In this document: positions 1 through 32,713 of the stretch, piece after piece
How positions within the stretch are numbered: the first letter of the stretch is position 1
How the letters are laid out: every line of letters starts with the position of its first letter
From: Octopus bimaculoides
Lineage: Eukaryota
DNA: 32,713 nucleotides
Direction of reading: 5' to 3'
Assembly: GCF_001194135.2 (NCBI RefSeq)
Contig: NC_069008.1
Coordinates: 15,832,704 to 15,865,416 of the forward strand
Translations under genes and position numbers: made by a program
Notes under the pieces: model-generated
Databases searched by the model: none
Told to the model about the DNA's origin: nothing
Seen by the model: the letters and a program-made list of their open reading frames with translations, nothing else

Positions 1-632
1 AATTTTGTTACGAGTAGAAAACATTGTTGATAAAATAATTGATTTTCTGATTGTTGCGTGAATTATCGGCAGCGCTGAATTAGCCATTAAGCAAAATACA
101 CACGAATTGAGGGTGTGGTTGGTACATGTATGAACACCACCATTTGTGTATACTACAACTACTATGACTGTTGATTTTATGAGCTGACTGTTATTTCTAG
201 CGTCGGAGGTGAGCAGTTTACATAAAAACGAATGATGAAAACTGTTGAGATTTTTACGAACAAACTTTATGTTTTGTTGAGAATGCGTGGATGTTATTGA
301 AATGATATTACGATAAATGTTGAGAACTTTTGAACCTTATTAAAACAGAATTCGTTAAATTGTTGCTGGTCGGTTTTTGTAGTGAATATTTCAACCCACT
401 TTCTCGGAAAAGTGAAACTATTTCTTCGGCAATTTCCGTATAAAATATTTATTTCGTTAATGTGTATTTTTCAATCGTTCAGCATTGGTGCCAATTGTTG
501 TTCGTTTGTTAGTTTAAGTGAAGATTTTTCATTTTCTTTGCGTTTAGTTTCATGACGTATTGAAGTCAACATTTACTTTTAAGTTGGGAAGTGAAAGAGG
601 AAAGATATAGCTGTTCACGCGCTCTTGTATGA

Positions 633-836
633 GGGAGTGTGAGTGTACGTGCAAATGTCAATGGTATGCTCAAGGTATTGGAAGAGTGTGAGCAAGATAC
701 TACTGATATTAATAGTAATATGGACTGCTTTATCTGTGCAATTCTGAGCCATAGTGCTGACAACGAAATTTTATATATGGATACAAAGGTGAAATTGAGT
801 TAGATAAGCTCGATCGCTGTTCATCTCTAACAGGTT
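633..836 (+). pseudogene. Caspase p20-domain relic (not in the ORF track)
   Basis: The frame from 633 reads GSVSVRANVNGMLKVLEECEQDTTDINSNMDCFICAILSHSADNEILYMDTKVKLS*, then LDRCSSLTG in another frame. This matches CFICAIMSHGGENE...EKCPSLSG of the intact caspase at 24212-25135. The SHG Gly is changed to Ser, there is a stop at 801-803, and a SINE tail interrupts it at ~832. Confidence 0.8.
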
Positions 837-960
837 GTTGTTGGCACTCCGTCGCTTACGACGTCGAGGGTTCCAGTTGATCCGATCAACGGAACAGCCT
901 GCTCGTGAAATTAACGTGCAAGTGGCTGAGCACTCCACAGACACATGTACCCTTAACCTG
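832..960 (-). mobile_element. SINE 3' tail (family Z) ending in (CAA)n
   Basis: The reverse complement (…ccgttgatcggatcaactggaaccctcgacgtcgtaagcgacggagtgccaacaacaac) matches the 3' end of the SINE at 1669-1921. Confidence 0.7.
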
Positions 961-1165
961 CAGTTGTTCCCTTCAAAATTCCTACATGCTCGAAATGTAC
1001 ATACATCAAGGTATATTTGTAGAAAATTTCACGAAAAAATATTAATTTTCCTGGAAGTTAAGAAGAATTTAAGTGGACTCTGTTGGAATTTCCGAAAATT
1101 GTCTCCCACCCCCATTCCAAAACACTTTCACCGTATATTCGGAATCTACATCATAAATACTATAT

Positions 1166-1606
1166 NNNNNNNNNNNNNNNNNNNNNNNNNNNNNNNNNNN
1201 NNNNNNNNNNNNNNNNNNNNNNNNNNNNNNNNNNNNNNNNNNNNNNNNNNNNNNNNNNNNNNNNNNNNNNNNNNNNNNNNNNNNNNNNNNNNNNNNNNNN
1301 NNNNNNNNNNNNNNNNNNNNNNNNNNNNNNNNNNNNNNNNNNNNNNNNNNNNNNNNNNNNNNNNNNNNNNNNNNNNNNNNNNNNNNNNNNNNNNNNNNNN
1401 NNNNNNNNNNNNNNNNNNNNNNNNNNNNNNNNNNNNNNNNNNNNNNNNNNNNNNNNNNNNNNNNNNNNNNNNNNNNNNNNNNNNNNNNNNNNNNNNNNNN
1501 NNNNNNNNNNNNNNNNNNNNNNNNNNNNNNNNNNNNNNNNNNNNNNNNNNNNNNNNNNNNNNNNNNNNNNNNNNNNNNNNNNNNNNNNNNNNNNNNNNNN
1601 NNNNNT
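1166..1606. other. Assembly gap (others: 3589-3878, 16708-17335, 21733-21832, 26182-27162, 28301-28388)
   Basis: Runs of N. The long X-filled ORFs in the track are artefacts of these gaps. Confidence 1.
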
Positions 1607-1668
1607 CTAAAATAGGCTAGTCTCATCCACATTAAATATTTAATAAAGCCTTCTTCTTCAATTTAAGT

Positions 1669-1921
1669 GAAGGCGCATGGCTCAGTGGTTAGGCCATTCG
1701 GCTCCCGATCGTAAGGTCGTGAATTCAATTCCCGGCGACGCGTTGTGTCATTGAGCGAGATACTTTATTTCATGTTGCTCCAGTCCACACAACTGGCAAA
1801 AATGAGTAGTACCTGTATTTCAAAGGGCCGGCCTTGTCACACTCTGTGTCACGCTGAATCTCCCTGAGAAGTACGTTGATCGTATCAGATGGGACCGTCG
1901 TAACCGACGGAGTGCTTCAAT
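1669..1921 (+). mobile_element. tRNA-derived SINE (family Z), internally deleted
   Basis: A-box TGGCTCAGTGG and B-box-like GAATTCAATTCCC. Same head as 27741-28077 (-); tail matches 832-960. Confidence 0.8.
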
Positions 1922-1996
1922 TAAATCTTTTAATTGGCGAGGAAAAGTTTCTGCAGTTTTTTTATCCGCGCAAGACGATTCTTCACATTGTGTAGA

Positions 1997-2369
1997 TTTT
2001 ACTTTTACTTGTTTCAGTCATTTGACTGCGGCCATGCTGGAGCACCGTCTTTAGTCGAGAAAATTGACCCCAGGACTTATTCTTTGTGAGCCTCGTACTT
2101 ATTCTATCGGTCTCTTTTGCCGAACCGCTAAGTTACGGGGACGTAAACACACCAGTTGTCAAGCGAAGTTGGGAGGACAAACACAGACACACACATATAT
2201 ATATATATACTTATATACGACGGGCTTCTTTCAGTTTCCGTCTACCAAATCCACTCACAAGGCTTTGGTCGGCCCGAGGCTATAGTAGAAGACACTTGCC
2301 CAAGGTGGCACACAGTGGGACTGAACCCGGAACCATGTGGTTGGTAAGCAAGCTACTTACCACACAGCC
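1997..2369 (-). mobile_element. tRNA-headed SINE (family X) with internal TA/TG microsatellite
   Basis: Reverse complement has head GGCTGTGTGGTAAG…GGGTTCAGTCCCAC, CORE-like CCTTGGGCAAGTGTCTT and tail ACTGAAACAAGTAAAAG. At least 8 related copies or fragments occur in the window. Confidence 0.85.
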
Positions 2370-3013
2370 TAGTTTTTTTTTAAATGATCGAACCTACCAT
2401 TGCTCGCTTCAAATGTTTCATTCGATCCATCTGATTTATCCTTAAGCGGATTAAAAAGAGAAATTTCTATACTGCAAATTATAGCCTAAGTAGCATATAA
2501 AGTCTATGAATTTGACCGTTAATCCAAGCTGTCAACAGTTTTTCTGTGCGTGAAATTAAACTTTCATTATCTTTTCGTCGTAAACAAGTTAAATACTTAA
2601 ATACTTAAAGAGCGACTTTCTATAACTCTATTTAAACATCTTCCTTTTGCTTGAAGATGGTATAAACAGATGAAGGAACCATATCAAATTTGTTTGATAA
2701 ATTCTTAAACAGTTGCACCTTTTCGTTTTATTTAATCAATTCGTATTTTATTACTAAAGTAATTGCTTTATGTTTTTTCTTGTCCTTTTCCTTTGCATCT
2801 CAGAAGTCTTTCTTTTTGAATCCATCACAAGGGTATCCTAAAAAAAATTTAAATGCGTAGAAAAATTTGAAAAAAGAAGAAAAAAAAGAAAAAAGATGAA
2901 TGGAACGAAAGAAGATAAAATGCTGGTTCGCGTGAAAGAAGTCGGACAGACAGACACACATCAAACCCAGAAAGCAGTTGCAGACGATCGCTCGAGGTAA
3001 CGGGTGCTGCCAG

Positions 3014-3049
3014 ACCGGAAGTGACGCTCGTTGCCATGGTCACCATTTT
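3014..3049 (+). promoter_or_regulatory. Compact promoter motif cluster: ETS (ACCGGAAGT) overlapping a CRE half-site (TGACG), X-box-like GTTGCCATGGTCAC, YY1-like CCATTTT
   Basis: The motifs are read directly in a CpG-richer patch upstream of ZNF-A. Function is inferred. Confidence 0.55.
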
Positions 3050-3239
3050 TTTTCGTTTTTCGTCTGCAAATCGTAAAGATGAAGTTTCGTAAATCGGTAT
3101 TACATAAAACAAAGTATGCCTCTGTGTGTGTGTGTAGACAAAGGTGGCCCTTATATATATTTAAGGGCAAAATTGAGGTTGAAATTAGTCTCACTGTTAA
3201 TATATTCATTTTCAATTTCGTGTTCTCCGACATTAGTAA

Positions 3240-3469
3240 TGCGCATGCTCAACCAGATGTACAACAGAGCGCGCAAGGGAAGGTTGCTTCTAATGATGCG
3301 TCCCTAATTTAAATCGCATTCATCCGAACAGTAATCTCTTATTATAGAATACAATATCATGGAAAATAAGTTTTACATAATCTATGTATCTATACACACA
3401 CTCACGTTCTGATAATTCATGTGTTTTACATTCTCGCCAATTTCCAGATAATATTCTGATACGCGCGAG
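3240..3469 (+). promoter_or_regulatory. ZNF-A proximal promoter and non-coding exon 1 (NRF1-like TGCGCATGC at ~3240; donor GAG|GTAATG at 3469/3470)
   Basis: Homologous in inverted orientation to 16141-16330, where the NRF1-like site and the donor (GAG|GTAACT) occupy the same positions. Confidence 0.65.
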
Positions 3470-3878
3470 GTAATGGCTTTGTTATTAACCTTGTTTCTCT
3501 CATTCCATCATGTTTTCTTCGATCTTCGATCAATATAACGTTTCTTCTCCTTTGTTTGTTTCTTTGATCTGTCATTAATATTCGTAACNNNNNNNNNNNN
3601 NNNNNNNNNNNNNNNNNNNNNNNNNNNNNNNNNNNNNNNNNNNNNNNNNNNNNNNNNNNNNNNNNNNNNNNNNNNNNNNNNNNNNNNNNNNNNNNNNNNN
3701 NNNNNNNNNNNNNNNNNNNNNNNNNNNNNNNNNNNNNNNNNNNNNNNNNNNNNNNNNNNNNNNNNNNNNNNNNNNNNNNNNNNNNNNNNNNNNNNNNNNN
3801 NNNNNNNNNNNNNNNNNNNNNNNNNNNNNNNNNNNNNNNNNNNNNNNNNNNNNNNNNNNNNNNNNNNNNNNNNNNNNN

Positions 3879-4165
3879 CTTTGTAAGCCTAGTACTTATT
3901 CTATCGGTCTCTTTTGCCGAACCGCTAAGTTACGGGGACGTAAACACACCAGCATCGGTTGTCAAGCGATATTGGGGGCACAAACACAGACACACACATA
4001 TATACATATATACGACGGACTTCTTTCAGTTTCCGTCTACCAAATCCACTCACAAGGCTTTGGTCGGCCCGAGGCTATAGTAGAACACATTTGCCCAAGG
4101 TGCCACGCAGTGGGACTGAACCCGGAACCATGTGGCTGGCAAGCAAGCTACTTACCACACAGCCA
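3879..4165 (-). mobile_element. SINE family X (cut by gap)
   Basis: Near-identical to 2080-2369. Confidence 0.85.
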
Positions 4166-4462
4166 CTGAATGAGTTTTAGAGCAGCTGTCTTTCGAAGTC
4201 CCATACCCCACTGAAATTAAGTGGAACAAAAAGTAAACAAAACAAGTATATCTCCAGGGTGGAGGTAAAGAATACATATATCACCCGTTTTCGGCCTAAC
4301 AAAAACCTTAACCTTAATATAATAACCCTAAACACCGGGTGTACGTATTCTTTATTTTCGCCTAACTCCAGAGTTCCCCCCACCTATCCATCCACCCACT
4401 ACGAACTTTGGGTACTAGTAAAGAAGAGTGGTCCGCGCTAGCTAGTCATGAGTAGTCGATCC

Positions 4463-4684
4463 TATGTATAAATAGATGTATTTGTGTGTCTGTGTTTGTC
4501 CTCCACTCCTTCACCATCACTTGACAACTGATGCTGGTGTGTCTGCGTCCCCGTAACTTAGCAGTTGGGCAAAAGATAGAATAAGTACTAGGCTTACAAA
4601 GAATGAGTCCCAGGGTCGATTTGTTTGACTAAAGACAAGCTCCAGCATGGCCACAGCCAAATAACTGGAACAAGTAAAAGAATA
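4463..4684 (+). mobile_element. SINE family X, 3' half
   Basis: Microsatellite plus tail ending …GGAACAAGTAAAAG. Confidence 0.75.
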
Positions 4685-4689
4685 TACGT

Positions 4690-4867
4690 AGGAGTGGCTG
4701 TAACTTGCTTACCAACTTACAAACTTCCTGTAGCTTGCTTACCAACCACATGGTTCCGGGTTCATTCTCACTGCGTGGCACCTTGGGCAAGTGTCTTCTA
4801 TAGCCTCAGGCCAACCAAAGCCTTGTGAGTGGATTTGGTAGACGGAAACTGAAAGAAGCCCGTCGTA

Positions 4868-4914
<47 letters not shown>

Positions 4915-5100
4915 ATATGTTTGTCTGTCTGTGTTTGTCCCCCCAACATCGCTTGACAACCGATGCTGGTGTGTTTATGTCCCCGTAACTTAGCGGTTCG
5001 GCAAAAGAGACCGATAGAATAAGTCCTGGGGTTGATTTGCTCGACTAAAGGCAGTGCCCCTGCATGGCCGCAGTCAAATGACTGAAACAAGTAAAAGAGT
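4690..5100 (+). mobile_element. SINE family X, near full length
   Basis: Head (with a small internal duplication of GCTTACCAAC), core, (TA)n(TG)n and tail. Confidence 0.85.
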
Positions 5101-5806
5101 ATACGAACTGGATAAATTGAATAACCTAAAAAGTGGATTGACTCAGGGGTTTAGAAGTTGACATTGAGTCATTACCCTATCCCTAACCCTTCAAACTGAA
5201 GTAGATGTAATAGTAAAAAAAATAACAGGTATATTTTTCTTATTGGAGGGCTTATGAGCATTTCCCATGACTTATTCTTAGGTACAGCTTTCGTCTTTAT
5301 GCCTTCCAATGTCATTTGACTGTTCACCTGTACATCAAGCTGTTCTTGATATACAAAGGTGACATAAAAGTGTGCAATGTAGGCCAAATAGCTTGTAAAC
5401 CGTTGGACAAAAGGAAGGTGTAGCCGCAGTCTATAGATCTATTGATTGTAGCACAAGCTTCTATGATTTGATTTGAAAATAATCAGATGTCATGTCTACA
5501 GTTTGTCAGTAAAGAATTGTAAAATTTCCACTGTTGAATGTCTGCTGTTCAATTAATTATCTCATAAAGCTTATGCTGTCGTTTCTCTGTCATTTCAGAA
5601 TGTCTGATGGTATTGGCAGCAGAAGCAATATAGCTTGAGATGATGGTTTAAAGAATAAAGGAACATATACAAAAAACATAAAACTATATTCAGATAAATG
5701 TCTGGTGGAATTGCCATGAAATATTTGCAGAGGACGAGGATATTTGTTAGAAATACAATATAAAAATGGAAAGGAAATCATAAGAAAGAAAGGAAGTTTA
5801 TGGAAA

Positions 5807-7093
5807 ATGTTTGATGTTTGTGCTGCATTAAATGTGAAGAAAGAAAGAAAAAGAAGTGATTTACCTGATAAGATGTCGAAAAAGAAGGGTAAAACTTCAT
5901 ATCAATGTGATATTTGTAAAAAGACATTCCAGAAACAATGTAACCTAACGATTCACAAGAAAAGTCATTCAGGAGAAAAGCCATATCACTGTGAAATATG
6001 TGGTAATTTATTCTTGTTAAAAAATCACTTAACTGTACACAAACGTATTCACACAGGAGAGAGGCCTTACAGCTGTGATATCTGTGGTAAATCTTTCAAA
6101 CAAAGTGGTGACTTAAAGGCTCATAAACGAACTCACACAGGAGAGAAACCATATCGTTGTGATATCTGTGGTAAATCCTTTTCACAAGGCAACCAAGTTA
6201 CTATACACAAACGCATTCATACAGGAGAGAGACCATTTCACTGTGACGTCTGTGGCAAATCCTTCATTGGAAGACATGTCTTAAAGGCCCACAAACGCAT
6301 TCATACTGGAGAAAAACCTTATCACTGTGATATCTGTGGTAAATCATTCACTGGGAGTGGTCACTTAGCCACTCATAAACACATTCATACAGGAGAGAGA
6401 CCTTATCACTGTGATATCTGTGGCAAATCATTCTCTCGTACCCATCACTTATCTTTTCACAAACACATTCATACAGGAGACAAGCCATATCATTGTGATA
6501 TCTGTGGTAAATCATTCTCTCAAAAATCTGGCTCAGTTGTCCACAAACGTATTCATACAAGAGAGAAGCCATATCAATGTGATATCTGTGGTAAATCATT
6601 CTCTCAGGCACATCATGTAACTTCTCACAAAAGCGTTCATACAGGTGAGAAGCCATATCACTGTGATGTCTGTGGTAAATCATTCTCTCAAAAATATGGC
6701 TCAACTGTCCACAAACGTAGTCATACAGGAGAGAAACCATATCACTGTGACATCTGTGCTAAATCATTTTCTCGAACCTGTGACTTAAATAAACACAAAA
6801 TTACTCACACTGGAATCAGACAGCATCACTGTGATATCTGTGGTAAATCATTCTCTGGAAGTGGGGACTTGACTAGACACAACAGGATTCATACAGGGGA
6901 GAAGCCATTTCACTGTGATATCTGTGGCAAATCATTCCCTGAAAAAAGTGTCTTAACTATACACAAACGCATTCACACAGGAGAGAAACCATATCATTGT
7001 GATGTCTGTGGTAAATCTTTCTCTGTAAGTGGTGTTTTAACTAAACACAAACGTATTCATACAGGTGAGAAACCATATCCCTGTATTATTTGA
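5807..7093 (+). CDS. C2H2 zinc-finger protein ZNF-A, 14 tandem fingers (428 aa)
   Basis: Fourteen CxxC-x12-HxxxH units with TGEKP-type linkers. The first in-frame ATG is 5807; the ORF-track start at 5744 is a TTG and that stretch is out of frame in the paralog. Acceptor TTTCAG| at 5598; AATAAA at 7346-7351. Confidence 0.92.
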
Positions 7094-7246
7094 GGTAAGT
7101 CATTCTCTGAAAAGAGTATATTATCTATATATATACGTATTCATACAGGAGAGAAACCATATCACTGTGATATCTGTGATCAAACAATCTCTCATCCAAA
7201 TACCTTAACTACACACAAATGTATTCACTGTGGAGATAGACTGTAA
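7094..7246 (+). pseudogene. Two further zinc fingers stranded behind the ZNF-A stop codon
   Basis: The frame stays open after the TGA: [50 protein letters not shown]. The last finger equals the terminal finger of ZNF-B. Confidence 0.85.
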
Positions 7247-7890
7247 AATGATTTCTAGTCAATCCTTTAAAAGTTATTTACATGTGATGTGTATTTGGGA
7301 CAATTGATCAGAAGCTCATGTGATATCTCTACATGGACAATTGCCAATAAATGTCGATCAGTGGAATTCTTCAGTCTAGCTTTACCATGTACAGAGAGAG
7401 TGTTAATGTACAAGGTGTAGGATGATTGCACATACTAGGGTTGGTGGCAGGCAAGGAGTAGAAGAATGTTGCACATTTTGAGAGAGAATCATAGAAACAG
7501 AGGAGGAGGAGGATAAATGAAAGTAGATACATGAGAAGTTATACCAACAGGAACTTATTTTTATTTTAGAATAATAAATACTTTCCTTTTGAAAATTTGT
7601 ATTCATTTCATCATTTTGTGTGGATAAAAGTTAAATTTGTGTTCATACCCTTTCTGTTATTACCCACCGTTCAAGGCTTTGTTGGGTACAATATATCGTT
7701 ATAAAATCACAGGTAATATCACCAGGGGAAGGTTGAATGATGTTTGTTTATCAAATGCAGTGTTGCAGAAATAATGAGATCTAGGTACAGAATCTAGAGA
7801 TATCTGGTGACTGGTTAGAAATAAAGCAAACATGCATCACAACAAAGCATAAATTGTAGTGCAAGAAAAGCAGGAACTTTTCAGCCCCGT

Positions 7891-8120
7891 TACTTACTCT
7901 TTTACTTGTTTCAGTCATTTGACTGTGGCCATGCTGGAGCACCGCCTTTTAGTCGAGCAAATCGACCCCAGGACTTACTCTTTGTAAGCCTAGTACTTTA
8001 TTCCATCAGTTTCTTTTGTTGCCAAACGGCGAAGTTATGGGGACATAAACACACCAACATTGGTTGTCAAGTGATGGTGGTGGGGACAAACACAGACACA
8101 CACAAATACATACATATATG
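7891..8120 (-). mobile_element. SINE family X, tail half
   Basis: Matches 1997-2200. Probably one element with 8545-8706, split at its microsatellite. Confidence 0.8.
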
Positions 8121-8319
8121 TAGATGAGGAATTGTTCTCCGGAATCAGCCAGTCCAAGCCGACCCCACCAAAGAGGCTACAGGCTATTACAGCCCCTATC
8201 AGTATATATGTATACAATTTGAATGCAAGATTAGAGCATTTAGCTCTTATTTCTAGCAATGTAGGTGTTCTCAGTCATATTAAATAATGATTGTAGTTCT
8301 CATATATATATATATATAT

Positions 8320-8545
8320 GCACCATTTCAAGCGTGGCCGTCGCCAGTACCGCCTGACTGGCCCTCGTGCCGGTGGCACATAAAACCCACTACAGTCTTG
8401 GAGTGGTTGGCGTTAGGAAGGGCATCCAGCTGTAGAAACTCTGCCAAATCAGATTGGAGCCTGGTGTCACCTCCTGGTCTACCAGTCCTCAGTCAAATCA
8501 TCCAACCCATGCTAGCATGGAAAGCGGACGTTAAACGACGATGAT
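8320..8545 (+). mobile_element. Interspersed repeat V (SINE-like, tail GGACGTTAAACGACGATGAT)
   Basis: Shares GTTAGGAAGGGCATCCAGCTGTAGAAA with 14128-14320 and ends in a short (GAT)n tail. Family not assigned. Confidence 0.6.
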
Positions 8546-8706
8546 ATATGGTGGGTTTCTTCCAGTTTCTGTCTACCAAATCCACTCACAAAGCTTTGGT
8601 TGGCTTCAGGCTATAGTAGAAGACGCTTGCCCATGGTGCCACGCAGTGGGACTGAACCCAGAACCATGTGGTTGTGAAGCAAGCTTCTTACCACACAGCC
8701 ACACCT
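8545..8706 (-). mobile_element. SINE family X, head half
   Basis: Matches 2215-2369. Confidence 0.8.
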
Positions 8707-8779
8707 ACAAATATCTTTTTTTTTTTTTTTAGGGATTTTGCATAATATATAATATAACGTGATGCTTTCCACATCTATA

Positions 8780-8975
8780 AACATTAGCATGCCGGGTGAA
8801 ATCCTTTGCAGCATTTCATCTGTTTTTGCGTTCTGAGTTCAAATTCGCCATGGTCAACTTTGCCCTTCATCCTTTCGAGGTCAATAAATTAAGTACCAGT
8901 TGCATACTGGGGTTGACCTAATCAAATGGCTCCCTCCTCAGAAATTTTGGGCCTTGTGCCTAGTGTAGAAAAGTA
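8780..8975 (+). mobile_element. tRNA-headed SINE family Y
   Basis: B-box GAGTTCAAATTC and central CCTTCATCCTTTCGAGGTCAATAAATTAAGTACCAG, shared with 16475-16707. Confidence 0.75.
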
Positions 8976-9092
8976 TAATGTGTGGCTGTACCTACTCTTG
9001 TAGCCATGATATTTTCTTGATGTCGGATACAGTGTATCTCTTCCCTCCTGGAACGCTAATACACCGCTTCGTCTATTGTATTATTGCTGATA

Positions 9093-10382
9093 TGAATGGT
9101 GTATGAAAAGTCTTGAGCCGCAAAAAAACAAAACATGGTACAAGACTTCTGATGATTTATTTTTCAACATAGTCCCGCCTCGATGGCTGAACAGTTTCTT
9201 CAGTGGTGCTGAAGTGCCATTATCCCAGCATAGAGGAACTTTTTTGTTTGAGACTCCAAGAAACTTCCTGCAGCGTCTATGACGTCTTTGTCACTGGCAA
9301 AATGGCGACCAGCCAGGGCTTTTTTTCATTTTTGGGTATAGATGACAGTCAAAGGGAGATAAGTCTGGCGGATGGGGAACAAGTTCATATCCACAATCAC
9401 GAATTGTTGCCATGGCAACCACTGAGGTGTGGGCTGGAGCATTGTCGTGATGAAAAAGGACTCCCTCTGGTGAGCATTCCCGGCCTTTTTTCTTTGATTG
9501 CTTCTTGGAGGTGTTTCAGTAGCTGAGAATAATACAGCCCTGTCATGATGTGACCCTTTTCAAGGTAATCGATCTGCAAGACACCTTGAGAATCCCAAAA
9601 ATGGACACCATGACCTTGCCAGCTGAAGGAATAACCCTGGCCATCTTTGGGGTAGGAGAAGATGTGTGCTTCCACTGCTTTGATTGTTCTTTGGTTTCAG
9701 GCTGGTAGGGATGGACCCAACTTTCGTCCATAGTAATGAAATGAGCAAGAAAATTCTCTTCATCGGCTTCAAACAGTTCCAGATTGCTCGTGGACAAAGT
9801 GCACCTGGTGCGTTTCTGTTCAGGAGTCAAAAGGCGATGGACCCACTTTGCAGAAACCTTTGAGAACCCAAGTTCTTTTGTCACAATGTTGTCTGCTATT
9901 TCAATTGAGATGTCCAGTCTCTCAGCTATCTGACGACATGATATTCGGCGATTTTGCATTATCATACCAAGAGCAAGGTCAATGTTGTCTTCGGTGGTTG
10001 CAGTTGGAGGTCTCCCTGGTCTGGGATCATCTTCCACACTCTCCCTGCCACGCTGGAATTCATTTACCCAGCGTTTGATTATTGCATATGAAGGAGCATT
10101 GTCTGTTAAGGTTCTCACCATATCTTCATAGATTTCTGATGGAGTCATGCCTTTCAAATGAAGGTACTTTATGACAACACGATACTCAGTTTTCTCCATT
10201 TTGCTTGTAAACTCGACACTTGTTTATTCAAAAATCTGCAACAACAAAAAAATTAAAATATCAGAATCATGAAAATGAGCAAGAATACTCCGAAAAGACT
10301 GTATTAACCAGAAAAAATTATTTCAGCTACCTAGCAGCCCTGTTTCTAGGTTAGGCTCAAAATGTTTCATAGACCCCACTCA
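9093..10382 (-). mobile_element. Full-length degenerate mariner (DD34D) DNA transposon, ~1.29 kb
   Basis: TA dinucleotides at 9091-92 and 10383-84. Imperfect ~30-bp TIRs (TGAATGGTGTATGAAAAGTCTTGAGCC vs TGAGTGGGGTCTATGAAACATTTTGAGCC). A transposase remnant lies inside. Confidence 0.9.
9157..10199 (-). pseudogene. Mariner transposase pseudogene
   Basis: Starts MEKTEYRVVIKYL; has WVHRLL (WVPxxL-like), MDESW, HHDNAPAH and HPP---DLSPFD (YSP deleted); ends DYVEK*. At least three frameshifts and one in-frame stop. Confidence 0.9.
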
Positions 10383-11612
10383 TAGCTCTGCAAGACACTG
10401 ACTTTGAGCCATCTACCTTGACTGTGACTCAAACTTGACTCTAACATTGAACTGACACTTAACTCCAACTAAGAACTCATACAATGACTCTACAACAACT
10501 GACACAGACTCTTTGTACTAGTTGACATCCTCCTTTATAGTGGCTGATTCATACCACTTGTCCCGTGGAAGGGGTGTATCATTTCTACTACAAGTTTTTG
10601 AAACAGTTGTTGAATTCTTCCAAAACTTCAATTCTTATTTTCTGTGGTGAACTAAAAATCATCAAGCACGACATTGCTTTTATGGCAGATATGAAACAGT
10701 TTGTTTCTTGGATTTTTAACCAGAATCGAAACTTTAATCCAGATTTTTCTGAAAGCTTCTTTCTCAGCTGTCATCCTTGGAAATTTATGCAAGTCAACTG
10801 TCATACTCCTTTCACCTTAGATGAATCCTGTTCTTTTCCTGAGCATCTTTAATTCAGCACAGCTTAATGCATTCACCTTGTTTGTTCTCTCGATCTAGTT
10901 TCAGCTTTTTGAACATGTTTAAAAACAGAACACAAACAAAATCTCTCTCTTTCAAGTAGCATTGGGCAGAGTTAACTTGCTTCTCTTTTTTTTTCCTTCA
11001 GCATCTTGCCAGGAGTACATACCTCTTCCTCACATATCTATCTCTTTCTAGCACCTACATCTGATACAAACATTACAAAAGATCTTTGAGACTTTACTAC
11101 TGTTCTCTTACTGCTGGAAAACAGCCATCTTTTACACTGTATCTAACAAGACAAATTGAGATGGATAAATAAACTTTTTAAGAGTATACTTTTCCCCTGC
11201 TCTTAATTCATTTGGTGTATATCACTGTTCCAACCAAACTCTTTGTTAAATGCAGGAATCTAAGAGTTCTTAGTACCATTCAATCTGATATCCCAGGGCC
11301 AAGAAACTGGGATATCCCAGTGCCAAATACATCCATCGCATTGAAAACATGAAAATGATATAAATTACAGGTAAGACGTAAATTTACTCTTTCATATTGT
11401 GAAAGAAAAAAAAATCAGCTCAATAAAGGGTTAATTAAGGTAAATTTTATTTGTGAAATACAACTGTTTTAAATTAGCATTAGGAAGGAGTCTATGCTTG
11501 TGGTGGTGGGTGCTAGGAATGTGGCCTGGGAGCCAAGTTGGAGCAGCAATCTGAAAGAATTTTGGAACCTTTGTGCTAAACTGTCCACACACACATTCAT
11601 TGCAAGGTTTTG

Positions 11613-12035
11613 TGTGGCTGTGTAATAAGAAGCTTACTTCCCAACCACATGGTTCTGAGTTCAGTCCCACTGTGTGTCACCTTGGGCAAGTGTCTTCTAC
11701 TATAGCCCTCAGGCTACCAAACACTTGTGAATGGATTTAGTAGATGGAATCTTATTTCTTTATTGCCCACAAGGGGCTAAACATAGAGGGGACAAGCAAG
11801 GACAGAAAGAGGGATTAAGTCGATTACATCGACCTCCAGTGCGTAACTGGTACTTAATTTATCAACCCCAAAAGGATGAAAGGCAAAGTCGACCTCGGCG
11901 GAATTTGAACTCAGAACGTAAAGACAGATAAAATACCGCCAAGCATTTCGCCCGAAGCTTGTCGTATATGTATGTGTGTCTTTGTCCCCCACCCCTCCAT
12001 CACTTGACAACCGATGTGTTTGTGTCCCTGTGACA
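11613..12035 (+). mobile_element. SINE family X interrupted by a family Y SINE
   Basis: X head is 11613-11749; X resumes at 11955 (AAGCTTGTCG…). Confidence 0.75.
11750..11954 (-). mobile_element. SINE family Y nested in SINE X (5'-truncated)
   Basis: Reverse complement of 16500-16707. Confidence 0.85.
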
Positions 12036-12535
12036 TATGCTTTACTAGTTGCTTAAATAGCAAAAATATTTTTCTTACAAATATACACACAAAAAACGAA
12101 AATATATATATATATATATAAAAAAAAACTTCAAAAGCATGTGTATATAAGACGAAGAAGGCAAAGACAAAGGGAAAAAGTAAATAAGATAAAGACCAAA
12201 ATAGAGGTAAAACTAATAGTAATTGAGGATGGAGGGAGAAGAAGAGTTAAGGCCATCAAGAATAAAGAATTGGAATATTCTGGAGTGGTCAATACTTTTA
12301 GAAATAATACATTTCTAAATCTCTCAAAGAGATTTATGCAGTAGTGATACGATGAAGTAGTTGTATGCTATCAACTTAATGTGACAGTCCCAACAGTAGT
12401 ATTATTCCCTTCAGGGGACTCACATTAAGTTGATAGCATACAACTACTTCGTGGTCAATACTGTTGTGAATTGTCAAATGATAACTGCTGGGGTGTCTAC
12501 TGATTTGCAGTCACGTATTCAGCTCTCACACATGG

Positions 12536-12539
<4 letters not shown>

Positions 12540-12611
<72 letters not shown>

Positions 12612-12612
12612 G
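12540..12612. repeat. (TG)n(TA)n microsatellite
   Basis: Read directly. Confidence 0.95.
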
Positions 12613-12626
12613 ATATACATACACGT

Positions 12627-12708
12627 GGAGGCGCAATGGCCCAGCGGTTAGGGCAGCGGACGCACGGTCATAGGATCGCGGTTTCGATTCCCAGACCGGG
12701 CGTTGTGA
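12627..12708 (+). mobile_element. tRNA-like SINE head, 3'-truncated
   Basis: A-box TGGCCCAGCGG and B-box GGTTTCGATTCCC. There is no proper acceptor stem, and it stops exactly where ZNF-B 3' homology begins. Confidence 0.7.
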
Positions 12709-12849
12709 ATTCAACCAATCAACATTTATTTATGGGCAATTGTTTATGTAGAGATAGCACAGATGTAACAAGAGCTTCCGATCAATTGTTGCACGTACAC
12801 ATCACATGTAAATAACTTTTAAAGGATTTATGATTGACTAGAAATCGTT

Positions 12850-13701
12850 TTATGGTTTTTCTCCGCAATGAATACATTTGTGTGTAGTTAAGGTATTTGG
12901 ATGAGAGAATGATTTACCACAACTATCACAGCGATATGGCTTCTCTCCTGTATGAATACGTTTGTGTACAACTGAGCCAGATTTTTGAGAGAATGATCGA
13001 CCACAGATTTCACATTGATATGGTTTCTCTCCTGTATGAATACGTTTGTGAGAAATGAAAGTACTTCTATAAGAGAATGATTTGCTACAGACATCACACT
13101 GATAAGGTCTCTCTCCTGTATGAATGTGTTTGTGAGCAGCTAAGTGATCACTTCGAGCGAATGATTTACCACAGATTTCACAGTGATGAGGTCTTTCTCC
13201 AGTATGAATGTGTTTGTGAGTCTTTAAGACATGACTCCCAGTGAAGGATTTACCACAGACGTCACAGTGAAATGGTCTCTCTCCTGTATGAATGCGTTTG
13301 TGTATAGTAACTTGGTTGCCTTGTGAAAAGGATTTACCACAGATATCACAACAATAGGGTTTCTCTCCTGTGTGAGTTCGTTTATGAGCCTTTAAGTCAC
13401 CACTTTGCGCCGAAGATTTACCACAGATATCACAGCTGTAAGGCCTCTCTCCTGTGTGAATACGTTTGTGTACAGTTAAGTTATGTTTCAACAAGAATAA
13501 ACTACCACAGATGTCACAGTGAAATGGTCTCTCTCCTGAATGACCTTTTTTGTGAATAGTTAGAATACATTGTTTTTGGAATGTCTTTTTACAAATATCA
13601 CATTGATATGAAGTTTTACCGTTCTTTTTTGACATCTTATCAAGTAAATCACTTCTTTTTCTTTCTTTCTTCACATTTAATGCAGCACAAACATCAGACA
13701 T
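12850..13701 (-). CDS. C2H2 zinc-finger protein ZNF-B, 9 fingers (283 aa), inverted paralog of ZNF-A
   Basis: Leader and fingers 1-5 are nearly identical to ZNF-A. Acceptor TTTCAG| at 13918; AATAAA at 12725-12730 (minus strand), homologous to that of ZNF-A. Confidence 0.92.
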
Positions 13702-14127
13702 TTTCCATAAACTTCCTTTCTTTTTTATGATCCCTTTTCCTTTCCATTTTTATATTGTATTTCAAATAAATATCCTTGTCTTCTGGAAATATTTCATGGT
13801 AATTCCACCAGACGTTTATATGAATATAATTACATCTGCTTTGTATAACATGTTCCTTTAATCTTTAAACCATCATCTCAAGCTATATTGCTTCTGCTGT
13901 CAATACCATCAGACATTCTGAAATGACAGAGAAACAACAATATAAGCTTTACGAGATAATTAATTAAACAGCAGACATTCACCAGTGGGAATTTTACAAT
14001 TCTTTACTGACAAACTGTAGACATGACATCTGATTATTTTCAAATTAAATCATAGAAGCTTAAGCTCAAATCTACATATTTACAGGCTACTGGCACAACT
14101 TAATTTTGTGTAACATTAAATACATAC

Positions 14128-14388
14128 ACTGGAAGGGCATCCACCTGTAAAAACCTTGCTGAGACTGACCTCATCTTGTGCCACGTAAAAAGCACTGAGT
14201 CCACTCTGCTGGGTAGTTGGTGTTAGGAAGGGTATCTAGTGGTAAGAATCCTGCCAAAACAGTCACAGAAGTCTGGTGCAGGCTTCTGCCTGGCCAGCAC
14301 CTGTCAAACTCTCCCACCCATATCAGCAGTGGGACTGAACCCGGAACCATGTGGTTGCTAAGCAAGCTACTTACCACGCAGCCACTCC
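14128..14388. mobile_element. Repeat V (two tandem GGAAGGGCATCCA-like domains, +) fused to a SINE X head (14324-14388, -)
   Basis: Similarity to 8370-8470 and to 2310-2369. Confidence 0.6.
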
Positions 14389-14494
14389 TTATTTACTTAG
14401 GTGAGGCAAAATGAGTAACTCTTGAGATCTCGTTATTGTTTTGCAACCTATTTCAAATCATTGCATTGCATCAAGAATTTGTATTGCTACATTA

Positions 14495-15067
14495 TATGGA
14501 TCTATTTTAAAACGGGGTCCACATTTTTCATTAATGTTTTACGTAGTGTTTTTGGTACCGAAAGACTTTCAAACTTCGTATACTTATCTATTTTGTGTTA
14601 TAGAACAGAAAAAAATTTTTGTATTCGAATTTATTTCATGTAAAAAATTGTCTTATTTCGATAATTTCAACCAATCACTGACAAGTATTCAGTTGTTTAC
14701 ATTTACTCCTTTGGCTGATTAAGCGATGTAAAGCGTATTTAATCTCCATACCTTCGTTTTATTTGCTTTTTTCATTTTAAATTTGCTTTAACCCTAACCC
14801 TATGGTTAGGGTTAGGGTTAATTGTTTCAGAATCGTTTGTTTATGTAGTCGGCACTTAATGTATATCGGCTGAATGGACGTCAGTGATTGGTTGAAATTA
14901 CAGAAATATGACAACTTTAACATGGAAAAACTTATGGATGTCTTTTTTCTTTTTTAAGAAGACTAAGAGAAAAAGATGTTTTATATGACACATTCTACCA
15001 GTGTTCTAAGTTTCAAAGTCTTTCGTTAATGAAAAATGTGGCCCCCGTTTTAAGAAAGATCCCATTA
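14495..15067. mobile_element. Foldback MITE with ~200-bp imperfect TIRs, TA flanks and a central (CCCTAA)/(TTAGGG) hairpin
   Basis: GGATCTATTTTAAAACGGGGTCCACATTTTTCATTAA matches the reverse complement of 15025-15063. TTTCAACCAATCACTGAC (14666) pairs with GTCAGTGATTGGTTGAAA (14880). Confidence 0.8.
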
Positions 15068-16140
15068 TATTTGGGGGTAAAAATTGGTCAGCATAGTTGT
15101 TGTTGAAGTTGAGACAGTCCAAAGCATAGTCGGGTGACGGGTACCCGTTTTTTTTTTTCCGAAGAAATATTTCCTTGTCTTTGGACCCGATTGTAATTGA
15201 GGTTGCTAATTAAATATGTGGATAATTTTTAGTGTTTAATAATCGATATTCTTTACTCTGTTGGATTCCAAATGAATTTTTTTCCCCACACTAATGTCTA
15301 ATTTCATAATTTTCATGTTTCAAACGAAAATGTGTAAAATGGGGTAAAATGAGTAATGCCTAATTTCCATAACTTCTATTTAACTGCATGGTGTACAATT
15401 ATATCGCGAAGAGGACACTCCGACAGATCGTGAAGAAGCTATAGAGAATATTTTGCTAAGCTTTTTTTATTTAGTCGAGTTTCGTTACTTTCCTATTGTG
15501 TGCCATTTCCCCCCGACTCATTTGACCTAAATATTTAATCTCCTTTTGTGTGTATTTCTGATGTCCAAGTATAGCTATTGATGTGTATGAGTCTGTTTTC
15601 TGTAAAATAAAAGCGGCAAATTTACCTTACTCGTTTTGCCCCAGCCAACTTTGTCTCTTATATACTGAAAGAGAATGGAGATCATTTTCTGAAATAGCGA
15701 TCAGATCATATTATAATGTTTTAAATGCATTTACGGAAGGCTATTTGCTTAGCTGATAACGTTTATGTAAGGTAGTGAACATTAAAAAGAAATGTATTTT
15801 GTCTCAAGTCAAAAATGTAGTAACAACTTCTCATGTTGCTCCACCCTCCTCCCGCCACACATGTATGTGTGCATTTACTTCCCCGCTACCCAACAGCTTG
15901 ACAACGAATGTTAGTTTGTTTACATTCTCGTAATTTAGAATCGGCAAAACGGAAACCGACAGCAGGGTATGATTTAAGGGTAATTTAGCAGTAAATTTGA
16001 CCAATTTAGCTGCTATTTCTAGTTCATTCGTTTCACAAGGAACGTTACGAATTTCATGACAGATCTCAGAAACAAATAAACGAAACGTATAAAACATGAT
16101 CGAATGAAGAAAAAAACAATGTTAATTACAAATAAGTTAC

Positions 16141-16330
16141 CTCTTCGAATGTATCCTAGCTACCTGGAAATTAATGTAATGTGTGTGAGTAGATATATAT
16201 TATATTATATATACATCTTCTTTTCCATGATTTTCTACAGTAAGAGGCTATTGTTCGGATGAATGAAATTCAATTTAGTGGTATACTCTTCCTGTTTGGG
16301 ATGTATTGTAGCTGAGCATGCGCATTGGAC
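16141..16330 (-). promoter_or_regulatory. ZNF-B proximal promoter and non-coding exon 1 (NRF1-like site ~16316-16326; donor at 16141/16140)
   Basis: Inverted homolog of 3240-3469; homology continues into the intron (16030-16140 vs 3470-3588). Confidence 0.65.
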
Positions 16331-16474
16331 GGTTGACGTTACAGGAGAAAAAAAAAAGAAGCAAGACCAATTTAAACCTTAATGTAGACATTTCATGTAT
16401 ATAAATACATTTCATTTTGGGATTTGGTTTGCAAGATTCTTTATGCGAGTTTGTGTGTTGAAGCATATTCTGTT

Positions 16475-16707
16475 GCGAGCTGGAAGAAACGTTAGCACGC
16501 CGGGCGAGATGGTTAGCGGTATTTCGTCTGCCGTTATGTTCTGAGTTTAAATTCCGCCGAGGTCGACTTTGCCTTTCATCCTTTCGGGGTCGATAAATTA
16601 AGTACCAGTTACGCACTGGGGTCGATGTAATCGACTTAATCCCTTTGTCTGTCTTTGTTTGTCCCCTCTGTGTATAGCCCCTTGTGGGTAGTAAAGAAAT
16701 AGGTATT
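16475..16707 (+). mobile_element. SINE family Y, near full length
   Basis: tRNA-like head and B-box. The central GCCTTTCATCCTTTCGGGGTCGATAAA resembles the MetaSINE central domain (recalled, not searched). Confidence 0.8.
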
Positions 16708-17442
16708 NNNNNNNNNNNNNNNNNNNNNNNNNNNNNNNNNNNNNNNNNNNNNNNNNNNNNNNNNNNNNNNNNNNNNNNNNNNNNNNNNNNNNNNNNNNNN
16801 NNNNNNNNNNNNNNNNNNNNNNNNNNNNNNNNNNNNNNNNNNNNNNNNNNNNNNNNNNNNNNNNNNNNNNNNNNNNNNNNNNNNNNNNNNNNNNNNNNNN
16901 NNNNNNNNNNNNNNNNNNNNNNNNNNNNNNNNNNNNNNNNNNNNNNNNNNNNNNNNNNNNNNNNNNNNNNNNNNNNNNNNNNNNNNNNNNNNNNNNNNNN
17001 NNNNNNNNNNNNNNNNNNNNNNNNNNNNNNNNNNNNNNNNNNNNNNNNNNNNNNNNNNNNNNNNNNNNNNNNNNNNNNNNNNNNNNNNNNNNNNNNNNNN
17101 NNNNNNNNNNNNNNNNNNNNNNNNNNNNNNNNNNNNNNNNNNNNNNNNNNNNNNNNNNNNNNNNNNNNNNNNNNNNNNNNNNNNNNNNNNNNNNNNNNNN
17201 NNNNNNNNNNNNNNNNNNNNNNNNNNNNNNNNNNNNNNNNNNNNNNNNNNNNNNNNNNNNNNNNNNNNNNNNNNNNNNNNNNNNNNNNNNNNNNNNNNNN
17301 NNNNNNNNNNNNNNNNNNNNNNNNNNNNNNNNNNNTTTTTTTAGCTGTTTATAAATAAAATCACACGTGATTGAAGTTACCTGTTTATATATAAATCACA
17401 CACGAGATTGAATATCATTGTACCGGCTGCACAACAACTTAT

Positions 17443-17667
17443 GGTAATCTTCCAGTATAGGGAAATAACGGTCAAACTAAAGCGTTTGACCCGAGCTCAA
17501 AAATAAAAATAATAAATTAGTGTAAAACTTGCTGTGAACGAATATGAAGAATGCGCGCTCGCGAACGGGTGGAGTTGGGGAGAGTACGGATAATACTAGT
17601 AAGACGTTAAGTTATTTCCCTTGTATTCATATTTACTTTTTTTACCTCCCGAAACTGGAAGATTACC
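17443..17667. repeat. Small inverted-repeat element (14-bp perfect TIR plus a second 11-bp pair)
   Basis: GGTAATCTTCCAGT 17443-56 / ACTGGAAGATTACC 17654-67; AGGGAAATAAC 17459-69 / GTTATTTCCCT 17611-21. Confidence 0.6.
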
Positions 17668-18030
17668 GTGATCTCCATGCATGTTTCTGGTAAAGCTTGT
17701 GATCTACACCGATGTGTTTCTTAGCTATATTATGGGCACTAGATAGATAGAGAGATAGACAGACAGACAGATAGCTCCGGCCAGTCAGTAGCCAAAGAAT
17801 CAACTCAAACCAGCAGTAACGTTCCTTGTCAGATTTTTCTACTTTCACTTCTGACAGCTAATACCATGACAGTGCTATGTCGAGTGCCTCAATATGTTGA
17901 AGGGGGACTTTTAATAATGTGACCGGTGTCATTCAAACAAGGGAGAGTTATCTACGACACACCGTCTACTTGTGTTTCTAATTACACCGTATGAGGCGTT
18001 TAGTAACGGATTGTCGTAAGCGCCACCCTC

Positions 18031-18049
18031 AGCCATTTTCGAGGTTAGT
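18031..18049 (+). promoter_or_regulatory. YY1-like GCCATTTT followed by a splice donor GAG|GTTAGT (putative end of ZNF-C exon 1, 18043/18044)
   Basis: Motif and consensus donor in a CpG-richer patch 1.4 kb upstream of the ZNF-C CDS. Candidate acceptor is AAG| at 19458. Confidence 0.45.
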
Positions 18050-19476
18050 ATGTCATTTTCTTTGTCTCGACGCCTAGAATTCGAATAAGTTGGGAGGAAG
18101 AACCAGTGAGGCTTGCAATAAAGTCGAAAATCCGGCTGAAAAAAATTGTACCTCGACGCTATTGACACAACCCTAACCTTAACCCAAACTCTAACCAGAG
18201 AGTTTAGTAACATACCATCGTAAGCACCCACACACAATCAATAACTTTGGTGTGATCCCCGTATCATTTTTCCAGGTGTTATGACTCATTTTCTAACATT
18301 CCTCGTTACCATCGTAACAGTATAAGATGATAGCCTATTCATCTTACTATCTTGTCTTACTTATCTCTCACAGATACCTTCATATACTAATACACGAACA
18401 ATACCTTTGGTGGGTCTCTGTATGTTTTTTCTAGGTATTGTGGCTAAAATATGCAATGTGATACACCGTTTCCTAGTACCGGTATATTCTACAAAATGAG
18501 AAAGACGCAGTCATTGTTTCATCTTTCAAATACATACATAAATAATTTTACATAGGTGCAGTGATTAGAAGAGATTTTCATGGTCATTGAAAGACCAAAA
18601 CCAGCTTCCTATCTTCATTCCTTGCCGAGATATCGCATTCTGAAAGTCGTGAAACTTAGACTGCGTTTTTCTCGGTTTTTAAAGTTGTGGCACTTACGAC
18701 GGTGTTACTACATGTCACTTATGTAGTGATTATCTCATATTAATGAACATCAATGTTTGTGCATAAGACAGGGCGACCTCATTTCTTCACAGCTTACGTC
18801 GTTAATTGGTTGTTGCCTATTTTACAGGACAGGGAAAATAGCTTTTAATCAACATTAGCTGGGGTGGATTAGTGGTGGGGTGGGGGGGCATTCCAGTCTA
18901 TGATATAAGGGAATGCATTTGTGTAATGAGTTTTCCCGACTATTTTCAACTCTTAAAGTCAATCTTCAAATTAAGAACACGTTGTTTCTAATACTCTTAA
19001 AGAACGTGTGTACTTACGTAATTCTTGATGAACAATTTTGTTTTATTAGTGTTTTACGCACAGACACACACATACACTTCATTTATTGCACACACACATA
19101 TACTAGCTTTTATGACAGTGGTCTTACACAGTTCTTTTCTTACTTTACAGTGGTGGTGCTGAGCTTTCTATTACAACCTGTAATAGTAGAAGGCTGAATT
19201 CAGCAAAACGTTGGCTTCCTGCCAATTATGGACTCTATTATTTTTTAATCCACATAACATCCATTAACCATATTCACTTCGTCTACAATGATGACCTAAT
19301 CAAAGAGATAGCAGACCCGGCTACTAAGTAGCATTCTACTGCTAATTGGAAAATATATCTTTATTACGTCTGTTCCACACATGTAAACGGAGGTCTGTGA
19401 TATCTAAGGCAAGAAACTGAACCATAATTAATTAACTCTGGCATTTGTCAACTTCAAGAATTGCTCATGAATTAAC

Positions 19477-20517
19477 ATGGAGAACATCAATCACTTGGAC
19501 ACTTCAAACACAACAGTTTTCAACAATATAAATACAGTTAGAGAGACAGACAGAGATGAGAAAGCTGGAGGGGAAAATGTTCTTGAATATCACTGTGAGA
19601 TCTGTAGGAAGACGTTCTCTGCAGAACATGAAGTTTTCAAACACAAAGAAATACACAGGAAGGAAAAACGGTTCTGTTGTGAAATATATGGGAAATATTT
19701 TATCAAGAACAATTTCTTAACAAAACATAAACGAATACACACTGGAGTGAAGCCTTTCCAGTGTGAAATATGTGGAAAAGCATTCTTCAATAGATCTCAC
19801 CTTGAACTTCACAAGCGTAGTCATACAGGAGAAAAACCGTTTCACTGTGAATTATGCGGAAAATCTTTTGTCTCTAATAGTCATTTAACAACACATAAAA
19901 GAATCCACACGGGGGAGAAACCCTATCACTGTGAAATATGTGGGAAATCTTTTATCACAAATGGATTATTAAAAACACATAAAATCACACACAATGGAGA
20001 GAAACCGTTTCACTGTGACATTTGTGGGAAATTATTCTTTAACAGTTCTCATCTTGCAGTTCACAAACGTAGTCACACTGGAGAAAGACCATACCACTGT
20101 GAAATATGTGGGAAATTGTTTGTTTCAAATAGTGATTTAACCAGACACAAACGTATACACACTAAAGAAAAACCCTATCGTTGTGAAATATGTGGAAAAT
20201 CATTTATATATAATTATTATTTAACAAGTCACAGAAGAATACACACAGGAGAGAAACTATATCATTGTGAAGTGTGTGGAAAGTCGTTCTCTGGTAATTC
20301 TAGTCTTGTAGTTCACAACCGATTACATACAGGGGAAAAACCCTATCCTTGCGAAATATGTGGGAAAGCATTCGTTAATAATTCTCATCTTGTGGTTCAC
20401 AAACGTAGTCACACTGGAGAAAAACCCTATCGTTGTGAAATATGTGGAAAATCATTTATGACAAACAGCCACTTAAAAAGACATGCACAAATACACACTG
20501 GAGAGAAGCCTTTTTGA
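19477..20517 (+). CDS. C2H2 zinc-finger protein ZNF-C, 11 fingers (finger 2 broken: CEIY)
   Basis: ATG in good context (AACATGG). CEICGK-type fingers with TGEKP linkers; a different subfamily from ZNF-A/B. Confidence 0.92.
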   Translation: MENINHLDTSNTTVFNNINTVRETDRDEKAGGENVLEYHCEICRKTFSAEHEVFKHKEIHRKEKRFCCEIYGKYFIKNNFLTKHKRIHTGVKPFQCEICGKAFFNRSHLELHKRSHTGEKPFHCELCGKSFVSNSHLTTHKRIHTGEKPYHCEICGKSFITNGLLKTHKITHNGEKPFHCDICGKLFFNSSHLAVHKRSHTGERPYHCEICGKLFVSNSDLTRHKRIHTKEKPYRCEICGKSFIYNYYLTSHRRIHTGEKLYHCEVCGKSFSGNSSLVVHNRLHTGEKPYPCEICGKAFVNNSHLVVHKRSHTGEKPYRCEICGKSFMTNSHLKRHAQIHTGEKPF

Positions 20518-20529
20518 TTGGGAAACTTG

Positions 20530-20625
20530 AGAAATACTTTGAGAGATTGGCACTTCTTTCTGGAGCTGTTGCCATCCATCCACATCACAGGTCCAAACCA
20601 GCACAATCTTCTCTCTTGCACACAG
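20530..20625 (-). mobile_element. RTE-type LINE C-terminal fragment
   Basis: QERRLCWFGPVMWMD resembles the RRLRWxGHVxRM motif of RTE ORFs. Confidence 0.6.
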
Positions 20626-21083
20626 CGACTAATTCCTACAGAAGTAAAACTTTACTGACAGGAATTTTATTGAAAAATATTCTCATTAGTAAACCATTTT
20701 GTGAAACATAATGAAATATTTATGGGACAAAGACAGAGAAAACGGTCACTAGAAATAGAAGTAACAACAAATTTGAAGAATAGAAACAAAGAAAGGAAAG
20801 CAATTTTTCAATGCTTGGAAATAAACAACTGGGCATAATGTTTTCATTGACCAATCATTTCGTCATCATCATTGTTGTCATCATTTTAACGACCACTTTT
20901 CTATGCTTGTGTTGTTCAGCTGAAGTTCACCGAGGCAGATTTTCTGTGGTCAGATGCCCATCCTGTTGCCAGGCCTCACCTATTATCAAGAAATGTTTCC
21001 CCTTGACCAGTCATGTTTTCAGGAAATAACAGAAATGAAGGACACTGCTTGTATATGGGTGACACAACTACCATACTATGTCA

Positions 21084-21176
21084 AGACAAACGGACACACA
21101 TTTATATAAACATGATGGGCTTCCTTCAGTTTCTGCCTATCAGATCCACTCACAAGTCTTTGGGTGGGTTCACTGT
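21084..21176 (-). mobile_element. SINE family X fragment
   Basis: GGGCTTCCTTCAGTTTCTGCCTATCAGATCCACTCACAAG matches the X core. Confidence 0.6.
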
Positions 21177-21265
21177 TGTAGACTTCACTAATTATCATAA
21201 ACATGACAGATTCCTGGGAAATAAACAAAGAAACATAATTCTCTCAATATTCAATATTTGCCTTT

Positions 21266-21378
21266 CATTCTTTCAGGATCAATAAAATAAGTACCAGTTG
21301 AATACTGGGGGTTAATGTAATCATGTTTCCCCCTCCACCGAAATTGTTGACCTTGTGCCAGAATTTGAAAGTAATATT
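21266..21378 (+). mobile_element. SINE family Y fragment
   Basis: AATAAAATAAGTACCAGTTGAATACTGGG…CCTTGTGCC matches 8880-8965. Confidence 0.55.
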
Positions 21379-21570
21379 TACATACATTTTTTCTATAGAG
21401 GATATCTACCACTGAAATGGTTTAGAAAAGTGTCTAAATTTCATAATGGTGGGGTGTTGAAATATCCACTCAAAGCCAAGACAGACATTCATCTTACTGG
21501 GACCTCTTCATATCAAAACAGTCTGTCACTCATTAGATTTTTAATAAAATTTCAATAGCATATATATAGA

Positions 21571-21712
21571 AGTGGCTGTATATAGGTGCAGGAGTGACTG
21601 AATATAGGCGCAAGAGTGGCTGAATATAGGCACGAGTGGCTGTATATAGGTGCAGGAGTGGCTGTATATAGGCACAAGAGTGGCTGAATATAGGCACAGG
21701 ACTGGCTGTATA
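21571..21712. repeat. 22-bp minisatellite (AGTGGCTG[T/A]ATATAGG[T/C]GCA[G/A]G), about 6.5 copies
   Basis: Units read directly; they run into (TA)n and a gap. Confidence 0.9.
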
Positions 21713-21959
21713 TATATATATATATATATATANNNNNNNNNNNNNNNNNNNNNNNNNNNNNNNNNNNNNNNNNNNNNNNNNNNNNNNNNNNNNNNNNNNN
21801 NNNNNNNNNNNNNNNNNNNNNNNNNNNNNNNNTGGGATTAATCCAATGAATTAAAAGTAACAAGTAGTTATGCCGAAGAAAAACTATTTCCCCACCATTT
21901 AGCTGTTATTTCTAGCATGTTGGATTTTCTGCCGAGGGCTTCATATTTTTCATTTACTT

Positions 21960-22620
21960 TTCGAGAGAAATCTGCGCAGGCGCAAAGAAACATGTTCAAT
22001 ACGTACAACAGACGGAGTTTTGTATTTTTAGAAAGGAGGAGGGAGGAGTGTCGGGGGGAGTGATGTTGGATCTTTGTTTTCTCAAAGTTTAGAATTGAAA
22101 AAAAAAAAACATCTTCCAGATTCGTAATCTCGGCATCTTTACACGTTGATTAAACAAAAGACTAAAATAAAAACAGAAAAATAATTTTAAAAATGGTATG
22201 GAGAGGAGGAAAATAATCCTTTGAAAGCTTTTCTTTTTTTTTTTTTCACTCAGAATCATAATCTTCGATAACGAAAACAGGAATTCCTGAGAAATTTTTG
22301 AAAGGAAAAAGGAAGTTGATGGGAGTACAACCGACCACAGCCGAGATTTTAATCAAAAAGGGTCACACGAAAATATATCTGAAGGCTGCCCTCATAGGTA
22401 AAAGGGTTAAACGGTCTGATGCACGGTGTTAAATATCCATAAAAACCCTTTCTTTCAGTTCTTGGAATTCAAAAATTCGGCAATGTTTCGTTGATGGTCT
22501 AAATCTTCGGCAATTTCCGTCACGAAGTTGTATTTATTTAGTTTTTCTTTTCATGTCCTTTTGAAGGCGACATTTGCTTCGAAATCAGCGAGGGAGGTGA
22601 AAGGTGAAATAGACCGGAGT
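21960..22620 (+). repeat. Repeated module K/L, copy 1 (other copies 25325-25600, 27163-27420, 31120-31660; distant L relative at 424-620)
   Basis: Shared blocks: GCGCAGGCGCAAAG (only here and at ~31135), ATATCTGAAGGCTG..CTCATAGGTAA, TTCGGCAATGTTTCGTTGATGGTCTAAATCTTCGGCAATTTCCGT and TTGAAGGCGACATTTGCTT. Confidence 0.9.
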
Positions 22621-23075
22621 GCGCGTGCGCTATTGTTGACACACACACACACACAAACACAAAGGAACACACACACACACTGACTTGCATGTCGATTAGT
22701 TGAAAAGTGAAACCCACGCTCGCACAATGTATGACTGTATTTATGTATGTTAGTGGATATTAGAGATGGTGAGCGTAGACGTGTGTGTGTGTGAGGGGGT
22801 GTATATGCGTGTGTGAACACACATACATAAACCTGAACACGGTCTCACGCGCAAACACACACACACACAAACACACACATATAAACCAATTATATTTCAT
22901 ATACATATACATACGTATATATTTTGTTCAAGTGTGTGTAGGTGTACTTGTGTGTGTGTGTGTGTGTGAGGACAAACGTGAACTCGCTCCTAGACCCAGT
23001 ACCCCATTTTTCCTTCCTTATCGACTTCAAAGCAAATGTCGACTTGAACAGGATGGTAATTAAATAAAAACACTA

Positions 23076-24080
23076 ACGGAAATTGCCGAACAATCCGCTG
23101 CAAGAAAATGACAGGAAAATCACAAGATTGAAAGCCTCAACGAAACATTGCGCTACAGGCAAACAAAATAACATCAGAATCTTTCCTTCATTTTAATAAA
23201 CACAGGACTAATGTAAAAGCAGATATATTTTATTCTTACGTTGGCAATTCAAAGACTTTATGTTAACAGCGGACAAATTTCATTAGGAAATCATCCACCA
23301 GATTTTTTAAAATAGCAGAAGAATTGAAAAAACATTGCGCAATGGTGCTGACCTATTATAATGCAAACAGAAAAGAAAGAAAAACAATTACTCTTTGGCA
23401 GACAAAGTTTTACGAAGCCAAGAAAATATGAATGTACATAAATAAAATAGCCTACATATTAATATTGTTCATATTTAGTTGTATATAAAGCAACGTTGTT
23501 TCAATTTTCAGAGTGAAGAGTTATTTTGAAATTTAGAATGTTCCTAGAAGCAAATGTCGTCTTTAAGCAAACATGAAATGACAGTAAAAAAGTAAAAATT
23601 ATTTACGGAAATTTCCGAACAATAAGCTGCAAGAAAATAACAGGTAAATGACAAGATTGCCTTTTCAATCACACTTCAAATATTTTAAGAAATTAAGAAC
23701 TAGCGTAAAAGCAAATACATTTTATTATTTCTTCGGCATTTCGAAGACTTTATTATAATAACAAAATTTATAAGGATTTAAAAATTAGCAGAAGAATTGG
23801 AAAAGCATTAAGCAATGCTGCTGAGATAGAATAACGCCGTGAGAAAGAAAGAAAAACAATTTCTCTTTGGCAGAAACTTTAACGAATCCAGCGATATATG
23901 AAAGCACATGAATAAAATAGCCTGCATATTAATGTTGTTCATATTTAATCGTATATAAAAGAATGTTTGTTCAATTTCCAGAGGGAAGAGTTATTTTGAA
24001 ATTTAAAATGTTCCTAGAAAGCAATGGTGTCATTAGTAAAATTTATGGTAGGAAATAGCGTTAGTGAAACATCTTATTAG
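23076..24080 (+). repeat. Module M, two tandem ~0.5-kb copies (23076-23560, 23603-24080); others at 27525-27650 (partial), 31663-32220 (+) and 32220-32430 (-)
   Basis: Shared ACGGAAATT.CCGAACAAT…GCAAGAAAAT, TAGCAGAAGAATTG.AAAA.CAT, AATAAAATAGCCT.CATATTAAT and TTCAATTT.CAG|AG.GAAGAG. Confidence 0.9.
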
Positions 24081-24211
24081 ATGATATTTCTGAAACCAAA
24101 TCAAGTTTGGCGGTGTTTGGTTGTAACCACAAACTAATTGTTTTTTCAAAAAAACATCTGATGTCTGAATTCATAAGCAAAAGGTTTAAACGTTGTTTTT
24201 AATTCATTGTA

Positions 24212-25135
24212 TCAAGCCCATCTCAGTACCGCAAGTTTAAGCAAAATACTCATTAGCACACCGCTCGAGAATAAAAGACAGATTAGATTCTTCTTTTTTT
24301 TTTCTTCTTTTTCTTCTTCTTTTTTGCTCCTCGGTTCAAACTTTAGTTGTTTGAGCAATGTCGACATAATCTGAGGCATTTGTTTCATGCCCTTTTTGTC
24401 TTCAGTGTCGAATTCAGAAGAAGCAACATAGTTAGAGACAGCGGTTAAAAGTGTCAAGATTTCATATTTAGTGCCATATTCAATCAAAAACTTACTTAAA
24501 GCTTGCATATATTTCGAACCCTGTTTTGAATGCCTGTATGACGTATGTTCATTATACGATGAATGAAAAACCAACAGATCTGGCATAATTGGAATATTGA
24601 TTAACGTTTCATTAACTTCTGTTTCAAGTCCATCAGGTACGTGGACTCCTTCATCTTTCTTTTTTCCACGACATGCTTGAACAAAAATTAATTTAGGTAC
24701 TCCGCTTAAAGATGGACACTTCTCGGGTGTCAGGTAAGAAAGCAATTCATGTAGCCCAACCTCCTGTTCGTCCGATCCAGATATCATCTCGTTTTCACCA
24801 CCATGGCTCATAATTGCACAAATAAAGCAACCAATATTGATATAACGTTTATCTTTAAACCCTTTGAAAGCATTGAGCATTTCGTCGGCTGTATTATCTT
24901 GCTTAACTGTGATATCCCCTTCAGAAAATCCAAGTTCTATTAATGCCGCTTTAAAATCTCTTGTGTCTTTTGATGAGCTTTCACGATTTCCAAGCTTTAT
25001 GAACTTTTTGTTGTTGAAGATGTAGGCTACACGTTCCTTTTTAGCATCCATATCATAATTGGCGGAATATTCACTGAGATCAAATGGTGAAGGAGGCTGA
25101 ACGCCTGGTCTAACGTTTGCACTTCCAGCGTCCAT
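24212..25135 (-). CDS. Single-exon caspase (caspase-3/7-like, short prodomain) with a C-terminal hydrophobic extension (307 aa)
   Basis: Intact SHG and QACRG; S1-pocket Arg equivalents in NRESSSKD and SYRHSKQGS; candidate linker cleavage at VPD|G. First ATG at 25135 in strong context (ACTATGG); the ORF-track start at 25144 is TTG. Orthology is not established. Confidence 0.92.
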   Translation of the reverse strand: MDAGSANVRPGVQPPSPFDLSEYSANYDMDAKKERVAYIFNNKKFIKLGNRESSSKDTRDFKAALIELGFSEGDITVKQDNTADEMLNAFKGFKDKRYINIGCFICAIMSHGGENEMISGSDEQEVGLHELLSYLTPEKCPSLSGVPKLIFVQACRGKKKDEGVHVPDGLETEVNETLINIPIMPDLLVFHSSYNEHTSYRHSKQGSKYMQALSKFLIEYGTKYEILTLLTAVSNYVASSEFDTEDKKGMKQMPQIMSTLLKQLKFEPRSKKEEEKEEKKKKNLICLLFSSGVLMSILLKLAVLRWA

Positions 25136-25216
25136 AGTAGTCAATGTAACAATGTGATGAACTGAAGCTAGTTCCGTGTATAATATATTATTTCTGTCCT
25201 CTCAGATTGCTATCAA

Positions 25217-25226
25217 TGCGCATGCG
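25217..25226. promoter_or_regulatory. NRF1-like site TGCGCATGCG ~80 bp upstream of the caspase ATG
   Basis: 10/12 match to the palindromic NRF1 consensus; position fits a proximal promoter. Confidence 0.5.
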
Positions 25227-25605
25227 TTAACGAAATCCAACTCCTGGCTTCCAACTCAAAATATGCACATGCATCAGAAATTCTCACCCTAAGAATCTGC
25301 GTTTCTATTTAAGGATCCCACACCTTAAAGGGTTACAGGAAAAGATATCTGAAGGCTGAACTCATAGGTAAGAGGGTTAAACGTTCAGATGCGCGGTGTT
25401 CAATATCAATAAAAAGTCATTCTTCCCTTATTTGGCTTTCAAAATTTCGGCAATGTTTCGTTGATGGTTTAAATCTTCGGCAATTTCCGTAACGAAATTT
25501 TTATTTCTTTATTTTCATTTAGTTCATGTTGAAGGCGACATTTGCTTAGAAATCGGTGAAGGAGGGGAAAAGTGAACTACACCGTAGAGTGCGTGCGCAA
25601 TCAAT

Positions 25606-25640
25606 CACACACACACACACACACACACATATGCACACAC

Positions 25641-25684
<44 letters not shown>

Positions 25685-26181
25685 TCTCTTGTCGATGAGT
25701 TGAATAGTGAAACCCTCACTTGCACAATGTATGAATGTATTTAGGTGTATATGGGCGATAATGGCTGTGTGTGTGTGTGCGTGCGTATGTATGTTTGTGT
25801 GTATGTATGCGTGTATGTATGTGTGTTTGTATGTATGCGTGTGTGTGTGTGTGTGACTAGAAATACATAAAACAGAACACGCTGGGGCACACGCACAATG
25901 TTACACACACACAAATACACACAGAATCACACAAATGCATACCTGCTCACACACACGCACACACGCACGCACACACACACACATGCACACACACACATGC
26001 ACACACACATGCACACACACACACACACGTACGCACGCACGCACGCACGCACACATACAACCATGTCGATGCGTTGAATATTGAAACCCTCACACAAATA
26101 CACACAGAATCACACAAATGCATACCTGCTCACACACACGCACACACGCACGCACACACACACACATGCACACACACACAT
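25606..26181. repeat. Compound (CA)n/(TG)n microsatellite region with a ~95-bp direct duplication next to a gap
   Basis: 25907-26000 recurs at 26088-26181. Confidence 0.9.
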
Positions 26182-27421
26182 NNNNNNNNNNNNNNNNNNN
26201 NNNNNNNNNNNNNNNNNNNNNNNNNNNNNNNNNNNNNNNNNNNNNNNNNNNNNNNNNNNNNNNNNNNNNNNNNNNNNNNNNNNNNNNNNNNNNNNNNNNN
26301 NNNNNNNNNNNNNNNNNNNNNNNNNNNNNNNNNNNNNNNNNNNNNNNNNNNNNNNNNNNNNNNNNNNNNNNNNNNNNNNNNNNNNNNNNNNNNNNNNNNN
26401 NNNNNNNNNNNNNNNNNNNNNNNNNNNNNNNNNNNNNNNNNNNNNNNNNNNNNNNNNNNNNNNNNNNNNNNNNNNNNNNNNNNNNNNNNNNNNNNNNNNN
26501 NNNNNNNNNNNNNNNNNNNNNNNNNNNNNNNNNNNNNNNNNNNNNNNNNNNNNNNNNNNNNNNNNNNNNNNNNNNNNNNNNNNNNNNNNNNNNNNNNNNN
26601 NNNNNNNNNNNNNNNNNNNNNNNNNNNNNNNNNNNNNNNNNNNNNNNNNNNNNNNNNNNNNNNNNNNNNNNNNNNNNNNNNNNNNNNNNNNNNNNNNNNN
26701 NNNNNNNNNNNNNNNNNNNNNNNNNNNNNNNNNNNNNNNNNNNNNNNNNNNNNNNNNNNNNNNNNNNNNNNNNNNNNNNNNNNNNNNNNNNNNNNNNNNN
26801 NNNNNNNNNNNNNNNNNNNNNNNNNNNNNNNNNNNNNNNNNNNNNNNNNNNNNNNNNNNNNNNNNNNNNNNNNNNNNNNNNNNNNNNNNNNNNNNNNNNN
26901 NNNNNNNNNNNNNNNNNNNNNNNNNNNNNNNNNNNNNNNNNNNNNNNNNNNNNNNNNNNNNNNNNNNNNNNNNNNNNNNNNNNNNNNNNNNNNNNNNNNN
27001 NNNNNNNNNNNNNNNNNNNNNNNNNNNNNNNNNNNNNNNNNNNNNNNNNNNNNNNNNNNNNNNNNNNNNNNNNNNNNNNNNNNNNNNNNNNNNNNNNNNN
27101 NNNNNNNNNNNNNNNNNNNNNNNNNNNNNNNNNNNNNNNNNNNNNNNNNNNNNNNNNNNNNNAGTATATCTGAAGCCTGCCCGCATAGGTAAAAGGGTTA
27201 AACGGTCAGATGTAAAATATACATAAAATGACTGTCTTTCAGTTTTTGGAATTCAAAAATTCGGCAATGTTTCGTTGATGGTCTAAATCTTCGGTAATTT
27301 CCGTCACGAATATTTATTTATTTACTTTTTCTTTTCAAATCCTTTTGAAGGTGACGTTTGCTTCGAAATCGGTGAGGGAGGTGAAAGGTGGAATAGACCG
27401 GAGTGCGCGTGCGGTATTATT

Positions 27422-27467
<46 letters not shown>

Positions 27468-27740
27468 GACACACACACATCACACACGCAGGCACACTCA
27501 CAAACACACACACTCACACATCCTTTTGAAATTTAGAATTTAACTATAAGGCTCTGGTGTTCTTAATAAATTCATGCAAGGAATCAGTTTTAGTTAGACA
27601 TCTTGAAAAATTAAAGGATATTCATTAAATCATAATCACGTTTATGATTGTATTAGTAATTAATTAGCTGAAAATATTACATTTATCTATTTATCAATTT
27701 ATGCTGTTGGTGTTACCCATGAAAATAGTTTTACATAGGA

Positions 27741-28077
27741 GGAGACTCCTTCGGTCATGAATGACCATGGGATTGCACCTAGAAAGTTACCCTCCGAGGC
27801 ACAGATCCGGGCAGGTTGCTTATGGAAGGCCACCAGTCGCCCATGCATACCAGCCTTCCCACTCCACAACACTGATGTTATCCAAGGGAAAGACAAAGGG
27901 GCCGATACAGCTTGGCACCTGTGACGTCGCAACTCATTTCTACAGCTGAGTGAACTGGAGCAATGTGAAATAAAGTGTCTTGCTCAAGAACACAACACAC
28001 AACCAGGTCTGGGAATTGAACTCACAACCTCACGATCGTAAGCTTGATGCTCTAACCACTGAGCCATGCGCCTTCAC
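27741..28077 (-). mobile_element. tRNA-derived SINE (Z-type head, different tail)
   Basis: Reverse complement begins GTGAAGGCGCATGGCTCAGTGGTTAG, with B-box GAGTTCAATTCCC and a core shared with 1740-1810. Confidence 0.8.
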
Positions 28078-28123
28078 AGTTTTATATACATACATACATA
28101 CATACATACATACATACATACAT

Positions 28124-28166
<43 letters not shown>

Positions 28167-28211
28167 GAGGTTTTAAAAACACTACTTCTGCATTTGTGGA
28201 TGTATGTGTTT

Positions 28212-28875
28212 CTAAAGCATATTCTTTTCGTATAATATGCAGAGGCATAAGAAATTCTCGCAGTAAGAAGCTCCATATCCATTTAAGGATTCCACACCTG
28301 NNNNNNNNNNNNNNNNNNNNNNNNNNNNNNNNNNNNNNNNNNNNNNNNNNNNNNNNNNNNNNNNNNNNNNNNNNNNNNNNNNNNNNNNATGGTGTTTCGA
28401 ATAATACAAACTCTGGAATTCAAAAGAGACAAGATAATTTGAATCCGAATCTAGCATCATCGATTTTTTTAATCCCACAACCTGCTTGAATAAAGACTAA
28501 TTTAGGTATTCCTTATAATGATGGACAGCAATCGAGTCTCGGGCAAGAAAGCAATGCATCTAGCTTCACTTCATCGTCGTATCCATATATAGCCTCGTTT
28601 TCTGCACCATGACTCAGAATTGCACAAATAAAGCGATTAATAACGATTTCAGGATTATCTTGCTCAAACTCTTTCATCAAAAGACGATGATTTAAAAAGG
28701 GCATAGGATAATCTTCGTTTTATGAAGATTAGCTCAGCTTTTATACAGATGTAAGAGTTGGACAAATGTTTGAGTGCTGAATCTGTATAAAAGCTGAGGT
28801 CATCATCATGAAATCAAGATTTTCTCATGCCCTTTTTAACTTCTTCGTCTTTTGATGAGCCTTCTTTTGTGTTCG
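28212..28875 (-). pseudogene. Caspase pseudogene 2 (internal fold-back hairpin, stop codon, QAGCG)
   Basis: KEGSSKD…[hairpin]…LMKEFEQDNPEIVINRFICAILSHGAENEAIYGYDDEVKLDALLSCPRLDCCPSL*GIPKLVFIQAGCG. The part beyond the gap (28212-28300) is only weakly similar. Confidence 0.88.
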
Positions 28876-29189
28876 TAGGTGTGTGTGTATGTGTGTGTAT
28901 GTGTGTCTCTCTATCTGTGTCTTCGTAAGCGTGTAGGTGGTATGTGTGCATTTGATTCCGGTCGAGTATGAGTGTACGCGCGAGCGTTTGCGAAATAAAA
29001 AACATGATTTCCTACAAAAACAAAAGCTGAAATTCTATATCGAAATAAATTCTCAATTAAATTATCTTAATTTTAATTCATTGTATTATCCCCATCAAAG
29101 TACTTCAAGTTTAGTCCCTGGCCATATCCGTCCCAAGAGGATTCCGAATCAGAGTGCTTCACAGATTTTACACAAACACACACACATAC

Positions 29190-30690
29190 ACACATCTCCC
29201 TTCAGTACATCCCTGTATCACATCATCTGGCCACCACAGCTTCGCCTCCTCAAACGCTGTTCAGCATACAAAAAGCTGCCTTTGGGAACCTGTCACACTT
29301 CATGCTGCAAATATGTCCTGCCCAGCGCAGCTGCGATAGGGGAATGAGTGCCGAGACACTAACTGCGACTACGTAGTGCATGGCGGAGTGATATGCCAGA
29401 TGGAGGACAGATATTCAAGATGTAGGACTCATGTCAGGGCTTTGACGTGTCGGGGGTTAAGGGCCATGCCCTTCGTTGAATAAATAAAGCAACATAACAC
29501 TGCGTCATTTTACATCTTCATATTCATTTTGCGGTCACTGTCAAGGATGCTCTGTAGATGCTTCTCAAGAAAAACGAAAGCCTTTCTCACCGACTGTATT
29601 CACCACTTAACTTGGAAGTCAGAAGTTTTAGTACAGGTCATTGCACTGGCAAGAGATAAAGGCCTCAGTGTACTTCAATGACTCTCCGTGTACTGTCAAT
29701 GGTTCTGACTCTCTCAATGTAATAGGCCGTATTAGTGGCGTTTTGTATAGCAGTTCAGTGTTTAAAATGTTGATCTTTAGAGAAAATATGTCTGCTGAAC
29801 AATGAAAGTGGTCCATAGTGTGTTGCATGTCATCAATGCTGTTGGCCTCTGCCGAGGACAACACCTTGACTCAGATTTCTTTGATTGTGGAAGAAGCATG
29901 AAGTCGGGCCAGGTTGATCCATTTCCCGTCTATTCTAGTAAGGATGAAAACCTCCTTGTGCGTGTTGACCACCATACTTTCAAGCACAACTGGTTACAAA
30001 GACAGAAGGGTGCAGGGCAAGCACACATCACTACTTCTCACAATGGTTGACTGCAGAAGATTCCCTAAATTCTCCGCCAAATAATTCCCGTGTGGAACTG
30101 GTGGATGATGTGAACAAACTTCTCAGGGCATCCATAGGTCTCCATTTTTCAGAGCATTCATACATCTCCACCGTGTCACATCCTCTGGAGAAGCCCAGAA
30201 AGAGTGTCTACTGTTGCTGCGCTGCTTTCTCATATATTTGTCGCAGTATGAATGCCATGTCCATTGTTGATCTCCCTGGCCTGAAGCCACATTCACACTC
30301 CGCTAAAAACTACTGGGAAATGTGTTTTCAGCCGACTGAGAACGTTCTTCACCAGCAAAAGCCTCATCTCCATGCCATCATCTCAAAACCCCGCTCAATC
30401 CCAATTTACATCTTAATCTTTTTACTCGTGCTCAATATGCGTCTAGGTGGAGATTATAAAAACTGATGCACTCGTCTGTAAATAAAATGGACCCCAGTCC
30501 CACGCGTTCCATTATGAAATCCACAAGTTGCTCTACCATTCTGTGAGGAACTTGTTGCATGTGTCCTGTCTTCTGAGTGTTCTCTTGTAAATCGACTCCC
30601 CGGATGACACTGAGAAGCACTTCTAACTTGATAGCTCTTGCGACATCGTCGACAACGAGGATGACAAAGATGACAATGACATCATGCATT
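29190..30690 (-). mobile_element. RTE-clade LINE reverse-transcriptase relic
   Basis: DVARAIK…; ECGFRPGRSTMDMAFILRQIYEK; YGCPEKFVHIIHQFH; CVLA; RIDGKWINLARL; MQHTMDHF…FSLKIN; and the C-terminal PKGSFLYAEQ…CGGQMM*YRDVLK. Many stops and frameshifts; the YADD motif is lost. Confidence 0.85.
29293..29542 (+). mobile_element. Possible solo LTR inserted in the RTE relic
   Basis: Begins TGTCAC, ends …TGTCA, has AATAAA at ~29479-29488 and interrupts RTE collinearity. No target-site duplication seen. Confidence 0.35.
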
Positions 30691-32483
30691 GTGTATATGA
30701 CATTACAGGATGTCTTTGGGGCCACTTCAGCTTTGTATCGCAAAACAGTTTCATTTTCCAAGGACAAATTAATTTCACTGTAAAATAACGGTCAATTGCA
30801 TGTTAAACGCTCTCGTATATAAGTGTGTTGTGAATGAAAGAGAGCGTGTGTGTGTGTGCGTATGTCTGTGTATGTCTGCGTGTGTGTCTCTGTGTGTGTA
30901 TGTGTGTGTGTGTGTGTATGTATTTGTATGAAATCTTCATAGTTTTCTTAAATTGAATTCTTCTGGTAGGGATACGGAGATCTTAGCTGAAATTAATCGA
31001 ATGAATTACAACCAAGGTGTAGTTATGGTGAAGAAAACATATATTCCCAGCTTTTCTTTCAACCATATCCAAATTTTTAGTGAGGGATTCATCTTTTTCT
31101 TGCACATTTCTTCTACATTCACATTTTTCTTCTACGCAGGCGCAAAGTAACATATCCAATACGTCTAACATAAGGAGTGTTGTACTTTTGGAAAGCAGGA
31201 AAATATATGAGAAGCAACATAGGATCTTTTTTCTAGAAGCCTGAAATTGAAAAAAATAATTTTACAGATTCATAATCTCCGTATTTCTCAACGTCGTTTC
31301 TTTAAAAAATTTAACATTTTTTTTTTTAATTGTAAAATAAAACACATTTGGCTGGGAAAGAAGAAATTTCATTTTGGAAAATTTCTTTTTTATTCTGGGA
31401 AAATGGTAATCTTCCATAACGAAAACATCGGAATGAGTAAGAAATTTTTGAAAACAAATATGCAGTTGGGGTTGGGGTAAACCCGCCGAAAATTGAAACA
31501 GAAGGGATTACATAGAAACATATCTGAAGGCTGAACTCATCAGTGAGATTGTTAAAGGTTCAATATTGATCAAATGTCTTTCCTTCAGGAGTTGGCATTT
31601 AAAAATTTGAGCAATGTTTCGTTGATGGTCTAAATCTTCGGCAGTTTCCGTAACGAACTACTTACGGAAATTATCGAGCAATCAGATGCAAGAAAATAAA
31701 AAGATTGAACCCATGATCGAAACATTGCGTTGCAGGCAAAGAAAATTACAGAAACAGTTTTCATTCACACTTTACATATTTTAATAAATTAAGAACTGGC
31801 GTAAAAGTTGATAGATTTTTATTATGTTGTTGGAAATTCAGAGATGTCACATTAATATGAGACTAATTTTATTAGGAGATTATCCATAAGATTTAAAAAA
31901 GAATAGCAGAATAATTGAAAAAATATTACGCAATGGGGCTGAGATAGTTTAATGCAGTGAGAGAAGAAAGAAAAACGATTTCTCTTTGGCAAACAAACTT
32001 TTACTGATCCAGCGATATATGAAAATACATGAATAAAATAGCCTACATATTAATATTGTTCATATTTAGTTGTATATAAAAAAATGTTAGTTCAATTTTC
32101 AAAGTGTAGAATTATTGTGAAATTTAGAATGGACCTATAAGGCCCTGGTGTTCTTAGTAAAATTTACGGGAGGAAATAGTTTTAGTCAAGCACCTTAAAA
32201 TGTTAGAGGATATTTATTTAACGAAAATCAATTTGTAGGTTATTTTATTCCTGTGCTTTCATACATCGCTGGATTCGTAAAACATTGTCTGCGAAACAGC
32301 AATTGGTTTTCTTTTGTCTTCTCCCTGCATTACACTTTCTCAGCATCATTGCGTAATATTTCTTCAATTCTTCGGCTATTTGTTTCGCTCTGGTGGATAA
32401 TCTCCTGTTATTAACATAATGACTCCGAAATGACAACGAAATAATAAAATGTAGCAGCGTTTACGTTAGTCTTTCGTGTATCG

Positions 32484-32713
32484 CAGAATTGCACAAATAA
32501 ATCGATTAATAACGATTTCAGGATTATCTTGCTCAAACTCTTTCATCAAAACACGGAGATGTTAAAAAGGGCATGAGAAAATCTTGATTTCATGATGATG
32601 ACCTCAGCTTTTATACAGATTCAGCACTCAAACATTTGTCCAACTCTTACATCTGTATAAAAGCTGAGCTAATCTTCATAAAACGAAGATTATCCTATGC
32701 CCTTTTTAAATCA
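32484..32713 (-). pseudogene. Caspase pseudogene 3 (hairpin copy; runs off the window end)
   Basis: LMKEFEQDNPEIVINRFICAIL, then homology is lost at ~32484. Hairpin core is identical to pseudogene 2 but inverted. Confidence 0.85.

What the first reader, a model, noticed from the sequence alone, without database searches (positions are those of the whole stretch)
24212..24330. Caspase with a candidate C-terminal membrane (tail) anchor
The caspase fold ends at about LKQLKF. The ORF continues through a purine-only stretch (EPRSKKEEEKEEKKKK) into 21 mostly hydrophobic residues, LICLLFSSGVLMSILLKLAVL (24286-24224), then RWA*. Basic flank, TM segment and short basic end is the layout of tail-anchored ER/mitochondrial proteins such as the Bcl-2 family. 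I do not know this layout from canonical caspases. The A-rich stretch could be an old poly(A) tail or slippage tract, implying a de novo anchor on an intronless gene. Caveat: a T10 homopolymer (24294-24303) sets the frame, and a 1-nt shift gives either an early stop (…RRI*) or a polar tail.
Basis: partly seen in the sequence, partly recalled or inferred. Interest (0 to 1): 0.75.

Follow-up and report, generated by a model that had tools for sequence, protein, structure and literature searches.

The report
Octopus caspase with young hydrophobic tail
An intact octopus caspase gene does end in a membrane-anchor-like tail, but the tail occurs only in this species' copy, is made of non-coding DNA read after the usual stop codon was lost, and depends on a fragile A10 run, so it is more likely a young accident than an established anchor.

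Summary
Window 25135..24212 (-) is a single-exon, 307-aa caspase-3/7-like gene of Octopus bimaculoides with SHG and QACRG intact. After the caspase fold ends (LKQLKF) it runs on for 41 residues: a 38-nt purine-only tract containing an A10 run, then a 21-residue segment hydrophobic enough to span a membrane (Kyte-Doolittle 19-mer 2.24; the rest of the protein peaks at 0.85), then RWA and the stop. AlphaFold2 models residues 271-306 as one helix.

The functional reading is weak. Most of the 26 Octopus homologs stop 0-6 residues after LKF. The positional orthologs in O. vulgaris and O. sinensis share both flanks but carry an unrelated basic tail. Homology breaks exactly at the purine tract and resumes 18 nt after the stop. 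The last 43 nt match a dispersed non-coding repeat. No other protein in the database shares the tail.

Random read-through of local non-coding DNA gives tails this hydrophobic in 4-6% of extensions of at least 25 codons. A 1-nt change in the A10 run removes the segment.

Best reading: a young, lineage-specific stop-loss extension that resembles a tail anchor by composition. A real anchor remains possible, at about 15-20%. Expression and run length are untested.

The parts
24212..25135 (-). Complete single-exon caspase CDS (307 aa plus stop), Octopus bimaculoides chromosome CM046628.1
   Evidence: ORF and translation. A gene with exactly this product is called on GCA_001194135.2. The same 307-aa sequence is held by NCBI, UniRef, EukProt and MetaClust.
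24344..25033 (-). Caspase (Peptidase_C14) domain, aa 35-264. Catalytic His in SHG at 24808-24800 and catalytic Cys in QACRG at 24679-24665
   Evidence: Pfam E=9e-48. PDB caspase-7/-8/-3 hits at E~1e-30, with the S1-pocket Arg residues aligned. Motif coordinates. AF2 gives a caspase fold, mean pLDDT 78.
24338..24355 (-). LKQLKF, the last strand of the caspase fold. Most paralogs stop 0-6 codons after it
   Evidence: Alignment A2 and PDB alignments.
24288..24325 (-). 38-nt purine-only tract encoding KKEEEKEEKKKK(N). It is the longest purine run in the window and begins right after the point where orthology with O. vulgaris and O. sinensis breaks (24327/24321)
24294..24303 (-). A10 homopolymer that sets the frame of the hydrophobic tail
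   Evidence: +/-1 nt gives ...KKRRI* or a polar 32-aa tail.
24224..24286 (-). 21 codons LICLLFSSGVLMSILLKLAVL, a TM-like segment (T at the second codon position in 67% of codons)
   Evidence: KD19 2.24. Helix in AF2, pLDDT ~76. Codon composition.
24197..24239 (-). 43 nt covering codons (L)KLAVLRWA, the stop and the ATTAAA. 84% identical to the terminus of a dispersed non-coding repeat (window 29113-29071; L002 3066-3027 and 7381-7338; L004 2898-2860 and 7077-7034)
   Evidence: blastn E=5e-7. The TM-coding part upstream of it (24292-24240) has no significant match.
24198..24203 (-). ATTAAA, a candidate poly(A) signal 9 nt after the stop (inferred; no transcript data)
   Evidence: It is part of the repeat terminus.
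24079..24194 (-). 3' flank where orthology resumes (89% to O. vulgaris L002 12172-12287 and 90% to O. sinensis L004 12995-13110). Its first 46 nt are also a direct repeat of 25385-25340 upstream of the gene
25302..25324 (-). Upstream copy of the conserved motif GGTGTGGGATCCTTAAATAGAAA. In the paralogs this motif also follows the stop codon. The downstream copy is missing from this gene

Best explanation
This is a young, lineage-specific C-terminal extension of an otherwise intact, probably active effector-type caspase. It is not a conserved domain.

The octopus-specific caspase family normally ends ...LKFEP(K/R)(K/N/R)*, followed by a conserved 3'UTR motif. In the ortholog group of this gene that stop has been lost. 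In O. bimaculoides the 3' end was also remodelled. The frame now runs through a 38-nt purine microsatellite-like tract into about 95 nt of non-coding DNA, whose last 43 nt derive from a dispersed repeat. It ends at a TGA 9 nt before an ATTAAA.

That DNA has T at most second codon positions, so it translates into a 21-residue hydrophobic helix. If the protein is made as annotated, the tail is hydrophobic enough to be captured by the cytosolic triage machinery for C-terminal hydrophobic segments (BAG6/TRC40-GET). The protein would then either be inserted as a tail-anchored protein, most likely in the ER membrane with the caspase domain facing the cytosol on a K/E-rich helical stalk, or be degraded.

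Shown: the sequence, its hydrophobicity, the lack of conservation, the non-coding origin of its end, and the frame's dependence on A10. Inferred: translation, triage and insertion.
For: (1) Most of the 26 Octopus homologs end 0-6 residues after LKF. Only P0002, P0003, P0004, P0007 and P0025 have longer tails, and those are all different and polar or basic.

(2) Positional orthologs. Window 26004-24327 matches O. vulgaris L002 9133-10812 (80.6%). Window 25678-24321 matches O. sinensis L004 9370-10743 (82.9%). Upstream blocks are collinear. The 3' flank 24194-24079 matches L002 12172-12287 (88.8%) and L004 12995-13110 (89.7%). The 132 nt in between have no counterpart in the 1.36 kb or 2.25 kb that separate these blocks in the other species.

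(3) Those orthologs read through into an unrelated basic tail...EPRRGNASSKARKRSRSPLEETDGSSKKRPRKPT*. Its stop differs even between the two sister species. One gene model splices out of it. The C-terminus is therefore labile in this clade.

(4) The canonical paralog 3' end, stop plus AATATTTC..GGTGTGGGATCCTTAAA, is absent here.

(5) The last 43 nt match a non-coding repeat terminus.

(6) The tail has no homolog among 5.8e9 protein clusters.

(7) Chance: TM-like tails arise in 4-16% of random read-throughs of >= 25 codons in this DNA. This agrees with Kesner et al. (bioRxiv 10.1101/2022.07.20.500724), who report that nucleotide bias gives non-coding translation hydrophobic C-termini that BAG6 routes to degradation or membranes.

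(8) The caspase core is under selection to stay open. dN/dS is 0.86-1.10 against the orthologs. Yet an ORF of 269 codons survives 20% random substitution only 0.07% of the time, and SHG, QACRG and the S1 arginines are intact. The gene is therefore likely functional, and the tail is an add-on.
Against: The tail ORF is intact. It has a clean TA-like architecture, with a charged linker predicted as one continuous helix with the TMD. It ends just before a plausible poly(A) signal.

C-terminal TM-like segments are rare in caspases generally. Besides the query itself, only 1 of about 166 related proteins examined has one. If the tail were simply harmful it might have been purged.

The age of the tail cannot be measured, because no genome closer than O. 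vulgaris or O. sinensis was available. Conservation within the O. bimaculoides lineage is therefore untested. There are no expression data in either direction.
Confidence: 0.6

Rival explanations
1. Functional tail anchor. The tail is a newly evolved, selected membrane anchor that tethers an effector-type caspase to the cytosolic face of the ER or outer mitochondrial membrane. This would restrict its substrates or concentrate it for proximity-induced activation.
For: One TM-grade segment (KD19 2.24, comparable to my from-memory values for Bcl-2, Fis1 and Sec61beta tails) lies 3 residues from the C-terminus, and there is no other hydrophobic segment. A K/E-rich helical spacer is modelled. The catalytic core is intact and kept open by selection. 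An independent caspase with the same layout exists in the thrips Frankliniella occidentalis: LOC113216828 ends ...ACLSLILYLLASTILLFK*, and the identical tail appears in a second, Logan-assembled sequence. Kesner et al. propose membrane targeting as a route by which new non-coding-derived tails become functional.
Against: The tail is not conserved in any ortholog or paralog. The frame depends on an uninterrupted A10 run that selection has not broken up. Part of the sequence is repeat-derived. The chance rate is 4-16%. No tail-anchored caspase turned up in four full-text searches or in the bivalve caspase survey (PMC7836458).
Confidence: 0.17
2. Sequence or assembly artefact, or polymorphism, at the A10 run. 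The real allele has 9 or 11 A, and the protein ends ...KKRRI* or in a polar tail, so there is no hydrophobic tail in vivo.
For: Either 1-nt shift removes the TM segment. The window is a draft region with six N gaps and seven A/T homopolymers of >= 10 nt. The two assembly versions are not independent (own knowledge: v2 is a re-scaffolding of the Illumina v1 assembly). No second, independently assembled copy of this protein exists in the collection: cluster size is 1 on 1 contig.
Against: The run lies about 1.9 kb from the nearest gap (26182-27162). Illumina-based consensus is usually reliable at 10-nt runs (own knowledge). The in-frame ORF continues for 28 codons, whereas random extensions have a median of 13 codons.
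Confidence: 0.12
3. The annotated 3' end is not the one used. The mRNA is not expressed, or is spliced or polyadenylated so that the tail is replaced. The O. vulgaris ortholog is modelled with a GTAAG donor inside its own extension and a small downstream exon.
For: O. vulgaris P0002 is modelled with exon 1 at 10001-10834 plus an exon at 13293-13346. Neighbouring cluster members are fragments or catalytically dead. dN/dS is about 1.
Against: The O. vulgaris donor lies in sequence that has no counterpart here. I saw no strong donor consensus in the tail by eye. The core ORF is maintained against expectation.
Confidence: 0.08
4. The gene is a processed retrocopy and the purine tract is its degraded poly(A) tail, with the anchor read from the insertion-site DNA.
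For: The gene is intronless, and an A-rich tract follows the conserved CDS directly.
Against: Most of the clustered family members examined are single-exon and arranged as local clusters with shared 5' and 3' flanks. The orthologs occupy the same position in two other species without any A tract. The tract replaces the stop codon and proximal 3'UTR rather than following a 3'UTR. The only direct repeat flanking the unit (25385-25340 and 24194-24149) is 46 nt long, is shared with the orthologs, and lies 93 nt beyond the tract.
Confidence: 0.03

Closest known systems
Effector caspases of the caspase-3/-7 type (MEROPS C14A, Pfam PF00656)
   Same: Short prodomain, p20/p10 core, SHG and QACRG, S1-pocket arginines. 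PDB caspase-7, -8 and -3 match at E~1e-30.
   Different: Canonical caspases end 2-6 residues after the last strand. This one continues for 41 residues with a charged stalk and a hydrophobic helix. It belongs to an octopus-specific, mostly single-exon, fast-evolving cluster.
Positional orthologs: O. vulgaris caspase-3-like (P0002) and O. sinensis caspase-7-like / caspase-1-like (P0004, P0003)
   Same: Same genomic position, 80-83% nt identity, same ...LKQLKFEPR ending, and the canonical stop is likewise lost.
   Different: Their extension is basic and NLS-like (KARKRSRS...KKRPRK) or a spliced short tail. It has no hydrophobic segment, and its DNA is unrelated to the window's tail.
Tail-anchored proteins (Bcl-2 family, Sec61beta, cytochrome b5, VAMPs)
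   Different: There is no conservation and no evidence of insertion. The TMD carries a Lys four residues from its end. The tail is a few-million-year-scale novelty at most (inference).
Stop-loss or read-through C-terminal extensions handled by BAG6 triage (Kesner et al. bioRxiv 10.1101/2022.07.20.500724; Mueller et al. Cell 2023, PMC10364623)
   Same: The extension is read from former 3'-flank DNA. Its hydrophobicity comes from T-rich codons. The predicted fate is degradation or membrane targeting.
   Different: Here the extension is fixed in the reference genome of a species rather than being a translational error or disease variant. Triage has been studied in mammals and C. elegans, not in cephalopods.
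Frankliniella occidentalis LOC113216828 (P0175, with Logan copy P0063)
   Same: A metazoan Peptidase_C14 protein with QACRG and a TA-like C-terminus (...ACLSLILYLLASTILLFK*, KD19 2.09).
   Different: It is unrelated in origin: an insect protein of 657 aa with a 165-aa low-complexity linker and a long Cys-rich N-terminus. It is uncharacterised, and the tail sequences share nothing.

Membership tests
Caspase (Peptidase C14A) | Peptidase_C14 domain above Pfam gathering score | tested here: met
   163 bits against a cut-off of 21.4, aa 35-264
Caspase (Peptidase C14A) | Catalytic His-Cys dyad in SHG and QACRG | tested here: met
   SHG at aa 110-112 and QACRG at aa 153-157
Caspase (Peptidase C14A) | Asp-binding S1 pocket (Arg, Gln, Arg) | tested here: met
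   R51, Q153 and R200 align with the corresponding caspase-7 residues in the phmmer alignment
Caspase (Peptidase C14A) | Asp-specific proteolytic activity | not testable with these tools
   Needs a recombinant enzyme assay
Tail-anchored membrane protein | Single TM-grade hydrophobic segment within about 30 residues of the C-terminus | tested here: met
   KD19 2.24 at aa 285-303, with 3 residues after the 21-mer. Helix in AF2.
Tail-anchored membrane protein | No signal peptide or other TM segment | tested here: met
   Maximum KD19 in aa 1-266 is 0.85
Tail-anchored membrane protein | TM call by a trained predictor (DeepTMHMM, Phobius, TMHMM) | not testable with these tools
   Only hydropathy scales were computed. 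The summed Hessa-type dG of +0.17 kcal/mol uses values from memory.
Tail-anchored membrane protein | Anchor conserved among orthologs, as expected of a functional targeting signal | tested here: not met
   Absent from all 26 Octopus homologs and from the orthologous DNA of O. vulgaris and O. sinensis. No homolog of the tail anywhere in the database.
Tail-anchored membrane protein | Post-translational membrane insertion and membrane localisation | not testable with these tools
   Experimental
Processed retrogene with poly(A) remnant | A tract at the end of a copied 3'UTR, flanked by short target-site duplications, with no orthologous gene at the same site before insertion | tested here: not met
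   The tract replaces the stop and proximal 3'UTR. Orthologs at the same site lack it. No abutting direct repeat.
Stop-loss extension from non-coding DNA | Ancestral stop position identifiable in relatives, and extension sequence not homologous to coding sequence | tested here: met
   Most paralogs stop at FEP(K/R)(K/N/R)*. The tail end matches a non-coding repeat and has no protein homolog.

The most novel reading that the evidence does not exclude
A de novo evolved tail anchor has turned one member of the octopus-specific caspase expansion into a membrane-tethered effector caspase. This would be a caspase localisation mode that four full-text searches here failed to find described. It would have arisen within one octopus lineage from a purine microsatellite plus repeat-derived non-coding DNA. 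A thrips caspase has possibly acquired a similar tail independently.
Probability: 0.15. Interest if true: 0.7.

Novelty: new variant of a known kind. Interest (0 to 1): 0.3.

Why it matters
If the tail is translated and inserted, this would be a natural example of a protease of the cell-death machinery gaining a membrane address in one step from non-coding DNA. It would also be a concrete case of the proposed route from non-coding read-through, via a hydrophobic C-terminus, to membrane localisation.

If the tail is an unselected accident, as the evidence favours, it matters mainly as an annotation caveat. C-termini in this fast-evolving octopus caspase cluster are labile, and a TM prediction on one paralog should not be read as biology without transcript and ortholog support.

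Tried and rejected
(1) Searching the tail peptide alone (47 aa) against 5.8e9 protein clusters gave no hit at E <= 10.

(2) I looked for the tail-coding DNA in the 1.36-kb and 2.25-kb orthologous intervals of O. vulgaris and O. sinensis by sensitive local alignment. Scores were below shuffled controls.

(3) I tested whether the whole TM-coding part derives from the dispersed repeat. Only the last 43 nt do. The 53 nt upstream score no better than shuffles.

(4) I tested whether the purine tract is homologous to the purine-rich start of the O. vulgaris basic tail. By eye on the gapless alignment about 45% of bases match, which is uninformative given the composition, so this is left open.

(5) Tandem Repeats Finder does not call the purine tract as a repeat at score >= 30.

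(6) A search for target-site duplications around the unit found only the 46-nt flank repeat shared with the orthologs.

(7) Four literature searches for tail-anchored or transmembrane caspases in molluscs or in general found no described case. The bivalve caspase survey mentions no TM caspases.

(8) No independent transcript or assembly copy of the gene exists in the collections, so run length and expression could not be checked.

(9) An unfiltered blastn of the flanks was swamped by (TG)n/(CA)n microsatellites and had to be repeated with filters.

Full report
WHAT THE WINDOW IS. The window is eukaryotic: it carries (TG)n microsatellites and six N gaps and has 38% GC. The ORF's product is found on one 18.6-Mb record, chromosome CM046628.1 of Octopus bimaculoides assembly GCA_001194135.2, at 15856915-15857838. 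All homologs found by the word-indexed search are Octopus caspases.

THE OBSERVATION. On the - strand an ORF runs from ATG 25135 to TGA 24214-24212. It is 307 aa long, has no intron, and is annotated in that form.
- Pfam Peptidase_C14 covers aa 35-264 (E=9e-48).
- Solved caspase-7, -8 and -3 chains align to query aa ~26-268 at E~1e-30. The S1-pocket arginines, SHG (aa 110-112) and QACRG (aa 153-157) are in place.
- The fold ends at LKQLKF (aa 261-266).
- The ORF then continues EPRSKKEEEKEEKKKKN-LICLLFSSGVLMSILLKLAVL-RWA*.
- The 38-nt purine-only run is 24325-24288. The A10 run is 24303-24294. The 21 hydrophobic codons are 24286-24224.
- A9 or A12 gives ...KKRRI*. A8 or A11 gives ...KKKEESNLSFILERCANEYFA*.

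The only slips are the omitted Asn283 and the fact that the purine-only stretch starts after the Ser codon.

IS THE SEGMENT TM-LIKE? The best Kyte-Doolittle 19-mer is 2.24 (aa 285-303), while the caspase core never exceeds 0.85. The segment is therefore in range. A summed Hessa-type dG of +0.17 kcal/mol is borderline but insertion-competent; the scale values are from memory. AlphaFold2, run with the 27-sequence alignment, gives a caspase fold (mean pLDDT 78, pTM 0.74). It models aa 271-306 as one continuous helix at pLDDT ~76, a charged stalk running into the hydrophobic stretch. No trained TM predictor was available.

CONSERVATION. Alignment of the 26 Octopus homologs shows that most end 0-6 residues after LKF, typically FEPKK*, FEPRR* or FEPRN*. 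At the DNA level the paralogs share stop + AATATTTC..GGTGTGGGATCCTTAAATAGAAA..ACGGTGAGAATTTCTGATGCAT. In the window this motif is present upstream of the gene (25324-25302) but not downstream.

The closest proteins are O. vulgaris P0002 and O. sinensis P0003 and P0004, at 61-64% aa identity. P0002 and P0004 are positional orthologs (the P0003 locus was not fetched):
- Window 28858-28414, 27729-27165 and 26004-24327 are collinear with L002 5407-5820, 6405-6914 and 9133-10812.
- L004 behaves the same way, at 76-83% identity.
- Homology resumes at window 24194-24079, which matches L002 12172-12287 (88.8%) and L004 12995-13110 (89.7%).

The break is exactly after GAACCGAGGAG (24327). The 132 nt between the blocks hold the purine tract, the TM codons, the stop and the ATTAAA. 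They have no detectable counterpart in the 1.36 kb (O. vulgaris) or 2.25 kb (O. sinensis) that separate the same blocks there.

In those species the frame also reads past the canonical stop, but into an unrelated basic tail (...EPRRGNASSKARKRSRSPLEETDGSSKKRPRKPT*). The stop of that tail differs between the two sister species, and one gene model splices out of it at a GTAAG donor. C-terminal ends in this clade are thus evolutionarily labile, and the hydrophobic tail is specific to the O. bimaculoides lineage as far as can be seen.

ORIGIN OF THE TAIL DNA. The last 43 nt (24239-24197) cover codons (L)KLAVLRWA, the TGA and the ATTAAA at 24203-24198. They are 84% identical to the terminus of a non-coding repeat present at window 29113-29071 and at two places each in the O. 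vulgaris and O. sinensis loci. Beyond ...AATGAATTAAAA the copies diverge, as at the end of a dispersed element.

The 53 nt upstream of this have no significant match. The tail peptide has no homolog among 5.8 billion protein clusters. Two thirds of the TM codons have T at the second position. This is the composition effect that Kesner et al. describe for translated non-coding DNA.

The retrocopy/poly(A) idea does not fit. The orthologs occupy the same site without an A tract. The tract replaces the stop and proximal 3'UTR. The only flanking direct repeat is a 46-nt block (25385-25340 and 24194-24149) that is shared with the orthologs and lies 93 nt beyond the tract.

CHANCE. I treated every position of the window (gene masked) and of the O. 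vulgaris locus as a virtual read-through start.
- Extensions reach >= 41 codons in 15-19% of cases.
- Among extensions of >= 25 codons, a KD19 >= 1.6 segment lies in the last 30 residues in 11-16%, and a KD19 >= 2.2 segment in 3.6-6.3%.

With several independent stop shifts in the family, one TM-like tail is unremarkable.

IS THE GENE ITSELF ALIVE? dN/dS against the orthologs is 0.86 (dS 0.26) and 1.10 (dS 0.21). That would suit either relaxed constraint or diversifying selection. However, random substitution at 10% or 20% leaves the 269-codon core free of stops only 2% or 0.07% of the time. Both species keep it open with catalytic motifs intact. I infer a functional, fast-evolving caspase. 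By contrast the neighbours P0022 and P0025, about 12 kb upstream and head-to-head, lack the SHG and QACRG motifs.

HOW UNUSUAL IS THE LAYOUT AMONG CASPASES? A full HMMER scan of 1.84 billion representatives gave 4710 hits at E <= 1e-3.
- The median extension beyond that position is 6 residues.
- 33 have >= 20 residues.
- Only two have a KD19 >= 1.6 segment in the last 40 residues: this protein and P0063.

P0063 clusters with Frankliniella occidentalis LOC113216828 (657 aa, Peptidase_C14 E=6e-53). That protein ends ...CLQWCASGACLSLILYLLASTILLFK*, and the same tail is present in both the annotated protein and an independent Logan contig. A TA-like caspase therefore exists at least once elsewhere, and it is uncharacterised.

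Full-text searches for tail-anchored, membrane-anchored or transmembrane caspases found no described case. The bivalve caspase survey PMC7836458 mentions none.

MECHANISM, WITH STATUS.
- Shown: an intact caspase core; a 41-aa extension that is TM-grade hydrophobic; lineage-specific; ending in repeat-derived non-coding DNA; frame set by A10.
- Inferred: the ancestral stop was lost in the ortholog group. The 3' end was then remodelled in the O. bimaculoides lineage, and a purine tract expanded by slippage.
- Inferred from the literature and from general knowledge of TA biogenesis: if translated, the C-terminal hydrophobic helix would be captured after release from the ribosome by the BAG6/SGTA/TRC40 system. 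It would then either be inserted or degraded. High TMD hydrophobicity and only +1 charge after it favour the ER, with the caspase domain cytosolic.

Which outcome dominates is unknown. I put about 60% on an unselected young extension, whatever its biochemical fate. I put about 17% on a selected anchor, about 12% on an A-run error or polymorphism, and the rest on an alternative 3' end or the retrocopy idea.

VERDICT. This is a new variant of a known kind, a caspase-3/7-like paralog with a non-conserved TA-like stop-loss tail. Interest is modest (0.3) unless transcripts and sister-species data show that the tail is expressed and maintained.

Noticed in passing
window 25302-25324 (-), 28276-28298 (-); L002 9811-9876, 13931-13996; 3' ends of paralogs in L002/L003: In each caspase unit checked, the same ~70-nt motif (..GGTGTGGGATCCTTAAATAGAAA..ACGGTGAGAATTTCTGATGCAT) lies both about 125-190 nt upstream of the ATG and about 10 nt after the stop. 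The compact single-exon units are therefore bracketed by direct repeats. This hints at how the family was amplified, by tight tandem duplication or some form of mobilisation.
   Followed up: partly
window 24149-24194 and 25340-25385: A 46-nt direct repeat (80% identity) brackets this gene unit. The same element flanks the O. vulgaris and O. sinensis orthologs.
   Followed up: partly
L003 10001-10744 and 13356-14054 (about 12 kb upstream of the window gene, head-to-head); alignment A2: Many members of the octopus caspase expansion are catalytically dead. P0022, P0025 and P0026 lack the SHG and QACRG motifs. P0013, P0015, P0016, P0019, P0023 and P0024 have (Q/E)ASRG, with Cys replaced by Ser. 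This looks like a family of pseudo-caspases.
   Followed up: no
window 636-857 (+), 28393-28878 (-), 32469-32558 (-): Caspase gene fragments, two of them abutting N gaps. The 28.4-28.9 kb fragment is orthologous to a fragment 4 kb upstream of the O. vulgaris and O. sinensis orthologs, where it carries an in-frame stop (LKF*).
   Followed up: partly
window 5744-7093 (+), 12850-13701 (-), 19477-20517 (+): Three multi-finger C2H2 zinc-finger ORFs (Pfam zf-H2C2_2 E down to 1e-115 for the two scanned). They are interleaved with the caspase cluster and typical of the large octopus C2H2-ZNF expansion.
   Followed up: partly
window 9543-10199 (-): A 218-aa ORF with the HTH_48 and HTH_32 domains of a Mos1/mariner-type transposase. 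Only the N-terminal part is present, so it is probably a decayed mariner copy.
   Followed up: partly
P0175 / P0063 (Frankliniella occidentalis LOC113216828): A thrips caspase-domain protein with a Cys-rich repeated N-terminus, a 165-aa low-complexity linker and a tail-anchor-like C-terminus (...ACLSLILYLLASTILLFK*). The tail is identical in an independent Logan assembly.
   Followed up: partly
P0144 (Littorina saxatilis caspase-3-like isoform X1): A gastropod caspase-3-like protein with an N-terminal hydrophobic segment (aa ~40-58, KD19 2.25). It could be a signal anchor. Isoform X2 is 34 aa shorter.
   Followed up: no
O. vulgaris P0002 vs O. sinensis P0004 (L002 / L004): Between these two very close species the caspase core has dN/dS about 3.7 (dS 0.013, dN 0.048, so small counts). 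This hints at diversifying selection in this caspase clade.
   Followed up: no

What the first reader, a model, noticed from the sequence alone, without database searches (positions are those of the whole stretch)
28674..28858. Long fold-back hairpin made from caspase coding sequence (hpRNA/miRNA-like precursor candidate)
Arms 28674-28750 and 28781-28858 (77/78 nt) enclose a 30-nt loop. There is an 18-bp perfect inner stem (CTCAGCTTTTATACAGAT), a 28-nt middle with 9 mismatches, and a well-paired outer part. Arms and loop translate as caspase (SSKD..LKRA..NL.F.ED.LSFYTD-VRVGQMFEC, then LMKEF). The return junction uses TCATCAAAA/TTTTGATGA microhomology, as expected for a template-switch inverted duplication. 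Gene-derived hairpins of this kind give endo-siRNAs in Drosophila and are a known route to new plant miRNAs. Here it could regulate caspase paralogs or be an ADAR substrate (hypothesis). Similarity to the intact neighbour is only moderate, so the best target may be another paralog.
Basis: partly seen in the sequence, partly recalled or inferred. Interest (0 to 1): 0.8.

Follow-up and report, generated by a model that had tools for sequence, protein, structure and literature searches.

The report
Old palindrome in dead octopus caspase
The 185-base fold-back is real, but it is an inverted duplication tens of millions of years old inside a dead caspase gene copy of the California two-spot octopus, and it looks like a slowly decaying scar of DNA-copying errors rather than a working regulatory RNA.

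Summary
The hairpin at 28674-28858 exists as described: arms of 77 and 78 nt, a 30-nt loop, RNA dG -94 kcal/mol, z = -16.

The window is Octopus bimaculoides chromosome CM046628.1, inside a tandem cluster of intronless caspase genes. The hairpin lies in a caspase pseudogene. Its arms and loop are caspase codons (SSKD...YTD, then VRVGQMFEC). Intact paralogs have the same pieces contiguous and in sense orientation.

The hairpin is syntenic in O. vulgaris and O. sinensis (long-read assemblies), so it predates a split dated 34-50 My ago. There the palindrome is longer (271 nt), and one arm has lost 29 nt. Between species, 0 of 68 stem pairs show compensatory change, 3 are broken and 23 are deleted. 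The arms (91-92% identical) are no better conserved than noncoding flank (89.5%).

The arms share at most 18/21 nt with the intact caspases examined. A published survey found no endo-siRNA pathway in molluscs. In O. bimaculoides a second, flipped copy (32543-32713) ends a ~3.8-kb segment that is inverted relative to O. vulgaris.

Verdict: a neutral, recombination-prone DNA palindrome. A regulatory RNA role is unsupported. Transcription could not be tested.

The parts
28781..28858 (-). Arm A_R. On the gene's sense (-) strand it reads SSKDEEVKKGMRKS*FHDDDLSFYTD. It is the sense-oriented copy of caspase segment A.
   Evidence: It aligns with GSSKDTEDFK..LGFxEDDIxVYTD of intact paralogs. It is 91% identical to O. 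vulgaris L003:5407-5482.
28751..28780 (+). Loop B. These are caspase codons VRVGQMFEC on the + strand, so they are inverted relative to the pseudogene body on the - strand.
   Evidence: The orientation relative to the p20 remainder is the same in O. vulgaris and O. sinensis. It is 83% identical between species.
28674..28750 (+). Arm A_L. This is the inverted copy of caspase segment A. On the + strand it reads SSKDDDLKRA*DNLRF / FYED*LSFYTD, with a frameshift between the two parts.
   Evidence: It shares a 3-nt and a 1-nt deletion with A_R relative to intact paralogs. O. vulgaris and O. sinensis lack 29 nt of this arm.
28423..28683 (-). Remainder of the caspase p20 pseudogene (segment C onward): LLMKEFEQDNPEIVINRFICAILSHG...CPSL*GIPKLVFIQAGCG. 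It has an in-frame TAA at 28513-28515, and QAGCG replaces the active-site motif QACRG. An N gap at 28301-28388 cuts it off.
   Evidence: PF00656, E = 8e-7. The stop is at the same codon in O. vulgaris, where it is TAG. Only P0007 residues ~28-133 and 226-254 survive in the ortholog.
28859..28955 (.). Rearrangement junction plus TG-rich microsatellite directly outside arm A_R. About 10 nt of filler (GCCTTCTTTT) come first. The following sequence is homologous to the microsatellite that precedes the same segment in O. vulgaris.
28859..32483 (.). A ~3.6-kb segment. Together with copy 2 of the hairpin it is inverted relative to O. vulgaris. It lies between the two mutually inverted hairpin copies.
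   Evidence: L003 2909-5539 is colinear with window 28956-32676 in + orientation, while L003 5407-13306 is colinear with window 28858-23548 in - orientation. ORFs in the segment have no Pfam domain.
32484..32552 (+). C'p, an inverted partial copy of caspase segment C. It extends the palindrome arm beyond TCATCAAAA in copy 2. It is orthologous to L003:5350-5418 of O. vulgaris.
32543..32713 (+). Second copy of the hairpin (A_R*, loop, and the first 63 nt of A_L'), flipped relative to copy 1. It runs directly into an assembly gap of at least 2.4 kb.
   Evidence: 98.2% identity to 28688-28858 in reverse orientation; the loop is the exact reverse complement, 63/63 nt of A_L' are identical, and the 3 differences all lie in the outer 18 nt. 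Ns from 32714.
24212..25144 (-). Intact intronless neighbouring caspase (310-aa ORF; SHG and QACRG present). It shows the ancestral contiguous A-B-C arrangement.
   Evidence: (P0001, 100% identity; best named hits are Octopus caspase-3/7-like).

Best explanation
The hairpin is a structural scar in a dead gene, not a working RNA gene.

Setting: in a tandem cluster of intronless caspase genes of Octopus, one copy had already lost its reading frame.

Step 1 (inferred). A replication template switch replaced segment B with the reverse complement of A+B. In gene-sense order, A-B-C became A-B'-A'-C. The strand returned to C at a short string (TTTTGATGA) that is the reverse complement of the start of A.

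Step 2 (inferred). A fold-back event later extended the palindrome outward by ~60-69 nt of inverted C. This replaced the N-terminal part of the gene. Steps 1 and 2 both happened before O. bimaculoides split from O. vulgaris/O. sinensis.

After that the palindrome drifted neutrally (shown). It also acted as a recombination-prone inverted repeat:
- O. vulgaris/O. sinensis lost 29 nt of one arm (shown).
- The O. bimaculoides arms were homogenised (shown by shared derived bases).
- In O. bimaculoides a ~3.8-kb inversion has one breakpoint exactly at the hairpin's outer edge. It left a hairpin copy at each end, mutually inverted and ~98% identical (shown in the assembly; the mechanism is inferred).

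If the locus is transcribed, the RNA would fold into a 77-bp imperfect duplex and would probably be edited by ADAR. Nothing indicates that this has been selected for.
For: Origin.
- Nine intact octopus caspases at the loci held have A-B-C contiguous in sense orientation, with TCATCAAAAGAC at the start of A.
- Both arms share derived bases (CTCAGCTTTT), a 3-nt deletion and a 1-nt frameshift deletion relative to paralogs. Each arm also has its own derived changes.

Pseudogene status.
- In-frame stop at the same codon in both species (TAA / TAG).
- QACRG is changed to QAGCG in O. bimaculoides and QAGRE in O. vulgaris.
- The N-terminus and P0007 residues 134-225 are missing.

Age.
- The ortholog is syntenic. 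It lies ~4 kb upstream of the ortholog of the neighbouring caspase in O. vulgaris (L003:5350-5820) and O. sinensis (L005:5412-5882).
- Arm divergence is about 1.4 times the between-species flank divergence.

Neutrality.
- Of 68 pairs, 40 are unchanged, 2 change on one side and keep pairing, 3 change on one side and break, 0 are compensatory and 23 are deleted.
- The RNAalifold covariation term is +0.57, which is no support.
- Identity between species: arms 0.91-0.92, noncoding flank 0.895, pseudogene body 0.885.

Instability.
- 29-nt arm deletion.
- Flipped second copy and inverted segment.
- The junction has ~10 nt of filler next to a microsatellite.
- Both O. bimaculoides C arms share the derived TTAATCGC, against TTGATTGC in both O. 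vulgaris arms.

Known mechanisms.
- Template switching creates hairpins and inverts loops (PMC8794818, PMC10710096).
- Inverted repeats trigger fold-back rearrangements (PMC10164571).
- Inversions can carry inverted duplications at their breakpoints (PMC1885836).
Against: - No expression or small-RNA data could be examined, so transcription and processing are untested.
- The palindrome has stayed strongly foldable for 34-50 My in three species (O. vulgaris 271 nt, -133.7 kcal/mol, z = -16). That could be read as retention. However, ~10% neutral divergence is too little to erase it.
- Effectively only two independent lineages were compared, so the power to detect covariation is low.
- The order of steps 1 and 2 is inferred, as are the exact switch points. 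No outgroup with the pre-event state was available.
- The GGC immediately outside arm A_R in copy 1 matches the Gly codon of intact paralogs. The preferred history does not explain this.
- Copy 2 ends in an assembly gap within a very fragmented short-read-based assembly.
Confidence: 0.78

Rival explanations
1. Functional hairpin RNA. The locus is transcribed, and the duplex is diced into siRNA- or miRNA-class small RNAs that repress caspase paralogs.
For: - Very stable fold on both strands.
- Derived from a gene family with many paralogs nearby.
- The palindrome is retained in three species.
- Gene-derived hpRNAs are real regulators in Drosophila (PMC10317233, PMC10292708).
- Template switching is a documented route to new miRNAs (PMC10710096).
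Against: - Molluscs, including O. bimaculoides, lack siRNA-class Dicer and Ago, and their small-RNA libraries show no endo-siRNA signature (PMC12479628).
- A 77-bp stem is far longer than a canonical animal pre-miRNA (own knowledge).
- No Rfam hit.
- The inner-stem sequence is absent from the held supplements of the octopus miRNA catalogue (weak evidence).
- No compensatory changes, and 23 of 68 pairs are deleted in the sister lineage.
- Arms are no more conserved than the flank.
- Best complementarity to the intact caspases examined is 18 of 21 nt, with exact runs of 12-13 nt.
Confidence: 0.04
2. Incidental ADAR substrate. The pseudogene lies within some transcribed unit (read-through, intron or lncRNA). 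The duplex is hyper-edited A-to-I like many octopus non-coding hairpins, without a specific function.
For: - Coleoids edit extensively, mostly in introns and UTRs where hairpins are enriched (PMC9699675).
- The duplex is long enough for promiscuous ADAR editing (established knowledge).
- This reading is compatible with neutral evolution of the sequence.
Against: - No evidence that the locus is transcribed.
- Neither ORF overlapping the hairpin is on record in any public assembly searched.
- No related ORF was found.
- This is a side effect rather than an alternative origin, and it does not conflict with the best explanation.
Confidence: 0.12
3. Assembly artefact. Either the hairpin itself, or the second flipped copy and the apparent 3.8-kb inversion, come from misassembly of a palindrome in a short-read-based, highly fragmented assembly.
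For: - The O. bimaculoides v2 assembly has 713,915 contigs (PMC10700109).
- Copy 2 ends exactly at an N gap.
- Palindromes let assemblers traverse a loop in either orientation.
Against: - For the hairpin itself, this is excluded. The arms differ by 15%, and the same structure is present in ONT- and PacBio-based assemblies of two other species.
- Both copies lie on one gap-free stretch, 28389-32713.
- The copies differ at 3 positions. At two of them copy 2 keeps the O. vulgaris state, and at one copy 1 does, so each copy has private changes.
- The junction TTTTGATGA|GCCTTCTTTTG shares no repeat that could cause a graph mis-join.
Confidence: 0.2
4. Mobile element. The fold-back is a MITE-like or foldback transposon with terminal inverted repeats that happens to lie next to a caspase fragment.
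For: - The size (185-271 nt) and terminal inverted repeats resemble MITEs.
- There are two copies in the window.
Against: - Arms, loop and arm extension are all caspase coding sequence, colinear with intact paralogs.
- One arm continues without a break into the p20 pseudogene.
- There is no target-site duplication.
- Only the one syntenic copy occurs across ~100 kb of five octopus loci.
- The second O. bimaculoides copy is explained by the local inversion.
Confidence: 0.01

Closest known systems
Template-switch mutation (TSM) hairpins (Monttinen & Loytynoja, PNAS 2022, PMC8794818; Monttinen et al., PNAS 2023, PMC10710096)
   Same: - A reverse-complement copy of immediately adjacent sequence is created in one step and gives a long, initially perfect stem.
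- The return is at a short inverted homology.
- Whole-loop or whole-hairpin inversion occurs later, as those papers describe for MIR633 and rRNA loops.
   Different: - The arms here (77 nt, later ~146 nt) are much longer than most reported TSMs.
- The host is a pseudogene.
- There is no evidence that the product became an RNA gene.
- The stem has decayed rather than been maintained.
Drosophila hairpin-RNA (hpRNA) loci that give endo-siRNAs (for example PMC10317233, PMC10292708)
   Same: It is an inverted duplication derived from a protein-coding gene family, and its transcript would form a long intramolecular duplex.
   Different: - hpRNAs depend on Dicer-2 and AGO2, and molluscs lack that pathway (PMC12479628).
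- hpRNAs keep extensive near-perfect complementarity to a target. Here the best match is 18 of 21 nt to the paralogs tested.
- hpRNA arms are usually hundreds of nt long (own knowledge).
Plant miRNA genes born by inverted duplication of their target genes (Allen et al. 2004, Nat Genet; cited from memory, not read here)
   Same: A fold-back is made from coding sequence of a gene family.
   Different: - That route is plant-specific and uses DCL processing.
- Young loci retain extended target complementarity.
- Neither condition is met here.
Fold-back inversions and palindrome growth from inverted repeats after DNA breaks (PMC10164571, PMC3834830, PMC6007334)
   Same: - An existing inverted repeat lets a resected 3' end fold back and prime synthesis. 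That extends the palindrome outward, and here it would add the inverted partial C.
- Inverted repeats act as hotspots for deletion and rearrangement.
   Different: Those systems are yeast and cancer models with large amplifications. Here the change is small, fixed in the germ line, and followed over tens of millions of years.
Inversions with inverted duplications at their breakpoints: the staggered-break model in Drosophila (Ranz et al. 2007, PMC1885836)
   Same: The sequence at one breakpoint (here the hairpin) is present at both ends of the inverted segment, in mutually inverted orientation.
   Different: - The duplicated piece is itself a palindrome, and the breakpoint coincides with its edge. 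That suggests breakage at a hairpin or cruciform.
- The far end is hidden by an assembly gap, so the model is not fully verified.

Membership tests
Template-switch mutation product | The new sequence is the reverse complement of sequence lying immediately nearby at the same locus | tested here: met
   The arms are 85% complementary and 30 nt apart. Both are homologous to caspase segment A.
Template-switch mutation product | The ancestral state lacks the inverted copy | tested here: inconclusive
   Nine intact paralogs have A-B-C contiguous in sense orientation. No orthologous outgroup with the pre-event state was available, because all three species already carry the hairpin.
Template-switch mutation product | The switch and return points show short homology | tested here: met
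   The last 9 nt of A' (TTTTGATGA) also form the start of C (LLMKEF). Paralogs have the similar string CTTTGGACGAG at that place. The exact pre-event length of the homology cannot be reconstructed. The other junction shows at most 2 nt.
hpRNA / endo-siRNA locus | The host has a dedicated siRNA pathway (siRNA-class Dicer and Ago) | not tested
   I did not test this. The literature reports the pathway absent in 32 molluscs including O. bimaculoides (PMC12479628).
hpRNA / endo-siRNA locus | Near-perfect extended complementarity to a target gene | tested here: not met
   Against four O. bimaculoides caspase-cluster ORFs and one O. vulgaris caspase CDS, the longest exact match is 12-13 nt and the best 21-mer is 18/21. 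O. bimaculoides paralogs on another chromosome (P0014, P0016, P0019) were not tested at the DNA level.
hpRNA / endo-siRNA locus | The locus is transcribed and yields ~21-nt duplex small RNAs with 2-nt overhangs | not testable with these tools
   No read data were accessible. Exact-ORF look-ups and a homology search found no record.
Canonical animal miRNA gene | A ~60-70-nt precursor with a ~22-nt duplex on a ~33-35-bp stem, conserved in sequence between related species | tested here: not met
   - The stem is 77 bp within a 185-nt fold.
- One arm has lost 29 nt in O. vulgaris and O. sinensis.
- No Rfam family matches.
- The sequence is not found in the held supplements of the two-species octopus miRNA catalogue.
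- The precursor dimensions are from established knowledge.
Structured RNA under selection | Compensatory substitutions and stems conserved above flanks | tested here: not met
   There are 0 compensatory changes, 3 broken pairs and 23 deleted pairs out of 68. The covariation term is +0.57. Arm identity is 0.91-0.92 against 0.895 for the flank. Power is limited to two lineages.
Caspase (Peptidase_C14) gene | Intact ORF with the catalytic His (SHG) and Cys (QACxG) | tested here: not met
   - SHG is present, but QAGCG replaces QACRG.
- There is an in-frame TAA at 28513-28515.
- There are frameshifts in segment A.
- The N-terminus and most of p10 are missing.
It is a pseudogene.
MITE / foldback transposon | Terminal inverted repeats with target-site duplication and dispersed copies | tested here: not met
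   There is no target-site duplication. One arm is continuous with the caspase body. Only the syntenic copy appears in ~100 kb of octopus loci. No genome-wide search was possible.

The most novel reading that the evidence does not exclude
The palindrome is not inert. There are two possibilities.

(a) It is transcribed, and the miRNA machinery or ADAR processes it into molecules that act on the fast-evolving caspase cluster. That would be a first gene-derived hairpin regulator in a cephalopod.

(b) The two mutually inverted hairpin copies in O. bimaculoides flank a 3.6-kb segment that still flips by recombination. That would give a structural polymorphism next to an intact caspase gene.
Probability: 0.07. 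Interest if true: 0.6.

Novelty: new member of a known kind. Interest (0 to 1): 0.22.

Why it matters
As a regulatory-RNA candidate it does not hold up, so it should not be carried forward as one.

It is still a clean natural example of the life history of a template-switch palindrome. It was born inside a dead paralog of a tandem gene family and was then extended outward. Over 34-50 My and three species it has suffered arm deletion, arm homogenisation and an inversion whose breakpoint sits at the hairpin edge.

This is useful as a caution. Very low folding energies and a coding-sequence origin are not evidence of an RNA function. It is also a small data point for how inverted repeats shape local structural evolution in cephalopod gene clusters.

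Tried and rejected
- Rfam scan of the whole window found nothing.
- Exact look-ups of the neighbour's 310-aa TTG ORF and of the two ORFs that overlap the hairpin found no record. The ATG-started 307-aa product P0001 did give the locus.
- A homology search with the 63-aa pseudogene ORF, made to find transcripts or an intact parent gene, returned no candidates. This says nothing about transcription.
- Searching the supplements of the octopus miRNA paper for the inner-stem sequence gave no occurrence. The evidence is weak, because the files may not list all precursors.
- I first read the two copies as the same flank plus a flipped hairpin, produced by recombination within the arms. I dropped this once the O. 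vulgaris ortholog showed that the shared flank is the palindrome's own arm extension, and that a 3.8-kb segment is inverted.
- I considered that the two arms came from different paralogs, because the middle of the arms is 32% divergent. I rejected this because both arms share the same deletions and derived bases, and the clustering is only marginal (P = 0.04).
- I considered that copy 1's outer flank is residual N-terminal caspase sequence. Only GGC matches and the rest is at background identity, so this stays unexplained.
- The MITE reading was rejected (see rivals).
- Pfam scan of ORFs in the inverted segment found no domains.
Full report
**1. The observation**

The hairpin is in the sequence exactly as described. 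Arms 28674-28750 and 28781-28858 enclose a 30-nt loop. The inner 18 bp are perfect, the middle 28 nt carry 9 mismatches, and the outer ~32 nt have two mismatches and one indel.

It folds far better than chance:
- RNA, + strand: -94 kcal/mol, z = -16.3, 0 of 200 shuffles as good.
- RNA, - strand: -79.4 kcal/mol, z = -13.5.
- DNA: -51.3 kcal/mol, z = -12.4.

The uneven spread of mismatches is only marginally non-random (P = 0.04). An 18-nt clean run is expected given 12 differences (P = 0.40). The perfect inner stem therefore needs no special explanation.

**2. Where we are**

The window is a eukaryotic draft scaffold with six N gaps and many CA microsatellites.

The ORF at 24212-25144 (- strand) is a complete, intronless 310-aa caspase. 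Its closest named relatives are Octopus caspase-3/7-like proteins, and its own product lies on an 18.6-Mb contig. That contig is Octopus bimaculoides GCA_001194135.2, chromosome CM046628.1. A window coordinate x corresponds to record coordinate 15,832,703 + x.

More caspase genes lie just outside the window, and another fragment lies at 666-835. The hairpin therefore sits in a tandem caspase cluster.

**3. The host is a pseudogene**

On the - strand, 28683-28423 reads LLMKEFEQDNPEIVINRFICAILSHG...CPSL*GIPKLVFIQAGCG (Pfam Peptidase_C14, E = 8e-7). The defects are:
- an in-frame TAA stop;
- QAGCG in place of the catalytic QACRG;
- no N-terminal part;
- in the ortholog, no P0007 residues 134-225.

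**4. Anatomy in terms of the gene**

I define three segments of the caspase:
- A: the 77 nt encoding SSKD...YTD.
- B: the next 30 nt (VRVGQMFEC).
- C: what follows (LMKEFEQDNPE...).

Nine intact caspases from three octopus species have A-B-C contiguous in sense orientation, with TCATCAAAAGAC at the start of A. In gene-sense order the pseudogene instead reads A (sense), B (antisense), A (antisense), C (sense).

One template switch explains this. The copying strand left at the A/B boundary. It copied the opposite strand back through B and A. It then returned at C, where the last 9 nt of the inverted arm (TTTTGATGA) also form the start of C. Paralogs carry the similar string CTTTGGACGAG there.

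Relative to paralogs, both arms share a 3-nt deletion, a 1-nt frameshift deletion and several derived bases. Each arm also has private changes. The frame was probably broken before the duplication, and both arms have drifted since.

**5. Orthologs**

O. vulgaris locus L003 carries P0002, the ortholog of the neighbouring intact caspase. It has one copy of the same structure about 4 kb upstream, at L003:5350-5820 (OX597841.1:6,307,537-6,307,807 for the palindrome). O. sinensis has it too, 99.7% identical to O. vulgaris.

Both are long-read assemblies (PMC10700109), so the hairpin is not an assembly artefact. It also predates the split of O. bimaculoides from that clade, dated at 34 My (PMC10700109) or about 50 My (PMC9699675). 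The stop codon falls at the same codon in both species, as TAA and TAG.

In these species the palindrome is longer. An inverted partial copy of C (C'p, ~60-69 nt) precedes arm A, giving a 271-nt fold of -133.7 kcal/mol, z = -16. The arm end at TCATCAAAA is therefore internal to a longer arm there.

The extension is what a fold-back event would produce. After a break outside the hairpin, the 3' end snaps back on the existing arms and copies C outward. This step is inferred. The mechanism is known from inverted-repeat studies (PMC10164571, PMC3834830).

**6. Is the pairing under selection?**

I compared O. bimaculoides copy 1 with O. vulgaris over the 68 predicted pairs:

| Outcome in O. vulgaris | Pairs |
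|---|---|
| Unchanged | 40 |
| One side changed, pairing kept as a wobble | 2 |
| One side changed, pairing broken (includes one in the perfect inner stem) | 3 |
| Compensatory change | 0 |
| Deleted (29-nt deletion in one arm) | 23 |

RNAalifold gives a covariation term of +0.57, which is no support.

Between-species identity:

| Region | Identity |
|---|---|
| Arms | 0.91-0.92 |
| Loop | 0.83 |
| Upstream noncoding flank | 0.895 |
| Rest of the pseudogene | 0.885 |

The arms are not measurably more conserved than neutral sequence. Arm-to-arm divergence is about 1.4 times the between-species flank divergence, which fits an origin somewhat before the split (a rough estimate).

**7. Could it target anything?**

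I compared the arms with four O. bimaculoides caspase-cluster ORFs and one O. vulgaris caspase CDS. The longest exact match is 12-13 nt and the best 21-nt window has 18 matches.

A survey of small-RNA pathways in 32 molluscs, including O. bimaculoides, found miRNA and piRNA factors. It found no siRNA-class Dicer or Ago and no endo-siRNA read signature (PMC12479628).

The stem is much longer than a canonical animal miRNA precursor. Rfam has no match. The inner-stem sequence is absent from the held supplements of the two-species octopus miRNA catalogue.

Transcription could not be tested. Look-ups of the ORFs that overlap the hairpin and a homology search found nothing on record, which says nothing either way.

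**8. The second copy and the inversion**

Window 32543-32713 is a second copy of the hairpin.
- It is 98.2% identical to copy 1 but in reverse orientation.
- The loop is the exact reverse complement, and 63/63 nt of one arm are identical.
- Three differences are all confined to the outer 18 nt of the other arm.
- It is preceded by C'p and by a flank orthologous to the O. vulgaris left flank.
- It runs straight into an N gap of at least 2.4 kb.

Synteny shows that L003 2909-5539 is colinear with window 28956-32676 in + orientation. L003 5407-13306 is colinear with window 28858-23548 in - orientation.

So, relative to O. vulgaris, a ~3.8-kb piece is inverted in the O. bimaculoides assembly. One breakpoint lies in a microsatellite. 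The other lies exactly at the outer edge of the hairpin (28858|28859, with ~10 nt of filler), and a hairpin copy sits at each end.

This is the pattern of inversions with inverted duplications at their breakpoints (PMC1885836). Here it suggests breakage at the palindrome.

Several points favour a real event over misassembly:
- Both copies lie on one gap-free stretch.
- Each copy has private changes relative to O. vulgaris.
- The junction shares no repeat that could mis-join a graph.

The assembly is nevertheless very fragmented (713,915 contigs) and the far junction is hidden. I put the chance of an artefact at about 20%.

Copy-to-copy divergence is about 0.2 times the species divergence, so the event is comparatively recent. 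Both O. bimaculoides C arms share the derived TTAATCGC, against TTGATTGC in both O. vulgaris arms. This shows that the arms were homogenised in the O. bimaculoides lineage.

**9. Verdict**

The functional interpretation is not supported.

The best reading (about 0.78) is a neutral, decaying DNA palindrome in a dead caspase paralog. It has repeatedly provoked local rearrangement.

It is a new instance of a known kind of event: a template-switch or fold-back palindrome. It has modest interest as a case history followed over time. It also shows that a striking folding energy plus a coding-sequence origin does not make an RNA gene.

**10. Left unexplained**

- The GGC just outside arm A_R in copy 1 equals the Gly codon that precedes SSKD in intact paralogs.
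- The three copy-1/copy-2 differences cluster within 18 nt of the junction.

Noticed in passing
window 24212-25144 (-): The intact intronless caspase (SHG and QACRG present) ends in a Lys/Glu-rich stretch followed by a ~21-residue hydrophobic tail (NLICLLFSSGVLMSILLKLAVLRWA). The O. vulgaris and O. sinensis orthologs (P0002, P0003) lack this tail. It could be a tail anchor or simply read-through after loss of a stop codon. The orthologs are only 61-64% identical in protein, so the cluster evolves fast.
   Followed up: no
window 666-835 (+): Another caspase p20 fragment (VLEECEQDTTDINSNMDCFICAILSHSADNEILY...). It lies on the opposite strand to the other copies, close to an N gap (1166-1605), and is probably a further pseudogene of the cluster.
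   Followed up: partly
window 19477-20517 (+); also 5898-7241 and 12851-13610: A 346-aa ORF with at least nine C2H2 zinc fingers (Pfam zf-C2H2 / zf-H2C2_2). Two further finger arrays have 84-nt periodicity. Region 5407-6657 is an 89%-identical inverted copy of 12851-14109, so C2H2 genes are also duplicated here.
   Followed up: partly
window 11753-11954 and 16501-16707; L003:19592-20558: A ~190-nt unit is present as two inverted single copies in the window. The one at 16501-16707 abuts an N gap. In O. vulgaris it forms five tandem copies at 87-93% identity, so it is a satellite-like repeat shared between the species.
   Followed up: no
window 28124-28161 and 28876-28913: A (CA)n run and a (TG)n-rich run flank the pseudogene fragment in mutually inverted orientation (84% complementary, 714 nt apart). 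This is low-complexity sequence and probably trivial, but the second run lies at the inversion junction.
   Followed up: partly
window 29110-30448 vs L003:3066-3089: About 1.3 kb is present in O. bimaculoides but absent at the orthologous place in O. vulgaris. It resembles another O. vulgaris stretch (L003:7072-8978, 67-73% identical). It is probably a repeat insertion. Its ORFs have no Pfam domain.
   Followed up: partly
window 32224-32470; 31874-32057; 23206-23466; 23699-23936: A ~250-nt local repeat occurs in both orientations just left of hairpin copy 2 and downstream of the intact caspase. It also appears downstream of three caspase genes in O. vulgaris (L003 ~12.9 kb, 15.3 kb and 22.2 kb). 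It seems to be part of the tandem unit of the caspase array.
   Followed up: no
window 28859-28861 and 28841-28849: The GGC just outside arm A_R equals the Gly codon that precedes SSKD in intact paralogs. All three differences between the two hairpin copies fall within 18 nt of this junction. The preferred history explains neither observation.
   Followed up: partly
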